64,000 nucleotides of DNA from an uncultured Bacilli bacterium (GTDB lineage Bacteria; Bacillota_I; Bacilli_A; RF39; UBA660), in contig CAKOHV010000003.1 in assembly GCA_934086145.1 (NCBI GenBank), forward strand, positions 13,451 to 77,450, written 5' to 3'. Both the position numbers and the translations under genes were made by a program. Within the stretch, counting starts at the first letter, position 1, and the number at the start of each line of letters is the position of its first letter. A model generated the notes under the pieces. The model ran no database searches, had not been told where the DNA came from, and saw only the letters and a list, made by a program, of their open reading frames with translations. This document shows positions 1-64,000 of the stretch, piece after piece.

Positions 1-539
1 AGTATGCTGATGGTCATGTGGAAAATATGGGTTTTTGTAATGATAATATTAAGGAATTTTATCGAAGAAGGTTATTAGAACAAGTTCAGAAGTATGTGGA
101 ACCATACATCAAGGAAGTTGGAAGAGTAGCTTTTCGTGCTTACATTCAAAAATATGGCTTAATAATTGCCGAATTAGTTGAAATATATGCTTTATATAAT
201 GTAGATATTCATATTGTTATGAAACTTATTTTAGGAGTCTTTTTAACTTTCATTAATGGAATTATGGTTTTAGCTGCTGTTGGGGATCTTTTACTTATAG
301 GAGATACGGTAGGTGAGGCTTTCGCTCTTGAATACTATGCAAATAATCATGCGGATTTTACGTATGTTGATGAGGAAACTAATGAAACGATTAATGTTCT
401 GCCAATCGAAGAAATTTCCAAATCTAACTTAAGTCTTGAGATAGTTAAGCAAATTCATAGTTCCGTATTAGAACTTAAAGAACAAAATGCTAAAAAAATT
501 GGGGTTTTTTTAGTAAAAAAAGACAATATACGACGTTAA
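1..539 (+). CDS. hypothetical membrane-associated protein, probably 5'-truncated by the window edge
   Basis: Frame is open from base 3 with no upstream stop. Internal starts (GTG 18, ATG 27) lack a clear SD. One hydrophobic stretch (ILGVFLTFINGIMVLAAVGDLLLI). No family recognised. Confidence 0.4.
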   Translation, partial: YADGHVENMGFCNDNIKEFYRRRLLEQVQKYVEPYIKEVGRVAFRAYIQKYGLIIAELVEIYALYNVDIHIVMKLILGVFLTFINGIMVLAAVGDLLLIGDTVGEAFALEYYANNHADFTYVDEETNETINVLPIEEISKSNLSLEIVKQIHSSVLELKEQNAKKIGVFLVKKDNIRR

Positions 540-601
540 AATGCTTTTTTAGCAATGCTTTTTTTAAAGAAATGTGAGATAATACAACAGGTGGTAAAAA
601 A

Positions 602-1174
602 ATGAGTAAAATAGAAAACTTTATTGTTGAATTAAGTTATATAAAAGATGAAAAAGTAAGAGATTCTTTAGAAATTATGATTAATAAAATTCCTGATTAC
701 TTTTTTACAATTGCAGCAAGTAGTACGGGAAAATATCATCCTAAGTATGCAACTGGGGATGGGGGATTACTTAGACATACAAAGGCAGCTGTTAGAATGG
801 CTGAAGAGTTATTTGGTATATATAAATTTCCTGATCATACAAAAGATTTAATTATAATGGCGTTAGTCTTGCATGATAGTTTAAAAAAAGGAATGGTTGA
901 AGAAAAATATGTTCGTTTTGACCATCCGCTATTAGCAGCAGATTTTGTTCGAAATAATGCCGCAGAATTGAAAATTTCTAAGGAAGATGTTGAATTTGTC
1001 GCTGATGCTATTTCTTCACATATGGGAAGGTTTAACACGAGTGATTATAGTGATGTTATATTGCCTTTACCAAAAACGCCCGAACAAAAATTTGTTCATA
1101 TGTGTGATTACTTAGCAAGTCGAAAAGTTATTAAAGTTGAATTTGATAGCGAAAATAACATTATTGATGATTAA
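602..1174 (+). CDS. HD-domain metal-dependent phosphohydrolase
   Basis: GGTGG SD upstream of the ATG. H...HD signature (GKYHP, LVLHDSLKKG, SSHMG). Followed by an intrinsic terminator. Confidence 0.7.
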   Translation: MSKIENFIVELSYIKDEKVRDSLEIMINKIPDYFFTIAASSTGKYHPKYATGDGGLLRHTKAAVRMAEELFGIYKFPDHTKDLIIMALVLHDSLKKGMVEEKYVRFDHPLLAADFVRNNAAELKISKEDVEFVADAISSHMGRFNTSDYSDVILPLPKTPEQKFVHMCDYLASRKVIKVEFDSENNIIDD

Positions 1175-1185
1175 AAAATAAAGAT

Positions 1186-1210
1186 CCTAGGTTTTGACCT
1201 AGGTTTTTTT
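1186..1210 (+). terminator. intrinsic terminator
   Basis: CCTAGGT / ACCTAGG 7-bp stem with a 4-nt loop, followed by T7. Confidence 0.75.
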
Positions 1211-1262
1211 TGGTTCCATAAAATCAATCTAACATAAACTATATTAGTTAGGAGATTTATTT

Positions 1263-1973
1263 ATGATGGTATTATTAGTATTGTTAATTCCTTTTATGGG
1301 AACTTGTCTTGGGGCCTTGGCGATATATGTTGTCCATAAAAATTTGAATAAAACATTTGAAAAGATTATGTTGGGAATTGCTTCGGGAATTATGGTTGCT
1401 GCTTCAATTTGGTCTCTTTTGATACCGGCCTTAGAAACTAAATCATCAGCGATTTTTTCAGTAGTGATTGGCATTAGTTTTGGCGTTCTTTGTTTTTATT
1501 TCTTAGATTTATTGTTTTTAAATAAAAAAAATATTGATAAAACAATGTTAGCTATTACAATTCATAATGTTCCAGAAGGAATGGCAGTGGGAGTTGTTTT
1601 GGCTTCTTGTCTTTTAGGAAAGGTTTCAATTTATTCATGCTTAGCTTTGGCTTTAGGCATTGCCGTGCAGAATTTCCCAGAAGGGTTTATTGTTTCTTTT
1701 CCTTTATTAAAAAAAGGTTATTCTAAGAAAGCGTCTTTTGCTTATGGAGTAGTTTCGGCTTTTTTTGAATTGTTAGGAGCAGTTGTAACGATCCTTTTTA
1801 CAAATTTTGTGGTGTTTTTGTTACCATTTTTTCTTTCTTTTGCGGCGGGAGCAATGTTTTATGTAGTTATCTTAGAGTTGTTACCCGAAGCAAGATTAGC
1901 TAATCGGGGAGAAATATTTACTTTTATGGGTGGCTTTTTATTAATGATGGTATTAGATGTTTTATTAGGTTAG
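1263..1973 (+). CDS. ZIP-family divalent metal (zinc) transporter, ZupT-like
   Basis: AGGAG SD. Polytopic membrane protein with ZIP signatures HNVPEGMAVG and QNFPEGF. Confidence 0.8.
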   Translation: MMVLLVLLIPFMGTCLGALAIYVVHKNLNKTFEKIMLGIASGIMVAASIWSLLIPALETKSSAIFSVVIGISFGVLCFYFLDLLFLNKKNIDKTMLAITIHNVPEGMAVGVVLASCLLGKVSIYSCLALALGIAVQNFPEGFIVSFPLLKKGYSKKASFAYGVVSAFFELLGAVVTILFTNFVVFLLPFFLSFAAGAMFYVVILELLPEARLANRGEIFTFMGGFLLMMVLDVLLG

Positions 1974-2026
1974 TTTTAGTTTTTAGTAAATTATGTTAAA
2001 ATAAGATAAGAAGAGGTTGTTTGATT

Positions 2027-2896
2027 ATGGATAGATTTGAAGCAGCAAAAAAAGCTAGTATATTAGGAATAAGTGGAAATATTTTCTTGTTTATTATAAA
2101 AATTATTGTGGGATTAATATCCAATAGTCAAGCGATGCTGGCAGATGCTTTTAATAGTGCATCGGATGTCTTTAATTCGTTGATGACTTATATTGGCAAT
2201 AAAGTGGCCAGTAAAAGTGCTGATGCGGATCATAATTTAGGTCATGGTAAAGCAGAGTATATTTATTCAATGTTAATTAGTTTAACGATGATTACTGTTG
2301 CCTTAAGAATGTTAAATAGTTCTTTTTTTTCATTATTTAAAACTAATGAATATCATTTTAGTATTTGGTTAATTATTGTTTGTTTAGTAACAATTGTAAC
2401 TAAGTTAGGTTTATATATGTATACGAAAAGGATTGGACAAAAGAGTAATAATTTATTAGTTGAAGCTAATAGTATGGATCATCGAAATGATTGTATAGTT
2501 ACTTCTTTTAATATGTTATCAGTTATTTTGAATTTATATGGCTTTACTTATGGCGATAGTATTGTGGGTATTGGTATATCTTTATGGATTATGGTAACTG
2601 GTTTAAAAATATTTAAAGAAAGTTATGATATTTTAATGGATAAAACTATTTCTTCAGAAACGAAGGATAAGGTTTTAAAAATAATTGAAAGATATGATGA
2701 TATTATAAAGATTAATCATTTTAATGCAACGCCAGTAGGATATCGTTATCAAGTTACTTTTTCGATTTTTGTTGATGGAAATTTATCAACGTTTGCTAGT
2801 CATGAAATTGCTAATTGTTTAGAAAAAGAAATAGCGGAAAAAATTCCCGAAATATATTTAACGGTTATTCATGTGAATCCGGCAGTAAAAGAATAA
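2027..2896 (+). CDS. cation diffusion facilitator (CDF) family metal efflux transporter
   Basis: TM domain with ADAFNSASDV and HNLGHGKAEY motifs plus a cytoplasmic C-terminal domain. ATG 2027 preferred over TTG 2021. Confidence 0.75.
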   Translation: MDRFEAAKKASILGISGNIFLFIIKIIVGLISNSQAMLADAFNSASDVFNSLMTYIGNKVASKSADADHNLGHGKAEYIYSMLISLTMITVALRMLNSSFFSLFKTNEYHFSIWLIIVCLVTIVTKLGLYMYTKRIGQKSNNLLVEANSMDHRNDCIVTSFNMLSVILNLYGFTYGDSIVGIGISLWIMVTGLKIFKESYDILMDKTISSETKDKVLKIIERYDDIIKINHFNATPVGYRYQVTFSIFVDGNLSTFASHEIANCLEKEIAEKIPEIYLTVIHVNPAVKE

Positions 2897-2942
2897 TACG
2901 AGAGAGGTTTTTTGTGGTACAATAAGTGACGGAGGTTTGTTT

Positions 2943-3308
2943 ATGAAAATATATAAATGTGAACATTGTGGAACAATAATTGAAGTTTTGGAAGGAAAAG
3001 ATATCCATATTAAATGTTGTGGGGAAGAAATGATAGAAGTTTCTTTGCAAAAAAAAGGCGTAGGTGAGCAAAAACATCTACCAGTTTGTGATGTTGATGA
3101 GGAAACGGTTTATGTTAGAGTTGGTGAAGAAAGTCATCCAATGGAGGAAAATCATTATATAAAATGGATTATGGCTGTATATACTGATTCTGTAATTAAA
3201 TATGATTTGAAACCAGGAGATGAACCAGAAGCGGTTTTTGATTATGAAAAAGGAATGAAAATATATGCTTATTGCAATTTACATGGTTTATGGAGTAAAG
3301 AAATTTAA
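2943..3308 (+). CDS. dfx: desulfoferrodoxin (two-iron superoxide reductase)
   Basis: GGAGG SD. N-terminal desulforedoxin cysteines (CEHCG ... CCGEEM). Centre II ligand motifs (KHLPV, NHYIKW, CNLHGLW). Extended -10 TGgTACAAT at 2915-2923. Confidence 0.85.
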   Translation: MKIYKCEHCGTIIEVLEGKDIHIKCCGEEMIEVSLQKKGVGEQKHLPVCDVDEETVYVRVGEESHPMEENHYIKWIMAVYTDSVIKYDLKPGDEPEAVFDYEKGMKIYAYCNLHGLWSKEI

Positions 3309-3322
3309 GAGATAGGTTAAAG

Positions 3323-3703
3323 ATGTTAAATAAAAAGGCGCAATTAATAATTGATAAAAAGTTAGATGCTTTAAAACTTAGTAAATTTCGAAGTGGCTTT
3401 AAGTTGCGTAAGAAGGAAATCGCTTATACTAAGGAAAAAGGAATGGATCTAATTAAGAGTCATGCTTATGATTTTATTGAAAAGAAATTGGCTCCTGCCT
3501 ATCCAGAAAATGATGGGGCACAGACACCGATGAAAAATCACCCAGTTTTTATAGCGCAACATGCTACAGCTACGTGTTGTCGTGGTTGCTTAGAAAAGTG
3601 GCATCATATACCTAAAGGACAAGAATTGACTCGAGAACAACAAAATTATGTTGTTGCTTTGATTATGAATTGGATCAAACGGGAAATGGCTAATAAGAGG
3701 TGA
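3323..3703 (+). CDS. DUF4186-family protein
   Basis: From memory of the family: SKFRSGF near the N-terminus and HPVFIAQHATATCCRGCLEKWH core. Function unknown. Confidence 0.55.
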   Translation: MLNKKAQLIIDKKLDALKLSKFRSGFKLRKKEIAYTKEKGMDLIKSHAYDFIEKKLAPAYPENDGAQTPMKNHPVFIAQHATATCCRGCLEKWHHIPKGQELTREQQNYVVALIMNWIKREMANKR

Positions 3704-3708
3704 GGAAA

Positions 3709-4797
3709 ATGGCTAATAATATATTTAATTATCTTGAAACATATGGTAAAACGAGTGTTTCTGAAAAGGAATATAATGATATTGATTATGTTATTTTTTC
3801 ACAATTATCCTATTTGGATTTAGGTAATATTGTAGCTAAAGACTATGTAAATCTTAATGATTGCTTAAAAAAATTCTTGAAAGATTTAAATTATAAAGAG
3901 TTTTTAAAAAAAGGACTTGATCAAAAAAATTTATATCGTCTAGTACTTAATATAGTAGATAAGAAAAGGTATCAAGATATTCTAATTGGCAATTATATTT
4001 ATAAAATTACCAATGAGGAAATGTTTTGTGCTTTTACTTTAAAATTAGGTGATGGTAGTAAGTATATTTGTTATGAAGGAACAGATAATAATTTATCTGG
4101 TTGGGAAGAAAATTTTAATTTGTGTTATCAATATCCGGTTGCTTCGCAGATTGATGCAATTAATTATTTGAATCGAAATGTTGGTCTTTTTGATAAAAAA
4201 GTTGTAGTCGGAGGTCACTCAAAAGGTGGCAATATGGCTTTGGTAGCGGCTATGAATGCAAATATTATTGCTAAGATAAAAGTGGTGAAGGTATATAATT
4301 TAGATGGACCAGGTTTATTAAAGGCGCAAATTGAATCAAAAAAATATAAAAGAATGGAACCAAAGTTAGTACATATTGTACCTAATTATTCGTTAATTGG
4401 TTTACTTTTACGTCATGGAGATAATTATCGCGTTGTTAAAGCTAATCGAAAAGATATTTTTGCTCATTCTCCTTTTTATTGGGAAGTTAAGGATGATCAC
4501 TTTGTTGATGCTAATTTAAGTAAACTAAGTACTAATTTAGATAAAAGTATTAGTTTATGGTTGGATAATCATACGCTTATTGAACGAGAAAAGATATGTA
4601 AAGCTATTTTTAAATTATTAAAAGACGTGGGAATTAAGACACTATTAGAAACGACAAAGTTAAAAAATATTATATCAATTGTCAAGAAAAGTAAAAATGT
4701 TGATGCTGAAAGTAAAGAATTATTCTTAAATTTTGTGAAGTTTAATGTTGTTTACTGCTTAGAAAATAGAAAATTAAATGATGAAAAAACAGATTAG
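3709..4797 (+). CDS. Mbeg1-like/DUF2974 alpha/beta-hydrolase-fold protein (lipase-like)
   Basis: GAGGTGAGG SD before ATG 3709 (the track start 3700 is GTG). YEGTDNNLSGWEENF and the nucleophile elbow GGHSKGGN. Confidence 0.55.
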   Translation: MANNIFNYLETYGKTSVSEKEYNDIDYVIFSQLSYLDLGNIVAKDYVNLNDCLKKFLKDLNYKEFLKKGLDQKNLYRLVLNIVDKKRYQDILIGNYIYKITNEEMFCAFTLKLGDGSKYICYEGTDNNLSGWEENFNLCYQYPVASQIDAINYLNRNVGLFDKKVVVGGHSKGGNMALVAAMNANIIAKIKVVKVYNLDGPGLLKAQIESKKYKRMEPKLVHIVPNYSLIGLLLRHGDNYRVVKANRKDIFAHSPFYWEVKDDHFVDANLSKLSTNLDKSISLWLDNHTLIEREKICKAIFKLLKDVGIKTLLETTKLKNIISIVKKSKNVDAESKELFLNFVKFNVVYCLENRKLNDEKTD

Positions 4798-4800
4798 CTC

Positions 4801-5811
4801 TTAATCTGTTTTTTTGCTGTACTCATCTTCGATATTACCAACGATTTCTTCAACGGCATCTTCGATAGTTAGAATGCCGATGAAAATATTTTTATCTGTA
4901 ATAATGGAGAAGGTTTCTTGATTTTCTTGCATGATGCGAAAGATATCATCGATTTTCTCATTCTTCTTAAAAATGCAAGTTTGGTGAATAATGTCTTTTA
5001 TTTGCAATTCTTTATTGTCTTGATGATAATATATAAAATCTTTAATATTGATAAAACCAAGAATATTTTCATCATCTAGGACAGGGAAACGAGTAAATTT
5101 AGAATTTTTAATCTTTCTTAGAACTTGTTGTTTAGTATCTTTGATATCAATATAGACGACTTTTTCACGAGGGGTCATTATTTTATTGGCGGTCTTGTTA
5201 TTGAAATTAAAAATATTTAAAATATATTCTTTTTCTTTTTCTTCGACAATACCTTGTTTAGACCCGGTAATTATTAACTTTTTGATATCTTTGGTAGTCA
5301 GAGTTTCTTCTCGTTCATGAATGTTTAAAAGGTTACAAATGAAGTTGGTCGAAAAGGTTAGTAAAATGATTAGAGGTTTACAAATAAAGGAAATGGCTGT
5401 TATTAGGTCGATTGTCAGATATGCTACTTTTTCTGGCTTAGAACGACCGATCTTTTTAGGAACTAGTTCGCCAAAAACTAAAGTTATATATGATAAGATG
5501 AGAGTTATGGTAATCATTAGAAAAGCTTTGGTAAAGCTATCACTGATAATGTAAACGCCATAAGATATCAAGTATTCGGTGAAAGTATCACTGGCAAAAG
5601 CCGAGGCCAGAAAACCGGCTAAGGTAATCCCAATTTGAATGGTTGATAAGAAGGTTGACTCATTAGCAATCATTTTTTCGATTCTTTTGGTCTTTTTGTT
5701 ACGTTTACGAGTTAAAGAATATTTATTTAAAGATAAGAAAGCTATTTCACTAGCAGATAGTATACCATTTATAAAAATTAAGATTAATAAGAAAAAGATT
5801 TTTATTATCAT
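4801..5811 (-). CDS. CNNM/DUF21 transmembrane domain plus CBS-pair protein (TlyC/hemolysin-family, putative divalent cation efflux)
   Basis: Four N-terminal TM helices with the LVFGELVPKKIG motif typical of DUF21, followed by a CBS pair. No CorC/HlyC C-terminal domain visible. Confidence 0.7.
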   Translation of the reverse strand: MIIKIFFLLILIFINGILSASEIAFLSLNKYSLTRKRNKKTKRIEKMIANESTFLSTIQIGITLAGFLASAFASDTFTEYLISYGVYIISDSFTKAFLMITITLILSYITLVFGELVPKKIGRSKPEKVAYLTIDLITAISFICKPLIILLTFSTNFICNLLNIHEREETLTTKDIKKLIITGSKQGIVEEKEKEYILNIFNFNNKTANKIMTPREKVVYIDIKDTKQQVLRKIKNSKFTRFPVLDDENILGFINIKDFIYYHQDNKELQIKDIIHQTCIFKKNEKIDDIFRIMQENQETFSIITDKNIFIGILTIEDAVEEIVGNIEDEYSKKTD

Positions 5812-5883
5812 TTAAATCACCTAGATTATTATATCATAAAGTTTTATGATAGTTGTGTTATAATAAAAGATAGTGGTGATTGA

Positions 5884-6189
5884 ATGACAATTAAAGATAT
5901 TTTTAGATATTTAGTAGGAGCTTATTATGGAATGAGCGAAATGGATGAATATGATCTAAAAGAATTTGTTCTTAATGATATTGAACAATATATTAGAAGT
6001 TTCGTTCTTGAAAATAAGCAAACAACTGTTGATTATTTAGAAGAGGCTCTGGATGTAAAAGATAATGTTAGTTTAAAAGTTAAATTACAAGATTGTTTGC
6101 TGGTATTACCAAAGGTTGAAGCTCCGCTAGAATTAATTTTATTAGTAAAAAGGCGAATTAAAAATTTAAATGATGACGATGATTTTTAG
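5884..6189 (+). CDS. hypothetical acidic protein (101 aa)
   Basis: GGTGAT SD. No recognisable family. Ends in NDDDDF. No terminator before the downstream RNA promoter. Confidence 0.45.
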   Translation: MTIKDIFRYLVGAYYGMSEMDEYDLKEFVLNDIEQYIRSFVLENKQTTVDYLEEALDVKDNVSLKVKLQDCLLVLPKVEAPLELILLVKRRIKNLNDDDDF

Positions 6190-6242
6190 AAAATATCAAA
6201 AAAGCTATTGACTAATGAATAAAATAATGATATAGTTTAGAT

Positions 6243-6620
6243 ACTTAATAGTAAAGTAAGTTTCAAATATTTAGGATGGATATTTTATAGTTGTGTATAC
6301 TTTTATAATCTGTCTTTAGTCTTAATTATTGAACTTACATGGTTGCTGGGTGATGAACTAATAACAATCAATGTTAGATTTATCTTTCATTGGTTGGACC
6401 GTTTATTCCAGCAGGATATTACTGATGGGAATCGGTTAATTAATTTTAACTTTTCTTATCTATATAAAAGGTAATATTTTGATATCTTGTCGAGCTATTA
6501 GGTATGTACGTGTATGTGGCGTTTTGGCAAGAGGCTAGCAGCTACCTGTCAATGACTGTTAGTTTGAATAATATTAAGCCACGAAGAAGGTTATTGTTTG
6601 ACAGACAATAATTTTTTTTT
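6243..6620 (+). ncRNA. candidate structured ncRNA, unit A (~380 nt), family not recognised
   Basis: -35 TTGACT 6208-6213, 17-nt spacer, extended -10 TGaTATAGT 6228-6236. No credible ORF. Long-range helix GTAAGTT 6256-6262 / AACTTAC 6332-6338. Terminator TTATTGT 6591-6597 / ACAATAA 6605-6611 plus T9. Ends are predicted, not measured. Confidence 0.55.
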
Positions 6621-6692
6621 GCCTTTTTATAAATATAATAAATTTAGAAAAAAAGTCTTGACGTAGTATGAAAAAAATGGTATATTTAAGTT

Positions 6693-7018
6693 ACTTAATA
6701 GAGAGAGTGCTTGCTAGTAATTTTATTAGTACAAAAATACTATGATTACTAGTTAAAAGGCTCAGTGATACATGCCGATATGATAGTAACTGAAATTACT
6801 CTTATTGTCATATATCACTTTATAAACAAGGGATAATAATTAATATTATTCAAAATTATTGTTTATTAATGATAATATCTTGTCAAGCTATTAAGTATAT
6901 ACGTACATGTGACGCTATTGGCAAGAGGCTTATAATTATATCTGTCAATATGTTATAAGTTTAACAATGATTATGTCACGAAAAGGATTGTGGTTTTGAC
7001 AGGCTACAGTTTTTTTTT
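6693..7018 (+). ncRNA. candidate structured ncRNA, unit B (~325 nt), paralogue of unit A
   Basis: -35 TTGACG 6658-6663, 17-nt spacer, extended -10 TGgTATATT 6678-6686. Helix CTAGTAAT 6714-6721 / ATTACTAG 6745-6752. Terminator ATTGTGG 6987-6993 / CTACAGT 7004-7010 plus T8. No credible ORF. Confidence 0.55.
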
Positions 7019-7071
7019 GCCTTAATTTTATTAAATGAAAATACTATGATATAATAAAGATGGTGGTTTTT

Positions 7072-8187
7072 ATGAATGAAAAAGAGTTTAAAAATAAAAT
7101 TTTTTTAATTACTTATGGTGTTATCTTGTTTGTCTTATTGATGAATTATAAGTGGCTTTTTAGTGCTTTTAGTGTTCTTGCTAAGGTTTTAGCGCCTTTT
7201 GTTGTTGGAATTATCTTTGCGATGATTTTAAATGTTTTGGTTAATTTCTTAGAACAAGGACTATTAAAAAAAGTTAAGAAAAATAAACGATTACTTAGTG
7301 TATTGTTGTCGTTAGTGATGGTTTTTGGTTTTATAGCATTTTTGATTTTGATATTGATTCCACAAATCAAAAATGCTGGAGAGATTTTTGTTGATAATAT
7401 TCCGGAATATCAGAAAACTATTCATGATATTGGGAAGAGTTTAGGCTTTAGTAATGATGAATTGAAAGTTTTAGAACTAGAAAATACTAATTTAAAGAAA
7501 GAAATATCAGATTATTTAACAACTAATTATGGTCGTATTTTAAATTATTCAATGGGCTTTGCTTCTTCGGTTTTCTCGGTTGTTTGTAATTTCTTTGTCG
7601 GTTTAGTTTTTGCTATTTATTTATTGATGGGCAAAGAAACGTTGTTAAATCAATTTAAGAAGTTATTACAATGTATTATGAATGATAAAGTTTATACTAA
7701 GTTTTGTGAGGTGATGAGCCTTTCTAATGCGGTTTTTTCAAGCTTTATTAAGGTCCAATTTGTAGAAGCTTTTATTTTAGGAATTTTGTGTTTGCTAGGT
7801 ATGCTCTTATTTAGATTACCTTATGCAGCGACGATATCTGTCTTAGTAGGAGTAACGGCTTTAATTCCGGTATTTGGAGCCTTTATAGGGTGCGCGGTAG
7901 GAACTTTTTTGATTTTTATGATTAAGCCTATTAAAGCGGTGACTTTTATTATATTCTTCCTTGTTTTGCAACAAATTGAAGGAAATTTTATTTATCCGCG
8001 TGTCGTTGGAGGAAAGATTGGGTTACCAGGAATCTGGGTTTTAGTAGCTGTTACGATTGGTGGTTCAGTCGGCGGAATTCTAGGAATGTTACTTGGAGTG
8101 CCTGTTCTGTCAGTGGTGTATAGTTTGGTAAGAGTTTCAGTTAATAAGAAGGTTGCTAAGAAGAGTAAGAAAAAAGAAACCCAATAA
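7072..8187 (+). CDS. AI-2E (PerM/YdiK) family transporter
   Basis: Polytopic membrane protein with the family-typical C-terminal half (QQIEGNFIYPRVVG, GLPGIWVLVAV). ATG 7072 has a GGTGG SD at 7062-7066; ATG 7060 has none. Confidence 0.75.
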   Translation: MNEKEFKNKIFLITYGVILFVLLMNYKWLFSAFSVLAKVLAPFVVGIIFAMILNVLVNFLEQGLLKKVKKNKRLLSVLLSLVMVFGFIAFLILILIPQIKNAGEIFVDNIPEYQKTIHDIGKSLGFSNDELKVLELENTNLKKEISDYLTTNYGRILNYSMGFASSVFSVVCNFFVGLVFAIYLLMGKETLLNQFKKLLQCIMNDKVYTKFCEVMSLSNAVFSSFIKVQFVEAFILGILCLLGMLLFRLPYAATISVLVGVTALIPVFGAFIGCAVGTFLIFMIKPIKAVTFIIFFLVLQQIEGNFIYPRVVGGKIGLPGIWVLVAVTIGGSVGGILGMLLGVPVLSVVYSLVRVSVNKKVAKKSKKKETQ

Positions 8188-8195
8188 AAAAAACA

Positions 8196-9623
8196 CTATT
8201 TGTGTTTTTTTTGTTTGCTTTTAGATTTGTTTTTTGCTTTATTTTCATCTTTTACTTCATTATTTATTTCTGTAACTTTGTCCTCAGCGAGGTCTTTAAC
8301 TGATTCTTCTTCGCTTTCTTCAGCAGTTTCTTCAATAGTTTCGTCTGTACTTTCTTCGACTAATTGATTTTGCTTTTTGCCTTTTTTATTTAACCAATCT
8401 TTACCATCAACAATTCGGGCAACAAGCATTGAACTTGAAGCATCACCAACAACATTTAATAATGTGGCTTGTGGATCGATGATAGTAGCTATTAGAGTTA
8501 AAATAGGTAAAGCTGCAACTGGGAAGCCCATCATTGAAATAATCATCATTTCAGAGATAGTACCACCACCAACAGGAACACCTGAAATAAGTAAGTTAGC
8601 TATTATAGCAGTTACAACAACTTGACCAAAACCAGCTGGAGTGAAAACGTTCGTTCCAAAAAGGTAAGCTAAGAACATTATTTTGAAGACTGTTCCAATC
8701 ATTGAACCATCTTTATGGAAACTTGTTCCTAAAGGAATGATAGTTTCAACAATATCATCAGGAACACCGATATTTTTAGCACTCTTGATATTAGCAGGGA
8801 TGGAAGCGGCTGATGAACAAGTTGAAATTGATGTAGCAGTTGCTGGTAAAATGTTTTGCCAGAATCTTTTAACGCCTTCTTTACCAGCAGAAATGAAGGC
8901 ATATAGGGAATAAATACCAAAATAGAACAATAAAGCTACAACGGTATATATTACGAATGTTTTAGCATAACCAATAGCAATACTAGAACCAAATGTACCA
9001 ATTAAGGAAGCAAAATAGCAACCTAGACCAATTGGGGCGTACATAAAGGCGTAATCGATTAATTTTAATACAACTTTATTGCTTGCTTCTAAGATATTTA
9101 GAAGTGGTTCACCTTCTTTACCTAGTTTAGAAATTGCTAAACCAACAAAGATTGATATTAAAACTAATGGAATAATATTATCTTTTGATAAAATGTTAGC
9201 AAAATCTGAAACACTGATTGCTTGAACAGTTCTTTCTAAAATATTTAATTTGATATCTTCGCTTTCTTCATTATCTTTTAAAGTTTCGATGATCGCGCTT
9301 GAATCTTCAGGGTTAACTAACTTTATAGTGTAAGTTGTTAAAACACCTATAACGATGGCAACTAGGGAAGTTATAACAAAAACTAAAAAGATTGATGAAA
9401 TAACTTTACTTAGTCGCTTTGGTTGTTTGATTTTAGCGATTGATGTTGTTATCGTTAAAAAGACTAGCGGAACGATGATGACGAACATCATGTTCATAAA
9501 TAATTCGCCAAGTGGACTTAAAATTTGAGCTTTCTCTTTAAAGATAATACCAACAATTGCACCAATAATTAATGATAGTAATAAAATGATTGTTTGTTTA
9601 TAATTTGACCATATTTTTTTCAT
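8196..9623 (-). CDS. dicarboxylate/amino acid:cation symporter (DAACS family) with a charged C-terminal tail
   Basis: GGAGGA SD. Family motifs (ATSISTCSSAASIPAN, IPLGTSFHKDGS, DPQATLLNVVGD). About 70 aa of E/K-rich C-terminal extension. Confidence 0.8.
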   Translation of the reverse strand: MKKIWSNYKQTIILLLSLIIGAIVGIIFKEKAQILSPLGELFMNMMFVIIVPLVFLTITTSIAKIKQPKRLSKVISSIFLVFVITSLVAIVIGVLTTYTIKLVNPEDSSAIIETLKDNEESEDIKLNILERTVQAISVSDFANILSKDNIIPLVLISIFVGLAISKLGKEGEPLLNILEASNKVVLKLIDYAFMYAPIGLGCYFASLIGTFGSSIAIGYAKTFVIYTVVALLFYFGIYSLYAFISAGKEGVKRFWQNILPATATSISTCSSAASIPANIKSAKNIGVPDDIVETIIPLGTSFHKDGSMIGTVFKIMFLAYLFGTNVFTPAGFGQVVVTAIIANLLISGVPVGGGTISEMMIISMMGFPVAALPILTLIATIIDPQATLLNVVGDASSSMLVARIVDGKDWLNKKGKKQNQLVEESTDETIEETAEESEEESVKDLAEDKVTEINNEVKDENKAKNKSKSKQKKHK

Positions 9624-9680
9624 ACTTTTTTCCTCCTGTTAAAATGATATTCTAGATGAGTGTAAAGTAAAAGTAACACT

Positions 9681-9728
9681 AATCCACAATTTATGGTGAC
9701 AATATTTATAAAATCCACAATTTGTGGT
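9681..9728. promoter_or_regulatory. two direct copies of a palindromic operator-like box, AATCCACAATTT(A/G)TGGT
   Basis: Box 1 CCACAATTTATGG at 9684-9696 (one mismatch). Box 2 CCACAA-T-TTGTGG at 9715-9727 (perfect 6-bp inverted repeat). Centres are 31 bp apart. They lie in the divergent region between the DAACS gene and the Sel1-repeat gene. Confidence 0.5.
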
Positions 9729-9748
9729 ATTGTGATAGTGGTGATTTG

Positions 9749-11290
9749 ATGAAGAAGAAATTTATAAAAATGAATGATAATGATGATAATCTTAGTTTAG
9801 GAAATCTATTTAGAGTAATAAAAGAATTGTCTAAAAATAAAACTTCTGCGATGCAAACGGAGTTATTTTGTGTTTTATTTGAAGTTTTAGAAGTCAATGA
9901 TACAACAATTAATAATTATTGCGTAGGCTGTCGAAGAATAGGTGATGATTATAAACAAAAATATTTAAATATGCAAAAAAAATATGAAACTGATAAGACT
10001 ATCTTTTTTGATATTATTATAAATATATTGAGTATTATGGATGGAAGAGTTTATGTCTTAGAAAATAATCAAAAGAATTTTATTAATAATAATGAAAATA
10101 TGAAAGCTTTGTGTTTTAAACTTTATAATATAAGTAAGAATGATCAAAACGTTAATAAGCCTTTTTTAGAAAAAATTGATTTATTATTAAAAGATAATGA
10201 TTATTATAGTGTGTTAGTAGAATTTTTATTTTATATTGTTTTATATAAGAAGCAACCATTGTATGAGAGTGATTTGAAGAAGGAAGTTATGGAAAGTATT
10301 TTAAATGATACTTATATAAGTTGTTCAGGGTTGCAAGAGTATTTGGTTCTGAAGTTAAGAGAAAGTATTAATTATGATTATTCTTTAAAGAAGATGGCGC
10401 TTTCAGGGAATGCTTATGCTTGTTTTGAAATAGGTAGTAATGAATTTTGTGGGTATGTTAAAGGGTATCCAAGGTATGAAGAAGCTTATAAGTATTTAAA
10501 GATTGCGGCTTCGTATAATCATGCTGGGGCTTGTTATATGATAGGAAGTATGTTTTATCGAGGCTTTTTAGGTAATCAAACGCCGGAAGATTATAAGATG
10601 GCTTATGATAATTTAGTGCAGGCTAGTTCACTTGGAAATATTGCGGCATTAAATGTATTAGGATTGATGTATTTACATGGGGAGTATCCTTTAGAAAAAG
10701 ATGTTCCGAAGGCTTTAGAATATTTTAATAAAGGGGCTTTAAATGATTATGCTTTTTCTTTGAATAATTTAGGAAGATATTATGAAATACAGGGGGATAA
10801 GGCCAAAGCTTTTACTTATTATTTAAGGAGTGCTGATTTAGAAGAAAGTTGGGCTTGTAATAAAGTTGGTCAATTTTATGAATGTGGTGAAGTAATAACT
10901 AAAGATATTGCGAAAGCTTATGAGTATTATGAAAAGGCCACCCTTGCTAATCATCGAACAATTTGTTATTATGCTTATTATAATTTGGCTCGTTTGTTGA
11001 TGGTTGGAGATGTAACTGCGGGAATAAAACGCGATTTAGTCGCGGCTTTGAAAAATTATGAAATAGCTAGTAATCAGGGGATTTTTGAAGCAACTAGGGC
11101 CTTATTTTTATATTATGCGCACAAGTATCAGCAAGATAATGAGCACGATTATTTAGATAAAGTTTATAAATATAAAGGCGAATTGGAAAAAAATGAGAAG
11201 TTCAATGAAGAAATGGCGCGAGAAGTCGAAGAGAAATTAAAGAAGATTCGTAATCAAAAAGAGATTGATATTAGTTTCCTTTTAGGTTAA
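9749..11290 (+). CDS. Sel1-like (SLR/TPR) repeat protein with an unassigned N-terminal domain
   Basis: GGTGAT SD before ATG 9749. C-terminal half has repeated SLR signatures (NAYACFEIG, AYKYLKIAASYNHAGACYMIGSMF, LGNIAALNVLGLMY, KALEYFNKGA, AFSLNNLGRYY, KAYEYYEKA). Confidence 0.7.
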   Translation: MKKKFIKMNDNDDNLSLGNLFRVIKELSKNKTSAMQTELFCVLFEVLEVNDTTINNYCVGCRRIGDDYKQKYLNMQKKYETDKTIFFDIIINILSIMDGRVYVLENNQKNFINNNENMKALCFKLYNISKNDQNVNKPFLEKIDLLLKDNDYYSVLVEFLFYIVLYKKQPLYESDLKKEVMESILNDTYISCSGLQEYLVLKLRESINYDYSLKKMALSGNAYACFEIGSNEFCGYVKGYPRYEEAYKYLKIAASYNHAGACYMIGSMFYRGFLGNQTPEDYKMAYDNLVQASSLGNIAALNVLGLMYLHGEYPLEKDVPKALEYFNKGALNDYAFSLNNLGRYYEIQGDKAKAFTYYLRSADLEESWACNKVGQFYECGEVITKDIAKAYEYYEKATLANHRTICYYAYYNLARLLMVGDVTAGIKRDLVAALKNYEIASNQGIFEATRALFLYYAHKYQQDNEHDYLDKVYKYKGELEKNEKFNEEMAREVEEKLKKIRNQKEIDISFLLG

Positions 11291-11317
11291 AGTTATTTTA
11301 GAAAAGGTTGGGATGTT

Positions 11318-12400
11318 ATGGAAAGCGTATATATACATATTCCTTTTTGCAAAAGTATTTGTAGTTATTGTGATTTTTGTAAAGTTATTTATCATGGACC
11401 ATGGATTACACAGTATTTAAATGCTTTATTAGCAGAAATACAGGATAAGTATTGTGATGAGGAGATAAAGACCCTTTATATTGGGGGAGGAACACCTTCT
11501 TGTTTACAAGAAAAAGATTTGAAATATTTATTAGATATGATTAAAGTTTTTAAGTTAAGCACTGATTATGAATTTACTTTTGAGTGTAATTTGAATGATA
11601 TAAATGAACATTTACTTGATATTTTAAAAGATTATGGGGTAAATAGGCTAAGTATTGGAATTGAAACTTTTGATGAAGATAAATTAAAGTTTATGGAAAG
11701 AAATCATGATTTTCAAACGGCGTGTAATAAGATGAGTCTTTGTCGTAGCAAAGGATTTGATAATATAAATGTTGATTTTATTTATGGTATTCCGGGGGAA
11801 AGTTTAAAAGTAACAAAGAAAGATTTAGATTTGTTACTGAAATTGAATCCTGATCATATAAGTACTTATTCGTTAATAATTGAAGATAATACCAAGATTG
11901 GAATTACCAAGATGGTGCCTATTCCGGCTGAGTTAGATGCTACGATGTATGAATATATTTGTGATAAGTTAGAGAATAAAAAATTTATTCATTATGAAAT
12001 AAGTAATTTTGCTAAAGAAGGAAAAATGAGTCGGCATAATATTAATTATTGGCTTAATAATGAATATTATGGTTTTGGTGTTGGAGCTCATGGTTATGTG
12101 CATGGAGTGAGGTATGAAAATACAAGAAGTTTGACTTCGTATATTGGGGGAAAATTCTTACTTAAAGAAGATTTATTATCCCGCCAAGAACAAATGGATA
12201 ATGAAATTATGTTAGGGCTTAGATTACTAAGAGGAATTAATGTTAAAGATTTTTTCTTAAAGTATCAAGTTAATATTCAAGAAGCTTATGATTTAAAAGA
12301 AGTTTTAGCCGAAAAAGAAATGATTTATGAAGATGGCTTTTTATTTATTAATCCTGATTATATTTATGTTATGAATGAGATTTTAATTAAAATACTTTAA
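11318..12400 (+). CDS. hemW: radical SAM heme chaperone HemW (coproporphyrinogen III oxidase-like)
   Basis: CKSICSYCDF radical-SAM cluster motif, LYIGGGTPS, and a HemN C-terminal-type domain. In Bacillus the homologue lies just upstream of hrcA. Confidence 0.8.
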   Translation: MESVYIHIPFCKSICSYCDFCKVIYHGPWITQYLNALLAEIQDKYCDEEIKTLYIGGGTPSCLQEKDLKYLLDMIKVFKLSTDYEFTFECNLNDINEHLLDILKDYGVNRLSIGIETFDEDKLKFMERNHDFQTACNKMSLCRSKGFDNINVDFIYGIPGESLKVTKKDLDLLLKLNPDHISTYSLIIEDNTKIGITKMVPIPAELDATMYEYICDKLENKKFIHYEISNFAKEGKMSRHNINYWLNNEYYGFGVGAHGYVHGVRYENTRSLTSYIGGKFLLKEDLLSRQEQMDNEIMLGLRLLRGINVKDFFLKYQVNIQEAYDLKEVLAEKEMIYEDGFLFINPDYIYVMNEILIKIL

Positions 12401-12495
12401 AAGTTTTAAAAATTTAAAACTTTTTTTGGTGATTATTTTTCTTTAAATTGCTATTTCTATGATATAATTGGAGTAATGTAAGGAAGGTATGACTT

Positions 12496-14787
12496 ATGAA
12501 AGATAAAGACTTGGAAAAGACACAACCTATTTTACTTTCAGAAATAAAGGAAGGTAAAAAAAGAAGTGATATTTATGATGAATTAGAAGATGAATTAATT
12601 GATATCACGGAGGAAGAAAAGGAAGCTATGGAACAGGCAGAGGAGGCTTTAGCGGAAAAAAATATTGCTTTAGCTGAATCTTTGTTGGCTGATGAGGCTA
12701 AAGGCAAGGATGTTGATGATGTTACTTCGGATGAGGAATCTGAAAAAGATGAAAAGGAAGCGACGACGGATGATGAGGCCGATAAGAAGGGAAAAGAACG
12801 TAAAAAATTAAATAAAAAACAAAAAATATTAATAAGCGTTGCGGGAGTTTTGGTCTTACTAATAATAATTGGAATAATTGTTTTAGCTAATGTTAAGGCA
12901 AATAAAAAGAAAGAAGACCCTAAAAAAGAAGAAGAACAACCAGTTATTATGGCAGATAACTTCTATTATAAAGAAGGAAAGTTATATATTTTAGATAAAG
13001 ATGAAAAAGAAATTGGCACATATGAATGTCAAAATAAAGATAGTGAGTTATGTTATTTAGCTTATAATAACTATGCTGATACATTAGATGTTCCTAAAGT
13101 ACTTGATGAAAATGGGAAGGCGAAAGTAGAAAGAGTACCAGTTTATAATAATGATTATATTTTTGTTGCGGATAATCCTGAAGGGACTGGCTTAGGTAAT
13201 CAAAATATTATTTTATATTCATTGAGTCAAAAGAAAGAGATAGAAACATATACAGATGTCAAGGCTTATGATGGAGATTATCTTATTATAGCTGATGCTA
13301 AAAATAATTATGGTTTAATTAAGATTGGAGATAAGGTTAATGAAATAATAAAACCAAGCTATGAAAATCTTTATATGTTAGATAAAGCCGATAATTTGAT
13401 AGCTAAAAAAGGTAATGGTTATGTTGTAATTAATAAAAATAATAAAGTTCTTAGCAAAGTAATTGAAACAACAGAAGATCTTAAATATTATACTAATAAA
13501 TTAATTGTAACTGAGGATTTAGGTAAGTATACAGCTTATGATTATGATGCTAAAATTATTACTGGAGATTATGATTTTATTACGGCAAGAGATAATTATT
13601 TATTCTTAATCAATGAAAATAAAGAAATGTTTATTATTGATTCTGAGGGATCTAAGTATAATGAAGAAGGAATAAAGTTATATAATGATAACTATGTTAC
13701 TTCGTATATATATGATAAAGATGGCAAACTAACTTCAACAAATCAAGCCTTTAAAATAGAAGTAGATTCTGATGAATTAAATATTTTAGTCTATACTAAA
13801 GATTTTAAAGAAGATAAATATAATACAATTAATTTAAATGAAGGACGAAATAATAAAAAATTAGCTTATTATAGTTATTTTAATGGTAAGTTGTATTTTT
13901 ATGATGATTTAACTAAATTAAATTTATTAGGAACTTATACTTGTGCTAATAAGAATACTGTAAGTAATACAGATGGTAAACTTGGTTCATGTTATCAAGC
14001 TTTAATGGGCAATAGTGATAATTTTAATAATGTTATACCAATCTTTAATAAACGTTATGTTTTTATCTTTGATACTAATTATAATTTATATGACTTAGTT
14101 GAAGGTAAAAATAAAGGAGTTTATCTAACTGTAAATGATTTTTTACCAAGTCTTAAAGAAGGAGAACCATTTGTATCTGGTTCATATGATGTAATTGCGG
14201 TAAATAATAAGAACAAGAGTGGGATGATTAGTATTGCGGCTACTAAGGTTGCTGGTAAGTATGGTTTTAACTATAATAGTTTGACTCGTTTAGGGGATTA
14301 TATTGTGGCAAATAATGCTGCTAATAAGTATCAAATTATCTATGATGAGAGTACAGCTTCTGTTGAATATAATTATAATATTGTAGGATATATTAATAAG
14401 GGAAGTTATGTTAAGTTATTTGATAAAGCTAACTCTAAATACTATGTTTATGATGATAAGGGGAAAAAGGTTGGTAAAGATAGTTATGCTTATGTAGAAT
14501 TGTATGATGATTTCTATGCTGGAGTTTTAAATGATAAAACGTTAAAGATTTATGATTATGAGGGAAAAATAATCTCAAGTAAGGATGTAACGATAGTTAG
14601 TACGGATTATTTGGGTAGTAAACCAGCTTTTAAAGTAACTAAAAATGGTAATAGTTTTGTTGTATCTATTTTGAAAAATGGTAGTTATGTAGAAACGACT
14701 ATCGAAAGAGTTAGTGATGAACCAACTGATAAGGATGATACACAAGATAAAGATAATACTAATACTAAAAAAGAAGAAAGTAGGTAG
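12496..14787 (+). CDS. large membrane-anchored extracytoplasmic repeat protein (acidic N-terminus, one TM, WG-like beta repeats)
   Basis: D/E-rich first ~100 aa, a K-rich stop-transfer, TM helix ILISVAGVLVLLIIIGIIVLA, then recurring Y/N/K-rich beta-strand repeats (NYGLIKIGDKVNEIIKPSYENLY-type). Family assignment is weak. Confidence 0.5.
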   Translation: MKDKDLEKTQPILLSEIKEGKKRSDIYDELEDELIDITEEEKEAMEQAEEALAEKNIALAESLLADEAKGKDVDDVTSDEESEKDEKEATTDDEADKKGKERKKLNKKQKILISVAGVLVLLIIIGIIVLANVKANKKKEDPKKEEEQPVIMADNFYYKEGKLYILDKDEKEIGTYECQNKDSELCYLAYNNYADTLDVPKVLDENGKAKVERVPVYNNDYIFVADNPEGTGLGNQNIILYSLSQKKEIETYTDVKAYDGDYLIIADAKNNYGLIKIGDKVNEIIKPSYENLYMLDKADNLIAKKGNGYVVINKNNKVLSKVIETTEDLKYYTNKLIVTEDLGKYTAYDYDAKIITGDYDFITARDNYLFLINENKEMFIIDSEGSKYNEEGIKLYNDNYVTSYIYDKDGKLTSTNQAFKIEVDSDELNILVYTKDFKEDKYNTINLNEGRNNKKLAYYSYFNGKLYFYDDLTKLNLLGTYTCANKNTVSNTDGKLGSCYQALMGNSDNFNNVIPIFNKRYVFIFDTNYNLYDLVEGKNKGVYLTVNDFLPSLKEGEPFVSGSYDVIAVNNKNKSGMISIAATKVAGKYGFNYNSLTRLGDYIVANNAANKYQIIYDESTASVEYNYNIVGYINKGSYVKLFDKANSKYYVYDDKGKKVGKDSYAYVELYDDFYAGVLNDKTLKIYDYEGKIISSKDVTIVSTDYLGSKPAFKVTKNGNSFVVSILKNGSYVETTIERVSDEPTDKDDTQDKDNTNTKKEESR

Positions 14788-14792
14788 ATATT

Positions 14793-15794
14793 GTGAGTAA
14801 AGCAGATAATATTAATAAAGTAATTGCTTTGATAATTTTATTGGTGTTGTGTCTTGGCTGTTTAGGCATGGGAGCGACGGGAGCTTTTATGCGTTTCAAA
14901 AAATTGTTGGATGAAACTAAACCAACGACTGACCCTATTTATAAAGATTTCTTTCAGGATGGTAATTTGAACTTCTATTCAGGTTCAGAATTAGCGGCTG
15001 AATATGAGTGTCAATCTTCTTATTGTGGCTGGGCTTATGAAAGAATTGATGACGGTGAATATGCCTTAAAATATTATAAACAAGATACAGTAAGACAATA
15101 TTCTGATAAAATAGATAATCGTTATGCCTTTATTGTAGATGGTAATCCTGATGAAACAGATCCATATTATTTTGCTGCCGGAGTTAAAGTTTATGATATT
15201 CAAGCTAAAGCGGTAATTGCCGAATTTAAAGCAATAAAAAATTATGGAACGACCCTATTTAATAATACTTATATTGCTCAGGATACAAATGGAAAATGGG
15301 GAATTATTGATCTTGCAGATGGCAAAGTTAATACGGATTTAGAGTTTGACTATGATTATATTGGGATATTTTATCTTGCTGATGGAGAAGATAATGGAAC
15401 TGAACCTTTAAAAGATATAAGCAAGTATGTTGTATTACAAGATGGAGGTTGGTATGTTATTGATTCAAGTGGAACTAAATTAACAGCACGTATTCCAGAA
15501 CCAATTCAAGGATATGAAGGAAATATGATTGTTACAGGAACTGATTCAATGTCAATTTATAATACAAATGGTAGCCGATTATTCAGTGACGGAACTAATG
15601 TTTTATATAGTGGAAGAGATCTTTTAACAATTAATAATGATACAGATATTGATTTAGTTGATGCAAATACCGGCGAATCAAAATGGCATTACATTTATTC
15701 AAATATTAGATCAGTAGCCTTACAAGAAAATGGTTCAAAGATGGAAGTCGCTGTTAATGGTATGGTTGACTTTAGTTATGATTTAAATCAGTGA
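14793..15794 (+). CDS. membrane-anchored WG-repeat protein
   Basis: GTG start 5 nt after the upstream stop. N-terminal TM. Clear WG repeat NGKWGIIDLADGKVNTDLEFDYDYIG. Ends in TGA. Confidence 0.5.
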   Translation: MSKADNINKVIALIILLVLCLGCLGMGATGAFMRFKKLLDETKPTTDPIYKDFFQDGNLNFYSGSELAAEYECQSSYCGWAYERIDDGEYALKYYKQDTVRQYSDKIDNRYAFIVDGNPDETDPYYFAAGVKVYDIQAKAVIAEFKAIKNYGTTLFNNTYIAQDTNGKWGIIDLADGKVNTDLEFDYDYIGIFYLADGEDNGTEPLKDISKYVVLQDGGWYVIDSSGTKLTARIPEPIQGYEGNMIVTGTDSMSIYNTNGSRLFSDGTNVLYSGRDLLTINNDTDIDLVDANTGESKWHYIYSNIRSVALQENGSKMEVAVNGMVDFSYDLNQ

Positions 15795-15865
15795 TAGTAA
15801 TTTTTATAAAATAAAAAAGTATGCAAAGTTAGAAAGTAGAGAATACTAATGAGGAAAGGAAAACT

Positions 15866-16435
15866 ATGAAAAAGAAAATTATTATAATAGCGGTTGTTGT
15901 GATACTTATTGTTGGGGGAATTATTGGCTTGGGAAAAGTTTTCTCTAATAAGAAAGTTGAAAGCAATTTAAAAACAGTTGATGATATTAAGACAATGTTT
16001 GATAGTATTTATAAAGATATCGATTTACCGGCGTTAGAGACCGCCGAGGTGGAAGTTAATGATGATAATGTTAACGCTTATACAGGGCTTGAGGATAGTG
16101 TAGATGTGGAAAAGATGGTGGTTTCTGAACCATTGATGAATGCTCAAGCTTATTCGGCTGTTGTCGTTGTTTTAAAAGATAATGCCGATGTTGAAAGTAG
16201 TAAACAAAAAATGTTAGACAATCTTGATATGCGTAAATGGATTTGTGTATCAGCTGAACAATTATATATAACTAATAATGGTCAAGTAATATTTTTAGTT
16301 ATGGGAGCGGCGGATCAAGCTAAACCAGTATATGAAAATTTTAAAAAATATGTTAACAATGAAATTGGTAAAGAATTGGTAAAAGGAAATCAGGAAGATG
16401 ATATTTCATTACCGGAAGAACGACCAATGTCATAA
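15866..16435 (+). CDS. membrane-anchored extracytoplasmic protein, DUF4358-like
   Basis: GAGGAAAGGA SD and an N-terminal anchor. The call rests mainly on context: DUF4358 genes commonly accompany MBOAT plus DHHW genes in Firmicutes. Confidence 0.4.
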   Translation: MKKKIIIIAVVVILIVGGIIGLGKVFSNKKVESNLKTVDDIKTMFDSIYKDIDLPALETAEVEVNDDNVNAYTGLEDSVDVEKMVVSEPLMNAQAYSAVVVVLKDNADVESSKQKMLDNLDMRKWICVSAEQLYITNNGQVIFLVMGAADQAKPVYENFKKYVNNEIGKELVKGNQEDDISLPEERPMS

Positions 16436-16475
16436 TTAGGCACCTTTAAGGTGCTTTATTTGTAAGGAGGATAAT

Positions 16476-17867
16476 ATGTTATTTACAAGTATTAGCTTTT
16501 TATATTATTTCTTACCAGTTGTTTTATTAAGTTATTTTCTGGTCCCACGAAAATTAAAGAATACGGTTCTTTTACTGGCTTCGATGCTCTTTTATTTTTA
16601 TGGCGAACCGAAGTATCTATTTTTAATGTGGTTAGAGATTGGAGTAGCTTATGGTGGAGCAATCTTGCTTGATAAAAATAGAAGTAAGGCGCTGCTTTAT
16701 ATTATTTTAGCAATTCATATTGGGCTTTTAATCATTTTTAAATATACTGATTTTTTTATTCAGAATGTCAATGCTATTTTTAAAACGGATATAGCTTTAT
16801 TACATATTGCTTTGCCAGTAGGTATTTCTTTTTATACTTTTCAAATTATTAGTTATGTGGTTGATGTTTACAAAGGAAAAGTTAAAGTCCAGAAAAATAT
16901 TGGGAAATTGGCGACTTATGTTTCTTTATTCCCTCAATTGATTGCGGGACCTATTGTTCGTTATGAAACGATTGCCGAAGAGTTAGATGGACGTGAACAT
17001 AGTTGGGATAATTTGGCAATGGGGATTCGACGTTTTACTATTGGTTTAGCTAAGAAGGTTTTGCTAGCTAATATTCTAGGTGAACTTTGCGCTAATTTTG
17101 GTTTAGTGACTGAAAGAAGCATTGTTTTTTACTGGCTTGCTGCCATTAGTTATATGTTACAAGTTTATTTTGATTTTGCAGGTTATAGTGATATGGCTAT
17201 CGGTTTAGGACGAATGTTTGGCTTTCATTTCTTAGAAAATTTTGACTATCCATATATGGCTAGAAGTATTACCGAATTTTGGCGTAGATGGCATATTTCA
17301 TTAGGTTCGTGGTTTCGTGATTACGTTTACATTCCTTTAGGAGGCAATCGACATGGGAAGCTTATTTTATTAAGAAATATTTTGATTGTTTGGTTTTTAA
17401 CCGGTTTTTGGCATGGAGCTAGTTGGAATTTTGTCATCTGGGGTTTGTTCTTTGGTATTTTATTACTAGTAGAGAAGTTATGGTTAGGAAAGTATCTTGA
17501 GAAATGGCCCCGCTTTTTGCAAAGTTTGTATGTCTTGTTTATTGTGATGATTAGTTTTATTATATTTGGTGCAGACAATGTGTCGGAAGCTTTTAATAAT
17601 ATTACAGGTTTATTTGGCTTAAATGGTGAAAGTTTTATTAATGATTATACAATTTATAATTTGAAAAGTTATGCAGTAGTCTTAATTGTTGCTTTGGTGG
17701 CGGCAACCCCTTGTTTTAAAATGATTTTAGAAAAGTTAAGAAAAAAAGAATTTATTAATAAGACACTTAATATTTTAGAACCTTTATTGATGGTAGTTTT
17801 ATTATTGATTGTAACGGCTTATTTAATTGATAATTCATATAATCCATTCTTGTATTTTAGGTTTTAG
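16476..17867 (+). CDS. MBOAT-family membrane O-acyltransferase (AlgI/DltB-like)
   Basis: AAGGAGG SD. Polytopic. Hallmark FWRRWHISLGSWFRDYVYIPLGGNR with the catalytic His. Confidence 0.85.
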   Translation: MLFTSISFLYYFLPVVLLSYFLVPRKLKNTVLLLASMLFYFYGEPKYLFLMWLEIGVAYGGAILLDKNRSKALLYIILAIHIGLLIIFKYTDFFIQNVNAIFKTDIALLHIALPVGISFYTFQIISYVVDVYKGKVKVQKNIGKLATYVSLFPQLIAGPIVRYETIAEELDGREHSWDNLAMGIRRFTIGLAKKVLLANILGELCANFGLVTERSIVFYWLAAISYMLQVYFDFAGYSDMAIGLGRMFGFHFLENFDYPYMARSITEFWRRWHISLGSWFRDYVYIPLGGNRHGKLILLRNILIVWFLTGFWHGASWNFVIWGLFFGILLLVEKLWLGKYLEKWPRFLQSLYVLFIVMISFIIFGADNVSEAFNNITGLFGLNGESFINDYTIYNLKSYAVVLIVALVAATPCFKMILEKLRKKEFINKTLNILEPLLMVVLLLIVTAYLIDNSYNPFLYFRF

Positions 17868-17879
17868 GAGGAAATTTTG

Positions 17880-18959
17880 ATGAATGAAAAAAATAAAAAT
17901 ATTGTTGTAAGTATTCTTTTCTTCTTGTTTTTAGGAGTCTTCTTTTTACTGAATGTTTTTAAGTCTGATACGTTAATCTCTGTTAGTGAAAGAAGAAAGC
18001 TGGCGCAATTTCCGGAAATTTCTTTTAAAACGATTTTTGATGGAACTTTTTTTGAAAAATTTGAGAGTTATACAACAGACCAATTTGTTAGACGTGATGA
18101 TTTTAGGTCTTTAAAAGTGCAATTGGAATTAGGAATAAAACATAATTATAATGATTTGTATGTATATAATGATTATATTGTTAAGCAACTTTATCCATTA
18201 AATGAAAATTCGGTTACTAATTTAAGTAAAAAGGTAAATTTTATTAAAGAGAATTATTTAAAGAATAATAAGATTTATTTTAGTATTGTTCCTGATAAGA
18301 ATTATTTTATTGATCAAGGAAATTTAAAGTTGGATTATGAAAAAATGGTTACGCTTATGAAAACAGATTTAAACTTTGCGCAATATCTTGATATTTTTCC
18401 TTTATTATCTTTAGATAATTACTATAAGACCGATACGCATTGGAAACAGGAGACTCTGCTTAACGTAGGGGCTTATTTGGCCGAGGAGATGGACTTTTTG
18501 TTTGCTGAGGGCTTTAGATTAGAAAAAATAACGTCTTTTTTAGGTGTTTATGCCGGTCAATTGCCAGGCCATGCTACTTATGAAGACATTAATGTTTTAC
18601 AAAATGAGGTTCTTTCGCAGGCCCAAGTTTATAATTATGAAACAAGGAAAGTAACTGAAGTTTATGATTTAACAAAGAAAGATGATTTTGATAAGTATGA
18701 TATATATTTATCGGGAGCTGTTTCTTTGATGACGATAACTAATGAAGCAAGTTTGAGCGACCGAGAATTAATTGTTTTTCGTGATTCTTATGGTAGTAGT
18801 TTGGTCCCTTTGTTGGTGACGGGGTATAAAAAAATAACTTTAGTTGATACTCGTTATATATCGCCTAAAATTTTGGATCAATATATTGATTTTGCAGATC
18901 AAGATGTTTTGTTTCTTTATAGTACGTTGTTAATTAATGATAGCTTTTCTTTGAAATAA
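17880..18959 (+). CDS. DHHW/AlgJ-AlgX-like SGNH-type acyltransfer partner protein
   Basis: AGGAGG SD 8 nt before ATG 17880. N-terminal anchor. YYKTDTHWKQ motif (D-x-H-W). FRDSYGSS near the C-terminus. Immediately follows the MBOAT gene. Confidence 0.65.
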   Translation: MNEKNKNIVVSILFFLFLGVFFLLNVFKSDTLISVSERRKLAQFPEISFKTIFDGTFFEKFESYTTDQFVRRDDFRSLKVQLELGIKHNYNDLYVYNDYIVKQLYPLNENSVTNLSKKVNFIKENYLKNNKIYFSIVPDKNYFIDQGNLKLDYEKMVTLMKTDLNFAQYLDIFPLLSLDNYYKTDTHWKQETLLNVGAYLAEEMDFLFAEGFRLEKITSFLGVYAGQLPGHATYEDINVLQNEVLSQAQVYNYETRKVTEVYDLTKKDDFDKYDIYLSGAVSLMTITNEASLSDRELIVFRDSYGSSLVPLLVTGYKKITLVDTRYISPKILDQYIDFADQDVLFLYSTLLINDSFSLK

Positions 18960-18987
18960 AAACAAGTTAGTGAAGTAACTTGTTTTT
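18960..18987 (+). terminator. intrinsic terminator
   Basis: AAACAAGTTA / TAACTTGTTT 10-bp stem with a 6-nt loop and a T run. Confidence 0.7.
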
Positions 18988-18999
18988 ACGTTGGGAAAG

Positions 19000-19026
19000 A
19001 AAAAAGTTCTAGCTTTTGCTAGAACT
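19000..19026 (-). terminator. intrinsic terminator of the VanY-like gene
   Basis: AGTTCTAGC / GCTAGAACT 9-bp stem with a TTTT loop, followed by a T run on the minus strand. Confidence 0.7.
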
Positions 19027-19034
19027 TGGAAACT

Positions 19035-20015
19035 TTATTGTTCAATATAAAATGCATAATATTCATCAAAGGTAATTTGTTCGTTATATATTTGAGTAGC
19101 AACTTTTTCGCCAACGTATCTAAAATGCCAGCTTTCAGTATTATAACCGGTTATGTTTTCCTTGCCTTCTGGATATCTTAATATAAAACCATATTTATGG
19201 CAATTTTCTTTAAGCCATTTGTATTCTTCTGATTCAGTGAAACTTTTTTGATTTTTATGTTCGAGAGAAGTTATATCGAGGGCTAGACCAGTTTGGTGTT
19301 CGGAAAAACCAGGGCGAGCTGCATAAGAATCAGCATAAGTTTGACCTTTTAATCTGAATGAATTATATATTTCTTCTTGTTCTTCATAAGAACGATAAGA
19401 AGAATTGACCATTAAGTGAACATTTAAAGCATTTTTGACGTCTTCGCGCATTTTTAAGAATTGTTCAATAATAACGCTTGAAGCACTTTGACCTTCGTAA
19501 GAAACAGAAAGGGAAATGTTTTCAAGGTCATTTCTTTTAAATGATTCCTCTAATTGATAAAATTTGTTGACTAAGATTAATTGATCTTTTTGGGTATCAG
19601 TTTTGTAAGTAACGTTGTACCAGCCGTTGTTAGCGTGAACGTTAACGATTGCAATAATAGTTGCATAGTCTAATGATTGATGATAAGCATAATATTCAAT
19701 ATAGTTATTAAAGTTCTTTTCAAGGAAATATTTTTGATTGACGATGTTGTAGTAGGCTTCGTTGAAATCTTCATTTAGCAAGTAATCCAAATTTTTATCA
19801 CTTAATTTTTTTAAGAGTAAGGCTGTTTGTTCTTTACTGTAACCAACTTGATTTATTTTATATTCGTAGGTTTTTTGATATTGATATTTTTCATAGATGC
19901 CAAAGCTCTCTTTGATACCATATATAGTAAGACCTAAAATGAAAATAAAATAAACTAAAAATCTTTTTACCTTAGTTTTTAAACGAAATTTTTTTCTTTT
20001 TTTTGTCTTTTTCAA
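19035..20015 (-). CDS. D-alanyl-D-alanine carboxypeptidase, VanY/M15B family, membrane-anchored
   Basis: K-rich N-terminus plus TM. Zn-peptidase motifs SEHQTGLALD and ESWHFRYVG. Confidence 0.8.
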   Translation of the reverse strand: MKKTKKRKKFRLKTKVKRFLVYFIFILGLTIYGIKESFGIYEKYQYQKTYEYKINQVGYSKEQTALLLKKLSDKNLDYLLNEDFNEAYYNIVNQKYFLEKNFNNYIEYYAYHQSLDYATIIAIVNVHANNGWYNVTYKTDTQKDQLILVNKFYQLEESFKRNDLENISLSVSYEGQSASSVIIEQFLKMREDVKNALNVHLMVNSSYRSYEEQEEIYNSFRLKGQTYADSYAARPGFSEHQTGLALDITSLEHKNQKSFTESEEYKWLKENCHKYGFILRYPEGKENITGYNTESWHFRYVGEKVATQIYNEQITFDEYYAFYIEQ

Positions 20016-20147
20016 TAATTACTTCACCTCTATTTATTAAGATTATAACAGATTTTGACTAGATATGGGATGATTTATTGTAATTAGACAGATAGTTTAA
20101 GAAGAAGTGAGGAAAAGGACGCCAAAAAATATAAAAAAAGAAAAAAA

Positions 20148-20175
20148 TTAGCACTCGGGTATTGACAAGTGCTAA
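20148..20175 (+). promoter_or_regulatory. CIRCE operator 1 (HrcA binding site)
   Basis: TTAGCACTC-N9-aAGTGCTAA, one mismatch to the consensus TTAGCACTC-N9-GAGTGCTAA. Overlaps the -35. Confidence 0.85.
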
Positions 20176-20190
20176 CGAAGTGTATATAAT
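20162..20190 (+). promoter_or_regulatory. sigma-A promoter of the hrcA-grpE-dnaK operon
   Basis: TTGACA 20162-20167, exact 17-nt spacer, TATAAT 20185-20190. Confidence 0.8.
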
Positions 20191-20194
20191 TTAT

Positions 20195-20221
20195 TTAGCA
20201 CTAAAAAAAGAAGAGTGCTAA
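20195..20221 (+). promoter_or_regulatory. CIRCE operator 2
   Basis: TTAGCACTa-N9-GAGTGCTAA, immediately downstream of the -10. Confidence 0.85.
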
Positions 20222-20234
20222 TGGCGGTGACTTT

Positions 20235-21233
20235 ATGGATGATAGACAAAAAGAGTTACTAAAAGAAATAGTAGAATGTTATATTAATACTGTAAAACCA
20301 GTTGGAAGTAAAGGACTATGTAAGAAGTTTAAACTTTCTAGCGCGACGATTCGTAATGAGATGGTCGTCTTGGAAAGTTTAGGATACATTGAAAAAAATC
20401 ATGTATCAAGTGGTCGTGTTCCATCGGAAAAAGGGTATAAATATTACGTAGAAAACTTGATGAAGCCAAAAGAACTTAATGGCGAGGAAATGCTAAAGTT
20501 ACAGACAATCTTTCATAACCAAGAGTTGCAAGTAAGTGATGCAATATCTAAATGTATGGAAATAATTAGTGAATTAACTAATTATACAAGTGTTGTCTTA
20601 GGTAAAAGTAGTAAAGATAATACTTTACAACAAGTTAGTATAATTCCTTTAGATTCTAATCAAGTAGTAGCTTTGGTTTGTACTAATAAAGGAATAGTTG
20701 AAAATAAAAAGTTTAGGCTTGAAAAAAATATTTTTATTGATGAATTGGTTAAAACAAGTGAGTTAATTAATAGAATGTTAATTGGAACACCAATCGATCA
20801 AGTAAGTCAAAGATTGGAATATGAAATAAAACCAGTAATATCGAAGAAAATACATCAATATGAAAAAGTATATGAAATATTTTATGATGCCTTTAGTGAT
20901 TTTGCAAAGAATAGTTCAAACGTCTTCTTTAGTGGCAAAACGAATATTTTAAAACAACCTGAATATGATAACGTAGACGAAATTAAAAAGATAATTGCTA
21001 AATTTGAAGACGAATCCTTAGTTAGAAAAATCGAAGAAAAAAGCGATGGCGTAAATGTTTATATAGGTGATGAAAATGAATTTGACTCGAATGTTACAGT
21101 AATAAAAAGTCATTACAATATAAATGGTGAGGAAGGAACAATTGCAATCGTCGGACCAAAAAGAATGGAATATGATAAAGTTGTCGGATTGCTAGAGTTC
21201 ATAAATAAAGAAATAGATGAATATAATAAATAA
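20235..21233 (+). CDS. hrcA: heat-inducible transcription repressor HrcA
   Basis: N-terminal winged helix (RQKELLKEIVECYINTVKPVGSK ... SSATIRNEM). Position upstream of grpE-dnaK and behind CIRCE. Confidence 0.9.
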   Translation: MDDRQKELLKEIVECYINTVKPVGSKGLCKKFKLSSATIRNEMVVLESLGYIEKNHVSSGRVPSEKGYKYYVENLMKPKELNGEEMLKLQTIFHNQELQVSDAISKCMEIISELTNYTSVVLGKSSKDNTLQQVSIIPLDSNQVVALVCTNKGIVENKKFRLEKNIFIDELVKTSELINRMLIGTPIDQVSQRLEYEIKPVISKKIHQYEKVYEIFYDAFSDFAKNSSNVFFSGKTNILKQPEYDNVDEIKKIIAKFEDESLVRKIEEKSDGVNVYIGDENEFDSNVTVIKSHYNINGEEGTIAIVGPKRMEYDKVVGLLEFINKEIDEYNK

Positions 21234-21289
21234 TTTATGTAAGTAATTTGGACTTACTATAGATAGTTACCATAGAAAAGAGATGAATT

Positions 21290-21943
21290 ATGGAAGAAAA
21301 TTTAAAAGATTTACAAGTAGCAGCTGAGCAAGTTGAAGAAGTAAAGGAAGAAAAAGAAGTAACAGAAGCTCCTTTAGATGAAGAAGTGAAGAGTGATGCT
21401 CCTACTGATAGTGAAGTAAAAGAAGAAATAAAAGAAAATAAAGAAAATTCTCCAAAGAAAGAAAAAGGCTTCTTTAAGAAAAAAGAAGATCCGGAAAAGA
21501 TAAGATTACAAGAGGAAAATATACAGTTAAAAGAAAGAGTTCTTCGTATTAGTGCAGAAATGCAAAATATGAAGCGAAGAAATGAAGAAAAATTATCAAC
21601 AATGTTAAAATATGAAGGTGAAGATTTTATAAAAAATTTATTACCAATTGTCGATAATTTTGAAAGAGCTATTAATATGGATGATACTAATTTAGAAGAT
21701 GAAGTTAGTAAGTTCCTAAGTGGCTTTAAAATGATATATGGTAATTTGACAACAATCTTACAAAATAATGATGTTGTTAATATAGATGTTTTAAATAAAC
21801 CTTTTGATCCTAATACGATGGAAGCTGTTTTAGTTGAAACGGTTGAGGGCGTTGAACCTGACATGGTTGTTGATGTCTTACGTAAAGGGTATACTTATAA
21901 AGGTAAAGTTATAAGACATGCTATGGTTAAAGTTAGTAAATAA
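21290..21943 (+). CDS. grpE: nucleotide exchange factor GrpE
   Basis: Acidic N-terminus, coiled coil (LRISAEMQNMKRR), and a C-terminal beta domain (NKPFDPNTMEAV ... GYTYKGKVIRHAMVKV). Confidence 0.9.
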   Translation: MEENLKDLQVAAEQVEEVKEEKEVTEAPLDEEVKSDAPTDSEVKEEIKENKENSPKKEKGFFKKKEDPEKIRLQEENIQLKERVLRISAEMQNMKRRNEEKLSTMLKYEGEDFIKNLLPIVDNFERAINMDDTNLEDEVSKFLSGFKMIYGNLTTILQNNDVVNIDVLNKPFDPNTMEAVLVETVEGVEPDMVVDVLRKGYTYKGKVIRHAMVKVSK

Positions 21944-21954
21944 AAAAATAATAG

Positions 21955-23805
<1,851 letters not shown>

Positions 23806-23817
23806 TATTTGAGATGA

Positions 23818-23843
23818 AAAAGTTCTAGGTGACTAGAACTTTT
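23818..23843 (+). terminator. strong hairpin after dnaK (possible partial terminator or processing site)
   Basis: AAAAGTTCTAG / CTAGAACTTTT 11-bp stem with a GTGA loop. The only T run is the part inside the stem, so termination is probably partial. Confidence 0.35.
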
Positions 23844-23862
23844 CACCAATATTGGAGGATTT

Positions 23863-25665
23863 ATGCAAAAGTATAATTGTCGAAATGAAGTACCTGAAGA
23901 ATATAAATGGGATTTAACGGACTTCTTTAAAGATGATAAGGAATTTAAAAAAAGCTTAGAAGAAGCCCAAAGTAAAATAGAAGACTTGGTTAATTATAGT
24001 AATTGTGTTAAGAATGCTCAGAAAATGTATGAATTTTTAGAAAAAAGTGTGGCGGCAATAGCCCTATGGGAAGATTTATATGTTTATGCGTATTTAGTTA
24101 ATGATCAAGAACTTGGTAATTCAAATAGTCAAGATAGATTAAATAAGACGATTCTTTTGAATTCTTTGTATGAAAAAAATACTAGTTTCTTTGCTCCAGA
24201 ATTACTTAAATTAAAGCAAGATGAATATGATAAGTTATTTAAAGATGAACCAAGATTAATGGCTTATAAAGCTGATTTGGATCGAACTTATCGTCAAAAG
24301 AAACATGTTTTAACAGAAAATGAAGAAAAAATAGTTGCTGAATTAACAGGGGCAATGAATAAGTATGAACAAATATCTTCAACGTTATTAAATTCTTTAC
24401 ATGATTATGGAAAGATTAAGTTAGATGATGGAACGTTTGAGACAATCGCGACGAATAATTTACGCCGTTTGTTAAAGAATAAAAATCGTGAAATAAGAAA
24501 GAAAGTTTATAATAGCTTTTATAAGAAGATTGATCAGTATGAAGATACTTCAGCTTCTTTACTTGGTAGTTATATTGCGATGAATGACTCTATTGCTAAG
24601 ATTAGACATTATGATGACTCATGGGCTTCTTTACTAGATTCACTTAATTTGGATGATAAAGTTTTTCAAACACTTGTTAAGACAACGGAAGCTAATTTAG
24701 ATGTTTTACAAAAGTATTATGATTTGAAAAAGGAAGTTTTAGGTTTAGATGAGCTTCATTCTTATGATTTGAGTTTAGATATTACTCAAAATAATCGTGA
24801 GTATAGTATTTTGGAAGCGCAAGATTTAGTTCGTCAAGCGCTAAAGCCATTAGGTGAAGAATATGGCACTAAGTTTGAAAAAATTATTAAGAATCGTTAT
24901 ATCGATTATTGTCAATATAAAGGTAAGTGTAGCGGCGGTTATTCTTTTTCGACAATGAATCATCCTTCTCGTATTTTAATGAGTTATAACGGAGATTTAG
25001 ATAGTATTTCAACGATTGCTCATGAAGGAGGACATAATGTTCATCATCAATTTTTGATGGAAAATAATCCTTTACAGTATCGTGAACAAGCTAGTTTAGT
25101 TTCTGAGGTTTGTTCTTTGACTAATGAATGTTTACTTTCCCATTATGTAGTTTTAAATGCTAAAACCAAAGAAGAAAAGTTACAAGGTCTTTATAATATA
25201 ATGGGGGTTATTGTTTCTAATTTATTTGGTGCAGTAAGAGAAGGTAAAATGGAACAAGAAATGTATGAATATGTTCATGAGGGCAATTCATTAACCAAAG
25301 ATTATATGGATGATTTAACAAAGAAATCTTTGAAAAAATACTATGGAAATAGTGTAAAATTAGATAAATATTCAAAATGTTCTTGGGTATTACGTAGCCA
25401 TTATTATATGCATTTTTATCTTTATAGTTATGCAATTTGTATAAGTGTTGCAACAAATGTTGCAAGTAATATTTTAAGTGGTTCTAAGGAAGCTTTAGAT
25501 AAATATATTGAATTTATGAAATGTGGTGGCGATAAATGGCCAGCTGAAGCTTTTGCGATATTAGGAATTTCATTAGATGATGAAAATGTTTATAAAAAAG
25601 CTTTTGAATATTTTGATAATTTACTTGAAGAATATAGAAAGATTTATTTTGATAAGGAGGTATAA
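23863..25665 (+). CDS. pepF: oligoendopeptidase F (M3B family)
   Basis: GGAGG SD. Zn site [11 protein letters not shown]. Length and N-terminal WDL motif ([10 protein letters not shown]) typical of PepF. Confidence 0.85.
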
Positions 25666-25667
25666 AA

Positions 25668-26795
25668 ATGGCTACTAGTAGAGATTATTATGAAGTTTTG
25701 GGTGTATCGAAGGATGCAACTGATGCTGAAATTAAAAGTGCTTTTAGAAAATTAGCAAAGAAATATCACCCTGATATTAATCCTTCTAAGGAAGCTGAAG
25801 CTAAATTTAAAGAAATTGGGGAAGCTTACGCTGTATTAAGTGATAAAGATAAGAGACGTCAATATGATCAATTTGGTCATGAGGCATATACACAAGGAGC
25901 TAGTCAAGGTGGCTTTGGGGGAGGATTCCAAGGGTTCTCTGCTGATGATATTGATCTATCTAGTATTTTTGATGATTTATTTGGTGGTGGAATGTTTGGT
26001 GGTTCTTCATCACGTCGTAATAGTCGTAATCGTCCGACTAAGGGCGAAGATTCGCTTGTTAAAGTTAAGTTAACTTTTGAAGAAGCCGTTTTTGGTTGTA
26101 AAAAGACTATAAATTTGGATCTTGATAGTGTATGCGAAGCTTGTGATGGAGCTGGTGGAACTGGCGAAGAGACTTGTCACACTTGTAATGGTCGTGGACG
26201 TGTTATAACACAACAAAGAAGTATGTTTGGAGTTTTTCAAACTGAAAGCACTTGTCCTGATTGTAATGGTCGTGGAAAAACATATAAAAATACTTGTAAA
26301 AAATGTAATGGTAAAGGTCATATCTTAAAGAATAAAGAAATTGAAATTACGGTTCCAGAAGGTGTTGATAATGGTCATCAATTAAGAATTAGTGGTAAAG
26401 GATCAGCTGGTTATAATGGGGGACCAAATGGCGATATTTATATTGAATTTAAAGTAGCTGATCATCCATTATTTGAAAGAAAAGGTAACGATATATATGT
26501 TGATGTACCAATAACCATAACTGATGCTGTATTAGGTTGTAAAAAGGAAGTGCCAACGCTTACCGGAAGTGTTATATTGGATATTGATTCTGGCAGTCAA
26601 CCAGGTGATCAATTAAGATTGAAGGGAAAAGGAATTAAAGATCCAACAAGTAGTAAAAAAGGCGATATGTATGTAATCTTAAATGTTGTTATTCCATCTA
26701 AGTTAGATCGTAAACAAAAAGAATTGTTTAAAGATTTGGCTACAACTGACTTAGAGAATGATAGTCAATTTAGAACATATAAAAAGTATTTGTAA
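25668..26795 (+). CDS. dnaJ: molecular chaperone DnaJ
   Basis: J domain (DYYEVLGV ... KYHPD), G/F region, and four CxxCxGxG zinc-finger repeats. Confidence 0.95.
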
Positions 26796-26818
26796 AAAGG
26801 TGAAGGTTTCGCCTTTTT
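26796..26818 (+). terminator. intrinsic terminator after dnaJ
   Basis: AAAGGTGAA / TTCGCCTTT 9-bp stem (one G-U) with a 3-nt loop and a T run. Confidence 0.65.
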
Positions 26819-26915
26819 GTTTGGTAAACAATATTTTTTTTAAAGCGGCAAGATATTGCTAACTTGTTTTTTTTAGGACTTCTTGTTATACTATTTTTAG
26901 AAAAAGGTGACTTTT

Positions 26916-28208
26916 ATGAGTGAGTTAAGAGGAGCTAGTTGGAAGGTAAAATTACTTATCATTTGTCTGTTAATTGTCCTTATTGATGGGATAATTAGTA
27001 TTATTATGTTTCTTTCAATGACAGATGATAATGAGGAAGTAGAAGCGGTTGTTTTAAATGTCGGAGATTTAGCCATAAATTATTTAGATGGTAATGAAAT
27101 AAATATTGTAAAACCACAAAAAAAGGATTATGAGTACGTATTTTCGGTGACAAATACGGGGGAAAATAAAATATATTATTCAATTTATCTTGATGAAGTT
27201 GAAAATGATTTAGATGAAGTTAATATTATTCTAGAAAGAGAAAATGGCGATACAATTTATAATAATATTTTAAAAAAGGAGCGTAATTTATTAGTTAAAT
27301 TGAATGCTTTAGAAGGGTCAATAACCGATCGCTTTGTTTTAAAAATAAATAATGATAAAAATAAAAAAAGTATCAAGGCGAAGATTTTGGTTGTTAATGA
27401 GTCGATAACTGAAGAGACATTTGCTGATACGCTTCTTGATAATAATGAGTTAGCTTTAGAGCATACGACGCCGGGAAGTGAAGCGGCGGTAACTAAAGAA
27501 GGTTTAATTAGAGATGAAGATGAACTAGGAATAACTTATTATTTTAGAGGTAGTGTTGATAATAATTATTTGCAAATCGGCAACTATTTATTTAGAATTG
27601 TTCGAATTAATGGTGATGGAACAGTACGTGTGGTAATGGATCAAAGTATTGCTTTTCAAACACCGTTTAATACAGAAAATATTAATGAATTAAAAACAGT
27701 TTTGTTTAATGAAAGTTTAGTTTATCAAAGCTTGAGTACTTGGGTTGATACTAATTTGGCTCCTTATAAAGATTATTTTGTAGAAGGGGATTTCTGCTCG
27801 GATACGGATTTTATTAATAATAATGGGGATATGAAAAATTCAAATGTTTATCAACGAATCTTTGTGAATGCTAATCCATCATTAAAATGCAATGGACAAA
27901 TTAGTAAGTTACGTGTTGGTTTATTAAGTGCGGATGAGATTGTTTATGCAGGTGCTCTTAAAGATAGTGAAAACAAAAGATTTTATTTGTATAATCCAAT
28001 GATTTTGGATGATTGTTGGACAGTAAGTGCAAGTGGAAGTGATTTAACTAATAATTTTTATATGATAGCTTTAACAAAGGATGGTAGTTTAAAGGCTCGT
28101 AACTTAGTTAATACTAATTTAGGAGTGCGTCCTGTTTTAAATTTAAGTGTTGCTTCGCATGTTAAAGGAGAAGGAACGAAAGACAATCCTTATGTCCTAG
28201 TTTCCTAG
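26916..28208 (+). CDS. membrane-anchored extracellular protein, unknown function
   Basis: AAGGTGA SD before ATG 26916 (track start 26907 is GTG). N-terminal TM. C-terminal part ends with a WTVSAS ... GVRPVLNL motif seen in uncharacterised Firmicute surface proteins. Extended -10 TGtTATACT upstream. Confidence 0.55.
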   Translation: MSELRGASWKVKLLIICLLIVLIDGIISIIMFLSMTDDNEEVEAVVLNVGDLAINYLDGNEINIVKPQKKDYEYVFSVTNTGENKIYYSIYLDEVENDLDEVNIILERENGDTIYNNILKKERNLLVKLNALEGSITDRFVLKINNDKNKKSIKAKILVVNESITEETFADTLLDNNELALEHTTPGSEAAVTKEGLIRDEDELGITYYFRGSVDNNYLQIGNYLFRIVRINGDGTVRVVMDQSIAFQTPFNTENINELKTVLFNESLVYQSLSTWVDTNLAPYKDYFVEGDFCSDTDFINNNGDMKNSNVYQRIFVNANPSLKCNGQISKLRVGLLSADEIVYAGALKDSENKRFYLYNPMILDDCWTVSASGSDLTNNFYMIALTKDGSLKARNLVNTNLGVRPVLNLSVASHVKGEGTKDNPYVLVS

Positions 28209-28294
28209 ATGTAAAATAGAGTAAATTGTTAAATAAGTTTTTAGGAGAAGTCTTTAACTTAAAATGTAATAATGATATTATAGTGGTGAAGGTG

Positions 28295-28882
28295 ATGGAT
28301 ATGATTCTTGAAGTGGCAAACACAGGCAGTTTTAACTATATAATATTTGCTATAATAATAGTTTTAATGATTATATCTATGCTAGTAGTATATAGTTTAT
28401 ATATGCAAAATAAACAATTAATAGATGAATTAAAGAAAAAAAATAATGAGATAAATGAAGATAATTTTAAAGAGTTAGTAAAAGAGGATAAACAAGTTGT
28501 TCCTGATTTTTATAAACCTAGTGAAGAAAATATTGAAAAAAGCAATCAGGAAATGGTTGATTTACAAAGTATTACAAAAGATTTAGAAAGTAAACAAAAT
28601 GAAAAAAATATTGATTTTACACCTTATGAAGAAGAACAAGAAGAAAGAGCTATCATAAGTTATGATGAACTAGTTGAAGCAAGTAAAAATGTTAGTATTA
28701 ATTATTCTGAAGAAAAAAATATTGATGATGTTTTAATTAAAAAAGTTGATTTAGATAATACGGGAAAAATTGAACTTGATCCAATCAAAAAGGAACTTAA
28801 TAGTAAGGTTGAAATAATCAGTTATGAGCATGAAGAAGCCTTCTTAAAAGCTTTAAAACAATTACAATCTTTATTAAATTAA
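28295..28882 (+). CDS. single-pass membrane protein with a charged coiled-coil-like C-terminal region
   Basis: GGTGAAGGTGA precedes ATG 28295 and ATG 28301, so the start is uncertain (the track gives TTG 28226). TM helix IIFAIIIVLMIISMLVVYSLY. Confidence 0.5.
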   Translation: MDMILEVANTGSFNYIIFAIIIVLMIISMLVVYSLYMQNKQLIDELKKKNNEINEDNFKELVKEDKQVVPDFYKPSEENIEKSNQEMVDLQSITKDLESKQNEKNIDFTPYEEEQEERAIISYDELVEASKNVSINYSEEKNIDDVLIKKVDLDNTGKIELDPIKKELNSKVEIISYEHEEAFLKALKQLQSLLN

Positions 28883-28892
28883 TGGTGATAAA

Positions 28893-29618
28893 ATGGCAAA
28901 CAAAAGGGAAAAGTATTATTTATTTGAATATGATATGGGCTTTTTAAGTTTTCTGTCAATAGTAATTTTAATTTTCTTGATTTTAGCGATTGGTTTTTTT
29001 GATAAGTGGTCAATCTTTAAAAATATTTTAGTTGCTGCTGATCAAAAGACAGGAGATTTTGAATTTATCTTTTTAGTAATTTTAATGTTTTTGTGGGTCT
29101 TCTTACACGAGGTTATTCATGGTTTAATGTATTTAGTAAATGGCGCCAAGAAAAAAAGTTTATCTTTTGGAATTGCTTTAGAAAAAGGGATTTTGTATTG
29201 TTTATGTAAGGAATACATTAGTAAAAAGAATATTTTAATTTCGGCGATATCTCCTTTCTTCTTAATTGGTGTTTTAACAAGTATCTTAGGCTTTGTCTTT
29301 AATAATTCTTACTTAGTTATTTTATCAATAATGAACATGAGTAGTAGTATTGCGGATATAATATTAGTCTTATTTTTATGGAAATTGCCTGCCAATATTG
29401 AGTTCTGTGAATATGATAATTCAACGGGATTTATAATAAAGACAACTGAAGATATTAAGGATATTTCTGGAATTGGCTTAAAATTTGTAAAAGTTATGGA
29501 TGATGATAAAGAATTATCGTTTGATAAATATAAGACATTTTATATAAGTAAAGTAAGTCGATATGTTGCTTTAGTCTTTCTTATTGTAATTATTTTGGCT
29601 ATCTTAAAAAGATTTTAA
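28893..29618 (+). CDS. DUF3267-like putative membrane zincin metallopeptidase
   Basis: GGTGA SD. Polytopic, with HExxH (LHEVIHGLMY) at the end of a TM segment. Confidence 0.5.
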   Translation: MANKREKYYLFEYDMGFLSFLSIVILIFLILAIGFFDKWSIFKNILVAADQKTGDFEFIFLVILMFLWVFLHEVIHGLMYLVNGAKKKSLSFGIALEKGILYCLCKEYISKKNILISAISPFFLIGVLTSILGFVFNNSYLVILSIMNMSSSIADIILVLFLWKLPANIEFCEYDNSTGFIIKTTEDIKDISGIGLKFVKVMDDDKELSFDKYKTFYISKVSRYVALVFLIVIILAILKRF

Positions 29619-29645
29619 ACTCTTATTCTTGTTATAAGAGTTTTT
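29617..29645 (+). terminator. intrinsic terminator
   Basis: AAACTCTTAT / ATAAGAGTTT 10-bp stem with a 7-nt loop and T5. Confidence 0.7.
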
Positions 29646-29686
29646 CTTTGGCTTGGAACGTGTTATAATAGCAACTGGTGGTTGTG

Positions 29687-30970
29687 ATGAAATTTAATAT
29701 TATTACTTTTGGTTGTAAAGTTAATGCTTATGAATCAGAATATATTAAAGAACAATTTTTAAAAGATAACTTTATTTATGAAGATGATTCTAAAAAGAGT
29801 GATATTGTAATTGTTAATACGTGTAGTGTTACTAATACAGCTGATAATAAATGTTTAAAAACAATTCGCGGGGTTAGACGTGATAATAGTAATTGTATTT
29901 TAGTCGTTTGTGGTTGCTCGGCTGAAAATCATCGTCATGAATTTGATGAATTAGGAATTGATATTTTAATTGGTACTAAAAATAAAGCTAGAATATTAAC
30001 CTATGTTAAAAATTTTATGGTTAATCATGAAACTTATAGTGAATTTAGTGAAGAAAGACAATATGCTTTTGAAGATATGCAAGTTGAAAAATTCAATGAT
30101 TTGACAAGAGCTTTTGTTAAGATTCAGGATGGCTGTAATAATTTTTGCTCATATTGTATTATTCCTTATGTTCGTGGAGGAGTTAGAAGTAAAAATATTG
30201 AAACAGCTTATCAAGAAATTGCTGAATTAGTAAGTTCTGGGCATCAAGAGATTGTTTTTACAGGAATAAATACAGGAGCTTATGGTAAGGAAACAGGAGA
30301 ATATGATTTAGTTGACTTAATAAGAAGAATATCAAAGTTAGCTGGTTTAAAGCGTATTCGAGTTTCTAGTATTGAAATAACAGAGATAGATGATCGTTTT
30401 ATCGAAGAATTAGCCCAGAATAAAAAAGTTTGTGGTCATTTACATGTTTCTTTACAAGCAGGGTGTGACAAAATATTAAAGCTGATGAATCGAAAATATA
30501 AAAAGGCTGAATTCTTAGCAAAAGTAAAAAAAATTAAAGCAGTTCGTCCAGATGTTAATTTAACAACTGATGTTATAGTAGGGTTTCCAGGGGAAGATGA
30601 AAATGATTTTTTAGAAACGGTGGCTTTTTGTCAAGAAGTGGGCTTTAGTAAGATTCATGTTTTTCCTTACTCCGAACGTAAAGGAACGCGTGCTTATAAC
30701 ATGCCTAATAAAGTACCGGGCAACATTAGAAAAGAAAGAGCACGTCAGTTAATAAAAATAGATGAAGATTTACAAAGAAAATTTAATGAAAGATTTGTTG
30801 GGCAAGTAGTAGATGTCTTAATTGAAGAAGTCTTTGATAATAAGGCGATAGGTCATACAGAAAATTTCTTAAAAGTAGTCGTTAAAGAAAAATTAGAAAA
30901 AAATAAAATATATAAAATTTTAATTGATGAAGCATTAGTTGATGCAGTTAATGGAAAGTGTTTGAAATAA
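29687..30970 (+). CDS. mtaB: tRNA (N6-threonylcarbamoyladenosine37) methylthiotransferase MtaB
   Basis: N-terminal UPF0004 cysteines (TFGCKVN ... NTCSVT), radical-SAM CNNFCSYC, and a TRAM-like C-terminus. The MiaB/RimO alternative is less likely given length and context. Confidence 0.75.
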   Translation: MKFNIITFGCKVNAYESEYIKEQFLKDNFIYEDDSKKSDIVIVNTCSVTNTADNKCLKTIRGVRRDNSNCILVVCGCSAENHRHEFDELGIDILIGTKNKARILTYVKNFMVNHETYSEFSEERQYAFEDMQVEKFNDLTRAFVKIQDGCNNFCSYCIIPYVRGGVRSKNIETAYQEIAELVSSGHQEIVFTGINTGAYGKETGEYDLVDLIRRISKLAGLKRIRVSSIEITEIDDRFIEELAQNKKVCGHLHVSLQAGCDKILKLMNRKYKKAEFLAKVKKIKAVRPDVNLTTDVIVGFPGEDENDFLETVAFCQEVGFSKIHVFPYSERKGTRAYNMPNKVPGNIRKERARQLIKIDEDLQRKFNERFVGQVVDVLIEEVFDNKAIGHTENFLKVVVKEKLEKNKIYKILIDEALVDAVNGKCLK

Positions 30971-31007
30971 TAGTTTTTTTATTGTATACTTTATAGTAGG
31001 TGATACT

Positions 31008-31181
31008 ATGATAGATTTAACTAATTCATATGATTTTCGAATTGTTTTAAATGGTTCAAAACCAATTGGGGTGTATCATTCTTATAGTCCGACTATGTTA
31101 AATAGAAAGTTTAAGAAAGTCTCATTTGAAGTAAAAAGAAAAAGACTAGGATCAAGTTTTTGGAATGTTAAAATAGTGTAG
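31008..31181 (+). CDS. small basic hypothetical protein (57 aa), absent from the ORF track
   Basis: TAGGTGAT SD 4-5 nt before the ATG. Sequence MIDLTNSYDFRIVLNGSKPIGVYHSYSPTMLNRKFKKVSFEVKRKRLGSSFWNVKIV. Its stop is 9 nt before the next gene's start. Confidence 0.45.
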   Translation: MIDLTNSYDFRIVLNGSKPIGVYHSYSPTMLNRKFKKVSFEVKRKRLGSSFWNVKIV

Positions 31182-31189
31182 GTGATTTT

Positions 31190-32059
31190 ATGGAAAGAAC
31201 AGTGTATGTAACAGGAAATGATTTAAATGGTTTAAATTTACCGGCGAATGCAAATGGTTACAATTTAATAAGAGTTAATGCAACAGGATTTAAAGTCTAT
31301 GATGGAAAATATAGTGTTTGGTTAGGCGATCTTGTTCAATTAATGAATGGGTCTTACGTTTATCGTGAAAGACTAGGAGCTAAGGAAGAATTAGAAAAAG
31401 AAAAGGCGAAAGCAATTAACGAGCGCAAGGAAGCTCAAAAGCAAAAACATTATCAATTGGAACGTCGTAAAAATACGGTTAAATTAGCAGCAGTTTTGAC
31501 GGCTATACCACTTGCTGGAGCTGGTGTATTTGCTGGAATTAATAAAGTGGCCGATAAACAACCGAATGCTTCTTTTGTAGCACACTTATCAGAAATTCCT
31601 GATAAGGGAGTAGCTTTAAGTGATGTAAATCCTTTGATTGCTCAAGAATACTTAAATTATTCATTAAGTCAGGCATCTGAAGCTTCAAGAAATTCGTCTT
31701 CTCCGCAAGTTCAAGAATTATATGATCGTCTTTATGAATATTATGCTATTCCGGTTTATACAGCTTATTATGATTATGTTGATTATCAAACAATGGGGTT
31801 ATCTGTGGAACAAGTAGCTGCTTCTTTAGAAAATTATCATACAGAATTGAATAATTATGAAGGAGCCATTACCAATTTTTATGGCAGTATTTTTAGTTTT
31901 GGAGCATCCCCTTTAATAGCTTCAATCGTCAAAGATGGTAAAGTTTATGTTCCAGATACAGGTTTGAAAGAACCTGATGAGGAATTAGACAGTGATTCTT
32001 TTGTAATTAATGGAACACTATATGTTCCTTTTAAAGAAAATAAAGAGTTAAGAAAGTAA
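31190..32059 (+). CDS. hypothetical protein with a central TM segment
   Basis: GGTGAT SD. Coiled-coil EKEKAKAINERKEAQKQ followed by TM helix LAAVLTAIPLAGAGVFAGI. No family recognised. Confidence 0.5.
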   Translation: MERTVYVTGNDLNGLNLPANANGYNLIRVNATGFKVYDGKYSVWLGDLVQLMNGSYVYRERLGAKEELEKEKAKAINERKEAQKQKHYQLERRKNTVKLAAVLTAIPLAGAGVFAGINKVADKQPNASFVAHLSEIPDKGVALSDVNPLIAQEYLNYSLSQASEASRNSSSPQVQELYDRLYEYYAIPVYTAYYDYVDYQTMGLSVEQVAASLENYHTELNNYEGAITNFYGSIFSFGASPLIASIVKDGKVYVPDTGLKEPDEELDSDSFVINGTLYVPFKENKELRK

Positions 32060-32086
32060 ATTTCAAAGAAAAAAAGTTATTAAATT

Positions 32087-32116
32087 AAAAGGATAGCAGG
32101 AAACTATTCTTTTTTT
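32087..32116 (+). terminator. weak intrinsic terminator
   Basis: GGATAG / CTATTC stem (one G-U) flanked by A4 and T7. Confidence 0.4.
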
Positions 32117-32204
32117 GACCGGTAAGAACTTTTTTCTTAGACAAGAACATATGTATGTGATATTATTATGTTTGAGTGTCATAATTATTTAGTAGGTGAA
32201 CGCA

Positions 32205-34397
32205 ATGAATTACATTAGAGGAAAATTTAAGCAATTAATTTTTGAAAGTGATAATGGATACAAAGTCGGCCTTTTTAGAATAAAAGAAACTGATGATGAG
32301 GAAATGAAAGACTTTGTCAATAAGACTATTACTTTTACGGGGTATTTTGCTAGCATTAATAGTGAAGATTATTACTGTTTAAGTGGAAACTATGTTCTTA
32401 ATGAAAAATATGGTTATCAATATCAGGTAACGAGTTATGAAAGAGAAGAACCTAAAGGTAAAGATGCGGTAATTGCTTTTTTATCGAGTTCTTTAATTAA
32501 GGGGTGTGGGGAGAAGACTGCTACCCAAATCGTTGATACCTTGGGAGAAGATGCCATTAATCTTATAAAAGAAGACTATACTAATTTATTTAAGGTTACA
32601 GGAATTAATGAAGTAAAAGCTAAAAGGATTTATAATTCAATAATCAAGTATCAAAGTACAGATGAAATAATTATTGAATTAAAAAAGTTAGGATTTACAA
32701 TTAATGAAGCTTTAGCTATCCTAAATAAATACGGAGATAATTCATTAGATGTAGTAAATACTAATATCTATTGTTTAATAGAATTAATCGATTTTGTGAA
32801 ACTTGATAAAATATTTCTTACTATTAAGGATGCAATGGAACCAGAACGTATTAAAGCTTGTATTATTGAAACTTTTAAAAGATTAGGGATGAAAAATGGC
32901 GATACTTATTTTTATAAAGAAGAAATTTATAATGTTATAAGAAATGAATTTAAAATATTTATTGATATTGATGAATTAGATATTTATTTAGAAGAATTAA
33001 GTGTTGGTAATGATATTATTATTGAAGATGAAAAGTACTATTTAACGGAGTATTACTATTATGAAAAGGATATCGCTCAGAATTTACAATTAATCGAAAG
33101 AATGAGTACGGATGAAATAGCAAATTTTGATGACTTGATTGCTGATTTACAAGCTAGTAGTGATGTTAAGTATAATGTTGATCAAAAAAAGGCTATTAAG
33201 AATGCCTTGGAAAATAGAATTACAATTATTACTGGTGGACCGGGAACCGGAAAAACGACAATTATTAATGCTATTGTTAAATTATATATTAAATTAAATA
33301 AACTTGGGACTAAAGATATTGCTAATAATATTGCTTTACTAGCGCCAACGGGCCGTGCAGCGAAAAAAATGAGTGATTCAACAGGGTTGCCAGCGATGAC
33401 TATCCATCGTTACTTAAAATGGAATAAAGAAAAAAATGAGTTTCAAATTAATGAGTATAATAAGAATGGTCATAAGTTAGTAATTGTTGATGAAACAAGT
33501 ATGATAGATACTTTCTTATTTGATTCTTTATTAAAAGGAGTTAAACATAATATTAAGTTGGTCTTAGTAGGTGATTCTAACCAACTTCCTTCGGTGGGAC
33601 CGGGAATGGTTTTAAATGATTTAATTGCTAGTGATATGTTTGTCCATAGTCCTTTAGAAAAAATTTATCGTCAAAGTGATAATTCGTATATTCCTGTTTT
33701 AGCTAAGGAAATAAGAGAACATAACTTGAGTCGAGACTTTATGAAACAAAAAGATGATTATAATTTCTTAGATGCCCAAGGCTTAGGAATTAAAGAAATG
33801 ATTAGAAAAATATGCATGATGAGTAAAGAAAAAGGTTTGACGGAAGAGGATATCCAAATCTTGGCCCCAATGTATAAAGGGGAAAATGGAATAGATAATT
33901 TAAATGTTTTATTGCAAGATATTTTTAACCCAAAAGAAAAAGGCAAAAAAGAAGTAAAGTTTGGAGACGTTATATATCGAGAAAATGATAAAGTCTTACA
34001 ATTAGTTAACGATCCAGATAATAATGTCTTTAATGGTGATATTGGGTATATAAAAAAAATCAATGTAATTACGCAACCAAAGAAAAAAGAATTATTGACT
34101 ATTGATTTTTTAGGTAATGAAGTAATCTATCAAAGAGAAGACTTAATAAATATTAAGCATGCTTATGCTATTACGATTCATAAAAGTCAGGGCTCAGAGT
34201 TTGCTCACGTTATAATGCCAATTTCGAAGTCATATTATAAGATGCTTTATAATAAACTTATATATACCGGGGTTTCACGTGCTAAGAAGAGTTTAGTAAT
34301 TATTGGTGAAGAACAAAGTTTTGTAATGGCTACGAATAATGATTATTCTAATAATCGTAAAACTAATTTAAAACAACAATTAATGAATAATATGTAA
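32205..34397 (+). CDS. recD2: ATP-dependent RecD2-type (RecD-like) DNA helicase
   Basis: TAGGTGA SD before ATG 32205. N-terminal OB and HhH region. Walker A GGPGTGKTT. LVIVDETSM, VGDSNQLPSVGPG. C-terminal AITIHKSQGSEF. Confidence 0.85.
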   Translation: MNYIRGKFKQLIFESDNGYKVGLFRIKETDDEEMKDFVNKTITFTGYFASINSEDYYCLSGNYVLNEKYGYQYQVTSYEREEPKGKDAVIAFLSSSLIKGCGEKTATQIVDTLGEDAINLIKEDYTNLFKVTGINEVKAKRIYNSIIKYQSTDEIIIELKKLGFTINEALAILNKYGDNSLDVVNTNIYCLIELIDFVKLDKIFLTIKDAMEPERIKACIIETFKRLGMKNGDTYFYKEEIYNVIRNEFKIFIDIDELDIYLEELSVGNDIIIEDEKYYLTEYYYYEKDIAQNLQLIERMSTDEIANFDDLIADLQASSDVKYNVDQKKAIKNALENRITIITGGPGTGKTTIINAIVKLYIKLNKLGTKDIANNIALLAPTGRAAKKMSDSTGLPAMTIHRYLKWNKEKNEFQINEYNKNGHKLVIVDETSMIDTFLFDSLLKGVKHNIKLVLVGDSNQLPSVGPGMVLNDLIASDMFVHSPLEKIYRQSDNSYIPVLAKEIREHNLSRDFMKQKDDYNFLDAQGLGIKEMIRKICMMSKEKGLTEEDIQILAPMYKGENGIDNLNVLLQDIFNPKEKGKKEVKFGDVIYRENDKVLQLVNDPDNNVFNGDIGYIKKINVITQPKKKELLTIDFLGNEVIYQREDLINIKHAYAITIHKSQGSEFAHVIMPISKSYYKMLYNKLIYTGVSRAKKSLVIIGEEQSFVMATNNDYSNNRKTNLKQQLMNNM

Positions 34398-34427
34398 TAA
34401 TTGGTTCATAATACTATTAGAGGTGTT

Positions 34428-34577
34428 ATGAAAATGAAAATAGATATGAAAAAAGTAAAAGATGTATCACTAATTGTATCAGGAATGGTACTTAGTGGAA
34501 TGATGGGATACATGGCCTACATGATTAAGGATAAAATTTGTTGCCAAAGTATCAAATGCATCATTGATGATATGTAG
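34428..34577 (+). CDS. small membrane peptide (49 aa), absent from the ORF track
   Basis: GAGGTG SD. Sequence MKMKIDMKKVKDVSLIVSGMVLSGMMGYMAYMIKDKICCQSIKCIIDDM: one TM plus a Cys-rich tail. Followed directly by a terminator. Confidence 0.45.
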   Translation: MKMKIDMKKVKDVSLIVSGMVLSGMMGYMAYMIKDKICCQSIKCIIDDM

Positions 34578-34583
34578 ATATGT

Positions 34584-34607
34584 AGGACCTAGGATTTAGG
34601 TCCTTTT
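34584..34607 (+). terminator. intrinsic terminator
   Basis: AGGACCTA / TAGGTCCT 8-bp stem with a 5-nt loop and TTTT. Confidence 0.7.
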
Positions 34608-34620
34608 ATTAGGTGAGAAA

Positions 34621-35640
34621 ATGAATAATTATAAAAAATTAAAAGAATTAGCTTTATTTTTACTATGTATAATATTATTTATAGTAATTGTTAAGTATTT
34701 GGGAGTTATTGAATTTATTGGTTCTTTATTTAAAGTATTATTACCGCTTTTTGTTGGGTTTATTTATGCATGGCTGATTAATCCATTAATAGATAAATTA
34801 GGTAAGAAACATAATCGTAATTTAATTTGTCTGCTGTGTTTTTTATTAGTTTTATTTATAATTGGATTGTTTATTTATTTGCTTATTCCGACTTTATATA
34901 AAGAAATTCAAGAAATTGTTGTAATTATTCCAGAAGTTAGTGATAGTGTTATTTTACGTTTACAAAAGTATGGCTTAGAAAAAGGTTTTATTGATTTTAG
35001 TCAAAACTTAGTAAATAATGCTCCTTTATATATTTTGAAGATGGCCCAAAAGTTAGTAAAAATTGGGGGTGTTTTGGGAGTTGGTTTAGTATTGGGGCTT
35101 TATTTATCAATGGAATATAATAAGGTTATTGAATTTATGTATAGTAATATTCCTAGGCAAAAAAAGTGTGTGATGATTAATCTTTTTCAGGATGTCGGAA
35201 CTTGTGTTAGGAAGTGTGTTAATGGAACTTTACTGGTGGCTTTCTTAGTCTTTGTTGGGGATACACTTTGTTTTATGTTATTAAAATTAGAAGCGCCTCT
35301 TTTACTGGGAATGTTTTGTGGTCTGACTGATTTGATTCCATATATTGGACCATATATTGGAGGAGCATTAGCGGTCTTAGTTGGTTTTACAGAAGATAAG
35401 GTATTAGGTTTATTTACTTTAGGAGCTTGTGTTTTAGTCCAAGTAATTGAAAATTATGTCTTGCAACCTTTAATAATGAGTAAAAGAATTGAAATAAGTC
35501 CGGTTTTAATAATTAGTGGTTTACTGATTTTTGGTAATTTATTTGGAGTAGTGGGCATGATTTTAGCAACACCATGTGTGGCGATGATGAAAGTTTTATT
35601 TATGTATGGCGTAAAGGCTTTGGATAAATGTAGTAAATAA
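34621..35640 (+). CDS. AI-2E (PerM) family transporter, second paralogue
   Basis: AGGTGAG SD. Polytopic, with family-like TDLIPYIGPYIGG and VIENYVLQPLIMSK motifs. Confidence 0.75.
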   Translation: MNNYKKLKELALFLLCIILFIVIVKYLGVIEFIGSLFKVLLPLFVGFIYAWLINPLIDKLGKKHNRNLICLLCFLLVLFIIGLFIYLLIPTLYKEIQEIVVIIPEVSDSVILRLQKYGLEKGFIDFSQNLVNNAPLYILKMAQKLVKIGGVLGVGLVLGLYLSMEYNKVIEFMYSNIPRQKKCVMINLFQDVGTCVRKCVNGTLLVAFLVFVGDTLCFMLLKLEAPLLLGMFCGLTDLIPYIGPYIGGALAVLVGFTEDKVLGLFTLGACVLVQVIENYVLQPLIMSKRIEISPVLIISGLLIFGNLFGVVGMILATPCVAMMKVLFMYGVKALDKCSK

Positions 35641-35653
35641 ATATGAGAAAAAG

Positions 35654-35682
35654 TTGACAAATATTTAGAAAATTAGTAAAAT
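35654..35682 (+). promoter_or_regulatory. sigma-A type promoter
   Basis: TTGACA 35654-35659, 17-nt spacer, TAAAAT 35677-35682. Confidence 0.55.
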
Positions 35683-35710
35683 TGAGTTCCAGCTAGAAAA
35701 GGGGGATATT

Positions 35711-35968
35711 ATGGCGGAAAACAAAGAAATGAATTTAAGAAAATATATTATTTCAAACTTTGTTAAATATTTTGATTTGACTAATGAAAGAATGGATTTT
35801 TTAGGAGAAGTATTAACAATGTATAATGCAGATAATGTATCTGTTAGCGAATTTAAAGAAAGATTTTTCTTAGATAATCAAGATTATTTTGGTATCTTAA
35901 CTTTTATTTTAGATACTACTAATTTAGCAAAATTAAATAAAAAAAATAAGACTTTAAGTCTTAGTTAA
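35711..35968 (+). CDS. hypothetical protein (85 aa)
   Basis: GGGGGA SD. No family recognised. Confidence 0.45.
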   Translation: MAENKEMNLRKYIISNFVKYFDLTNERMDFLGEVLTMYNADNVSVSEFKERFFLDNQDYFGILTFILDTTNLAKLNKKNKTLSLS

Positions 35969-35970
35969 TA

Positions 35971-35998
35971 AAAAATTATATCGTTTGATATAATTTTT
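35971..35998. terminator. bidirectional A/T-flanked hairpin terminator between convergent genes
   Basis: AAAAATTATATC / GATATAATTTTT 12-bp stem with a 4-nt loop. Confidence 0.55.
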
Positions 35999-36718
35999 TT
36001 AATGGTATACTTCTAATTTGTTAGTTATTAAGTAGACCGTGAGATAAAGGCTAAGGACAGTAATTAGGAGGATTAAACAAGAATAAACTAAAAGTGAAGA
36101 ATTACCTATGATATTTTTGATAAAATTAGTACAAAGGCTGAAAAGAAGATAGGTTATAATGTATGAAGCGATGCGATGGTTATCTTTTTTCGGATATAAA
36201 CTTTTTAAACTAACATAGCTTAAGGTAATTAAAGATGTGAAGAGTAAGGATGAGCTACTAAGAAAAATGAGGAGGTCATTAAAACTATATTGCGGAAATT
36301 TGATTGCCCAGAGGTGTTTAATGATTCGGAATATATCATAAACGGTTTGACTACCGACAACATAGTAGATGCCAAGAGCTAAAATAGGAATAAAAGATAG
36401 ATTTATTATCATGGAGATAATGTATTTCGCGATTGTTAATTTTAAGGGAGAAAGAGGTAACATACTCTCTAAAAGAAAGGTCTTGTTTTTAAAGGTATTA
36501 ATAGTATGTTCGGCTCCTTTTAAATAACAGGAGAAAATATTTAATATTACGAGAATAATAAAAGCGATGATAATTATAGCTTTTAAGAGAAAAGGAAAAG
36601 CAATAGTTTTATTGTAAAGAATAATAATTGTTAGTAAATAGACAATTGCTAAGATTATATAGATACGATAATTTTTTTTGAGATAATCAATAAGTTCCCA
36701 TTTAATGTATTTAAGCAT
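35999..36718 (-). CDS. polytopic membrane protein, probable permease partner of the upstream ABC ATPase
   Basis: Six or so hydrophobic helices. Its start overlaps the ATPase stop by 8 nt (translational coupling). Confidence 0.6.
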   Translation of the reverse strand: MLKYIKWELIDYLKKNYRIYIILAIVYLLTIIILYNKTIAFPFLLKAIIIIAFIILVILNIFSCYLKGAEHTINTFKNKTFLLESMLPLSPLKLTIAKYIISMIINLSFIPILALGIYYVVGSQTVYDIFRIIKHLWAIKFPQYSFNDLLIFLSSSSLLFTSLITLSYVSLKSLYPKKDNHRIASYIITYLLFSLCTNFIKNIIGNSSLLVYSCLILLITVLSLYLTVYLITNKLEVYH

Positions 36719-37412
36719 TTAAGAACACCTCCACATATTTTTGTTCAATAGTTTGCCCATTTTGCGTAATATTTTTAACTGAATCTGTATAGATTACTTG
36801 TCCATCTTTTAAGAAGATTACTTCATCAAGGACTTCTTCGGTATCTTTTACGAGATGAGTTGAGATTATAAAGGTTTTGTTAGGAGTGGCTTCTTCTTTT
36901 ATGACTTGGATCATTTCCGCTTTTACTAAAGGATCAAGGCTGCCGAGAGGTTCATCAAATAAGTAAATAGGTACTTGTCGTGATAAGGTAAGCATTAAGA
37001 AGACTTTTTCTAAATTACCTTTGGATAATTCGATAATTTTAGCTTCTGTAGGTATGGCTAGTTTTTCGCATAAAGTTTGGGCTTTTTCACTATCAAAGTC
37101 ACAGAAAAGTTCTTCATAGTATTTAATAGCTTCCGTAACATTCATCGTATCATATAAGAACTCTTTATCAGGCATAAAAGAAAGAAATTTACGCGTTTCA
37201 AAGCCGGCGTTATGACCAAGAATTTTTATGGTTCCAGCTTGGGCTTTTATAATAGCCATAATTGTTTTTATAAGGGTTGTTTTACCACTACCGTTAGGGC
37301 CTAAAAGACCAATGGTATGTCCTTTAGTAATTTTAACTGAAAGATTATTTAAGGCTATTTTAGAACCATATTTTTTAGTTACATTGTCAATTTCAAGATA
37401 TGTATTATTCAT
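36711..37412 (-). CDS. ABC transporter ATP-binding protein
   Basis: GGTGG SD before ATG 37412. Walker A GPNGSGKTT, signature LSKGNLEK (degenerate LSGG), Walker B IYLFDEP. Confidence 0.85.
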   Translation of the reverse strand: MNNTYLEIDNVTKKYGSKIALNNLSVKITKGHTIGLLGPNGSGKTTLIKTIMAIIKAQAGTIKILGHNAGFETRKFLSFMPDKEFLYDTMNVTEAIKYYEELFCDFDSEKAQTLCEKLAIPTEAKIIELSKGNLEKVFLMLTLSRQVPIYLFDEPLGSLDPLVKAEMIQVIKEEATPNKTFIISTHLVKDTEEVLDEVIFLKDGQVIYTDSVKNITQNGQTIEQKYVEVFLNA

Positions 37413-37522
37413 TTTTACCACCAATCTATTTTTATGATTATATCATATTATGAAGGCTAATTCATTAAATATTAGGAAAAAATAAGCTTTACAAACTAGA
37501 AAAAAGAAGATATAATTTATTT

Positions 37523-37719
37523 GTTAAATTTTTATTAATCGTTGATGGAATAAAGAAACTTTATGAAATTTAAAGAGAGCTAATGTAGGTGGGAATTAGT
37601 AATGGATTAAAGATAAGAGCAGATTTCGGAGGTTAAGCGGTTAGTACCGTTATCATAATTAAGTTAAGTAAAGGATGGTACCGTGCTTTAAGCACTCCTT
37701 AAGTATCATTCTTTTTTTT
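37523..37719 (+). promoter_or_regulatory. T-box riboswitch leader (probably Ala-specific)
   Basis: Promoter TTTACA 37488-37493, 17 nt, TATAAT 37511-37516. Stem I elements GTTGATGGAA and AGAGAGC. T-box sequence AAAGGATGGTACCGTG at 37670-37685. Terminator GGATGGTAC 37673-37681 / GTATCATTC 37703-37711 plus T8. Candidate specifier GCA at 37619-37621 is unverified. Confidence 0.8.
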
Positions 37720-37731
37720 AGGAGATGATTT

Positions 37732-38256
37732 ATGAAAGTAATATTGATATCTGGCCATGCTGGTTGTGGAAAAAATCAAGTTGCATCATATATAGAAAAA
37801 TATGTTGATAAAACAATTGTTACGGGTTTTTCAAAGTATATAAAATTACTAGCTAGAGAGATGACTTCTTGGAATGGAAGTGAAGAAGAAAAGCCGCGAA
37901 CGTTCTTACAGACAATGGGGGATAAATTTCGTGCGATAGATAAAGATATTTTAGTTAAGAGAATGTTAGAAGATACGATAATTTATAAAGAATATTATAA
38001 TTGTGTAGTAATTAGTGATGTAAGATTGAAAGAGGAAATAAATTATTTTAAAGAACATAGTAAGGATGATGTGATAACAATTCGAGTTAATTGTCAGACG
38101 AATGGTCGACGAAAGTTAACTAAGGAAGAACAAGAGCATCAGACCGAGAAAGATTTAGATAATTATAATTCTTTTGATTATGTTATAAATAATAATTATG
38201 ATGAAAATTTAGAAAAAGAAGTAATAAAAATAATTGAAAAGGAGAATTTAAAATGA
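37732..38256 (+). CDS. P-loop nucleotide/nucleoside kinase-like protein (dNMP-kinase-like)
   Basis: AGGAG SD. Walker A ISGHAGCGKN at the N-terminus. VISDVRLKEE resembles the Walker B/lid region of small nucleotide kinases. Overlaps the alaS-like start by 4 nt. Confidence 0.45.
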   Translation: MKVILISGHAGCGKNQVASYIEKYVDKTIVTGFSKYIKLLAREMTSWNGSEEEKPRTFLQTMGDKFRAIDKDILVKRMLEDTIIYKEYYNCVVISDVRLKEEINYFKEHSKDDVITIRVNCQTNGRRKLTKEEQEHQTEKDLDNYNSFDYVINNNYDENLEKEVIKIIEKENLK

Positions 38257-40010
38257 ATTTAAAAGATTTATATATTAATTTTTTTGTAAGTAAAGGACAT
38301 AAACAAATTCCTAGTGCTCCAGTAGTACCAGAAAATGATCCATCAGTTTTGTTTAATACAGCAGGAATGCAACCGTTAATTCCTTATTTGATGGGACAAA
38401 CTCATCCTTATGGGACAAGATTATGTGATTATCAAAAATGTGTTAGAACAAACGATTTAGAGGAGGTTGGCGATGTAACTCATCATACTTTCTTTGAAAT
38501 GTTAGGTAATTGGAGTTTAGGTGATTACTTTAAAGAAGAAAGTATTTCATGGAGTTTTGAATTTTTAACAGATGTTTTAAAAATACCAGTAGAACGTTTG
38601 GCAGTAACTGTTTTTGCGGGGAATGACTTAATTCCTTTTGATCAAGTAAGCCATGATAAATGGTTAAGTTTAGGTATTAAAGAAGAGCGTATTGCAAGAA
38701 CTGTTGATGATAATTTCTGGATTGCTGGCGAAGCTGGCCCTTGTGGACCAGATACAGAGATCTTCTATTTTAGAAGTGAAGATGAAATACCAACTTCTTT
38801 TGATCCAGAGGATAATAGATGGGTTGAAATTTGGAATAATGTTTTTATGCAATTTAATAAAGATTTAAATGGTCAAATTACGGAATTACCTAAGAAAAAT
38901 GTTGATACCGGTATGGGTGTTGAAAGAACAACGGCTATCTTAGAAGGAGTTAATGATAATTATTTATCAAGTATCTGGAAAGATGTTATTGACTTAATTA
39001 GTAAGATTTCTAAGATGCCTTACGAGGGTAATGAAAAGAGTATGCGTATTATTGCAGATCATATAAGAACAGCTGTATTTATTGCTGCCGATCCAGCTGG
39101 TATTAAACCAAGTAATACTGATCAAGGTTATATTTTACGTCGTTTAATTAGAAGAGCAATTCGCCATGCTAAGTCTTTGAATATTGAAATAAATAGTGAT
39201 TGGGATGAACAAATTGCTTCATTGATTTTAGATAAGTATGAAAATTATTACGTTGAATTAAAAGAAAATAGACAAGTAGTTTTGGATGTTTTACGTAATG
39301 AAAAAGAAAGATTTAGTAAGACTCTAGAAAAAGGTTTACGTGAATTTGCTAAAGTTGTTGATAATAATCCAGAAATTAGTGGCGAAATGGCATTCCATTT
39401 GTTTGATACTTATGGTTTTCCAATTGAATTAACTGTTGAATTAGCTAATGAAAGAGGTCTTAAGGTTGATGAAGATGGTTTTAAAGAAAGATTTAAAGCT
39501 CATCAAGAATTATCACGTACTGCCTCAGCTGGTAAGTTTAAAGGTGGTTTAGCTGGAAATAGTGAAATTGAAACAAGATATCATACATGTACACATTTAT
39601 TAAATGCGGCTTTAAAGGCTGTTGTTAGTAGTGATGTTCATCAAAAAGGCTCTAATATAACTGATGAGAGAATGCGTTTTGACTTTAGTTGTGATCATAA
39701 ATTAAGTGATGATGAAAAGAAAAAAGTTGAAGATTTAGTAAATGAATGGATTATGGCAGGGCTAGATGTAACTGTTAAAGAAATGCTTAAACAAGAAGCA
39801 ATTGATTCCGGAGCTGAATGTATGTTTATTGAAAAATATCCGGATATTGTTACAGTTTATGAAATAGGTAATGATGAATATGGTATTGTTTCTAAAGAAT
39901 TATGCGGTGGACCACATGTTAAGAAGACTAGTGAATTAGGACACTTTAAGATAAAGAAGGAAGAGGCAAGTTCTGCCGGTGTCAGAAGAATTAAAGGAAT
40001 ACTTGAATAG
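38253..40010 (+). CDS. alaS: alanine--tRNA ligase, compact 585-aa form (catalytic plus editing core, no C-Ala domain)
   Basis: AlaRS motifs LFNTAGMQP, FFEMLGNWSLGDYFK, CGPDTEIFY, VEIWNNVFMQFN, DTGMGVERT, IADHIRTAVF, GYILRRLIRRA. Editing-site HTCTHLLNAALK and CGGPHV. Much shorter than the ~870-aa canonical bacterial enzyme. Confidence 0.8.
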   Translation: MNLKDLYINFFVSKGHKQIPSAPVVPENDPSVLFNTAGMQPLIPYLMGQTHPYGTRLCDYQKCVRTNDLEEVGDVTHHTFFEMLGNWSLGDYFKEESISWSFEFLTDVLKIPVERLAVTVFAGNDLIPFDQVSHDKWLSLGIKEERIARTVDDNFWIAGEAGPCGPDTEIFYFRSEDEIPTSFDPEDNRWVEIWNNVFMQFNKDLNGQITELPKKNVDTGMGVERTTAILEGVNDNYLSSIWKDVIDLISKISKMPYEGNEKSMRIIADHIRTAVFIAADPAGIKPSNTDQGYILRRLIRRAIRHAKSLNIEINSDWDEQIASLILDKYENYYVELKENRQVVLDVLRNEKERFSKTLEKGLREFAKVVDNNPEISGEMAFHLFDTYGFPIELTVELANERGLKVDEDGFKERFKAHQELSRTASAGKFKGGLAGNSEIETRYHTCTHLLNAALKAVVSSDVHQKGSNITDERMRFDFSCDHKLSDDEKKKVEDLVNEWIMAGLDVTVKEMLKQEAIDSGAECMFIEKYPDIVTVYEIGNDEYGIVSKELCGGPHVKKTSELGHFKIKKEEASSAGVRRIKGILE

Positions 40011-40095
40011 TATTTCTTTTTTTAATTCTTTTTAATAATGTTTAATAAAATATTTTATGAAGTAGTGTTATAATTTGTTAGCAAGGAGATGTATT

Positions 40096-40737
40096 ATGAG
40101 TAAGATTAGTATTCCCAAATATAGTTTAGCGGAAGAGTTAATTAATTCGATTAGTCATGGTATTGGGGCGGCTTTAAGTATTGTGGCATTAGTTTTTATT
40201 ATTTTAAGAGCCCATAGTGCAGTAGGAGTTGCCACTGGCGTAATTTACTGTGTTATTATGTTTTTACTTTATGTAATTTCTTGTATTTATCATGCGTTAA
40301 GTCCAAAATTACTTGGTAAAAAGGTCTTAAGGGTTATTGATCATTGTAATGTAATGTTAATGGTAGCAGGAACTTATACCCCAATATGTTTAGCGATGAT
40401 TGGGGGCTTAAAAGGTTTAATAATGTTTTTAATAGTATGGATTGTTACTATAATTGCTGTAGTTTTTAATTCTATTGATGTTGATAAATACCAAGTAGTA
40501 AGTGTTGTTTGTAATTTAGTCTTAGGTTGGGCAGCCTTGTTTTTAATCAAAGATATTATAGCTATAGGTTCAATGAAAGCAATGTATTTATTAGTTGGTG
40601 GAGGCGTTGTTTATTCTTTAGGGGCTATTTTATATGGTCTTGGTTCTAAGAAAAAGTATATGCATTCTATTTTTCATTTCTTTGTCTTAGCGGCGAGCTT
40701 TTTACATTTTTGTTTAATATATTTGTATGTTGTTTAA
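40096..40737 (+). CDS. hemolysin III / PAQR family membrane protein
   Basis: AAGGAG SD before ATG 40096. Seven TM. Motifs EELINSISHGIG, YHAL, DHCNV, HSIFHFFVL. Confidence 0.85.
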   Translation: MSKISIPKYSLAEELINSISHGIGAALSIVALVFIILRAHSAVGVATGVIYCVIMFLLYVISCIYHALSPKLLGKKVLRVIDHCNVMLMVAGTYTPICLAMIGGLKGLIMFLIVWIVTIIAVVFNSIDVDKYQVVSVVCNLVLGWAALFLIKDIIAIGSMKAMYLLVGGGVVYSLGAILYGLGSKKKYMHSIFHFFVLAASFLHFCLIYLYVV

Positions 40738-40763
40738 ATCGTTTATTATAACGATTTTTTTTT
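40736..40763 (+). terminator. intrinsic terminator
   Basis: AAATCGTT / AACGATTT 8-bp stem with a 6-nt loop and T9. Confidence 0.7.
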
Positions 40764-40825
40764 GACTTATTTTAAAGGAAAGAAGGAGTTAATAGTTAAT
40801 ATATAGAGTGAAGGGAGTGAAAAAG

Positions 40826-42349
40826 ATGAAAAAAATATTAGGTGGTTTAATAATAATGTGCTTTGTACTAATGGCATGGGAGGTTAAAGCCTTTGATTTT
40901 AAGGAAGGAACATTTTTAACCGGGGAGTACATTAATAAAGTAAAAGATGGTAAAACTTATTATATGACAGTTCAATATATTTATCGTGATGATGGTCAAG
41001 CGATGTATTGTTTAGAACCATTTGAAAAGTTTTTAACGGGAAGTGGTTATATTGGATATAATTTTAATTATGAAAATGTAACTGGTTTATCAAAGGAACA
41101 AATTAGAAGAATAGAGTTACTAGCCTATTATGGTTATAATTATGATAATCGAACTGATAGTAAATGGTATGCTATAACACAATATTTGATTTGGAAAACA
41201 GTGACAACTGATGATATTTATTTTACTGATAAATTAAATGGGAAAAGAATTAATAAGTATGAGCAGGAAATAAGCGAGTTAGAGCGAGATATTGCTAATA
41301 ATGAAATAAGACCATCATTGGTTGGTAGGGAAGTAACCGTAAATTATGGTGATGATATCATCTTAGAAGATACTAATAAAGTACTAGATAATTATCAAGT
41401 TTTGGGTGTGACAAATTATGATTACCAAAAAGAGGGAAATACCTTTAAGGTAAAGAATATTTTACAAAGTGGGAGAATTACTTTTAAAAGAAAACATTCG
41501 TTGTATAGTTCTAATAGTTTTGTTTATATTAATAGTAATAGTCAAAATTTATTTGCCCCAGGAAAACCGCGTGAGCCAGAGTTATATTTGAAATTTAATG
41601 TAACAGCTGGGGATGTTGAACTTAATATATTAGATGATGATTCAGTTTATTCAATTGCTAAAGATTTTTCTAATACTTGTTATGGTCTTTATAATTTGCA
41701 AAATGAACTTATTGATAAAGTTTGTACTGAGCATTCTTTGAAGTATAAGAGTAATTTGCTTAAGTACGGAGTTTATTATGTAAAACAGCTTAGTGTTGGT
41801 AAAGGTTATGAAAAAGATGATAAGATCTATAGTTTTGAAATTAATGCTAGAAATGAACATATTATATTGGAACTACAAAATAAACTAATTAGAAATACTG
41901 TTAAAATAAATAAGAAATATTGTCAAAAAGAAGTTTGTTCTTTTGAAGAAAAAGCTAAGTTTAATATTTATGATGAAAAGGATAATTTAGTTAATAGTAT
42001 TGAAACAGATAAAAATGGGAACGGTTCTTTAGAATTGGGCTATGGAAAATATTATGGGGTTCAAGTCCATGGAAAAGAAGGTTATGAATATGTTGATGAT
42101 TTTTCCTTTGCTATTTTAAATGGAACTGATGAACTTAATTATGGTTTTGTTGATAAAGTAAAAGTAACAGAGAATCGTGATAAGGATGAAGGGAAGAGCG
42201 AAGATAAAAATAATGATGAAAGTGATGATATTCAAGAGTTAATGCCACCGGAAACAGGGATTACAGATGTCCCATCTTTGAAAAAAATATTTGGTGAATT
42301 TTTCCGTAAAATGTTAAGTTTAATACCATTTTTAGGGAAAAAATGCTGA
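40826..42349 (+). CDS. secreted surface protein with a thioester (TED/TQXA-type) domain, Cna-B/SpaA-like fold and an atypical PPETG C-terminal signal
   Basis: GGGAGTG SD before ATG 40826. Signal peptide MKKILGGLIIMCFVLMAWEVKA. Cys motif AMYCLEP and Gln motif AITQYLIWK. GNGSLELGYGKYYGVQ-type Ig-fold segment. ...LMPPETG plus a short tail. Confidence 0.65.
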   Translation: MKKILGGLIIMCFVLMAWEVKAFDFKEGTFLTGEYINKVKDGKTYYMTVQYIYRDDGQAMYCLEPFEKFLTGSGYIGYNFNYENVTGLSKEQIRRIELLAYYGYNYDNRTDSKWYAITQYLIWKTVTTDDIYFTDKLNGKRINKYEQEISELERDIANNEIRPSLVGREVTVNYGDDIILEDTNKVLDNYQVLGVTNYDYQKEGNTFKVKNILQSGRITFKRKHSLYSSNSFVYINSNSQNLFAPGKPREPELYLKFNVTAGDVELNILDDDSVYSIAKDFSNTCYGLYNLQNELIDKVCTEHSLKYKSNLLKYGVYYVKQLSVGKGYEKDDKIYSFEINARNEHIILELQNKLIRNTVKINKKYCQKEVCSFEEKAKFNIYDEKDNLVNSIETDKNGNGSLELGYGKYYGVQVHGKEGYEYVDDFSFAILNGTDELNYGFVDKVKVTENRDKDEGKSEDKNNDESDDIQELMPPETGITDVPSLKKIFGEFFRKMLSLIPFLGKKC

Positions 42350-42356
42350 TTTTCGT

Positions 42357-42384
42357 AAAAAAATGTACTTTTTTACATTTTTTT
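42357..42384 (+). terminator. A/T-rich hairpin terminator
   Basis: AAAAAATGTA / TACATTTTTT 10-bp stem with a 6-nt loop. Confidence 0.5.
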
Positions 42385-42445
42385 GCGTTATAAAAAAAGG
42401 AAATAAGGGAGTTTGGTACAATATATATAATTAGAGGGTGATTTT

Positions 42446-44209
42446 ATGGCTTTTGTAACTGATACGGAAATAAATGATATAAGAGCCAAAGCGAATATTG
42501 TAGACATAATAGGGGGATATATTCCACTTACCCAACGTGGGAAAAACTATTTATGTGTTTGCCCTTTTCATGATGATCATTCACCAAGTATGAGTGTTTC
42601 AGCAGAAAAACAAATTTATAAATGTTTTTCTTGTGGAGAGACCGGCAATGTTTTTACTTTCGTTTCCAAATATGAAGGGGTTTCTTTTATTGAAGCAGTT
42701 GCTATCGTTGCTTCGAAGTGTGGCTTAAAGTTATCCGAAACAACTTTTAATAATAATTATGCTGATGCTAATAAGACGGAACATGAAATAATGGAATTGG
42801 CTGAAAAGTTCTTTCAAAACAATTTAAAGACTAGTTTTGGCGAACCAGCCATGGCTTACTTGAAAAATAGAGGCATAACTGATGAAATTATTAAAGACTT
42901 TGGAATTGGTTTAAGTTTGGATAAGAGTGATGCTTTAACAACTTTGTTACTTAAGAAAAACTATACTAAAGAGCAACTTCTTGAATTAGGGTTGATAAAT
43001 GAAGTAAACGGCAATATATATGATACTTTTTCAAGACGTATTACTTTTCCTTTATATGATAAAGATGGACACATTGTTGGCTTTAGTGCACGAATTTATC
43101 GAGGCGAAAAAGATACATCAAAATATATCAATTCACGGGAAACAAAACTTTTCAAAAAAGGAGAAACATTGTATAATTATCATCAAGCCCGTGAAGTTGC
43201 CAAACGTGAAAAGGCAATAATTGTTGTCGAGGGGTTCATGGATGCAATTAGACTTAGTAATGAAGGAGTGAAAAATGTTGTAGCCTTGCAAGGAACAGCT
43301 ATGACGAAAAATCAAATTGAATTACTAAAAAAATTGCGAGTTAAAGTGATTCTTTGCCTAGATAACGATAATGCCGGTTTATTAGCAACTGTTAATAATG
43401 GAGAAATGCTTGTAAAAGAGGGGGGGTTAGTCTTTGTTATAAGACTTAGTGGTCAAAAAGATCCAGATGAATATATTTTAGCAAATGGAATTCAAGCATT
43501 CTTAGATAATTTAAAAAAGCCGTTATCATTCTTTGAATTTAAAATTAATTATTTAAAAAATGGTAAAGACTTAAGTAATTCACTTGATTTAGCACAATAC
43601 ATTAATGATGTCTTAAAAGATCTTAGTACAAGTAATGATGAAATTTTAAGAGAAATAACCCTAAATAAAATTAGTCAGGATTACAATTTATCACTAGATG
43701 TTTTAAAAACTAAGTTAAGTGAATTAAAACCCGCTCCAACAGGAATGTTGGAAGAAAAAAAAGATGTTGTGAAAAAAGAAAAGAAGGATGCTTATGTAAT
43801 AGGGGCAGAGCAAATTTTATACTTTATGATGAATGGAGAAAAATACATTAGAGAGTATCAAAAGAAATTGGGCTTTTTTCCAACAGAAATTTATCGCGAG
43901 ACAGCCAATGAAATTCTTTATTATTTTGAAAGCAATAAAACAATAAATGTAGCTGATTTTATTACTTATGTTTCAAATAAAGAAAATTTGAAAGATGAAG
44001 TAACAAAGATTGTTAATTCAGCAATTGATGGGGAAGAGTTAACAATTGAAGCTATGGACGAATATATAGACGTCGTTAATAAACTATTAGTTAATAGGGA
44101 AATAAAACGATTAAAGCAACAAATGAAGGACGAACTTGATGTTGATAAAAAAATGAAAATAGCTATAAAAATAGCAGATTTGAAAAGAGGAAGTGTGGAT
44201 AATGGTTGA
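42446..44209 (+). CDS. dnaG: DNA primase DnaG
   Basis: Zinc ribbon [11 protein letters not shown] ... [26 protein letters not shown] ... DNDNAG. Extended -10 TGgTACAAT at 42414-42422. Confidence 0.92.
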
Positions 44210-45296
44210 GATTAAAAGTTTTGAAGAACGAAAAAAATCTTTAATTGAATTAGGAAAAAAGAATGGCTTTTTAACATTTGAGCAATTAGCTGATGCTTTA
44301 AAAGGCTTAGAAATAGATAATGATTCTTTGGATGATTTATATAATTGTTTTATGGAAAACAATATCGAAGTTGTAAGTGACGAAGTTGGGGAAGACGGAG
44401 ATGCTGGTAAGGGTGAAGAAGAAGAAAATTTAGTTTTAACTGATGAAGAAATTACTAAAGATATTAATATAAATGATCCTGTTAGAATGTATTTAAAAGA
44501 GATTGGACGTATTAGTTTGTTAAGTCCAGATGAAGAGGCTGAATTATCACTTCGTATTGCTAATGGTGATGAGTCAGCTAAGAATATTTTAGCGGAATCT
44601 AACTTACGTTTAGTTGTTTCAATAGCTAAACGTTATGTTGGTAGAGGATTATTGTTCTTAGATTTAATTCAAGAAGGTAATATAGGGTTAATGAAGGCTG
44701 TTGAAAAGTTCGACTATGATAAAGGATATAAATTTAGTACTTATGCAACATGGTGGATCAGACAAGCTATTACGAGAGCTTTAGCTGATCAAGCTAGAAC
44801 AATTAGAGTTCCTGTTCATATGGTTGAAACAATTAATAAAATGGCTCGTATTCAAAGACAAATGACTTTGGAATTAAATAGAGAACCTTCTGAAGAAGAA
44901 TTAGCCAATAAAATGGGTATTACAGTTGATAAAGTTAGAGAAGTTATGAAAATTAGTCAGGACCCAGTTTCATTAGAAACACCAATCGGTGAAGAAGATG
45001 ATTCACATTTAGGCGATTTTATCAAAGATGAAAGAAGTATGAGTCCAGAAGAATATGCAACTAATGAAATCTTAAAAGAAGAAATAAAAAATGTTTTACT
45101 TACTTTACAGGAAAGAGAACAAGAAGTTTTGGAATTAAGATTTGGTTTAGTTGATGGAACAAGCCATACTTTGGAAGAAGTAGGAAAAAAATTCAATGTA
45201 ACACGTGAACGTATAAGACAAATTGAAGCAAAAGCATTAAGAAAATTACGTCATCCATCAAGAGCCAAAAAACTTAAGGATTTCTTGAATGATTAA
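44202..45296 (+). CDS. sigA: RNA polymerase primary sigma factor SigA/RpoD
   Basis: ATG 44202 overlaps the dnaG stop. Region 2 ([39 protein letters not shown]) and region 4 ([30 protein letters not shown]). Confidence 0.95.
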
Positions 45297-45933
45297 ATTA
45301 TCTTTAAGATTACTAAGTGTTGCTAACTTTATTGAGGTTAATGACGCATTAGTAGATGTTGGGTGTGATCATGGTTACTTAAGTATTTATTTGAAACAAA
45401 ACAATTTATGTCAAAAAGTTATTGCGACAGATATTAATCAGAGTGCTTTAGATAATGCTATTTATAATATTAAAAGAAATAATTTAGAAATTGAGACAGT
45501 TTTAAGTGATGGCTTAAAGGAAGTTGATTTAAGTAAGATAAATACACTAGTAATTACGGGAATGGGGACGACAACTATCCTACATATTTTGAAAGAAGCC
45601 GATTTGACAGGGATAGACAAAATAATTATTCAGTCCAACAATGATCATGTCCTTTTAAGAGAAAAAATGAATCAATTTGGTTATTACTTAGCTGATGATG
45701 AGGCGGTTTTTGACAAAAATATTTGGTATGTAACTATGAAATTTGTTGCATCAGCTAAAAAAAATAGTAAAGATGAAATAAATTTTGGCTATTTAAAGAA
45801 TTCCTTATATTGTGAATATTTAGTTAAAAAATATAAGGAAATTTTAACCAAAATTCCCGATTATTTAAATGAAGAAAAAAAAGAATATTTAGAAAAAATT
45901 AAATATATAGAAGAAATTTTGCAGTCAAAATAA
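45289..45933 (+). CDS. trmK: tRNA (adenine22-N1)-methyltransferase TrmK
   Basis: [17 protein letters not shown]-binding start and ATDIN motif. Conserved position after sigA as in Bacillus. Overlaps the sigA stop. Confidence 0.75.
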
Positions 45934-45961
45934 GCATATTTATCGGATATGCTTATTTTTT
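45931..45961 (+). terminator. intrinsic terminator
   Basis: TAAGCATAT / ATATGCTTA 9-bp stem with a 7-nt loop and T6. Confidence 0.7.
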
Positions 45962-46199
45962 ACTGGAAAAAAGTGGGTCCGCCATTATTGTTGATTACTT
46001 TAATGGTTGACACATCTTGAGGGGGGAGACTTTTTATTTTATTAAGTTTATTGTTGATAGTTTGTAAAGAAGACTTCAAATCATTTTTTTTACTTATTAT
46101 GGGCTTGATTTGCGTATATAAAGGAAGAAGTTGGTTGGCAATGCTTAATGTTTTAGAAAGACCAGTAATTATTTTTACTAATGATAAACCATTGTTCAT
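45960..46199 (-). CDS. hypothetical small protein (79 aa)
   Basis: GAGGT SD 8 nt before the ATG. Amphipathic N-terminus, ends in NNNGGPTFFQ. No family recognised. Confidence 0.45.
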   Translation of the reverse strand: MNNGLSLVKIITGLSKTLSIANQLLPLYTQIKPIISKKNDLKSSLQTINNKLNKIKSLPPQDVSTIKVINNNGGPTFFQ

Positions 46200-46288
46200 A
46201 TAAAATACCTCAATTTATTATATGTTTTTACTTAACTTTTATTAAAATTATGGTATAATTTTAATGATAGGAAAGTAGGAGGTGGCTT

Positions 46289-47974
46289 ATGAATCCTTTA
46301 AAAGGACGTGAAACAGTGAATAATTCTGCAGCAAATGCAATGCCAAATGCCAATGTAGTTAATAACGTCAATAATCTTAATCAAGTAAATCAGGTAGCTA
46401 ATAATACTAATGTTAATAAAGCCAATAATATGAATAATGTAAGTGCTGTTAATGGTAAAAATGATAATCCACCTAAAGAAAAACCGACTTTTTTTCTTTC
46501 GTATGTTTTTATCTTTATTTCTTTAGGAACGAGACTTTTATTAAAAGAAGGAACCAATGCTTTTAATCCTAACACCTTAATCGAAAATGTCTCAACGACT
46601 GATGGAAAAGTTCCAATTACGAAAATGAATGCCGAGATAGAAAAAAAGAAAGAACGTATTAGAGCTAATCCTAAATTTGTTAAAATGAAAGAAAAATTGG
46701 CGAGTGAGTTACAAGCTGAAGGAATCGGGCAGAAGTTAACAGACCCCGTAGTTTTTAAATATACTGTTATGGACCAAAAAGGAAAAATAGTAAATGGTCG
46801 TTTTACAGGGGTTTCTAAAATGGATGTTAACTCATTCTTATTAAATGAAGGATATGAAGTATTTAATATTGAGACCAGTGATATGCTTAACTTTATTTAT
46901 GGTCATAGTAAAATCTTATCTTTGAAGATGAGTAACAAGGATTTAATATTTTGGTTAACACAGTTAAGTACATATATTAAAGCTGGTATTCCGCTTGTTG
47001 ATGCCGTTAGAATTTTGGCTAATCAAATGGGTAAAGGAAAAGAATCTTCAAAAAATCAAGTTTTTAATGCGATTGTTTATGAATTATCAATGGGAACTCC
47101 GTTCTCTGAAGCTTTGGAAAAACAAGGAAATGTTTTCCCTTCACTTTTAATAAACATGTTAAAAGCGGCTGAAGCAACCGGAGATTTGGAGTCGACCTTA
47201 GATGAAATGGCCGACTATTATTCAGAAATCGAAGAAACCAAGCAACAGATGAAAAGTGCCATGACATATCCTGTTTTGGTTTTACTTTTTGCCATGGGTA
47301 TTACTGTTTTCATTTTGACGTATATTGTTCCACAATTCGTTAGTATTTATGATGAAGCAGGTGTTACACTTTCACCATTGACTGTTTTCTTGATTGATTT
47401 GTCGGGCTTCTTGAAAAATTATTTGGTTTTCTTGTTAGCAGGAATAGCGGCAGTAGTTGTCGTAATTATTCTAATTTATAAGAATATTCAACCGGTGAGA
47501 AAACAAATGCAAATATTTGCAATGCATGTGCCAGTCTTTGGCAAAATTATTATTTATAATGAGATTACAATATTTACTAAAACGTTTGCCTCATTATTAA
47601 GAAGTAATGTTTTTATTACCGAGAGTATTGATATTTTAAGTAAAATTACAACAAATGAAATATTTAAAGAAATAATGTATGAGACGATTGGTAATATCGC
47701 CGTTGGAGATAAAATTAGTGCGTCATTTAAAGATAAATGGTGTGTTCCAGACGTTGCTTATTTTATGATTCAAACAGGTGAATCAACAGGTGACTTGGCT
47801 AACATGATGCAAAAAGTTAGTGATTATTATGGTGGTTTACATAAATCAATGATTGGCCAAATGAAAGCTTTCATTGAACCAGTAATGATTATTTTAATAG
47901 CAGTTATCGTTGGTGGTATCTTAATAGCAGTTATATTACCGATGTTCGACTTGTACGATAAGATATCTATGTAG
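46289..47974 (+). CDS. type II secretion/type IV pilus platform protein (GspF/PilC/ComGB family) with a ~150-aa Asn-rich N-terminal extension
   Basis: AGGAGGTG SD and extended -10 TGgTATAAT at 46251-46259. The canonical fold starts near FKYTVMDQKGKIVNG. Two T2SSF repeats and three TM. Confidence 0.8.
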   Translation: MNPLKGRETVNNSAANAMPNANVVNNVNNLNQVNQVANNTNVNKANNMNNVSAVNGKNDNPPKEKPTFFLSYVFIFISLGTRLLLKEGTNAFNPNTLIENVSTTDGKVPITKMNAEIEKKKERIRANPKFVKMKEKLASELQAEGIGQKLTDPVVFKYTVMDQKGKIVNGRFTGVSKMDVNSFLLNEGYEVFNIETSDMLNFIYGHSKILSLKMSNKDLIFWLTQLSTYIKAGIPLVDAVRILANQMGKGKESSKNQVFNAIVYELSMGTPFSEALEKQGNVFPSLLINMLKAAEATGDLESTLDEMADYYSEIEETKQQMKSAMTYPVLVLLFAMGITVFILTYIVPQFVSIYDEAGVTLSPLTVFLIDLSGFLKNYLVFLLAGIAAVVVVIILIYKNIQPVRKQMQIFAMHVPVFGKIIIYNEITIFTKTFASLLRSNVFITESIDILSKITTNEIFKEIMYETIGNIAVGDKISASFKDKWCVPDVAYFMIQTGESTGDLANMMQKVSDYYGGLHKSMIGQMKAFIEPVMIILIAVIVGGILIAVILPMFDLYDKISM

Positions 47975-47982
47975 GTGATGTA

Positions 47983-48756
47983 ATGTTATTTGATATTTAT
48001 GTAATAGTTTTTTTGTTTATCATAGGAATGCTAATGGGTTCATTTTATACGGTAGTCGGTCATCGACTACCGAATGATGAATCCATTGTTGCACCTAGAA
48101 GTCATTGTAATAATTGTAATCATGTTTTATCTTGGTATGAATTGATTCCCGTTGTTTCGTTTCTTATTCAAGGTGGGCGATGTCGCAATTGTAAAATAAA
48201 ATTATCTTTGATATATCCTATAATTGAGATGCTAAGTGGTTTTTTATTTGCTTTGTCCTATGTCTTATATGGTTTTAGTTATGAGATGATTGCTTTTATT
48301 ATAATCAGTAGTGTTTTAATTACGATTTATGTAAGTGATTTTAATTATATGATTATTTTAGATGGCCCATTGATTATTGGAAGTGTTTTAATTTTATTGT
48401 TAAAGTTATATTTCTTTGGCTTTAGAACATTTGTTATTTCCTTAGTTAGTGGATTAGTCATGTTTATGTTTATGTACATTATTAAATTAGCTGGTGATAA
48501 ATGGTTTAAGAGAGAGTCGCTAGGTGGCGGAGATGTTAAATTGTCGATCTTCTTCGGCTTCGTCTTTGGGGTTCGTTTAGCAATGGTGAGCTTAGTTTTA
48601 GGTTCATTCTTAGCTTTCCCATATGCTTTGTATTGTTCTTTTTCAGAGAATGGTAAAGAGATTCCTTTTGGGCCTTTCTTGATAACTGGTTTATTGCTTG
48701 TCTATATATATATGGAACCGATAAAAGAAATACTAAATTTATTAATCTTTTTATAA
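47983..48756 (+). CDS. prepilin peptidase (A24 family; PilD/ComC)
   Basis: N-terminal Zn-cysteine box CNNCNHVLSWYELIPVVSFL ... GRCRNCK. Catalytic GGGDVKL. Polytopic. Confidence 0.88.
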   Translation: MLFDIYVIVFLFIIGMLMGSFYTVVGHRLPNDESIVAPRSHCNNCNHVLSWYELIPVVSFLIQGGRCRNCKIKLSLIYPIIEMLSGFLFALSYVLYGFSYEMIAFIIISSVLITIYVSDFNYMIILDGPLIIGSVLILLLKLYFFGFRTFVISLVSGLVMFMFMYIIKLAGDKWFKRESLGGGDVKLSIFFGFVFGVRLAMVSLVLGSFLAFPYALYCSFSENGKEIPFGPFLITGLLLVYIYMEPIKEILNLLIFL

Positions 48757-48792
48757 TTTAGTTTTTTTTTGGCTTAAAAAATCTTTTTGACC

Positions 48793-48819
48793 AAAAAAAA
48801 GAGCTTTATGTAAGCTCTT
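48793..48819 (-). terminator. intrinsic terminator of the PilB-like gene
   Basis: AAGAGCTT / AAGCTCTT 8-bp stem with a 5-nt loop, followed by T8 on the minus strand. Confidence 0.7.
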
Positions 48820-50272
48820 AATAATCATCATCGTCGTCATCGTCATCGATATCATAATCAGTGTAGTTAAAGTCTGTACTAATATTACTGAAGGCTCCTT
48901 GATTGTAACTTAATTCATCATCAGTTGGAATATCGTAAGTAACACTATTTTCAGGAGTTGCATTAGCATCTGTTGAATCATATGAACCATTTTCATTTTC
49001 AGTATTATCACTAGTTGGATCATTATGTGGAATAGGTGTTTTACCCATTAAGGCCATACGTAATTCTTCATCGCCTTCACCGAAGTCAGTTTCAATATCA
49101 ATTATTCTAATAATTTCTTCAAAAGAAGTTAAACCATTAACGACTTTTTTAAGACCATCTTGTAATAAGGAGATGGTTTTATTGTCGCCATAAACCATTT
49201 TTCTTAGTTCCTCTTTAGGGGTATTATTGGTAATGGCATCTTTTATATCTTGATCTACCTCAAGTACTTCATGAACTGGGATACGACCACGATAGCCACC
49301 TAAACATTCTGGACAACCAACTGGGGCGTATAAATTATCGATATCAATGTTAATAGCTTTTTTGATAACCAATTTTTCATAATCAGTAGCTGGTCGAGAA
49401 CCACGACATTTAGGACATAATTTTTTAGCAAGTCTTTGTGAGATGATACCGGAAATAGCTGTACCTAGTAAGTAACGTTCGATATCCATATCCAAAAGTC
49501 TTTCGATAGTATTTAAAGCATTGTTGGTGTGGATGGTTGATACAACTAAGTGGCCGGTGATAGCGGAACGAACAGCGATACGAGCAGTTTCATCATCACG
49601 AATTTCACCGATCATGATAACGTCAGGGTCCTGACGAAGAATACTTCTTAGGGCACTAGCAAAGGTTAGACCGATTTCAGACATAACTTGAACTTGGTTT
49701 AGACCTTCGATTTTCATCTCGACGGGATCCTCAACTGTAATGATATTTAATTCTGGTTTATTTAAAGCTTGGAGCATTGCATATGTAGTAGTTGATTTAC
49801 CTGAACCAGTAGCACCAGTTGTAAGGATGATACCGTTGGGAAGACCAAGCATTCTTTTAACTTTTACAAGATTAACATCAGAAAAACCAATATTGTCAAT
49901 TCCTTGCAAACTTGTAGTATAGTCTAGAACACGAATAACGACTTTTTCGCCATCAACGATAGGAAGCGATGATACACGCATGTCCAATGGTTTACCATCT
50001 AATTCCGTTTTTATAGCACCATCTTGAGGTAAACGTGATTCAGTAATATTCATACCAGCAATAATCTTAATACGAGTAGTCATATTCTTTTTAACGACGT
50101 CTGGAACATAAGCATAGTCAACTAAGTCACCGTCGACTCTCATTCTTACCTTAAGTTTGTTGGGAGTTGGGTCAAAGTGAATATCGGAAGCACGATTCTT
50201 TACAGCATCAGCCATAATCTCATTAACAATTTCTACTATTGGTTGCGTATCATAATCAAATTCACGAAACAT
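48818..50272 (-). CDS. type II/IV secretion ATPase (GspE/PilB/ComGA family) with an acidic poly-Asp tail
   Basis: GGGAGTG SD before the ATG at 50272. Walker A GATGSGKST, Asp box, His box TGHLVVSTIHTN, tetracysteine CPKC...CPEC. C-terminus ...DYDIDDDDDDDDY. Confidence 0.85.
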   Translation of the reverse strand: MFREFDYDTQPIVEIVNEIMADAVKNRASDIHFDPTPNKLKVRMRVDGDLVDYAYVPDVVKKNMTTRIKIIAGMNITESRLPQDGAIKTELDGKPLDMRVSSLPIVDGEKVVIRVLDYTTSLQGIDNIGFSDVNLVKVKRMLGLPNGIILTTGATGSGKSTTTYAMLQALNKPELNIITVEDPVEMKIEGLNQVQVMSEIGLTFASALRSILRQDPDVIMIGEIRDDETARIAVRSAITGHLVVSTIHTNNALNTIERLLDMDIERYLLGTAISGIISQRLAKKLCPKCRGSRPATDYEKLVIKKAINIDIDNLYAPVGCPECLGGYRGRIPVHEVLEVDQDIKDAITNNTPKEELRKMVYGDNKTISLLQDGLKKVVNGLTSFEEIIRIIDIETDFGEGDEELRMALMGKTPIPHNDPTSDNTENENGSYDSTDANATPENSVTYDIPTDDELSYNQGAFSNISTDFNYTDYDIDDDDDDDDY

Positions 50273-50401
50273 TAAATTCACTCCCATCTTATTCTTTTAT
50301 AATTATACAACAAGTATTTTTTTTACTCAATGTTTTTTAGTGACTTTTAGTAAAATGGATTTAGGGTTGATTTTAAAATATGGTTGTTTTATAATACATT
50401 T

Positions 50402-50619
50402 AAATACGTTGAACAAGAGGAGTAAGCTATCGTATTTTTTAGAGAAGTCTTGGTTGGTGGAAAAGATTAAAGATGATAGGTGAAGGTAGCTTGGGAGTAG
50501 TATATCAGAAAAATGAGTAAGATATAATGTTGGTCGCATTAAGACATAGAGATAGTTCATAGCTATGAATTAAGGTGGTACCACGTTTTAGACGTCCTTA
50601 TGTAAGGAGGTCTTTTTTT
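50402..50619 (+). promoter_or_regulatory. T-box riboswitch leader (probably Val-specific)
   Basis: Promoter TTGATT 50367-50372, 17 nt, TATAAT 50390-50395. AGAGA box. T-box AATTAAGGTGGTACCACG near 50569-50585. Terminator AGACGTCCTT / AAGGAGGTCT plus T7 (50590-50619). Candidate specifier lies inside GAAGGUAG (GUA or GGU), unresolved by eye. Confidence 0.8.
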
Positions 50620-50639
50620 ATGGAAAGGAAGAGATATGA

Positions 50640-51356
50640 GTGAATTTAGAAGCAGCAAAAAACGAATTTAAAAAATATGTTGAACAATTTGCAATGGATA
50701 ATAGTAAGATTGTAAATAAATATGCTCATAGTTTACGGGTGATGGAAATAGCTAACCGCTTAGCTTTATCATCAAATTTTACTGAGGAAGAAATTCATCT
50801 TAGTAATTTGATTGGTTTATTACATGATATTGGTCGTTTTGAACAAGCCAGAGACTATGATACTTTTGTTGATGCTCTTTCCATAGATCATGGTGATTTA
50901 GGTTATGAATTATTAAAAAAAGGCTTGATAGAGAAGTTTACCCAGGATGAGGAAGAAAAAATATTAATATTAGTAAGCGTTAAAAATCATAATAAATTAA
51001 AAATAGAAGATGGTTTAACAGAAGAAGAAATTAAGTTTTGTAAGTTAATTAGAGATGCTGACAAAATTGATATTTTGGAAACACAAGGCTTAGAAATAGA
51101 TGAAGTAAGACCATTAAAGAAGATTTTATTAGATGATTTATATAGTGATAAGATATGTAAAAATGAAGATTGTGTCAATAAGACCGACACAATAGTTAAA
51201 ATGATTAGTTGGTTGGCTGATTTTAATTTTCCTTATTCATATCAGTATTTAAAAGAACACAATATTATGGAAGAAAAAATAAAGTTACTTGGTAATGTGG
51301 AAGGAATAAATGAATTGCACGATTATGTTAATAAAAAAATAGAGGAGAGATGTTAA
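50640..51356 (+). CDS. HD-domain phosphohydrolase
   Basis: GTG start with a GGAAAGGAAGAG SD. HSLRVMEIA ... LLHDIGRFEQ ... DHGDLG ... RDADKIDI. Its stop abuts the valS ATG. Confidence 0.7.
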   Translation: MNLEAAKNEFKKYVEQFAMDNSKIVNKYAHSLRVMEIANRLALSSNFTEEEIHLSNLIGLLHDIGRFEQARDYDTFVDALSIDHGDLGYELLKKGLIEKFTQDEEEKILILVSVKNHNKLKIEDGLTEEEIKFCKLIRDADKIDILETQGLEIDEVRPLKKILLDDLYSDKICKNEDCVNKTDTIVKMISWLADFNFPYSYQYLKEHNIMEEKIKLLGNVEGINELHDYVNKKIEERC

Positions 51357-53900
51357 ATGTTAGAAACTAAATATGATCATAAAAAAGTTGAAATAAATAA
51401 ATATGAAAATTGGAAAGAAAAAGGTTATTTTGAAGCAGGCGATAAAACTAAAGAGCCTTATAGTATTGTAATTCCACCGCCTAATGTTACAGGAAAGTTA
51501 CATATTGGTCATGCTTATGATGTTTCAATTCAAGATGCTATTATAAGATATAAAAGGATGATGGGCTTTGATACTTTATGGTTACCAGGAATGGATCATG
51601 CAGCTATTGCAACAGAGGCTAAAGTTGTTAAAAGATTAAAGGAACAAGGTATTGATAAGTATGAATATGGTCGAGATAAATTCTTAGAAGCTTGTTGGGA
51701 TTGGACTCATGAATTTGGGGGAAATATTAGAAGTCAATGGGCTGCTATGGGAATATCTGTTGATTATAATAGAGAATCATTTACTTTAGATGAAAATCTT
51801 ACTAAAGCAGTAAAAAAAGTATTCGTTGATTACTACAATAAGGGATTAATATATCGTGGAGAAAAGATAATTAACTGGGATCCTGCGGCACAAACAGCGC
51901 TTTCTAATGAAGAGGTTATTTTTTCTGAGGAAAAGAGTGCTTTTTATCATTTGAAATATAAAATTGAAGGTACGGAAGAATATTTGGATGTAGCAACAAC
52001 AAGACCAGAGACTTTATTTGGCGATACAGCGGTTGCCGTAAATGAAAATGATGAAAGATATAAAAAATATGTTGGTAAAAACGTTGAATTACCTTTAATG
52101 AATAAAGTTATTCCAATTATTACTGATGAACATGCTGATATGGAAAAAGGAACCGGTGTTGTTAAGATAACTCCAGCTCATGATCCTAATGATTTTGAAG
52201 TAGGTAATAGACATAATTTAGAACGTATTGTTATTATGAATGATGATGCCACAATGAATGAAAATTGCCCAGCGAAGTATGTTGGAATGACAAGAGAAGA
52301 GGCTCGCGAAGCGGTTTTAGAAGATTTAAAAGAAGCAGGTTTGTTACTTGAAATAGAGCCTTTAGTACATGAGGTAGGACATTCTGAACGTACCGGGGTT
52401 ATGGTAGAACCAATGATTAAGAAGCAATGGTTTGTTAAGATGGAAGGTTTAGCGAAGCTCGTTTTAGATACACAAGATAAAGATGAGGAAAAAGTTAATT
52501 TTGTTCCTGGTAAATTTGAAAATACCTTAAAAGCTTGGATGAGCGATTGTCATGATTGGTGTATTTCACGTCAATTATGGTGGGGACATCGAATTCCTGC
52601 TTGGTACAAAGGTGATGAAATATACGTAGGAATGGATGCACCAACTGAAGAAGGTTGGGTACAAGATAATGATGTTTTAGATACTTGGTTCTCTAGTGCT
52701 TTATGGCCATTTGCTACAATGGGGTGGCCGGATAAAACAGAAGATTTAGCAAGATATTTTCCTAACGATTGTTTAGTAACCGGTTATGATATTATCTTCT
52801 TCTGGGTTTCAAGAATGATGTTCCAATCTGAATACTTATTAGGTTCTCGTCCATTTAAAGATTGTATAATCCATGGTTTAATAAGAGATAAAGATGGTCG
52901 CAAGATGTCTAAATCTTTAGGTAATGGTGTTGATCCATTTGATATGATTGATAAGTATGGTTGTGATGCATTAAGATATTATTTGACGACAGATTGTGCC
53001 TTAGGGACAGATTTAAGATTTGATGAAGTTAAAATGACTTCAACTTGGAATTATATTAATAAAATTTGGAATGCTTCTAGATTTGTTTTATTAAATATTG
53101 AAGATTTAAAGGAATTATCTTTGGAAAATTTAACAAGTCAAGATAAATGGATTTTAACTAAGTATGAAAATATTGTTAAGACTTCAATTAAGCATATGGA
53201 TAATTATGAATTTAATATATTTGGAGCTGAAACATATAATTTTATATATGATGATTTTTGTAGTAATTATATTGAATTTGCTAAATTTAATAGTGAATCA
53301 AAAACAACTAAATCAGTATTATGTATGATTTTAACAGGTATTTTAAAAATGTTACATCCATTTATGCCATTTGTAACTGAAGAGATATATCAAATGTTAC
53401 CTATAAAAGATGCAGAATCAATTATGATAAGTGAATATCCTAAGTATAATGAAGAATATATTTTTAATGAAGATAAAGAATTGATTGATAAAGTTATTGA
53501 ATATATTTCTTTATTTAGAAATAAAAAGTTAGAGAATAATATTGGTAGTGATTTTGAAGTTGTAACTAATATTGATAATGAATTAATTTTAAAAATGTTA
53601 AAACTTGAAGATAAGAAAGTTGAAACTAGTACTTTAAAGGGAAGTGTTTTAGTATCTTTAGGTGATTTTGAATTAACTATTTATTATGATAATTCTAAAC
53701 AAAAGAGCGAAGAATTAGATAATTTATTAAAAGAAAAAGAAACATTAGAAAATAGTATTGCTCGACGTAGTAAGTTACTTGCTAATGAAAATTACGTTGC
53801 TAAAGCTCCCGAAAAAATAGTAACGGCAGAACGTGATAATTTGCAAAATGAACAAGATAAACTAGAAATTGTTTTAAAAAGATTAGAAGAAATAAAATAA
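51357..53900 (+). CDS. valS: valine--tRNA ligase
   Basis: Class I HIGH (TGKLHIGH) and KMSKS motifs, CP1 editing domain, C-terminal coiled coil. 847 aa. Confidence 0.97.
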   Translation: MLETKYDHKKVEINKYENWKEKGYFEAGDKTKEPYSIVIPPPNVTGKLHIGHAYDVSIQDAIIRYKRMMGFDTLWLPGMDHAAIATEAKVVKRLKEQGIDKYEYGRDKFLEACWDWTHEFGGNIRSQWAAMGISVDYNRESFTLDENLTKAVKKVFVDYYNKGLIYRGEKIINWDPAAQTALSNEEVIFSEEKSAFYHLKYKIEGTEEYLDVATTRPETLFGDTAVAVNENDERYKKYVGKNVELPLMNKVIPIITDEHADMEKGTGVVKITPAHDPNDFEVGNRHNLERIVIMNDDATMNENCPAKYVGMTREEAREAVLEDLKEAGLLLEIEPLVHEVGHSERTGVMVEPMIKKQWFVKMEGLAKLVLDTQDKDEEKVNFVPGKFENTLKAWMSDCHDWCISRQLWWGHRIPAWYKGDEIYVGMDAPTEEGWVQDNDVLDTWFSSALWPFATMGWPDKTEDLARYFPNDCLVTGYDIIFFWVSRMMFQSEYLLGSRPFKDCIIHGLIRDKDGRKMSKSLGNGVDPFDMIDKYGCDALRYYLTTDCALGTDLRFDEVKMTSTWNYINKIWNASRFVLLNIEDLKELSLENLTSQDKWILTKYENIVKTSIKHMDNYEFNIFGAETYNFIYDDFCSNYIEFAKFNSESKTTKSVLCMILTGILKMLHPFMPFVTEEIYQMLPIKDAESIMISEYPKYNEEYIFNEDKELIDKVIEYISLFRNKKLENNIGSDFEVVTNIDNELILKMLKLEDKKVETSTLKGSVLVSLGDFELTIYYDNSKQKSEELDNLLKEKETLENSIARRSKLLANENYVAKAPEKIVTAERDNLQNEQDKLEIVLKRLEEIK

Positions 53901-53985
53901 AAATATAAAAAAAGCTTTTTTAATAATTTTTAATGAATATTTAGTTCTTTTATAAGGTATAATCAAGTGAGAATTGAGGTTTATT

Positions 53986-54636
53986 ATGAATAATTTATTA
54001 AAAGGCTTTTTTATATTTTATTTAGGGTCATTGTTAGGATGTTTCTTGGAAGAAATATGGTGTTTTATTAGAAATAAAAAAATAGCAATTAGAAGAAGTA
54101 TGATTTATGAACCATTAATCCCCATATATGGTTTTGCGGCTTTTTTAATTGTGGTGGTTGCGGATAAAGTTGGTTATGAATCATTAAAGGTCTTTATTGC
54201 CGGAAGCATTATAGCTTCGTTAGTTGAATATTTTAGTAGTTTAATTCAAGAAAAGGTTTTTAAAACAAAATCTTGGGATTATTCGGCAATGCCTTTTAAC
54301 TTGCATGGAAGAATAAATCTCTTATATTCGGTAGCCTTTGGTCTTTTTGCAACGCTGTTTATTAAAAATTTGAAGGTAATCGCTACTTTAATTGTAAAGT
54401 ATGAAAAAATAGAAGTGACCTTAACTATAACCTTCCTTTTATTAATTATCTTTATCATCGACACTTTCTTATCATTGGTGGCTTGTTTACGTCAAACGAA
54501 ACGTCGTGAAAAAATACCGGCTCAAAATAAGTTTGAAAAATGGTTAGATAAAAAGTATCCAGATGAAATACTTGATAAAATTTATAATAATAGTGTTTGT
54601 GTAAAAAGTAAGAAAAATTTGAATATTAAGTTATAA
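53986..54636 (+). CDS. membrane protein of the 'putative ABC-transporter type IV' (DUF1113) family
   Basis: TGAGG SD before ATG 53986. Motifs EPLIPIYGFAAF and WDYSAMPFNLHGRINLLYS. Confidence 0.55.
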   Translation: MNNLLKGFFIFYLGSLLGCFLEEIWCFIRNKKIAIRRSMIYEPLIPIYGFAAFLIVVVADKVGYESLKVFIAGSIIASLVEYFSSLIQEKVFKTKSWDYSAMPFNLHGRINLLYSVAFGLFATLFIKNLKVIATLIVKYEKIEVTLTITFLLLIIFIIDTFLSLVACLRQTKRREKIPAQNKFEKWLDKKYPDEILDKIYNNSVCVKSKKNLNIKL

Positions 54637-54751
54637 TGTGGTAGGATAACTTCGTTCTTTTAAAAAGATTGTTAAAGTTAACTGACGGGCCATTCTTTAC
54701 TTATACATAAAAATATGGTACAATATAATTATTGTATTGGAAATGGTTATG

Positions 54752-54780
54752 AGAAGTTGATTTTACATCAACTTCTTTTT
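54752..54780 (+). terminator. intrinsic terminator (of the upstream gene, or of a short leader transcript)
   Basis: AGAAGTTGAT / ATCAACTTCT 10-bp stem with a 5-nt loop and T5. Confidence 0.65.
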
Positions 54781-54843
54781 AGCCTATTTTTATTTGAAAA
54801 ATAAGTTTTATTTATATGATTTTATGATAGAAAGGAAATTTGT

Positions 54844-55500
54844 ATGGATAATTATGCTGATGCTCAAGAGTTAGAAAAATTAGATAATATAATGATTAAG
54901 TATATTTCAGCTTTAAAAATTTTAGAAACACAAATTGAAATTATTAATGATGATTTTAAATATATTAAGAAATATAATCCTATAGAACATGTTAAAACAC
55001 GTATAAAAACGGCTGATAGTATCATTAATAAATTAAGAGAAGATCATTTAGATTTTACGATTGAAAATGTTATCAAGTATGTCAATGATATTATAGGTGT
55101 TAGAATCGTTTGTTCTTTTAAAGAAGACGTTTATGAAATTATTGATATTTTAAAAAAATCACAGAATATTAAAGTTATCAATGAAAAAGATTATATTAAT
55201 AAACCAAAAAGTAGTGGGTATAGAAGTTATCATATGATTGTAGAAGTACCAGTAGAATTAATTAATGAAAAAACTTTTGTTAAAGCCGAAATTCAAATAA
55301 GAACGTTAGCCATGGATTTATGGGCTAGCCTAGATCATAAACTTAGTTATAAATCAGAGTTTTGTACCGATGAAATTTATCGAAAATTATACCAAATGAG
55401 TGATGAATTAGATCAAGTTGATGATGAAATGAGTAATTTAATTGGGATGGAGAAGGAAATGGAGTCGTTAAAGATGGGAGAAACTAAAGATGAAAGATAA
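54844..55500 (+). CDS. small alarmone synthetase (RelA/SpoT-domain GTP pyrophosphokinase, RelQ/RelP type)
   Basis: AAAGGAAA SD. Motifs KTRIKTADSIINKL, DIIGVRIVCSF, GYRSYHMIV, EIQIRTLAMDLWASLDHKLSYK. Confidence 0.88.
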   Translation: MDNYADAQELEKLDNIMIKYISALKILETQIEIINDDFKYIKKYNPIEHVKTRIKTADSIINKLREDHLDFTIENVIKYVNDIIGVRIVCSFKEDVYEIIDILKKSQNIKVINEKDYINKPKSSGYRSYHMIVEVPVELINEKTFVKAEIQIRTLAMDLWASLDHKLSYKSEFCTDEIYRKLYQMSDELDQVDDEMSNLIGMEKEMESLKMGETKDER

Positions 55501-55660
55501 TATGTATTTATATATTAGAAATTTTAAAAAATTATTTTTAACAATTACCTTAGAAGAAGATAAAAAAAATCGCAAAAATAAGAAAGATAAAGTAAAAGTA
55601 TTAGCAAATAATAAATGTTAATCTTTGACCATGGTTATTTAAAGAAAGGAACCATACAAA

Positions 55661-56572
55661 ATGACAAAAAAAGAAGTGTTAGAAGAGTTTATAAAAAAAA
55701 GACCAGCAGTTGTAGGGGCTTATGGATATGGTTCAGGAGTTTTCTTACAAAGTAATTATAAGGGTAAAAAGCCACAAAATGATTTGATTTTAATAGTTGA
55801 TGATTTAAAAAAGTGGCATTTGGAAAATATTGCTATTAATAAAAAAGACTATAGTTTGATTGGAAAGATTTATTTAACAGCAGCTTGTAAAAAAAGAATT
55901 AAGGGTTTAAATAAAATTACTTATGTTAGTAATATTAAAAATAATGGTGAAGTTTTTAAATACGGTGTTATAGAAGAAAAAGATTTTATAAGAGGTTTAA
56001 GATCGTGGGAGAATGTTTTTATAGCAGGACGATTTCATAAACCAACTTTGAAATTCCAAAGTAATGAAAAACTAGAAAAAGCTATTTTAAAGGATCGTGA
56101 AGCAGCCTTCTTAATTGCTTGTCTATTATCACCATCTAAGACAAAATTGCGTGATTTGTATATGAGGTTGTGTGGTTTATCATATTATGGAGATACACGA
56201 ATGGCTTTTGCTGAGAATCCTCATAAGGTACAAAATATTGTTTGTGGTAATTTTGCCTACTTAGAGCAGATATATTCAGAAATTGGGCAAAAGTACTCTT
56301 TTTTGGTAAGAAAAGGCGACTATTTATTAATAAATCATGAAGCTATTTTAAAAAGAATAATTTTTCTGCCACCATCTTTAGTTCATTATTTTATGGAACA
56401 ACAGACTGATATTACTAATCTAGAAGAGGTTAGAAAGGCTATTTTAGAATTCTTTAAACAAAAAAATCATGAAGAAAGTCTTTATCAAACAGTTTCTTCT
56501 GTAAAAACAAATGGTCTTGTTCGAAGTGTTCCATATGCTTTAGCGAAAGTTTCAAAGAGATTTAAACGATAA
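55661..56572 (+). CDS. Tam41/Mmp37-like protein (putative CDP-diacylglycerol synthase of the mitochondrial type)
   Basis: From memory of the Tam41 family: AYGYGSGVFLQ, DLILIVDDLKKWHLENI, KYGVI, IAGRFHKP, LSYYGDTRMAFAENPHKVQNIV. Confidence 0.6.
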   Translation: MTKKEVLEEFIKKRPAVVGAYGYGSGVFLQSNYKGKKPQNDLILIVDDLKKWHLENIAINKKDYSLIGKIYLTAACKKRIKGLNKITYVSNIKNNGEVFKYGVIEEKDFIRGLRSWENVFIAGRFHKPTLKFQSNEKLEKAILKDREAAFLIACLLSPSKTKLRDLYMRLCGLSYYGDTRMAFAENPHKVQNIVCGNFAYLEQIYSEIGQKYSFLVRKGDYLLINHEAILKRIIFLPPSLVHYFMEQQTDITNLEEVRKAILEFFKQKNHEESLYQTVSSVKTNGLVRSVPYALAKVSKRFKR

Positions 56573-56688
56573 GTTTTTAAAACTTGTCGTTTTTAAAAGG
56601 AAAAAAGAAGTTCACAAATAATATATAGGGTGAAACTAATCGACATTTTTTGAAAAAATAATGTGTTATTTTGACTATGGTGATGGAA

Positions 56689-57123
56689 ATGAAGAAAGTA
56701 TTATTGTTTGGATTGTTTGCTTTGTTGATTGGTGGAGGATTATCCTTTTATTTTTTAAAGGACAAAATTAAGAAAGGAGAAAATACTGATATTGAATATT
56801 CTAAAGCGCAAGCCTTTCAAGTAGGAGTATTCTCAAATTATGATAACGCCTCAAGAGTTGCTTTGCGTAATAATGGCATAGTTGTAAATGATGGGGATGT
56901 ATATCGTGTGTATGTTGCTTTATTGACCGATGAGGAAGTTGTTAAAAAACTTGAAAGTTATTATAAAGAAATTGGTCTTAACTATTATCTTAAAGATATA
57001 ACGGTTAATAATAAATTTACAGAGAGTATAGATGCTTATGAAAGAATGTTATTAAAAAGCTCAAGTGAAACATATGGAGCAATTAATTTAGATATATTAC
57101 ATAAATATCAAGAAAGTTTATGA
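56689..57123 (+). CDS. membrane-anchored SPOR-domain protein
   Basis: GGTGATGGA SD before ATG 56689. N-terminal TM. SPOR-like FQVGVFSNYDNASRVA ... YRVYVALL. Confidence 0.55.
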   Translation: MKKVLLFGLFALLIGGGLSFYFLKDKIKKGENTDIEYSKAQAFQVGVFSNYDNASRVALRNNGIVVNDGDVYRVYVALLTDEEVVKKLESYYKEIGLNYYLKDITVNNKFTESIDAYERMLLKSSSETYGAINLDILHKYQESL

Positions 57124-57812
57124 GTTATTTAATAAAAGATTTACCAAGTAATGAAAAACCACGTGAACGATTAATGATGTATGGTGTAGCAGCTTTAAGT
57201 AATGAAGAACTATTAAGTATTCTTTTAAGGTGTGGTACTAAAAACAAAAGTGTTAAAGAGTTAAGTTTTGATATTTTAAAAAAGTATGATATCCATGATT
57301 TAGCTAATATAAATTATAAAACTTTGGCAGCAATTAAGGGAGTAGGTAATGCCAAGGCTTTAAGCATTTTAGCAGCTTTAGAACTGGGAAAAAGAAGTGT
57401 CAGTAAAAATAACTTAATATCCAAAATAAGAAGTTCAATGGATGCTTATGATGTTGTTCGTTATGAAATGGAAAATGAATTACAAGAAAAGATGATTTGC
57501 CTTTATTTAAATAATCGAAAAGAATTAATTCAGAAAAAGGTTCTCTTTATTGGAACAGTTAATCAAAGTAATGTCTATCCTAGAGATATATTTAGAGAAG
57601 CAGTTAAGAATAATGCAGCTTTTTTGATATTAGTGCATAATCATCCAGCCGGAAGTATTTTACCAAGTTATCAAGATACCATAATGACTATTGAAATGAT
57701 TAAAATTGGCCGGTTAATGGGAATTTTAGTATTAGATCATTTAATTATTGGACGAGATGGCTTTTATAGTTATTTAGAAAAACAAGGTGAACTATTTGAA
57801 AAAGAAAATTAA
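57120..57812 (+). CDS. radC: RadC-family (JAMM-type) protein
   Basis: N-terminal HhH (PRERLMMYGVAALSNEELLSILLRCG), JAMM motif HNHPAG, LDHLIIG. Confidence 0.88.
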   Translation: MSYLIKDLPSNEKPRERLMMYGVAALSNEELLSILLRCGTKNKSVKELSFDILKKYDIHDLANINYKTLAAIKGVGNAKALSILAALELGKRSVSKNNLISKIRSSMDAYDVVRYEMENELQEKMICLYLNNRKELIQKKVLFIGTVNQSNVYPRDIFREAVKNNAAFLILVHNHPAGSILPSYQDTIMTIEMIKIGRLMGILVLDHLIIGRDGFYSYLEKQGELFEKEN

Positions 57813-58443
57813 GGAAGTACAAAATTATTTATTAATAATTGGTCTACTTATAGGAATTTATTTTATTAGTTTTAGTTTAGATTTTTTAAGAGTAGATGAT
57901 AGTAATTTAGTAGAACTTAACTTTTTAAGAAGCGAAAATAATCGTTTGCGTAAGCAGATTATAGAAATGGAAGAAAAGCTTTCTTTTTCTCTAGAAAATT
58001 ATGATTATGTAATTGGCAAAGTGGTTGTTAGAGATATCCATAATTTTTATAAAGAAGTCGTTATTAATAAAGGAAGTAATGATGGGGTAGAAGAAGGTAT
58101 GGCAGTTGTGAATCAAGAAGGATTAATTGGTGTAATCTTAGAATGTAATAAAAAAACGGCCTTGGTTAAATTACTAAGTAGTGAATATAATGTCTCGGTT
58201 AGTCTCCCTGATACATATGGCAACTTATCGATGGGAAAAATTACGATGCTAGATAAATATAGTTCCATCAAAGAAGGAGATATCGTTTATACCTCGGGTT
58301 TATCAAAGATTCCGGCGGGGCTTTTGGTTGGGGAAATAACGAGTGTTAGAATGGATAGTAATGCCTTAGGAAAAGAAGCGAAAGTTAATTTAGTAGATAA
58401 TAAAAATCTTAATTACGTGGCAATAATAAAAGGTGAAATATGA
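57796..58443 (+). CDS. mreC: rod shape-determining protein MreC
   Basis: AAGGTGA SD before TTG 57796 (GTG 57787 is an alternative). TM, coiled coil (NRLRKQIIEMEEKL), and beta-barrel motifs INKGSNDGVEEGMAVVNQEGLIGVI and YTSGLSKIPAGLLVGEI. Confidence 0.85.
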   Translation: MKKKIKEVQNYLLIIGLLIGIYFISFSLDFLRVDDSNLVELNFLRSENNRLRKQIIEMEEKLSFSLENYDYVIGKVVVRDIHNFYKEVVINKGSNDGVEEGMAVVNQEGLIGVILECNKKTALVKLLSSEYNVSVSLPDTYGNLSMGKITMLDKYSSIKEGDIVYTSGLSKIPAGLLVGEITSVRMDSNALGKEAKVNLVDNKNLNYVAIIKGEI

Positions 58444-58814
58444 TTATATTAAGTTTACTTATTGATTATTTTATGACTTGTTTATTACCGATTAAAACTT
58501 ATTTTGTAATTTGGGAACTTGATCGGAATAAAATTGTTAGCGTCTTTATAGCAGGACTTTTTTTAGATTTAATTTTTCATGGTTTTCTTTATAATACAAT
58601 TATTTTAGTTATATTATATTTAATTTTAAAGAAAATGAAGGTGAAGAAAAAATATTATTGGCCGAAGAATTTATTAGTTTTTCTGGTTTATTTTAATATA
58701 TTATTCTTTTTAGGAAGAAGTCCCTTAGCTAGTTATTTGTATGTTTTAATAGAAGGTTTAGTAAGTTATGTGCTTTATTGTTTAGTTATGGAAAAGTTAT
58801 TTAAGTTAAAATAA
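58440..58814 (+). CDS. mreD: rod shape-determining protein MreD (short form)
   Basis: Small polytopic membrane protein overlapping the mreC stop, in the conserved position. Confidence 0.6.
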   Translation: MIILSLLIDYFMTCLLPIKTYFVIWELDRNKIVSVFIAGLFLDLIFHGFLYNTIILVILYLILKKMKVKKKYYWPKNLLVFLVYFNILFFLGRSPLASYLYVLIEGLVSYVLYCLVMEKLFKLK

Positions 58815-58838
58815 AACATATAATTTAGTGGTGATGCT

Positions 58839-59390
58839 ATGGCTTTAAAAAAGAATAAAAAAAATAATAATTTAAGTTTCCTTATTTCAAAGCTTTTACT
58901 TAGTATAATAATTATTTTAAGTAGTTTTATTTATGTTAATTGGAATAGTAAAAATAGAACGTTTTTTAAAAAATATGTTTTAGAAGAAACAATTGATTAT
59001 CAAAAATTTAATGCTTTTTATGAAAAGATGATTGGTAGATTAAAAGTAGAAAATAAAGAAAAATTGGTTTTTGCCGAAAGCTTTACTTATAAAAATATAA
59101 ATAAAAATGGCAATAGTTACGATTTAACTTTGGAGGTAGGAAGTCAGGTGCCTGTTTTAAATTCAGGAATTATTGTTTTTGTCGGTCAAAAGGAAAACTT
59201 AGGAGAAACAATAATAGTCCAAGGTAATGATGGAGTTGATATTTGGTATAGTAATGTTACATTAACGGATAATGCCTTATATGATTATGTTAGTAGAGGA
59301 CATATTTTGGGAATAAGTAATGATGGCCAGGTAAAATTAACATTCGTCAAAGGCGATGAATACATTTCTTATGATAAATATTTTAAATAA
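58839..59390 (+). CDS. membrane-anchored degenerate M23/LytM-domain protein (SpoIVFA-like position)
   Basis: N-terminal TM. C-terminal M23-like fold (VLNSGIIVFVGQKENLGETIIVQGNDGVDIWYSNV ... GHILG) lacking the HxxxD and HxH metal ligands. Confidence 0.5.
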   Translation: MALKKNKKNNNLSFLISKLLLSIIIILSSFIYVNWNSKNRTFFKKYVLEETIDYQKFNAFYEKMIGRLKVENKEKLVFAESFTYKNINKNGNSYDLTLEVGSQVPVLNSGIIVFVGQKENLGETIIVQGNDGVDIWYSNVTLTDNALYDYVSRGHILGISNDGQVKLTFVKGDEYISYDKYFK

Positions 59391-60159
59391 GTTTAAAATT
59401 CATTATACAACGTGGTTATTTATTCTACTTGCTTTAATAGCTGGTTATGTTAAGTATGTTTTAATTATCTTAATAATTGTAATTGGTCATGAAATGGGGC
59501 ATGTTCTAGCTTTTAAGTTATTTAAATTAGATATTATAAAAGTTATTATATATCCTTTTGGAGGAATTACCTATGTAAATAAAAGAATTCATGAAAGAAT
59601 ATATAAAGAAATAGTCTGTTCTTTAGCCGGTATCGTAGCTCAACTTTTTTTAGCAATAATTTATTATTATCTTTTTGCAGCTAATTATATAGCAAGCAGT
59701 ACTTATGAAATTTTTAAGGCTTATAATAAAACAATTTTAATTTTTAACTTGTTACCAATTATTCCCCTAGATGGAAGTAAGTTTATTAATAGTATATTAA
59801 ACAAAGTTTGCTCTTTTAAACGAAGTTATTTTTTAACTCATGTCCTTAGTTTAATAGTACTTTTCTTATTTATTATTAAAAGCTTTGCTACTAAAGTGAA
59901 TAATTTGATGATAGATCTTTTTTTACTATGTTCTTTAATTAAGTCTTTAAAAAGTTTTAAGTATATTTTAAATAAATTTTATTTAGAACGAGTTTTATAT
60001 TCACATTATTATAATAAGATAGTTAATGATTGCAATGACCTTGAAAAAATGATGATTGAAAGATATTATTATTTTAAAGTAGGGCAGCGTTATTTTAATG
60101 AGAAGACTTTTATTCAAAAAAGATATCTTAAAGGTAAAGATTTTTTTCTTAATTTATGA
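59356..60159 (+). CDS. M50 site-2 protease family membrane metalloprotease (SpoIVFB-like)
   Basis: HExxH (VIGHEMGHVLAF) inside a TM, and NLLPIIPLDGSKF (NxxPxxxLDG). Confidence 0.8.
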   Translation: MNTFLMINILNKFKIHYTTWLFILLALIAGYVKYVLIILIIVIGHEMGHVLAFKLFKLDIIKVIIYPFGGITYVNKRIHERIYKEIVCSLAGIVAQLFLAIIYYYLFAANYIASSTYEIFKAYNKTILIFNLLPIIPLDGSKFINSILNKVCSFKRSYFLTHVLSLIVLFLFIIKSFATKVNNLMIDLFLLCSLIKSLKSFKYILNKFYLERVLYSHYYNKIVNDCNDLEKMMIERYYYFKVGQRYFNEKTFIQKRYLKGKDFFLNL

Positions 60160-60188
60160 TATTATTTATAATAATAGAGGTTGATAAT

Positions 60189-60821
60189 ATGAAAGAACAG
60201 TCCCTAGATGTAATTGATATGCGTGAAGATATGAAGAAAATTGATGCAAGAATTGCTTTCTTAAAAAGAGAAATAAAGGAACTTAGTAAAGACGCAATAA
60301 AAAATAAAGATATTATAACTAATGATTATCTTAATTTAATTAAGCGTTTACAACAAAAAATAGATTTAACAGATAATTCATCAAAGAAAGATAATTTATT
60401 AAGTGATTTAAATATTGCTGAAGCTAAATTGAAAAAATTTAATGAAAAGTTTGCTTCACTTTATAAAAATAATAAAGTTAAACCAACTTTTAAAAATGTT
60501 GATGGGCAATATCTTTTAATGCCGTCACTTTTAGATAAAAAAACTAAAAGTACTGATTATGAGAAAATAAGGGAACATGAAAAAGCAATGTTGATTGATA
60601 CGGCAGGTTTTATGACTTCATCAATAACTTCACCAATTTCGGGACATTTAAGCTTTTCTGGAAATGTTTCGGGCATAGAATGTATGATTTATGTTCTACC
60701 ATTTCAATTAGTTTCGACTATTAAAGGAACGATTGAAAGACCTAATTCTAAATATAGTAATTTAGAAATTAATTACTTTGGTGATGATTTAGCTAAAATT
60801 ATAGAAGATAAGGATGAATAA
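60189..60821 (+). CDS. hypothetical coiled-coil protein
   Basis: AGAGG SD before ATG 60189. No family recognised. Confidence 0.45.
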   Translation: MKEQSLDVIDMREDMKKIDARIAFLKREIKELSKDAIKNKDIITNDYLNLIKRLQQKIDLTDNSSKKDNLLSDLNIAEAKLKKFNEKFASLYKNNKVKPTFKNVDGQYLLMPSLLDKKTKSTDYEKIREHEKAMLIDTAGFMTSSITSPISGHLSFSGNVSGIECMIYVLPFQLVSTIKGTIERPNSKYSNLEINYFGDDLAKIIEDKDE

Positions 60822-60830
60822 GGTGGTAAT

Positions 60831-61109
60831 ATGGGGACGTTAGTTGTTAATGAGGGAATGTCTTTTAATATAATGGTTGGTGAAGCTTTTAAAAATTGTG
60901 AAGTATTAGGCGTTTTTAAGGATACTAAAAATAACAAAAAATATATCATATATACTGATTATGAAAAAGATAAGTATGATAATTATCCTATATATGGGGC
61001 ATTAATCGAAAAAGATGGTGATCATTATAAGATAATGGATATTGATAATGAAAAGGTGATTAAAGTTATGAATGCTGTTCTTTCTAAAAGTACGGATGCT
61101 TTAAGATAG
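60831..61109 (+). CDS. DUF1292-family small protein
   Basis: GGTGG SD. About 90 aa with a family-like core (CEVLGVFKD...KKYIIYTD ... YGALIEKDGDHYKIMDID). Confidence 0.5.
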   Translation: MGTLVVNEGMSFNIMVGEAFKNCEVLGVFKDTKNNKKYIIYTDYEKDKYDNYPIYGALIEKDGDHYKIMDIDNEKVIKVMNAVLSKSTDALR

Positions 61110-61212
61110 GGACTTTTTAGCCGGTAATATTTTGGTTGTTGTGATTAATAAAGAGAAGGTATAAGTAAGTATTTAAAATTAATTCTTACTAAAAAATAAG
61201 TTATAAAAAATT

Positions 61213-61234
61213 AAGTCAACGTTGTTGACTTTTT
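61213..61234 (+). terminator. intrinsic terminator
   Basis: AAGTCAAC / GTTGACTT 8-bp stem with a 3-nt loop, then TTTTATTT. Confidence 0.6.
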
Positions 61235-61428
61235 ATTTGGAAAAAGGGTGGCTTGATCGCCTATATGGTCTAATTTTATCTTAGCTTTTGTAATTTTTGA
61301 CATTTTAGATTAAAATGTTAAAATATGAATTAATGTGAGGTGTGAGAAAGTGGCAAATCCAAATAGTAGTAAGTATAACTACATATTTTGAGGTAAGGAA
61401 TAAGAAAATTTGCTAATAGAGGTTTGAT

Positions 61429-62418
61429 ATGAAAGTTAAAAATTTAGATTGTAATGTAAAAAATATAAAAAAAGTTAAAAATTATAAACTAGTTAATTTA
61501 TTAGATGCAGATGTAGATTCTTTTACGACGGATAAAGGGATTGAAAGAAGAAAAAAATATGCCAAAATTTTAAAAAAGGTTTTAAAAGTAGCAACTCCAG
61601 AAAAAATAATTGTTGATAGTTATCCTAATTTGGATCCTGATGAACCATATATTTTTGTTTCTACACATGGCTTTAGTAATGATATAATTGCATGCTTGGC
61701 GACAATTGATAGAAGTGCTTACTTATTAATGGGTTCAACAAACCAAATAGAATATAATAGATTAATGTATGCAGCTTGGTTAAATGGTTTTATTTATGTA
61801 AATAGAACGGATGAAAAGAGTAGAAAAGAAGCTATTCCTAAAATGGAAAGAATTTTAACAAAAGGAAGTAGTGTACTGATTTTTCCAGAAGGTGGTCATA
61901 ATAATACTGAAAATAATTTGGTAAATAGATTGTTTGCGAGTCCATATATATTAGCAACAAAAACTGGATGTAAGGTTGTTCCCATTGCACCATTTTATGA
62001 ATTTGGTAGTGACAAAATTTACATGAATTTTGGTGAACCGATAGATTTGGCGAAATATCCTACTAAACAAGAAGCTTTATTAGAATTAAGGGATGTTTTT
62101 GCGACGATGGTATATAACAATATTGAAAGGTATGCAACGCCATATGTTAGACCGGTAGGAAGAGATATTCATCTAGATTTTATGGAACAAAGAAGACAAG
62201 AATATTTAAAAAATTCTTGGACTAGAGATGTTTGGGATGAAGAATTAACGAGGTATTTAGATTCGGCTGAAAGAGAGTCGATGGCGGTTATGGAAAGCAT
62301 CGATAATATAGCTATTAATAAGGATAACGCTTCAATTATGGGGCCAATTTTAGTAAAAAGACAAGAACAAAAAAAATATGATTTTAAAGATTATATGCAT
62401 CGAAATTGGAATAAGTGA
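61429..62418 (+). CDS. lysophospholipid (1-acyl-sn-glycerol-3-phosphate, PlsC-family) acyltransferase
   Basis: HX4D motif (STHGFSNDI) and FPEGG motif (LIFPEGGHN). Confidence 0.75.
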   Translation: MKVKNLDCNVKNIKKVKNYKLVNLLDADVDSFTTDKGIERRKKYAKILKKVLKVATPEKIIVDSYPNLDPDEPYIFVSTHGFSNDIIACLATIDRSAYLLMGSTNQIEYNRLMYAAWLNGFIYVNRTDEKSRKEAIPKMERILTKGSSVLIFPEGGHNNTENNLVNRLFASPYILATKTGCKVVPIAPFYEFGSDKIYMNFGEPIDLAKYPTKQEALLELRDVFATMVYNNIERYATPYVRPVGRDIHLDFMEQRRQEYLKNSWTRDVWDEELTRYLDSAERESMAVMESIDNIAINKDNASIMGPILVKRQEQKKYDFKDYMHRNWNK

Positions 62419-62696
62419 GATAATGTATTTGTTTGAAATGAAAAATATTGTAAATGTATAGGAATGATTTTATGAAAAAAGCTGTTTTATTGAAACTAAA
62501 AAAAAGATTGCTTTATGCTTATGAAAAGGGTGATGTTGATGAGATTGCTTAAATAGCTGATTTTTTGAGATTGCCGAATTTAGAAACAGAAGAATATTAT
62601 AAGTAGGAAAAGTTTACTGGTTATGCTAGTATCGATAAACCTCATATAAAATATTTTAAAAAAGGAACATTGGATGCTAAATTACCAGGGATAAAA

Positions 62697-64000
62697 ATGT
62701 ATGATTATTTGTATCTTAGGACAAAAAGATATTCTACATTGCCGGCTTTAAATTTTTATGGAAGAAAAATATCATTTGGGGAGTTAGATGCTAAAGTTGA
62801 AGATACAGCAAAGGCTTTTTTAAGTAATGGTGTTAAAGAAGGCGATCATGTTGTTATTTCAATGCCAATAACCCCAGAAGCGGTGTACATGCTGTTTGCT
62901 TTAAACAGAATAGGTGCTGTGGCAGTGGAGCTGGATCCTAGAACTAATGAAGAAAATGTTAAAAAAATTATTAAAGCTTCTGGAACAAAGTTTTATATAA
63001 CTATGGAAGATTGTTCATTAATGATTGATAATTTAATAAAAAATAATGAAGATTTATCTTCACAACTAAAAAATGTAATGTTTATTTCGCCAACTGAGTC
63101 TTTACCTTTTGGTCTTTCGCTTATTTCTAACATAAAAGATCAATTTGAAAGATTCCGTGGTCATAAACCAATTGTACCTTATTCAAGTAAATGTATTAAT
63201 TGGTCTAAATTTATAAAGAGTGGAAGAGGATATGAAGGAAAAATCAATTTAGAGTACAGACCAAATGTTGTGACAGAAATAATATTTTCAAGTGGAACAA
63301 CGTCAACGCCAAAGCCAATTCAGTATACAAATGAAACTTTTACAAATATGGTAAGGCAAGTTGAATTAGGAGAAAATGATTATGCAGTTGGTGATAAAAA
63401 TTTGGATATCATCCCATTATATTTAGGCTTTGGTTCTAATAATGGTTTATATACTGTATTGTGCTTTGGGATAGAGGATATTTTAATTCCTGTTCCGGTA
63501 ACTGATAAATTACCAAAGTTGATTAGCAAATTTAAACCAAATCATATCTTAGGTGCTCCAATTCACATGAAAATATTATTAAAATATTTACAAGATAAAC
63601 CAAGAAATATGAAAGATTTATCCTTTATTAAATCAATAGTTTCAGGAAGTGCTTATTTAGAAAGTGCAAGCCAATATGCCTTGGATACTGAATTAGCTAA
63701 GAGAGGATGTAAAATTAAAGTTGGCCCAGGATATTGTCAAAATGAGGCAGGACCTGGTATATCTTTTTCTAGCGATTCTTTTTTAGAAACTCCTAAACCT
63801 GGATGCTCTGGTTATCCTTTAATATTTACGACAATTTCTATTTTTGACCCAGAAACAGATGAGGAATTAGAGTATGGCAAAGATTTGGAAGGAGAAATTA
63901 GGTATATTACACCAACTTCGATGTTAGGGTATGCCTATGGGAGTGAAAGTGAAAACAGCAAATTTTTTAAAAAAGGAAAAGATGGTAGAATTTGGTGTTG
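62697..64000 (+). CDS. AMP-dependent synthetase/ligase (acyl-CoA or acyl-carrier ligase type), 3'-truncated by the window edge
   Basis: Frame is open from 62607 to the window end. AMP motif IIFSSGTTSTPKPI and GYCQNEAGPG. First usable start is ATG 62697 (AGGGA SD). Two in-frame stops lie upstream (see findings). Confidence 0.7.
   Translation, partial: MYDYLYLRTKRYSTLPALNFYGRKISFGELDAKVEDTAKAFLSNGVKEGDHVVISMPITPEAVYMLFALNRIGAVAVELDPRTNEENVKKIIKASGTKFYITMEDCSLMIDNLIKNNEDLSSQLKNVMFISPTESLPFGLSLISNIKDQFERFRGHKPIVPYSSKCINWSKFIKSGRGYEGKINLEYRPNVVTEIIFSSGTTSTPKPIQYTNETFTNMVRQVELGENDYAVGDKNLDIIPLYLGFGSNNGLYTVLCFGIEDILIPVPVTDKLPKLISKFKPNHILGAPIHMKILLKYLQDKPRNMKDLSFIKSIVSGSAYLESASQYALDTELAKRGCKIKVGPGYCQNEAGPGISFSSDSFLETPKPGCSGYPLIFTTISIFDPETDEELEYGKDLEGEIRYITPTSMLGYAYGSESENSKFFKKGKDGRIWC

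Follow-up and report, generated by a model that had tools for sequence, protein, structure and literature searches.

Large, intricately folded bacterial RNAs without an assigned role are rare and have been a repeated source of new biochemistry, with examples including OLE, raiA/ModT, ROOL, GOLLD and the guide RNA of IscB. In both ROOL and GOLLD, covarying complementary loops occur within one molecule, and these loops pair between molecules, building rings or cages; the complementary loops of the phi29 prohead RNA also pair between molecules, with formation of a ring. A related gene arrangement is found in OmrA and OmrB, which are encoded by tandem genes with their own promoters and terminators, and which share conserved 5' and 3' ends around a divergent middle, being about 85 nt in length, Hfq-dependent and largely unstructured at the seed. 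A described system with comparable hosts is OLE RNA (RF01071), a large, ornate, stand-alone non-coding RNA of anaerobic Bacillota that also occurs in reduced genomes of the RF39 type. OLE is genomically linked to OapA (PMC11332333), a CNNM-like membrane protein with four helices and no CBS domains, makes RNA-RNA contacts via kissing and palindromic loops (PMC11332333, PMC12286853), and has a shortened form, 'variant 2', that is reported to be common in RF39 (PMC11332333). raiA/ModT (RF03072) is a pseudoknotted non-coding RNA of Bacillota with helices P1-P8. According to PMC11706538, it has its own promoter and two pseudoknots, is trans-acting and stable, and has an intrinsic terminator in some species.

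Each of these systems shares features with a locus in the 64,000-nucleotide stretch of uncultured Bacilli DNA analysed here (the window). We consider it probable, at roughly three chances in four, that two adjacent units at this locus, A and B, are paralogous genes of a stand-alone, highly structured non-coding RNA family outside Rfam. Judged by comparison with Rfam, what is new is the RNA family together with its fold. The hosts are gut bacteria of the RF39 type, not yet grown and with reduced genomes, and the retention of a strongly promoted RNA of 330-570 nt in such genomes suggests that it is probably important.

Two tandem non-coding units

The interval 6190-7059 was singled out in an earlier note as the longest non-coding gap of the window, and indeed its 870 bp form the longest stretch without an ORF of at least 100 aa, the runner-up measuring 607 bp. 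It contains units A and B, which are non-coding and lie head-to-tail on the plus strand (Table 1). Both promoters are of sigma-A type and strong by sequence, and the motifs, positions and 17-nt spacers that the note assigned to them can all be read in the sequence. Their layout (A-tract, TTGAC, 17 nt, TATAnT, 6 nt, ACTTAATAG) is common to all five sequence types of the RNA that we distinguish (A-E, 326-571 nt). The note also described a shared 8-nt 5' end, CTTAATAG, which is present at 6244-6251 and 6694-6701, although the shared segment in fact extends to 9 nt (ACTTAATAG), beginning at 6243 and 6693, 7 nt past the -10. Given this promoter placement, transcription would be expected to start at the A of ACUUAAUAG.

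A simple terminator scan found no site in either unit, because the terminator stems have only 1-3 G-C pairs; nonetheless, the terminator hairpins of A and B are followed by T9 runs, and are conserved and covarying among homologues. By contrast, the GCC that was described as following each terminator is replaced by GCT or GGC in homologues, and is therefore not a feature of the RNA.

Comparison of the two units agrees with the suggestion that they were duplicated with their ends conserved and their middle free to diverge. The 3' modules (~145 nt) are 76% identical (shuffles 52 +/- 2%) and the promoters plus 5' ends 75% identical (shuffles 56 +/- 3%), whereas identity in the middle (52%) is at shuffle level, such that similarity is limited to the promoter, the 9-nt 5' end and the 3' module. 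The duplication is thus far above chance. Within the divergent middles, hairpins that had been proposed for unit A (GTAAGTT 6256-6262 / AACTTAC 6332-6338) and unit B (CTAGTAAT 6714-6721 / ATTACTAG 6745-6752) were confirmed. Three of the five types are single-copy, and the single copy is the ancestral state.

Table 1 Positions of units A and B, their promoters, the elements of the predicted fold and the neighbouring genes within the window
Feature	Positions	Strand	Details
CNNM + CBS membrane protein gene	4801-5811	-	about 430 bp upstream of unit A
101-aa protein gene	5884-6189	+	upstream neighbour; acidic five-helix bundle, no family
Promoter, unit A	6200-6236	+	A-tract; -35 TTGACT 6208-6213; 17-nt spacer; extended -10 TGaTATAGT 6228-6236
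Unit A	6243-6620	+	predicted RNA of 378 nt; start predicted from promoter, end from U9 run
A, P1 5' strand	6243-6251	+	ACUUAAUAG; pairs with 6495-6503
A, variable domain	6252-6484	+	three extended hairpin arms; unit B shows no detectable similarity
A, Pa 5' strand	6485-6493	+	UCUUGUCGA; pairs with 6524-6532; H-type pseudoknot with P1
A, P1 3' strand	6495-6503	+	CUAUUAGGU
A, self-complementary core	6506-6513	+	GUACGUGU; GUACGUAC in types C, D, E
A, Pb 5' strand	6516-6520	+	GUGGC; pairs with 6578-6582; second pseudoknot
A, Pa 3' strand	6524-6532	+	UUGGCAAGA
A, Pd hairpin	6533-6564	+	stem 6533-6541 / 6556-6564; loop motif CUGUCAA 6546-6552
A, Pb 3' strand	6578-6582	+	GCCAC
A, purine tract	6583-6590	+	
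A, terminator stem	6591-6596 / 6606-6611	+	
A, terminator loop motif	6598-6604	+	UUGACAG; complementary to 6546-6552
A, U9 tail (T9 run)	6612-6620	+	
Promoter, unit B	6650-6686	+	A-tract; -35 TTGACG 6658-6663; 17-nt spacer; extended -10 TGgTATATT 6678-6686
Unit B	6693-7018	+	predicted RNA of 326 nt
B, P1	6693-6701 / 6888-6896	+	
B, Pa	6878-6886 / 6918-6926	+	
B, Pb	6909-6913 / 6975-6979	+	
B, Pd	6927-6935 / 6953-6961	+	
B, loop motifs	6942-6948 and 6996-7002	+	
B, purine tract	6980-6987	+	
B, terminator stem	6988-6993 / 7004-7009	+	
B, U9 tail (T9 run)	7010-7018	+	
Downstream extended -10	7047-7055	+	TGATATAAT
AI-2E family permease gene	7072-8187	+	true start at 7072

A conserved pseudoknotted core

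One conserved core of about 155 nt is built from the 9-nt 5' end (P1) and the ~145 nt at the 3' end. Comparison of the sequences predicts that this core is a double pseudoknot (P1/Pa, and Pb) together with a hairpin, Pd, whose loop is complementary to that of the terminator. This predicted architecture is unusual in three respects: a pseudoknot joins the very start of the RNA to its 3' module; the entire variable domain (~175-425 nt), which evolves fast and runs to several hundred nucleotides, lies within the first loop of that P1/Pa pseudoknot; and the terminator loop serves as a pairing partner. P1 has 9 pairs across types, with 8 invariant and 1 changing from U-A to U.G, and since it is invariant on both strands its support comes from conservation and a single wobble change, not from covariation. 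The loop complementarity (6-7 bp) covaries from CUGUCAA/UUGACAG to UCGUCAA/UUGACGG, the Pd loop CUGUCAA being the same in all types but D. Cross-pairing between Pa and the loop motifs is possible in types A-D and impossible in E. The 8-nt self-complementary core GUACGUAC is kept, with a G.U, in type A, and invariant unpaired positions of the core include GUACGU and CACGA. Type D carries four UCAAAAG hairpins. Changes in the purine tract before the terminator are exclusively from purine to purine, which is the expectation if the tract pairs with the 3' U tail.

Ten distinct cores were examined, with types D and E among them: 98.9% of the proposed base pairs are kept and 14 pairs are compensated, compared to 22-44% and 0-4 in slid controls, figures that are biased in favour of the model since helix segments were hand-picked and the Pd 3' strand was taken as the best-pairing 7-mer. 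The compensated pairs comprise 5 in Pa, 2 in Pb, 6 in Pd (6 of the 7 outer pairs counted) and 1 in the loop-loop pairing, where a change from U-A to C-G in type D is accompanied by one wobble. When 15 sequences were aligned with the model, 99.5% of cells were paired and 13 pairs compensated (slid controls 41-55% and 0-3). The sequences as a whole represent about seven related lineages, which keeps the number of independent substitution events small, and the shuffle control overstates significance for related sequences. Moreover, minimum free energies lie below those of dinucleotide shuffles (z = -6.1 for unit A and -4.0 for unit B), across the five types z against shuffles ranges from -4 to -8, and P1 closes the minimum-energy fold in every one. 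The plus strand is assigned because many U.G pairs would become A.C mismatches on the opposite strand. As the earlier note's suggestion of a structured RNA would lead one to expect, substitutions among homologues are helix-like and not codon-like, with 1-nt indels among close relatives, tolerance of G.U, the 14 compensated pairs and no conserved ORF. Retention of the fold in related species via compensating mutations suggests that the RNA is probably functional.

Several further elements were considered and set aside. A small hairpin between P1 and Pb (UAUGU-ACGU-ACAUG) is mismatched in B and D and reduced to 2 bp in E, and was left out of the model for that reason. A hairpin (UUGAUA/UGUCAA) that the type A prediction offers in place of Pa is unconserved in types C-E, and a k-turn after Pb, considered by eye, was ruled out as its G-A dinucleotides are unconserved. 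The pairing of the 5' end with the 3' module, the pseudoknots, the terminator-loop pairing and the single-copy ancestry are all points absent from the earlier note.

An alternative explanation is that A and B are sibling base-pairing regulatory RNAs, resembling either OmrA/OmrB or staphylococcal RNAIII, a large multi-hairpin regulator, in which case base-pairing with mRNAs would fall to the variable domain or the conserved loops, with the 3' module acting as a stabiliser. Tandem genes with conserved ends, a divergent middle, and a promoter and terminator for each unit do reproduce the OmrA/OmrB layout, yet the RNAs described here are 4-6 times longer and their conserved ends are paired in a pseudoknotted core. 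Terminator loops are also able to act in regulation (PMC11979758). However, the two conserved loops are mutually complementary and covarying, which points to loop-loop pairing rather than a common mRNA target, the 3' module contains the complement of the conserved 5' end, and a ~145-nt double-pseudoknot core far exceeds the needs of a stability element. We therefore regard sibling regulators as unlikely, and favour a stand-alone structured RNA.

Comparison with known RNA families

That the units belong to no known RNA family was also the earlier note's view, and is upheld by searches at both the gathering score and E<=10. When Rfam 15 (4227 models) was searched at the gathering threshold, the sole match in the whole window was a T-box at 50400-50602, and a scan of ten related loci yielded nothing overlapping the RNA. 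At E<=10 with lax filters, searches with types A/B, C, D and E revealed no consistent family; the sub-threshold matches (NBR2, snoRNAs, miRNAs, SR1 antisense, a CRISPR repeat) are different in each type, and are attributed to chance. None of the models for OLE, raiA (RF03072), ROOL, 6S, RNase P, SRP, tmRNA or riboswitches matches any type at E<=10. ARAGORN reports no tRNA or tmRNA gene in the window, and the predicted fold, a multi-arm domain with a pseudoknotted core, is unlike the single rod of 6S. RNase P contains conserved sequences such as GAGGAAAGUCC, which are absent here. Group I and II intron cores were likewise discounted, their helix order and conserved sequences being unlike those found here, and no Rfam match to them was obtained.

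Could the RNA nevertheless be a very divergent member of a known large family, foremost OLE 'variant 2', or else raiA/ModT, 6S, RNase P, SRP or tmRNA? RF39 organisms reportedly carry shortened OLE variants, and OapA is a distant CNNM-domain relative (PMC11332333), while a CNNM+CBS gene lies upstream of unit A. However, published OLE variants were found by the OLE covariance model and retain the conserved nucleotides (PMC11332333), whereas none of the five types described here matches that model, and the RNA is shorter with only about 155 nt conserved. Moreover, the CNNM protein encoded nearby carries CBS domains and in our reading resembles MpfA, a CNNM-domain transporter, more than OapA; the gene is missing from the type D locus, and no adjacent gene appears to be oapA-like. 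A single-copy housekeeping RNA would also not be expected to occur as tandem copies with unrelated middles, and we consider membership of such a family extremely unlikely. raiA differs in being conserved over its full length and in more than 2,500 species, as opposed to the hypervariable middle and narrow range of this RNA. Likewise, ROOL, GOLLD and the phi29 RNA are phage-associated or phage-encoded, whereas the RNA described here is chromosomal and syntenic, and for its loops intramolecular and intermolecular pairing are indistinguishable from sequence.

Genomic context

The gene that follows the RNA differs among types, being an AI-2E family permease in A/B and C, a VanZ-like gene in E and a convergent SDF gene in D, where the AI-2E gene is not nearby. 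This variation bears on the suggestion that the RNA is a cis-acting leader or riboswitch, here in tandem, in which regulated termination at the U run controls the permease gene. Tandem riboswitches, which are known (PMC12452182), and T-box leaders similarly combine structured units and intrinsic terminators upstream of a transporter gene, and in types A/B and C the AI-2E gene does come immediately after the RNA in the same orientation, with a terminator at the end of each unit. In contrast to such leaders, each unit has its own promoter, that of unit B being a full promoter situated after the unit A terminator; every downstream gene is separated from the terminator by an extended -10 of its own; and the identity of that gene is unconserved, its convergent orientation in type D implying that the RNA is not a leader. 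Comparison of alignments and structures revealed no conserved antiterminator or other competitor of the terminator stem, and the terminator loop belongs to the conserved fold. Finally, a length of 330-570 nt with an unconserved middle is unlike any known aptamer, and control of the permease gene in cis thus appears very improbable.

The 101-aa protein gene upstream is the RNA's neighbour in types A, B, C and E, and also exists without it, given that its homologues in the more distant loci L028-L034 have no RNA within 5-10 kb. The protein was rejected as a candidate RNA partner, being acidic and having neither an RNA-binding fold nor a PDB fold match. The CNNM+CBS gene lies two genes off on the opposite strand in A, B, C and E. 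In keeping with the earlier note, Pfam domains in the flanking ~10 kb on either side include no reverse transcriptase, Cas, IscB/TnpB, nuclease or recombinase, one of which would be expected beside a retron, an omega RNA, a bridge RNA or a crRNA/tracrRNA.

Potential function

If the stand-alone RNA is considered as a molecule in its own right, both of its ends would be buried in helices, for which reason it is probably long-lived and abundant, like housekeeping RNAs. We infer a stable trans-acting scaffold, possibly self-associating, rather than a leader for the next gene. The conserved core would most likely provide a folding and recognition platform that binds a conserved partner protein or further copies of the RNA, while the fast-evolving middle domain would display lineage-specific hairpins. 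At about 155 nt, the core is small enough for probing, crystallography and cryo-EM.

A compact pseudoknotted core with invariant unpaired GUACGU and CACGA might also suggest a ribozyme, either self-processing or acting on other RNA, with the double pseudoknot as its active site. Its helix order is unlike that of the HDV-like fold, no known ribozyme family matches in Rfam, and neither a candidate substrate nor a cleavage site is evident. Although ribozyme activity is often suspected for large, conserved bacterial RNAs that fold in this way (PMC11706538), catalysis here seems highly doubtful.

For the trans-acting scaffold, a more speculative extension is self-assembly of the kind recently found for OLE, ROOL and GOLLD, whereby the core GUACGUAC and/or the complementary loops would pair between molecules, giving rise to dimers, head-to-tail chains or rings. 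The 8-nt core alone could form no stable hairpin, since adjacent bases cannot pair within one chain. Were self-assembly to occur, the identical interfaces of A and B would permit mixed complexes showing two different variable domains; we advance it tentatively, as a fairly unlikely reading.

Distribution

Another six or so lineages of uncultured gut Bacilli carry homologues in a syntenic position, one of the carriers being a MAG named Candidatus Coprovivens (order RF39). The RNA is chromosomal and its synteny is stable across lineages. So far, its known range is narrow, comprising a clade of gut Bacilli, uncultured and low in GC, to which Candidatus Coprovivens belongs. A metagenome scan recovered three real loci (L012, L015 and L018), all from a sister species, and six other matches in GC-rich or simple-repeat DNA that are due to chance. 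The genome-collection scan used a strict A/B pattern, too narrow for types C-E, and its match L001 is a chance similarity inside a gammaproteobacterial coding region. A search of phage genomes and two scans of viral contigs gave no real match, and plasmid matches were limited to short AT-rich chance similarities. The core strings are absent from 200 supplementary files of a human-microbiome structured-RNA survey (PMC8040213), a negative that holds for those files rather than for the survey as a whole.

Within the window, the covariance model finds no copy beyond A and B, and an apparent third copy (ACTTAATAG at 28795 and CTGTCAAT at 28953) falls inside coding genes and is attributed to chance. 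At the more distant loci L008 and L028-L034, neither the covariance model nor the hallmark motifs match, and the large gap in L029 and L030 contains a PGK RNA motif instead.

Two units of one RNA family

The two units that lie head-to-tail in the window, A and B, belong to a real structured RNA family that has no match in Rfam 15. They occupy the window's longest stretch without an ORF of at least 100 aa (6190-7059, 870 bp), as the earlier note had recognised. Direct reading of positions 5900-7400 recovered the motifs and coordinates it had listed for promoters, shared start, hairpin arms and T runs; both units begin with CTTAATAG, and their promoters are the two top-scoring plus-strand sites of a promoter scan. 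Both T9 runs are present. Two points of the earlier note fared less well, in that a consensus terminator scan reported no site for either unit, because the stems are AU-rich, and the GCC following the T run varies among relatives. In pairwise alignments, A and B share 76% identity over the 3' module (shuffles 52 +/- 2%) and 75% over the promoter and 5' end (shuffles 56 +/- 3%), and 52% over the middle, equal to shuffles (52%), which agrees with the earlier proposal of a duplicated unit that kept its ends while its middle diverged. Each unit is more stably folded than its dinucleotide shuffles (z = -6.1 for A and -4.0 for B).

At gathering thresholds, the sole Rfam 15 match in the whole window is a T-box leader, and none falls on units A or B, in keeping with the earlier view that no known family is involved. 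With E<=10 and lax filters, the A/B region yielded one match only, judged to be chance, and three divergent homologues (E<=10) gave scattered matches that differed each time. ARAGORN found no tRNA or tmRNA, and searches of phage genomes, plasmids and viral contigs returned no real match to the RNA. Genes for reverse transcriptase, recombinase, Cas or IscB/TnpB do not accompany the RNA: none appears in the gene lists of the compared loci, as the earlier note had stated for this neighbourhood.

Features of the window and of related loci (helices in unit A coordinates)
Feature	Position	Strand	Remarks
Unit A promoter	-35 TTGACT 6208-6213; -10 TGaTATAGT 6228-6236	+	A-tract, 17-nt spacer, extended -10; read in sequence
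Unit A RNA	6243-6620	+	378 nt, predicted
Unit B promoter	-35 TTGACG 6658-6663; -10 TGgTATATT 6678-6686	+	A-tract, 17-nt spacer, extended -10; read in sequence
Unit B RNA	6693-7018	+	326 nt, predicted
P1	6243-6251 with 6495-6503	+	
Pa	6485-6493 with 6524-6532	+	
Self-complementary core	6506-6513 (A); 6899-6906 (B)		8 nt, between P1 and Pb
Pb	6516-6520 with 6578-6582	+	
Pd	6533-6541 with 6556-6564	+	hairpin
Loop-loop pairing	6546-6552 with 6598-6604	+	CUGUCAA with UUGACAG (in terminator loop)
Purine tract	6583-6590	+	opposite U tail 6612-6620
Terminator stem	6591-6596 with 6606-6611	+	
Internal-repeat segments	6485-6493, 6524-6532, 6546-6552, 6598-6604		and equivalent parts of unit B
Ion-transport genes	1263-2896; 4801-5811	+; -	ZIP, cation-diffusion facilitator, CNNM+CBS
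101-aa protein gene	5884-6189	+	upstream neighbour
AI-2E permease gene	from 7072		true start of gene downstream of unit B
T-box leader	50400-50602	+	RF00230, 123.9 bits, full length
92-aa ORF	60831-61109		
Non-coding stretch	61110-61428		~320 bp
Type D middle domain	L026:7471-7895		contig with type D unit
PGK RNA motif	L029:4624-4721; L030:4626-4722	-	RF03040, barely over threshold
S2-Rho_N product	L008:4088-5014		related gut bacterium

Relatives and distribution

The homologues that the earlier note had proposed to look for do exist. Contigs encoding the proteins that flank the RNA were fetched, and relatives of five sequence types, A to E, were found.

Sequence types of the RNA and their sources
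Type	Source	Units
A + B	same species, found in numerous human gut metagenomes with a nearly identical region	two, 378 + 326 nt
A' + B'	sister species with AI-2E permease at 89% identity, plus three contigs from metagenomes	two, 385 + 348 nt
B-type	contig with 78% identical permease	one, partial
C	lineages with permease 69% and 64% identical	one, 526-528 nt
D	reached via relatives of the 101-aa protein encoded upstream (62% identity)	one, 571 nt
E	NCBI MAG named Candidatus Coprovivens sp.	one, 492 nt

Candidatus Coprovivens corresponds to GTDB genus UBA11963 (family CAG-1000, order RF39; PMC8035907). All five types share an A-tract, TTGAC, a 17-nt spacer, TATAnT and 6 nt before ACTTAATAG, a layout that places the predicted start at the A of ACTTAATAG. 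More distant loci with homologues of the flanking proteins hold no copy of the RNA. A pattern scan of 185,579 species-representative genomes found neither of the window's own units, although both fit the pattern used, and the window species and its sister may be missing from that set or broken at the RNA locus there. The family's known range is narrow, and the duplication lies in the window's lineage.

A conserved, pseudoknotted core

The conserved portion consists of the first 9 nt and the last ~145 nt of the RNA, and an equivalent set of helices was obtained for every type. Because the 5' strand of Pa ends 1 nt before the 3' strand of P1, these helices form an H-type pseudoknot, the first loop of which is the entire variable domain; Pb crosses Pa, creating a second pseudoknot.

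In a covariance-model alignment of 15 modules, 99.5% of cells are paired and 13 pairs are changed on both sides (slid controls: 41-55% and 0-3), and among 10 distinct cores, types D and E included and helix segments picked by hand, the values are 98.9% and 14 (slid controls: 22-44% and 0-4), the lineages behind these counts being few and related. Substitutions are helix-like rather than codon-like, the contrast raised as a test in the earlier note. Those in the 10-core alignment fall in Pa (5), Pb (2), Pd (6) and the loop-loop pairing (1). In type E, Pa switches from UCUUGUCAA/UUGRCRAGA to UCAUUGA/UCAAUGA; Pb occurs as GUGGC/GCCAC, GUGAC/GUCAC and GUGGA/UCCAC, and the loop-loop pairing becomes UCGUCAA/UUGACGG in type D. 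P1 is invariant save for one U-A to U.G change, so its support is conservation. The purine tract shows A/G substitutions only, the pattern that pairing with the U tail would predict, and the many U.G pairs assign the RNA to the plus strand.

Pa resembles the loop-loop pairing in the manner of an internal repeat (CUUGUCAA versus CUGUCAA, UUGRCRAG versus UUGACAG), a likeness that makes cross-pairing possible in types A-D and not in type E. The UUGACA of the loop motif is also a -35 hexamer sequence.

The middle domain could not be aligned between types. It is well folded in every one of them, and 1-nt indels between close relatives indicate that it does not code for protein. In type D, four hairpins with different stems carry an identical 7-nt loop, UCAAAAG (four occurrences; P ~0.02 versus shuffles), and a fifth UCAAAA lies within a D-specific 5-nt insertion adjoining the self-complementary core. 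The pattern resembles a binding site present in several copies. AUUUUCU occurs four times in type C, with less clear conservation.

Self-association and mode of action

The self-complementary core reads GUACGUAC in types C, D and E. In type A it is GUACGUGU, or GUGCGUGU in A-type relatives, self-complementary with G.U pairs, the A-to-G change preserving self-pairing as G.U; in type B (AUACGUAC) the inner 6 nt alone are self-complementary. By itself this core would give no stable hairpin. Together with two complementary loops on one molecule, it suggests that the RNA may self-associate. Comparable loop or palindrome pairings in OLE, ROOL and GOLLD turned out to be intermolecular (PMC12286853), and the sequence here would be compatible with pairing either within or between molecules.

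The comparison shows a conserved promoter and a compensated, pseudoknotted core predicted to bury both RNA ends. We infer that the RNA would be stable, abundant and trans-acting, its core providing a platform for recognition or assembly and its middle domain carrying lineage-specific hairpins. What is new is the RNA family and its fold; no new mechanism is demonstrated.

OLE and raiA/ModT are the closest analogues. For OLE, shortened forms have been reported from RF39, and its partner OapA is a CNNM-like protein; the published variants were detected with the OLE model and retain its conserved nucleotides (PMC11332333). Here a CNNM+CBS gene lies ~430 bp upstream of the RNA, yet none of the five types matches the OLE model and the type D locus is without a CNNM gene. 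The tandem layout and shared ends recall OmrA/OmrB, which are sibling small RNAs, whereas the size and core fold of the present RNA differ from theirs.

Genomic neighbours

The RNA is most probably not a leader of the gene that follows it. The next gene in type D is a convergent SDF transporter gene, with no AI-2E gene nearby, and in type E a VanZ-like gene; a full promoter lies 3' of unit A, and downstream genes carry their own extended -10 elements. A tie to the 101-aa upstream protein was rejected, as other genomes encode that protein without the RNA. The model of this acidic protein is a confidently predicted five-helix bundle (pLDDT 94.8) for which the PDB offers no fold match, and neither Pfam nor NCBIfam has a family for it; a protein search gave 135 homologues, the eight of them whose contigs were examined all lie on low-GC gut-metagenome contigs, and its neighbours vary (pheT; rRNA methyltransferase and pseudouridine synthase).

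Genes for ion transport form a conserved block around the RNA. OLE has been tied in the literature to Mg2+ homeostasis and a CNNM-like partner, and the parallel may be coincidence.

The ~320-bp stretch after the 92-aa ORF, which has no Rfam match, holds a GTCAACGTTGTTGAC hairpin and then a T run. In a more distant relative, a PGK RNA motif occupies a ~700-bp gap upstream of a 96-aa homologue, and in a related gut bacterium a ribosomal protein S2 product carries a Rho_N domain match, an unusual fusion.

What the first reader, a model, noticed from the sequence alone, without database searches (positions are those of the whole stretch)
6478..7018. Shared 3' module: compensatory base changes and a conserved 7-mer complementary to the terminator loop
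Hand alignment of 6481-6620 (A) with 6874-7018 (B) gives three observations. First, GTGGC 6516-6520 pairs with GCCAC 6578-6582 in A, while the aligned positions in B are GTGAC 6909-6913 and GTCAC 6975-6979. That is a G:C to A:T double change that keeps the helix. Second, the terminator stems differ in sequence but not in shape: TTATTGT/ACAATAA in A versus ATTGTGG/CTACAGT in B. Both present the same TTGACAG in the loop (6598-6604; 6996-7002). Third, an invariant CTGTCAA (6546-6552; 6942-6948) about 50 nt upstream is perfectly complementary to that loop. A further invariant pair, TCTTGTC (6485-6491; 6878-6884) with GGCAAGA (6526-6532; 6920-6926), would enclose the GTGRC arm and so implies pseudoknotted or mutually exclusive folds. 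A loop-docking or alternative pairing that involves the terminator is what a ligand- or factor-responsive expression platform would look like. A 1-nt indel and non-third-position substitutions argue against a conserved peptide here.
Basis: seen in the sequence. Interest (0 to 1): 0.7.

Follow-up and report, generated by a model that had tools for sequence, protein, structure and literature searches.

The report
Tandem novel RNA genes with complementary loops
Two neighbouring genes in an uncultured gut bacterium encode a previously undescribed folded non-coding RNA in which the tips of two hairpins, one of them the transcription terminator, are perfectly complementary; it looks like a stand-alone structured RNA, not a gene switch, and its function is unknown.

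Summary
Window 6190-7040 holds two tandem, same-strand transcription units: A about 6241-6620 and B about 6691-7018. Each has a strong TG-extended sigma-70-type promoter and a weak hairpin followed by a T9 terminator. Both share the first 9-11 nt and a 140-nt 3' module, around an unalignable 180-390 nt middle.

I found homologues in five species-level groups of one clade of uncultured low-GC gut Bacilli. They always lie between a 96-101-aa ORF and an AI-2E transporter gene. There is no Rfam match and no copy in the phage, plasmid or viral collections.

- **Supported by compensatory changes:** the GUGRC/GYCAC helix (two independent G:C to A:U swaps), a 14-bp hairpin P3, and the terminator stem.
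- **New finding:** the invariant CUGUCA(A) is the apical loop of P3. With the invariant terminator loop UUGACAG it is a loop-loop (kissing) candidate, not an antiterminator.
- **Not demonstrated:** the kissing pairs never vary, so they carry no covariation evidence. UCUUGUC/GRCRAGA shows only U-A/U-G changes.
- **Against a regulated expression platform:** no conserved antiterminator exists, each unit has its own promoter, and the downstream gene has its own conserved extended -10.

Best reading: a new lineage-restricted structured ncRNA family of unknown function.

The parts
6208..6236 (+). Promoter of unit A: TTGACT, 17 nt, TG-extended TATAGT, with an upstream A-tract.
   Evidence: 10 of 12 matches, TG present. 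The same architecture is conserved in every homologue.
6241..6620 (+). ncRNA unit A, about 380 nt. The 5' end is predicted from the promoter and the 3' end from the T9 tract.
   Evidence: MFE -109 kcal/mol, z = -6.5 against shuffles.
6241..6251 (+). P1 5' strand of unit A (AUACUUAAUAG), the very 5' end of the transcript.
   Evidence: It pairs with 6495-6505 in the MFE and consensus folds. The 9-bp core is invariant, so there is no covariation.
6252..6481 (+). Variable multi-hairpin domain of unit A, enclosed by P1. It cannot be aligned with unit B or with the 528-nt type.
6485..6491 (+). UCUUGUC, 5' strand of the candidate pseudoknot PK1.
   Evidence: helix 1: 100% paired, with only U-A/U-G variation.
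6495..6505 (+). P1 3' strand of unit A (CUAUUAGGUAU).
6503..6519 (+). Conserved junction: a 17-nt alternating purine-pyrimidine tract, GUAUGUACGUGUAUGUG.
   Evidence: It is not supported as a hairpin.
6516..6520 (+). P2 5' strand of unit A (GUGGC).
   Evidence: helix 2. Column 42/111 is AU in 8 copies and GC in 6.
6526..6532 (+). GGCAAGA, 3' strand of candidate PK1 (GRCRAGA in homologues).
6533..6565 (+). P3 hairpin of unit A. Its apical loop contains the invariant CUGUCAA at 6546-6552.
   Evidence: helix 3: 6 of 14 pairs have changes on both sides.
6578..6582 (+). P2 3' strand of unit A (GCCAC).
6583..6620 (+). Terminator helix of unit A: purine tract 6583-6590, stem 6591-6597 with 6605-6611, loop UUGACAG 6598-6604, and U9 at 6612-6620.
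   Evidence: helix 5; -6.1 kcal/mol.
6658..6686 (+). Promoter of unit B: TTGACG, 17 nt, TG-extended TATATT.
6691..7018 (+). ncRNA unit B, about 328 nt.
   Evidence: MFE -81.8 kcal/mol, z = -4.6.
6692..6701 (+). P1 5' strand of unit B (UACUUAAUAG). It pairs with 6888-6897.
6878..6926 (+). Unit B core, 5' half: UCUUGUC 6878-6884, P1 3' strand 6888-6897, junction, P2 5' strand GUGAC 6909-6913, GGCAAGA 6920-6926.
6927..6962 (+). P3 hairpin of unit B, with loop CUGUCA(A) at 6942-6948.
6975..7018 (+). Unit B: P2 3' strand GUCAC 6975-6979, purine tract, terminator stem 6987-6993 with 7004-7010, loop containing UUGACAG 6996-7002, and U9 at 7010-7018.
   Evidence: and (-8.7 kcal/mol).
7047..7055 (+). 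Predicted extended -10 (TGATATAAT) belonging to the AI-2E transporter gene itself (CDS 7072-8187).
   Evidence: Read in the sequence. TGNTATAAT is conserved at this place in all five species.

Best explanation
Window 6190-7040 carries two tandem, independently transcribed paralogous genes for a previously undescribed, lineage-restricted structured non-coding RNA.

Each RNA is a conserved core interrupted by a variable insert.
- **P1.** The first 9-11 nt pair with the start of the 3' module and close a 180-390 nt variable multi-hairpin domain.
- **Junction and P2.** A conserved alternating purine-pyrimidine junction follows, then helix P2 (GUGRC/GYCAC).
- **P3.** P2 encloses a 14-bp hairpin, P3, whose apical loop is the invariant CUGUCA(A).
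- **Terminator.** Directly after P2 comes the intrinsic-terminator hairpin. Its stem varies, its loop is the invariant UUGACAG, and the U-tail can pair with the upstream purine tract to give a helix about as long as P3.

I infer that the two loops form a 6-7 bp intramolecular kissing complex. This would lock P3 against the terminator helix. It would build a compact 3' domain that stabilises an otherwise weak, AU-rich terminator hairpin and the RNA's 3' end, and probably offers a recognition surface for a partner. The terminator would then be constitutive rather than switchable.

Shown: the promoters, the terminators, the shared core, P2, P3, the terminator stem, the strand, the absence of a conserved ORF, and the narrow distribution. 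Inferred: P1, the kissing contact, its intramolecular nature, and any function.
For: - **Transcription signals.** Strong TG-extended promoters and T9 terminators are conserved in every copy.
- **Folding.** Both units fold far better than shuffles (z = -6.5 and -4.6). The same architecture appears in three unrelated body types.
- **P3.** RNAalifold on a plain MAFFT alignment finds P3 with compensatory pairs.
- **Pair counts over 14 distinct copies.** 99.4% of cells are paired, against 91.4% in shuffles and 42-52% when the partner is slid. Changes on both sides occur in 6 pairs of P3, 4 of the terminator stem and 1 of P2.
- **P2.** The G:C to A:U swap arose twice: between A-type and B-type copies, and between L004 (GUGAC/GUCAC) and L149 (GUGGC/GCCAC).
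- **Strand.** Many G.U pairs in P3 and the terminator mark the + strand as the RNA strand.
- **Loops.** Both 7-mers are invariant in all copies while the stems beneath them change. A complement at the P3 loop position arises in 0.03-0.04% of shuffles. The duplex is worth about -7.3 kcal/mol, against terminator hairpins of only -6 to -9 kcal/mol.
- **No switch.** No conserved antiterminator was found.
- **No peptide.** No conserved ORF was found.
- **Not a known family.** There is no Rfam match in the window or in the homologues.
Against: - The kissing pairs never vary, so there is no covariation evidence for them (helix 4). The same holds for P1.
- Only five species-level groups and three body types were recovered, so the independent events are few. 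Alignment A5 was also fitted to the model structure.
- I have no expression data.
- The consensus terminator scan calls no terminator here, because the stems have fewer than 3 G-C pairs.
- Nothing here tests whether an intramolecular contact between P3 and the terminator loop is sterically possible.
- Function is not addressed by any result.
Confidence: 0.55

Rival explanations
1. The complementary loops pair between molecules, not within one. The P3 loop of one RNA would pair with the terminator loop of another, giving head-to-tail homodimers, A/B heterodimers or higher oligomers.
For: The two loops are identical in A and B and in all species, so A:A, B:B and A:B contacts are all possible. 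Both genes have strong promoters, which implies high concentration. Natural bacterial RNAs do use conserved kissing loops as intermolecular bridges, and several of those were first read as intramolecular contacts (PMC12286853).
Against: Three of the five species have a single unit, so heteromers cannot be the essential form. Nothing here separates intra- from intermolecular pairing. The palindrome-like junction is not supported as a pairing element.
Confidence: 0.15
2. The 3' module would be a cis-acting, ligand- or factor-responsive leader whose P3-to-terminator loop docking tunes termination and read-through into the AI-2E transporter gene. The model is the regulatory L5-L13 kissing loop of corrinoid riboswitches.
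For: The element lies directly upstream of, and on the same strand as, the AI-2E gene in all five species. The terminator hairpin is weak, so a tertiary contact could matter for termination. Kissing loops that stabilise an expression-platform hairpin have a precedent (PMC10653944). The conserved core with a possible pseudoknot could in principle be an aptamer.
Against: - No conserved antiterminator exists, and the complementarity is limited to loop nucleotides.
- Unit A is followed by another promoter, not by a gene.
- The AI-2E gene keeps its own extended -10, 16-22 nt before the ATG, in all species.
- The 180-390 nt interior is not conserved between types.
- There is no Rfam riboswitch match.
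Confidence: 0.12
3. The two loops are separate recognition sites. They could be seed regions for base pairing with trans targets or binding sites for a protein. Their mutual complementarity would then be incidental or auto-inhibitory, and the RNA would act as a base-pairing sRNA whose variable domain sets target specificity.
For: Tandem paralogous sRNA genes with shared ends and a divergent centre are a known layout (OmrA/OmrB, from my own knowledge). Invariant apical loops are typical seed or protein sites. The variable domain differs between paralogues.
Against: The chance that the loops of the module's two free-standing hairpins (P3 and the terminator, both with covarying stems) are perfectly complementary is about 3-4 in 10,000. 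A target complementary to one loop would have the same sequence as the other. No candidate target was found in the adjacent leader, which I checked by eye only.
Confidence: 0.1
4. The conserved motifs act at the DNA level. TTGACAG and CTGTCAA would be an inverted repeat for a DNA-binding protein, or TTGACA would be a -35 element for another promoter.
For: TTGACA equals the -35 consensus. The two 7-mers form an inverted repeat in DNA.
Against: No acceptable -10 lies 16-18 nt downstream of either TTGACA on either strand (by eye). The half-sites are 51-58 bp apart. Both sit exactly in the loops of hairpins whose stems covary with G.U pairs, which is an RNA-level signature.
Confidence: 0.03

Closest known systems
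Tandem paralogous sRNA genes with shared ends (OmrA/OmrB of enterobacteria; also Qrr and LhrC multicopy sRNAs). This comparison rests on my own knowledge.
   Same: Adjacent same-strand genes, each with its own promoter and intrinsic terminator. The 5' end and 3' module are nearly identical and the centre is divergent. The number of copies differs between related species.
   Different: This RNA is 330-530 nt against about 80-100 nt. It has a complex core (long-range P1, P2, P3 and a possible pseudoknot). There is no sequence or Rfam similarity, no known chaperone, and no identified seed or target.
Regulatory L5-L13 kissing loop of corrinoid (cobalamin) riboswitches (PMC10653944).
   Same: A loop of the structured core is complementary to the loop of a 3' hairpin of the transcript. 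The contact could stabilise that hairpin.
   Different: In the corrinoid case the docked hairpin, P13, competes with an antiterminator or RBS hairpin, and docking depends on a ligand. Here the docked hairpin is the terminator itself and no competing structure is conserved. The cobalamin model does not match, and the downstream gene has its own promoter.
Large ornate bacterial RNAs ROOL, GOLLD and OLE (PMC12286853) and phi29 pRNA.
   Same: These are stand-alone, highly structured ncRNAs of unknown or structural function. Conserved kissing loops hold helices or whole molecules together.
   Different: No Rfam match to any of them. This RNA is smaller. It sits at one fixed chromosomal locus in one narrow clade and has no phage or mobile-element context.
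Purine-riboswitch-type parallel helices joined by a loop-loop contact. This comparison rests on my own knowledge.
   Same: Two helices of similar length (P3 14 bp; the terminator helix about 15 bp once the U-tail pairs) with complementary apical loops.
   Different: This is not a three-way junction. The second helix is the terminator and lies outside P2. There is no homology and no evidence of a ligand.

Membership tests
Any Rfam 15 family (riboswitches, 6S, RNase P, tmRNA, SRP, ROOL, GOLLD, OLE, pRNA, T-box and others) | The sequence and structure score reaches the family's covariance-model threshold. | tested here: not met
   Nothing at gathering score in the region. In 6100-7100 at E up to 10, only two chance hits, both on the U-tract. 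No hit at E up to 1 in five homologous loci.
Riboswitch or attenuator with a terminator expression platform | A conserved alternative (antiterminator) pairing overlaps the 5' arm of the terminator stem. | tested here: not met
   The best competitors are worth -3.6 to -7.5 kcal/mol and fall at different alignment columns in the different types. The CUGUCAA/UUGACAG complementarity ends at the loop.
Riboswitch or attenuator with a terminator expression platform | The element lies in the 5' UTR of the regulated gene, with no promoter in between. | tested here: not met
   Unit A is followed by unit B's promoter. The AI-2E gene has a conserved TGNTATAAT after the terminator in all five species. These promoters are predicted, not mapped.
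Riboswitch or attenuator with a terminator expression platform | Ligand binding by a conserved aptamer. | not testable with these tools
   This needs in-line or SHAPE probing with candidate ligands.
Intrinsic (Rho-independent) terminator | A stem-loop immediately followed by a run of at least 7 U. | tested here: met
   A hairpin and T9 are present in both units and in all homologues, and the stem covaries.
Intrinsic (Rho-independent) terminator | A G+C-rich stem. | tested here: not met
   Only 1-3 G-C pairs and -6 to -9 kcal/mol. The consensus scan reports 0 terminators.
RNA kissing-loop (loop-loop) tertiary contact | Both partners are apical loops of independently supported hairpins. | tested here: met
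   The P3 stem and the terminator stem both show compensatory changes.
RNA kissing-loop (loop-loop) tertiary contact | Covariation between the two loops, or protection of them in probing. | tested here: inconclusive
   All 6 pairs are invariant in the 14 copies (helix 4).
Tandem paralogous trans-acting sRNAs (OmrA/B-like layout) | Adjacent same-strand genes with their own promoters and terminators, shared ends and a divergent centre. | tested here: met
Tandem paralogous trans-acting sRNAs (OmrA/B-like layout) | A conserved single-stranded seed that pairs with mRNA targets, and dependence on a chaperone. | not testable with these tools
   I had no genome-wide target set and no expression or binding data.
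Small protein or type I toxin gene | An ORF with a start codon and Shine-Dalgarno sequence, conserved between copies. | tested here: not met
   No ORF preceded by a Shine-Dalgarno sequence. Frames are broken between A and B and between species.
Mobile, phage or plasmid element | Copies in phages, plasmids or viral contigs, or at varying loci. | tested here: not met
   No match in the phage or plasmid collections. Viral pattern hits are not the RNA (at most 22 bits). The locus is the same in all five species.

The most novel reading that the evidence does not exclude
The RNA is a self-assembling RNA-only particle. The invariant P3 loop of one molecule pairs with the invariant terminator loop of the next, as in phi29 pRNA or the ROOL and GOLLD bridges. 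This would give closed dimers or rings, with A and B co-assembling where both exist, and the variable domains would be displayed on the outside.
Probability: 0.12. Interest if true: 0.75.

Novelty: new variant of a known kind. Interest (0 to 1): 0.45.

Why it matters
If the fold is real, this is an undescribed family of structured bacterial RNA from an uncultured, small-genome lineage of gut Bacilli, a group in which almost no RNA biology is known. Its unusual feature is that the terminator hairpin appears to be part of the tertiary structure. The terminator loop is as conserved as the core and perfectly matches another loop. That would be a clean natural example of a terminator serving both as a termination signal and as a docking module. 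It also offers a small system of about 150 nt for studying loop-loop contacts, or possibly RNA self-assembly. The limits are a very narrow distribution, no hint of function, and no experimental data.

Tried and rejected
1. **Known RNA families.** Rfam at gathering and at permissive E-values, on the window and on five homologous loci, gave nothing.
2. **Peptide.** The 35-aa ORF in unit A is not kept in B, and no ORF with a Shine-Dalgarno sequence is conserved in any unit.
3. **Antiterminator.** No conserved competitor for the terminator 5' arm was found.
4. **Junction palindrome.** AUGUACGUACAU as a hairpin or dimerisation site is not supported. Shuffles and +/-2 slides pair equally well, because the tract alternates purine and pyrimidine.
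5. **TTGACA as a -35.** No -10 lies at the right spacing on either strand.
6. **Mobile or phage origin.** BLAST against phages and plasmids was negative. Three viral-contig pattern scans returned only chance matches.
7. **Extra copies.** None were found elsewhere in the window or near more distant relatives of the flanking small protein.
8. **Searches that under-delivered.**
   - The single genome-collection scan used too strict a pattern. It returned one relevant species (UMGS1573) and one chance hit.
   - The single metagenome scan returned three contigs, all of the same species group as L003 and L129.
   - All 12 contig look-ups are spent.
9. **Variable domains.** Shared motifs between types come to only one 9-mer, GUGUAUACU, shared by the A-type and the 528-nt type. 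I did not pursue it.
Full report
**1. What is at the coordinates**

GTGGC 6516-6520 faces GCCAC 6578-6582 in copy A, and GTGAC 6909-6913 faces GTCAC 6975-6979 in copy B. CTGTCAA lies at 6546-6552 and 6942-6948. TTGACAG lies at 6598-6604 and 6996-7002. TCTTGTC lies at 6485-6491 and 6878-6884. GGCAAGA lies at 6526-6532 and 6920-6926. The repeat finder and a MAFFT alignment show two copies of a module of about 145 nt, 393-398 nt apart.

**2. The finding is the 3' end of something larger**

The promoter scan finds two of the best sigma-70-type sites of the region on the + strand. They are TTGACT-17-TATAGT (6208-6236) and TTGACG-17-TATATT (6658-6686), both with a TG extension. Each is followed 385-330 nt later by a hairpin and T9.

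The alignment of the two units shows that they share three things: the promoter, the first 10 or so transcribed nucleotides (ACUUAAUAG) and the 3' module. The 180-230 nt in between cannot be aligned. So the region holds two tandem transcription units, A (about 6241-6620) and B (about 6691-7018).

There is no tRNA and no Rfam family. At E up to 10, only two chance hits appear, both on the U-tract. The 35-aa ORF at 6504 in A has no start and an early stop in B. No ORF preceded by a Shine-Dalgarno sequence is conserved in any unit.

**3. Homologues**

The downstream AI-2E transporter (7072-8187) is found unchanged on gut-metagenome contigs such as those from Hadza samples. The RNA region is 99% identical there.

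I walked outward through homologues of that protein and of the upstream 101-aa ORF. Contig look-ups and two pattern scans then recovered the RNA in five species-level groups.
- The window species, with units A and B.
- A second species, also with A and B: L003, L129, L146, L147 and L148. L129 is titled 'uncultured Tenericutes bacterium UMGS1573'.
- 'sp4', assembled from L144 and L141, with one unit of 351 nt.
- L004 and L136-L140, with one unit of 528 nt.
- L149, with one unit of about 530 nt and an AI-2E protein 64% identical.

The locus is always the same: Mbeg1-like gene, CNNM gene on the minus strand, small ORF, RNA, AI-2E gene.

More distant relatives of the small ORF have no RNA within 2.5 kb. 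One of those relatives is named Candidatus Coprovivens by its source, a genus of Bacilli incertae sedis. A non-syntenic AI-2E homologue also lacks the RNA. BLAST against phages and plasmids is negative. Viral-contig pattern hits are not the RNA. Rfam finds nothing in the homologous loci either. In all I have 14 distinct module sequences, but only five species and three body types.

**4. Architecture**

MFE folds of both window units are much more stable than shuffles (z = -6.5 and -4.6). Consensus folds of the three body types give the same layout each time.
- **P1.** The 5'-terminal (A)UACUUAAUAG pairs with CUAUUARGUA(U) at the start of the module, so the variable domain is an insert closed by a long-range helix. 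P1 does not vary apart from one U-A to U.G change, so it is supported by conservation and energy only.
- **Junction.** A 17-nt perfectly alternating purine-pyrimidine tract follows. Its apparent palindrome is not supported as a hairpin.
- **P2.** L149 (GUGGC/GCCAC) against L004 (GUGAC/GUCAC) shows the same swap arising a second time within one body type.
- **P3.** Inside P2, RNAalifold on a plain MAFFT alignment predicts a 14-bp hairpin. Six of its pairs change on both sides across the 14 copies.
- **P3 loop.**
- **Terminator.** Directly after P2 come a purine tract, the terminator stem (4 pairs changed on both sides) and the invariant loop UUGACAG. In the finished RNA the U-tail can pair with the purine tract, giving a helix of about 15 bp, similar in length to P3 (helix 5).

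Overall, 99.4% of cells are paired. The figure is 91.4% in column shuffles and 42-52% when partners are slid by 1-3 columns. This alignment was fitted to the model structure, which inflates the numbers. P3 and the terminator covariation are also visible in the unfitted alignment. The many G.U pairs would be C.A on the other strand, so the + strand is the RNA.

**5. The complementary 7-mers**

Because CUGUCAA is a hairpin loop, the relation to the terminator loop is loop to loop, which makes it a kissing-complex candidate. It is not chance. In 20,000 dinucleotide shuffles, a perfect complement of the terminator-loop 7-mer appears anywhere upstream in 0.8-1.6%, and at the P3 loop position in 0.03-0.04%. 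Each 7-mer occurs only three times on the + strand of the 64-kb window. Both are invariant in all copies, while the stems under them change.

That invariance also means there is no covariation evidence for the contact (helix 4). The duplex is worth about -7 kcal/mol, comparable to the terminator hairpins themselves at -6 to -9 kcal/mol.

**6. The UCUUGUC/GGCAAGA pairing**

In homologues the 3' strand reads GGCAAGA, GGCGAGA, GACGAGA or GACAAGA. Both variable positions face a U, so every variant still pairs (helix 1). But the changes are transitions on one side only. In this AU-rich sequence I estimate roughly 20 chance 7-bp helices per module when G.U pairs are allowed. In B-type copies CUUGU also has a local upstream partner. 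I treat this pairing as possible, not shown.

**7. Is it an expression platform?**

I find no support for that.
- The loop complementarity does not extend into the terminator stem.
- The best competitor for the terminator 5' arm is weak and sits at different alignment positions in the different types.
- Unit A is followed by unit B's promoter.
- In all five species the AI-2E gene has its own TGNTATAAT, 16-22 nt before the start codon (window 7047-7055).
- The interior of the RNA is not conserved between types.

Kissing loops that regulate expression platforms do exist in corrinoid riboswitches. There the docked hairpin competes with an antiterminator or RBS structure (PMC10653944). No such competing structure is conserved here.

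**8. Best explanation and rivals**

The most likely reading is a stand-alone, probably abundant, structured ncRNA. Its conserved core (P1, junction, P2, P3 and terminator) is compacted by a contact between the P3 loop and the terminator loop. This contact would reinforce a weak AU-rich terminator hairpin and the 3' end, and would form a recognition surface. The variable insert would be lineage- and paralogue-specific.

The main rival keeps the pairing but makes it intermolecular, giving dimers or rings. Natural examples of conserved quaternary kissing loops are now known (PMC12286853). Lesser rivals are the cis-regulatory leader, loops as independent seed or protein sites, and a DNA-level element. 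The function remains unknown.

**9. Novelty and score**

The RNA matches no described family. Its general layout, tandem paralogous RNA genes with shared ends, is known. A terminator loop conserved as a tertiary-contact partner is unusual. The narrow distribution, the small number of independent sequences, the invariant kissing pairs and the absence of any functional clue keep the score moderate.

**10. Limits**

- The one genome-collection scan used an over-strict pattern and found a single relevant species.
- The metagenome scan found three contigs of one species.
- The contig look-ups are exhausted.
- A wider cmsearch and R-scape, transcript mapping, and probing of loop mutants are the decisive missing pieces.

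Noticed in passing
window 50400-50602 (+): A T-box leader, Rfam RF00230, 123.9 bits with a full-length match. It was the only Rfam hit in the window at gathering score.
   Followed up: no
window 6503-6519 and 6896-6912: The junction between P1 and P2 is a 17-nt perfectly alternating purine-pyrimidine tract (GUAUGUACGUGUAUGUG and GUAUAUACGUACAUGUG). All substitutions among the 14 copies are transitions, so the alternation is kept. Its palindrome-like look is not supported as a hairpin.
   Followed up: partly
L144:1198-1412 joined to L141:142-277 (species 'sp4'): The single unit of this species has the A-type promoter and first 16 nt but a B-type body and module. It looks like an A/B recombinant (a deletion between the tandem copies) or the ancestral single copy. 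The number of units (1 or 2) differs between sister species.
   Followed up: partly
window 7047-7055; the same place in L003, L129, L004, L141 and L149: A conserved extended -10 (TGNTATAAT) lies 16-22 nt upstream of the AI-2E start codon. This implies a very short leader that begins just before the GGTGG/GGAG ribosome-binding site.
   Followed up: partly
window 5884-6189 (+): A 101-aa ORF with no Pfam domain, which belongs to a lineage-specific family of 92-104-aa proteins (135 hits). No terminator separates it from unit A's promoter. More distant relatives keep the ORF but lack the RNA nearby.
   Followed up: partly
window 6289-6297; L004 and L149 variable domains: The 9-mer GUGUAUACU is shared by the otherwise unalignable variable domains of the A-type and the 528-nt type. 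It may mark a remnant of common ancestry or a functional loop.
   Followed up: no
window 6583-6590 and 6980-6986: The purine tract CACGARRARR upstream of each terminator can pair with the U-tail (15 pairs, 100% paired). This makes the terminator look bidirectional, although no convergent gene is present.
   Followed up: no
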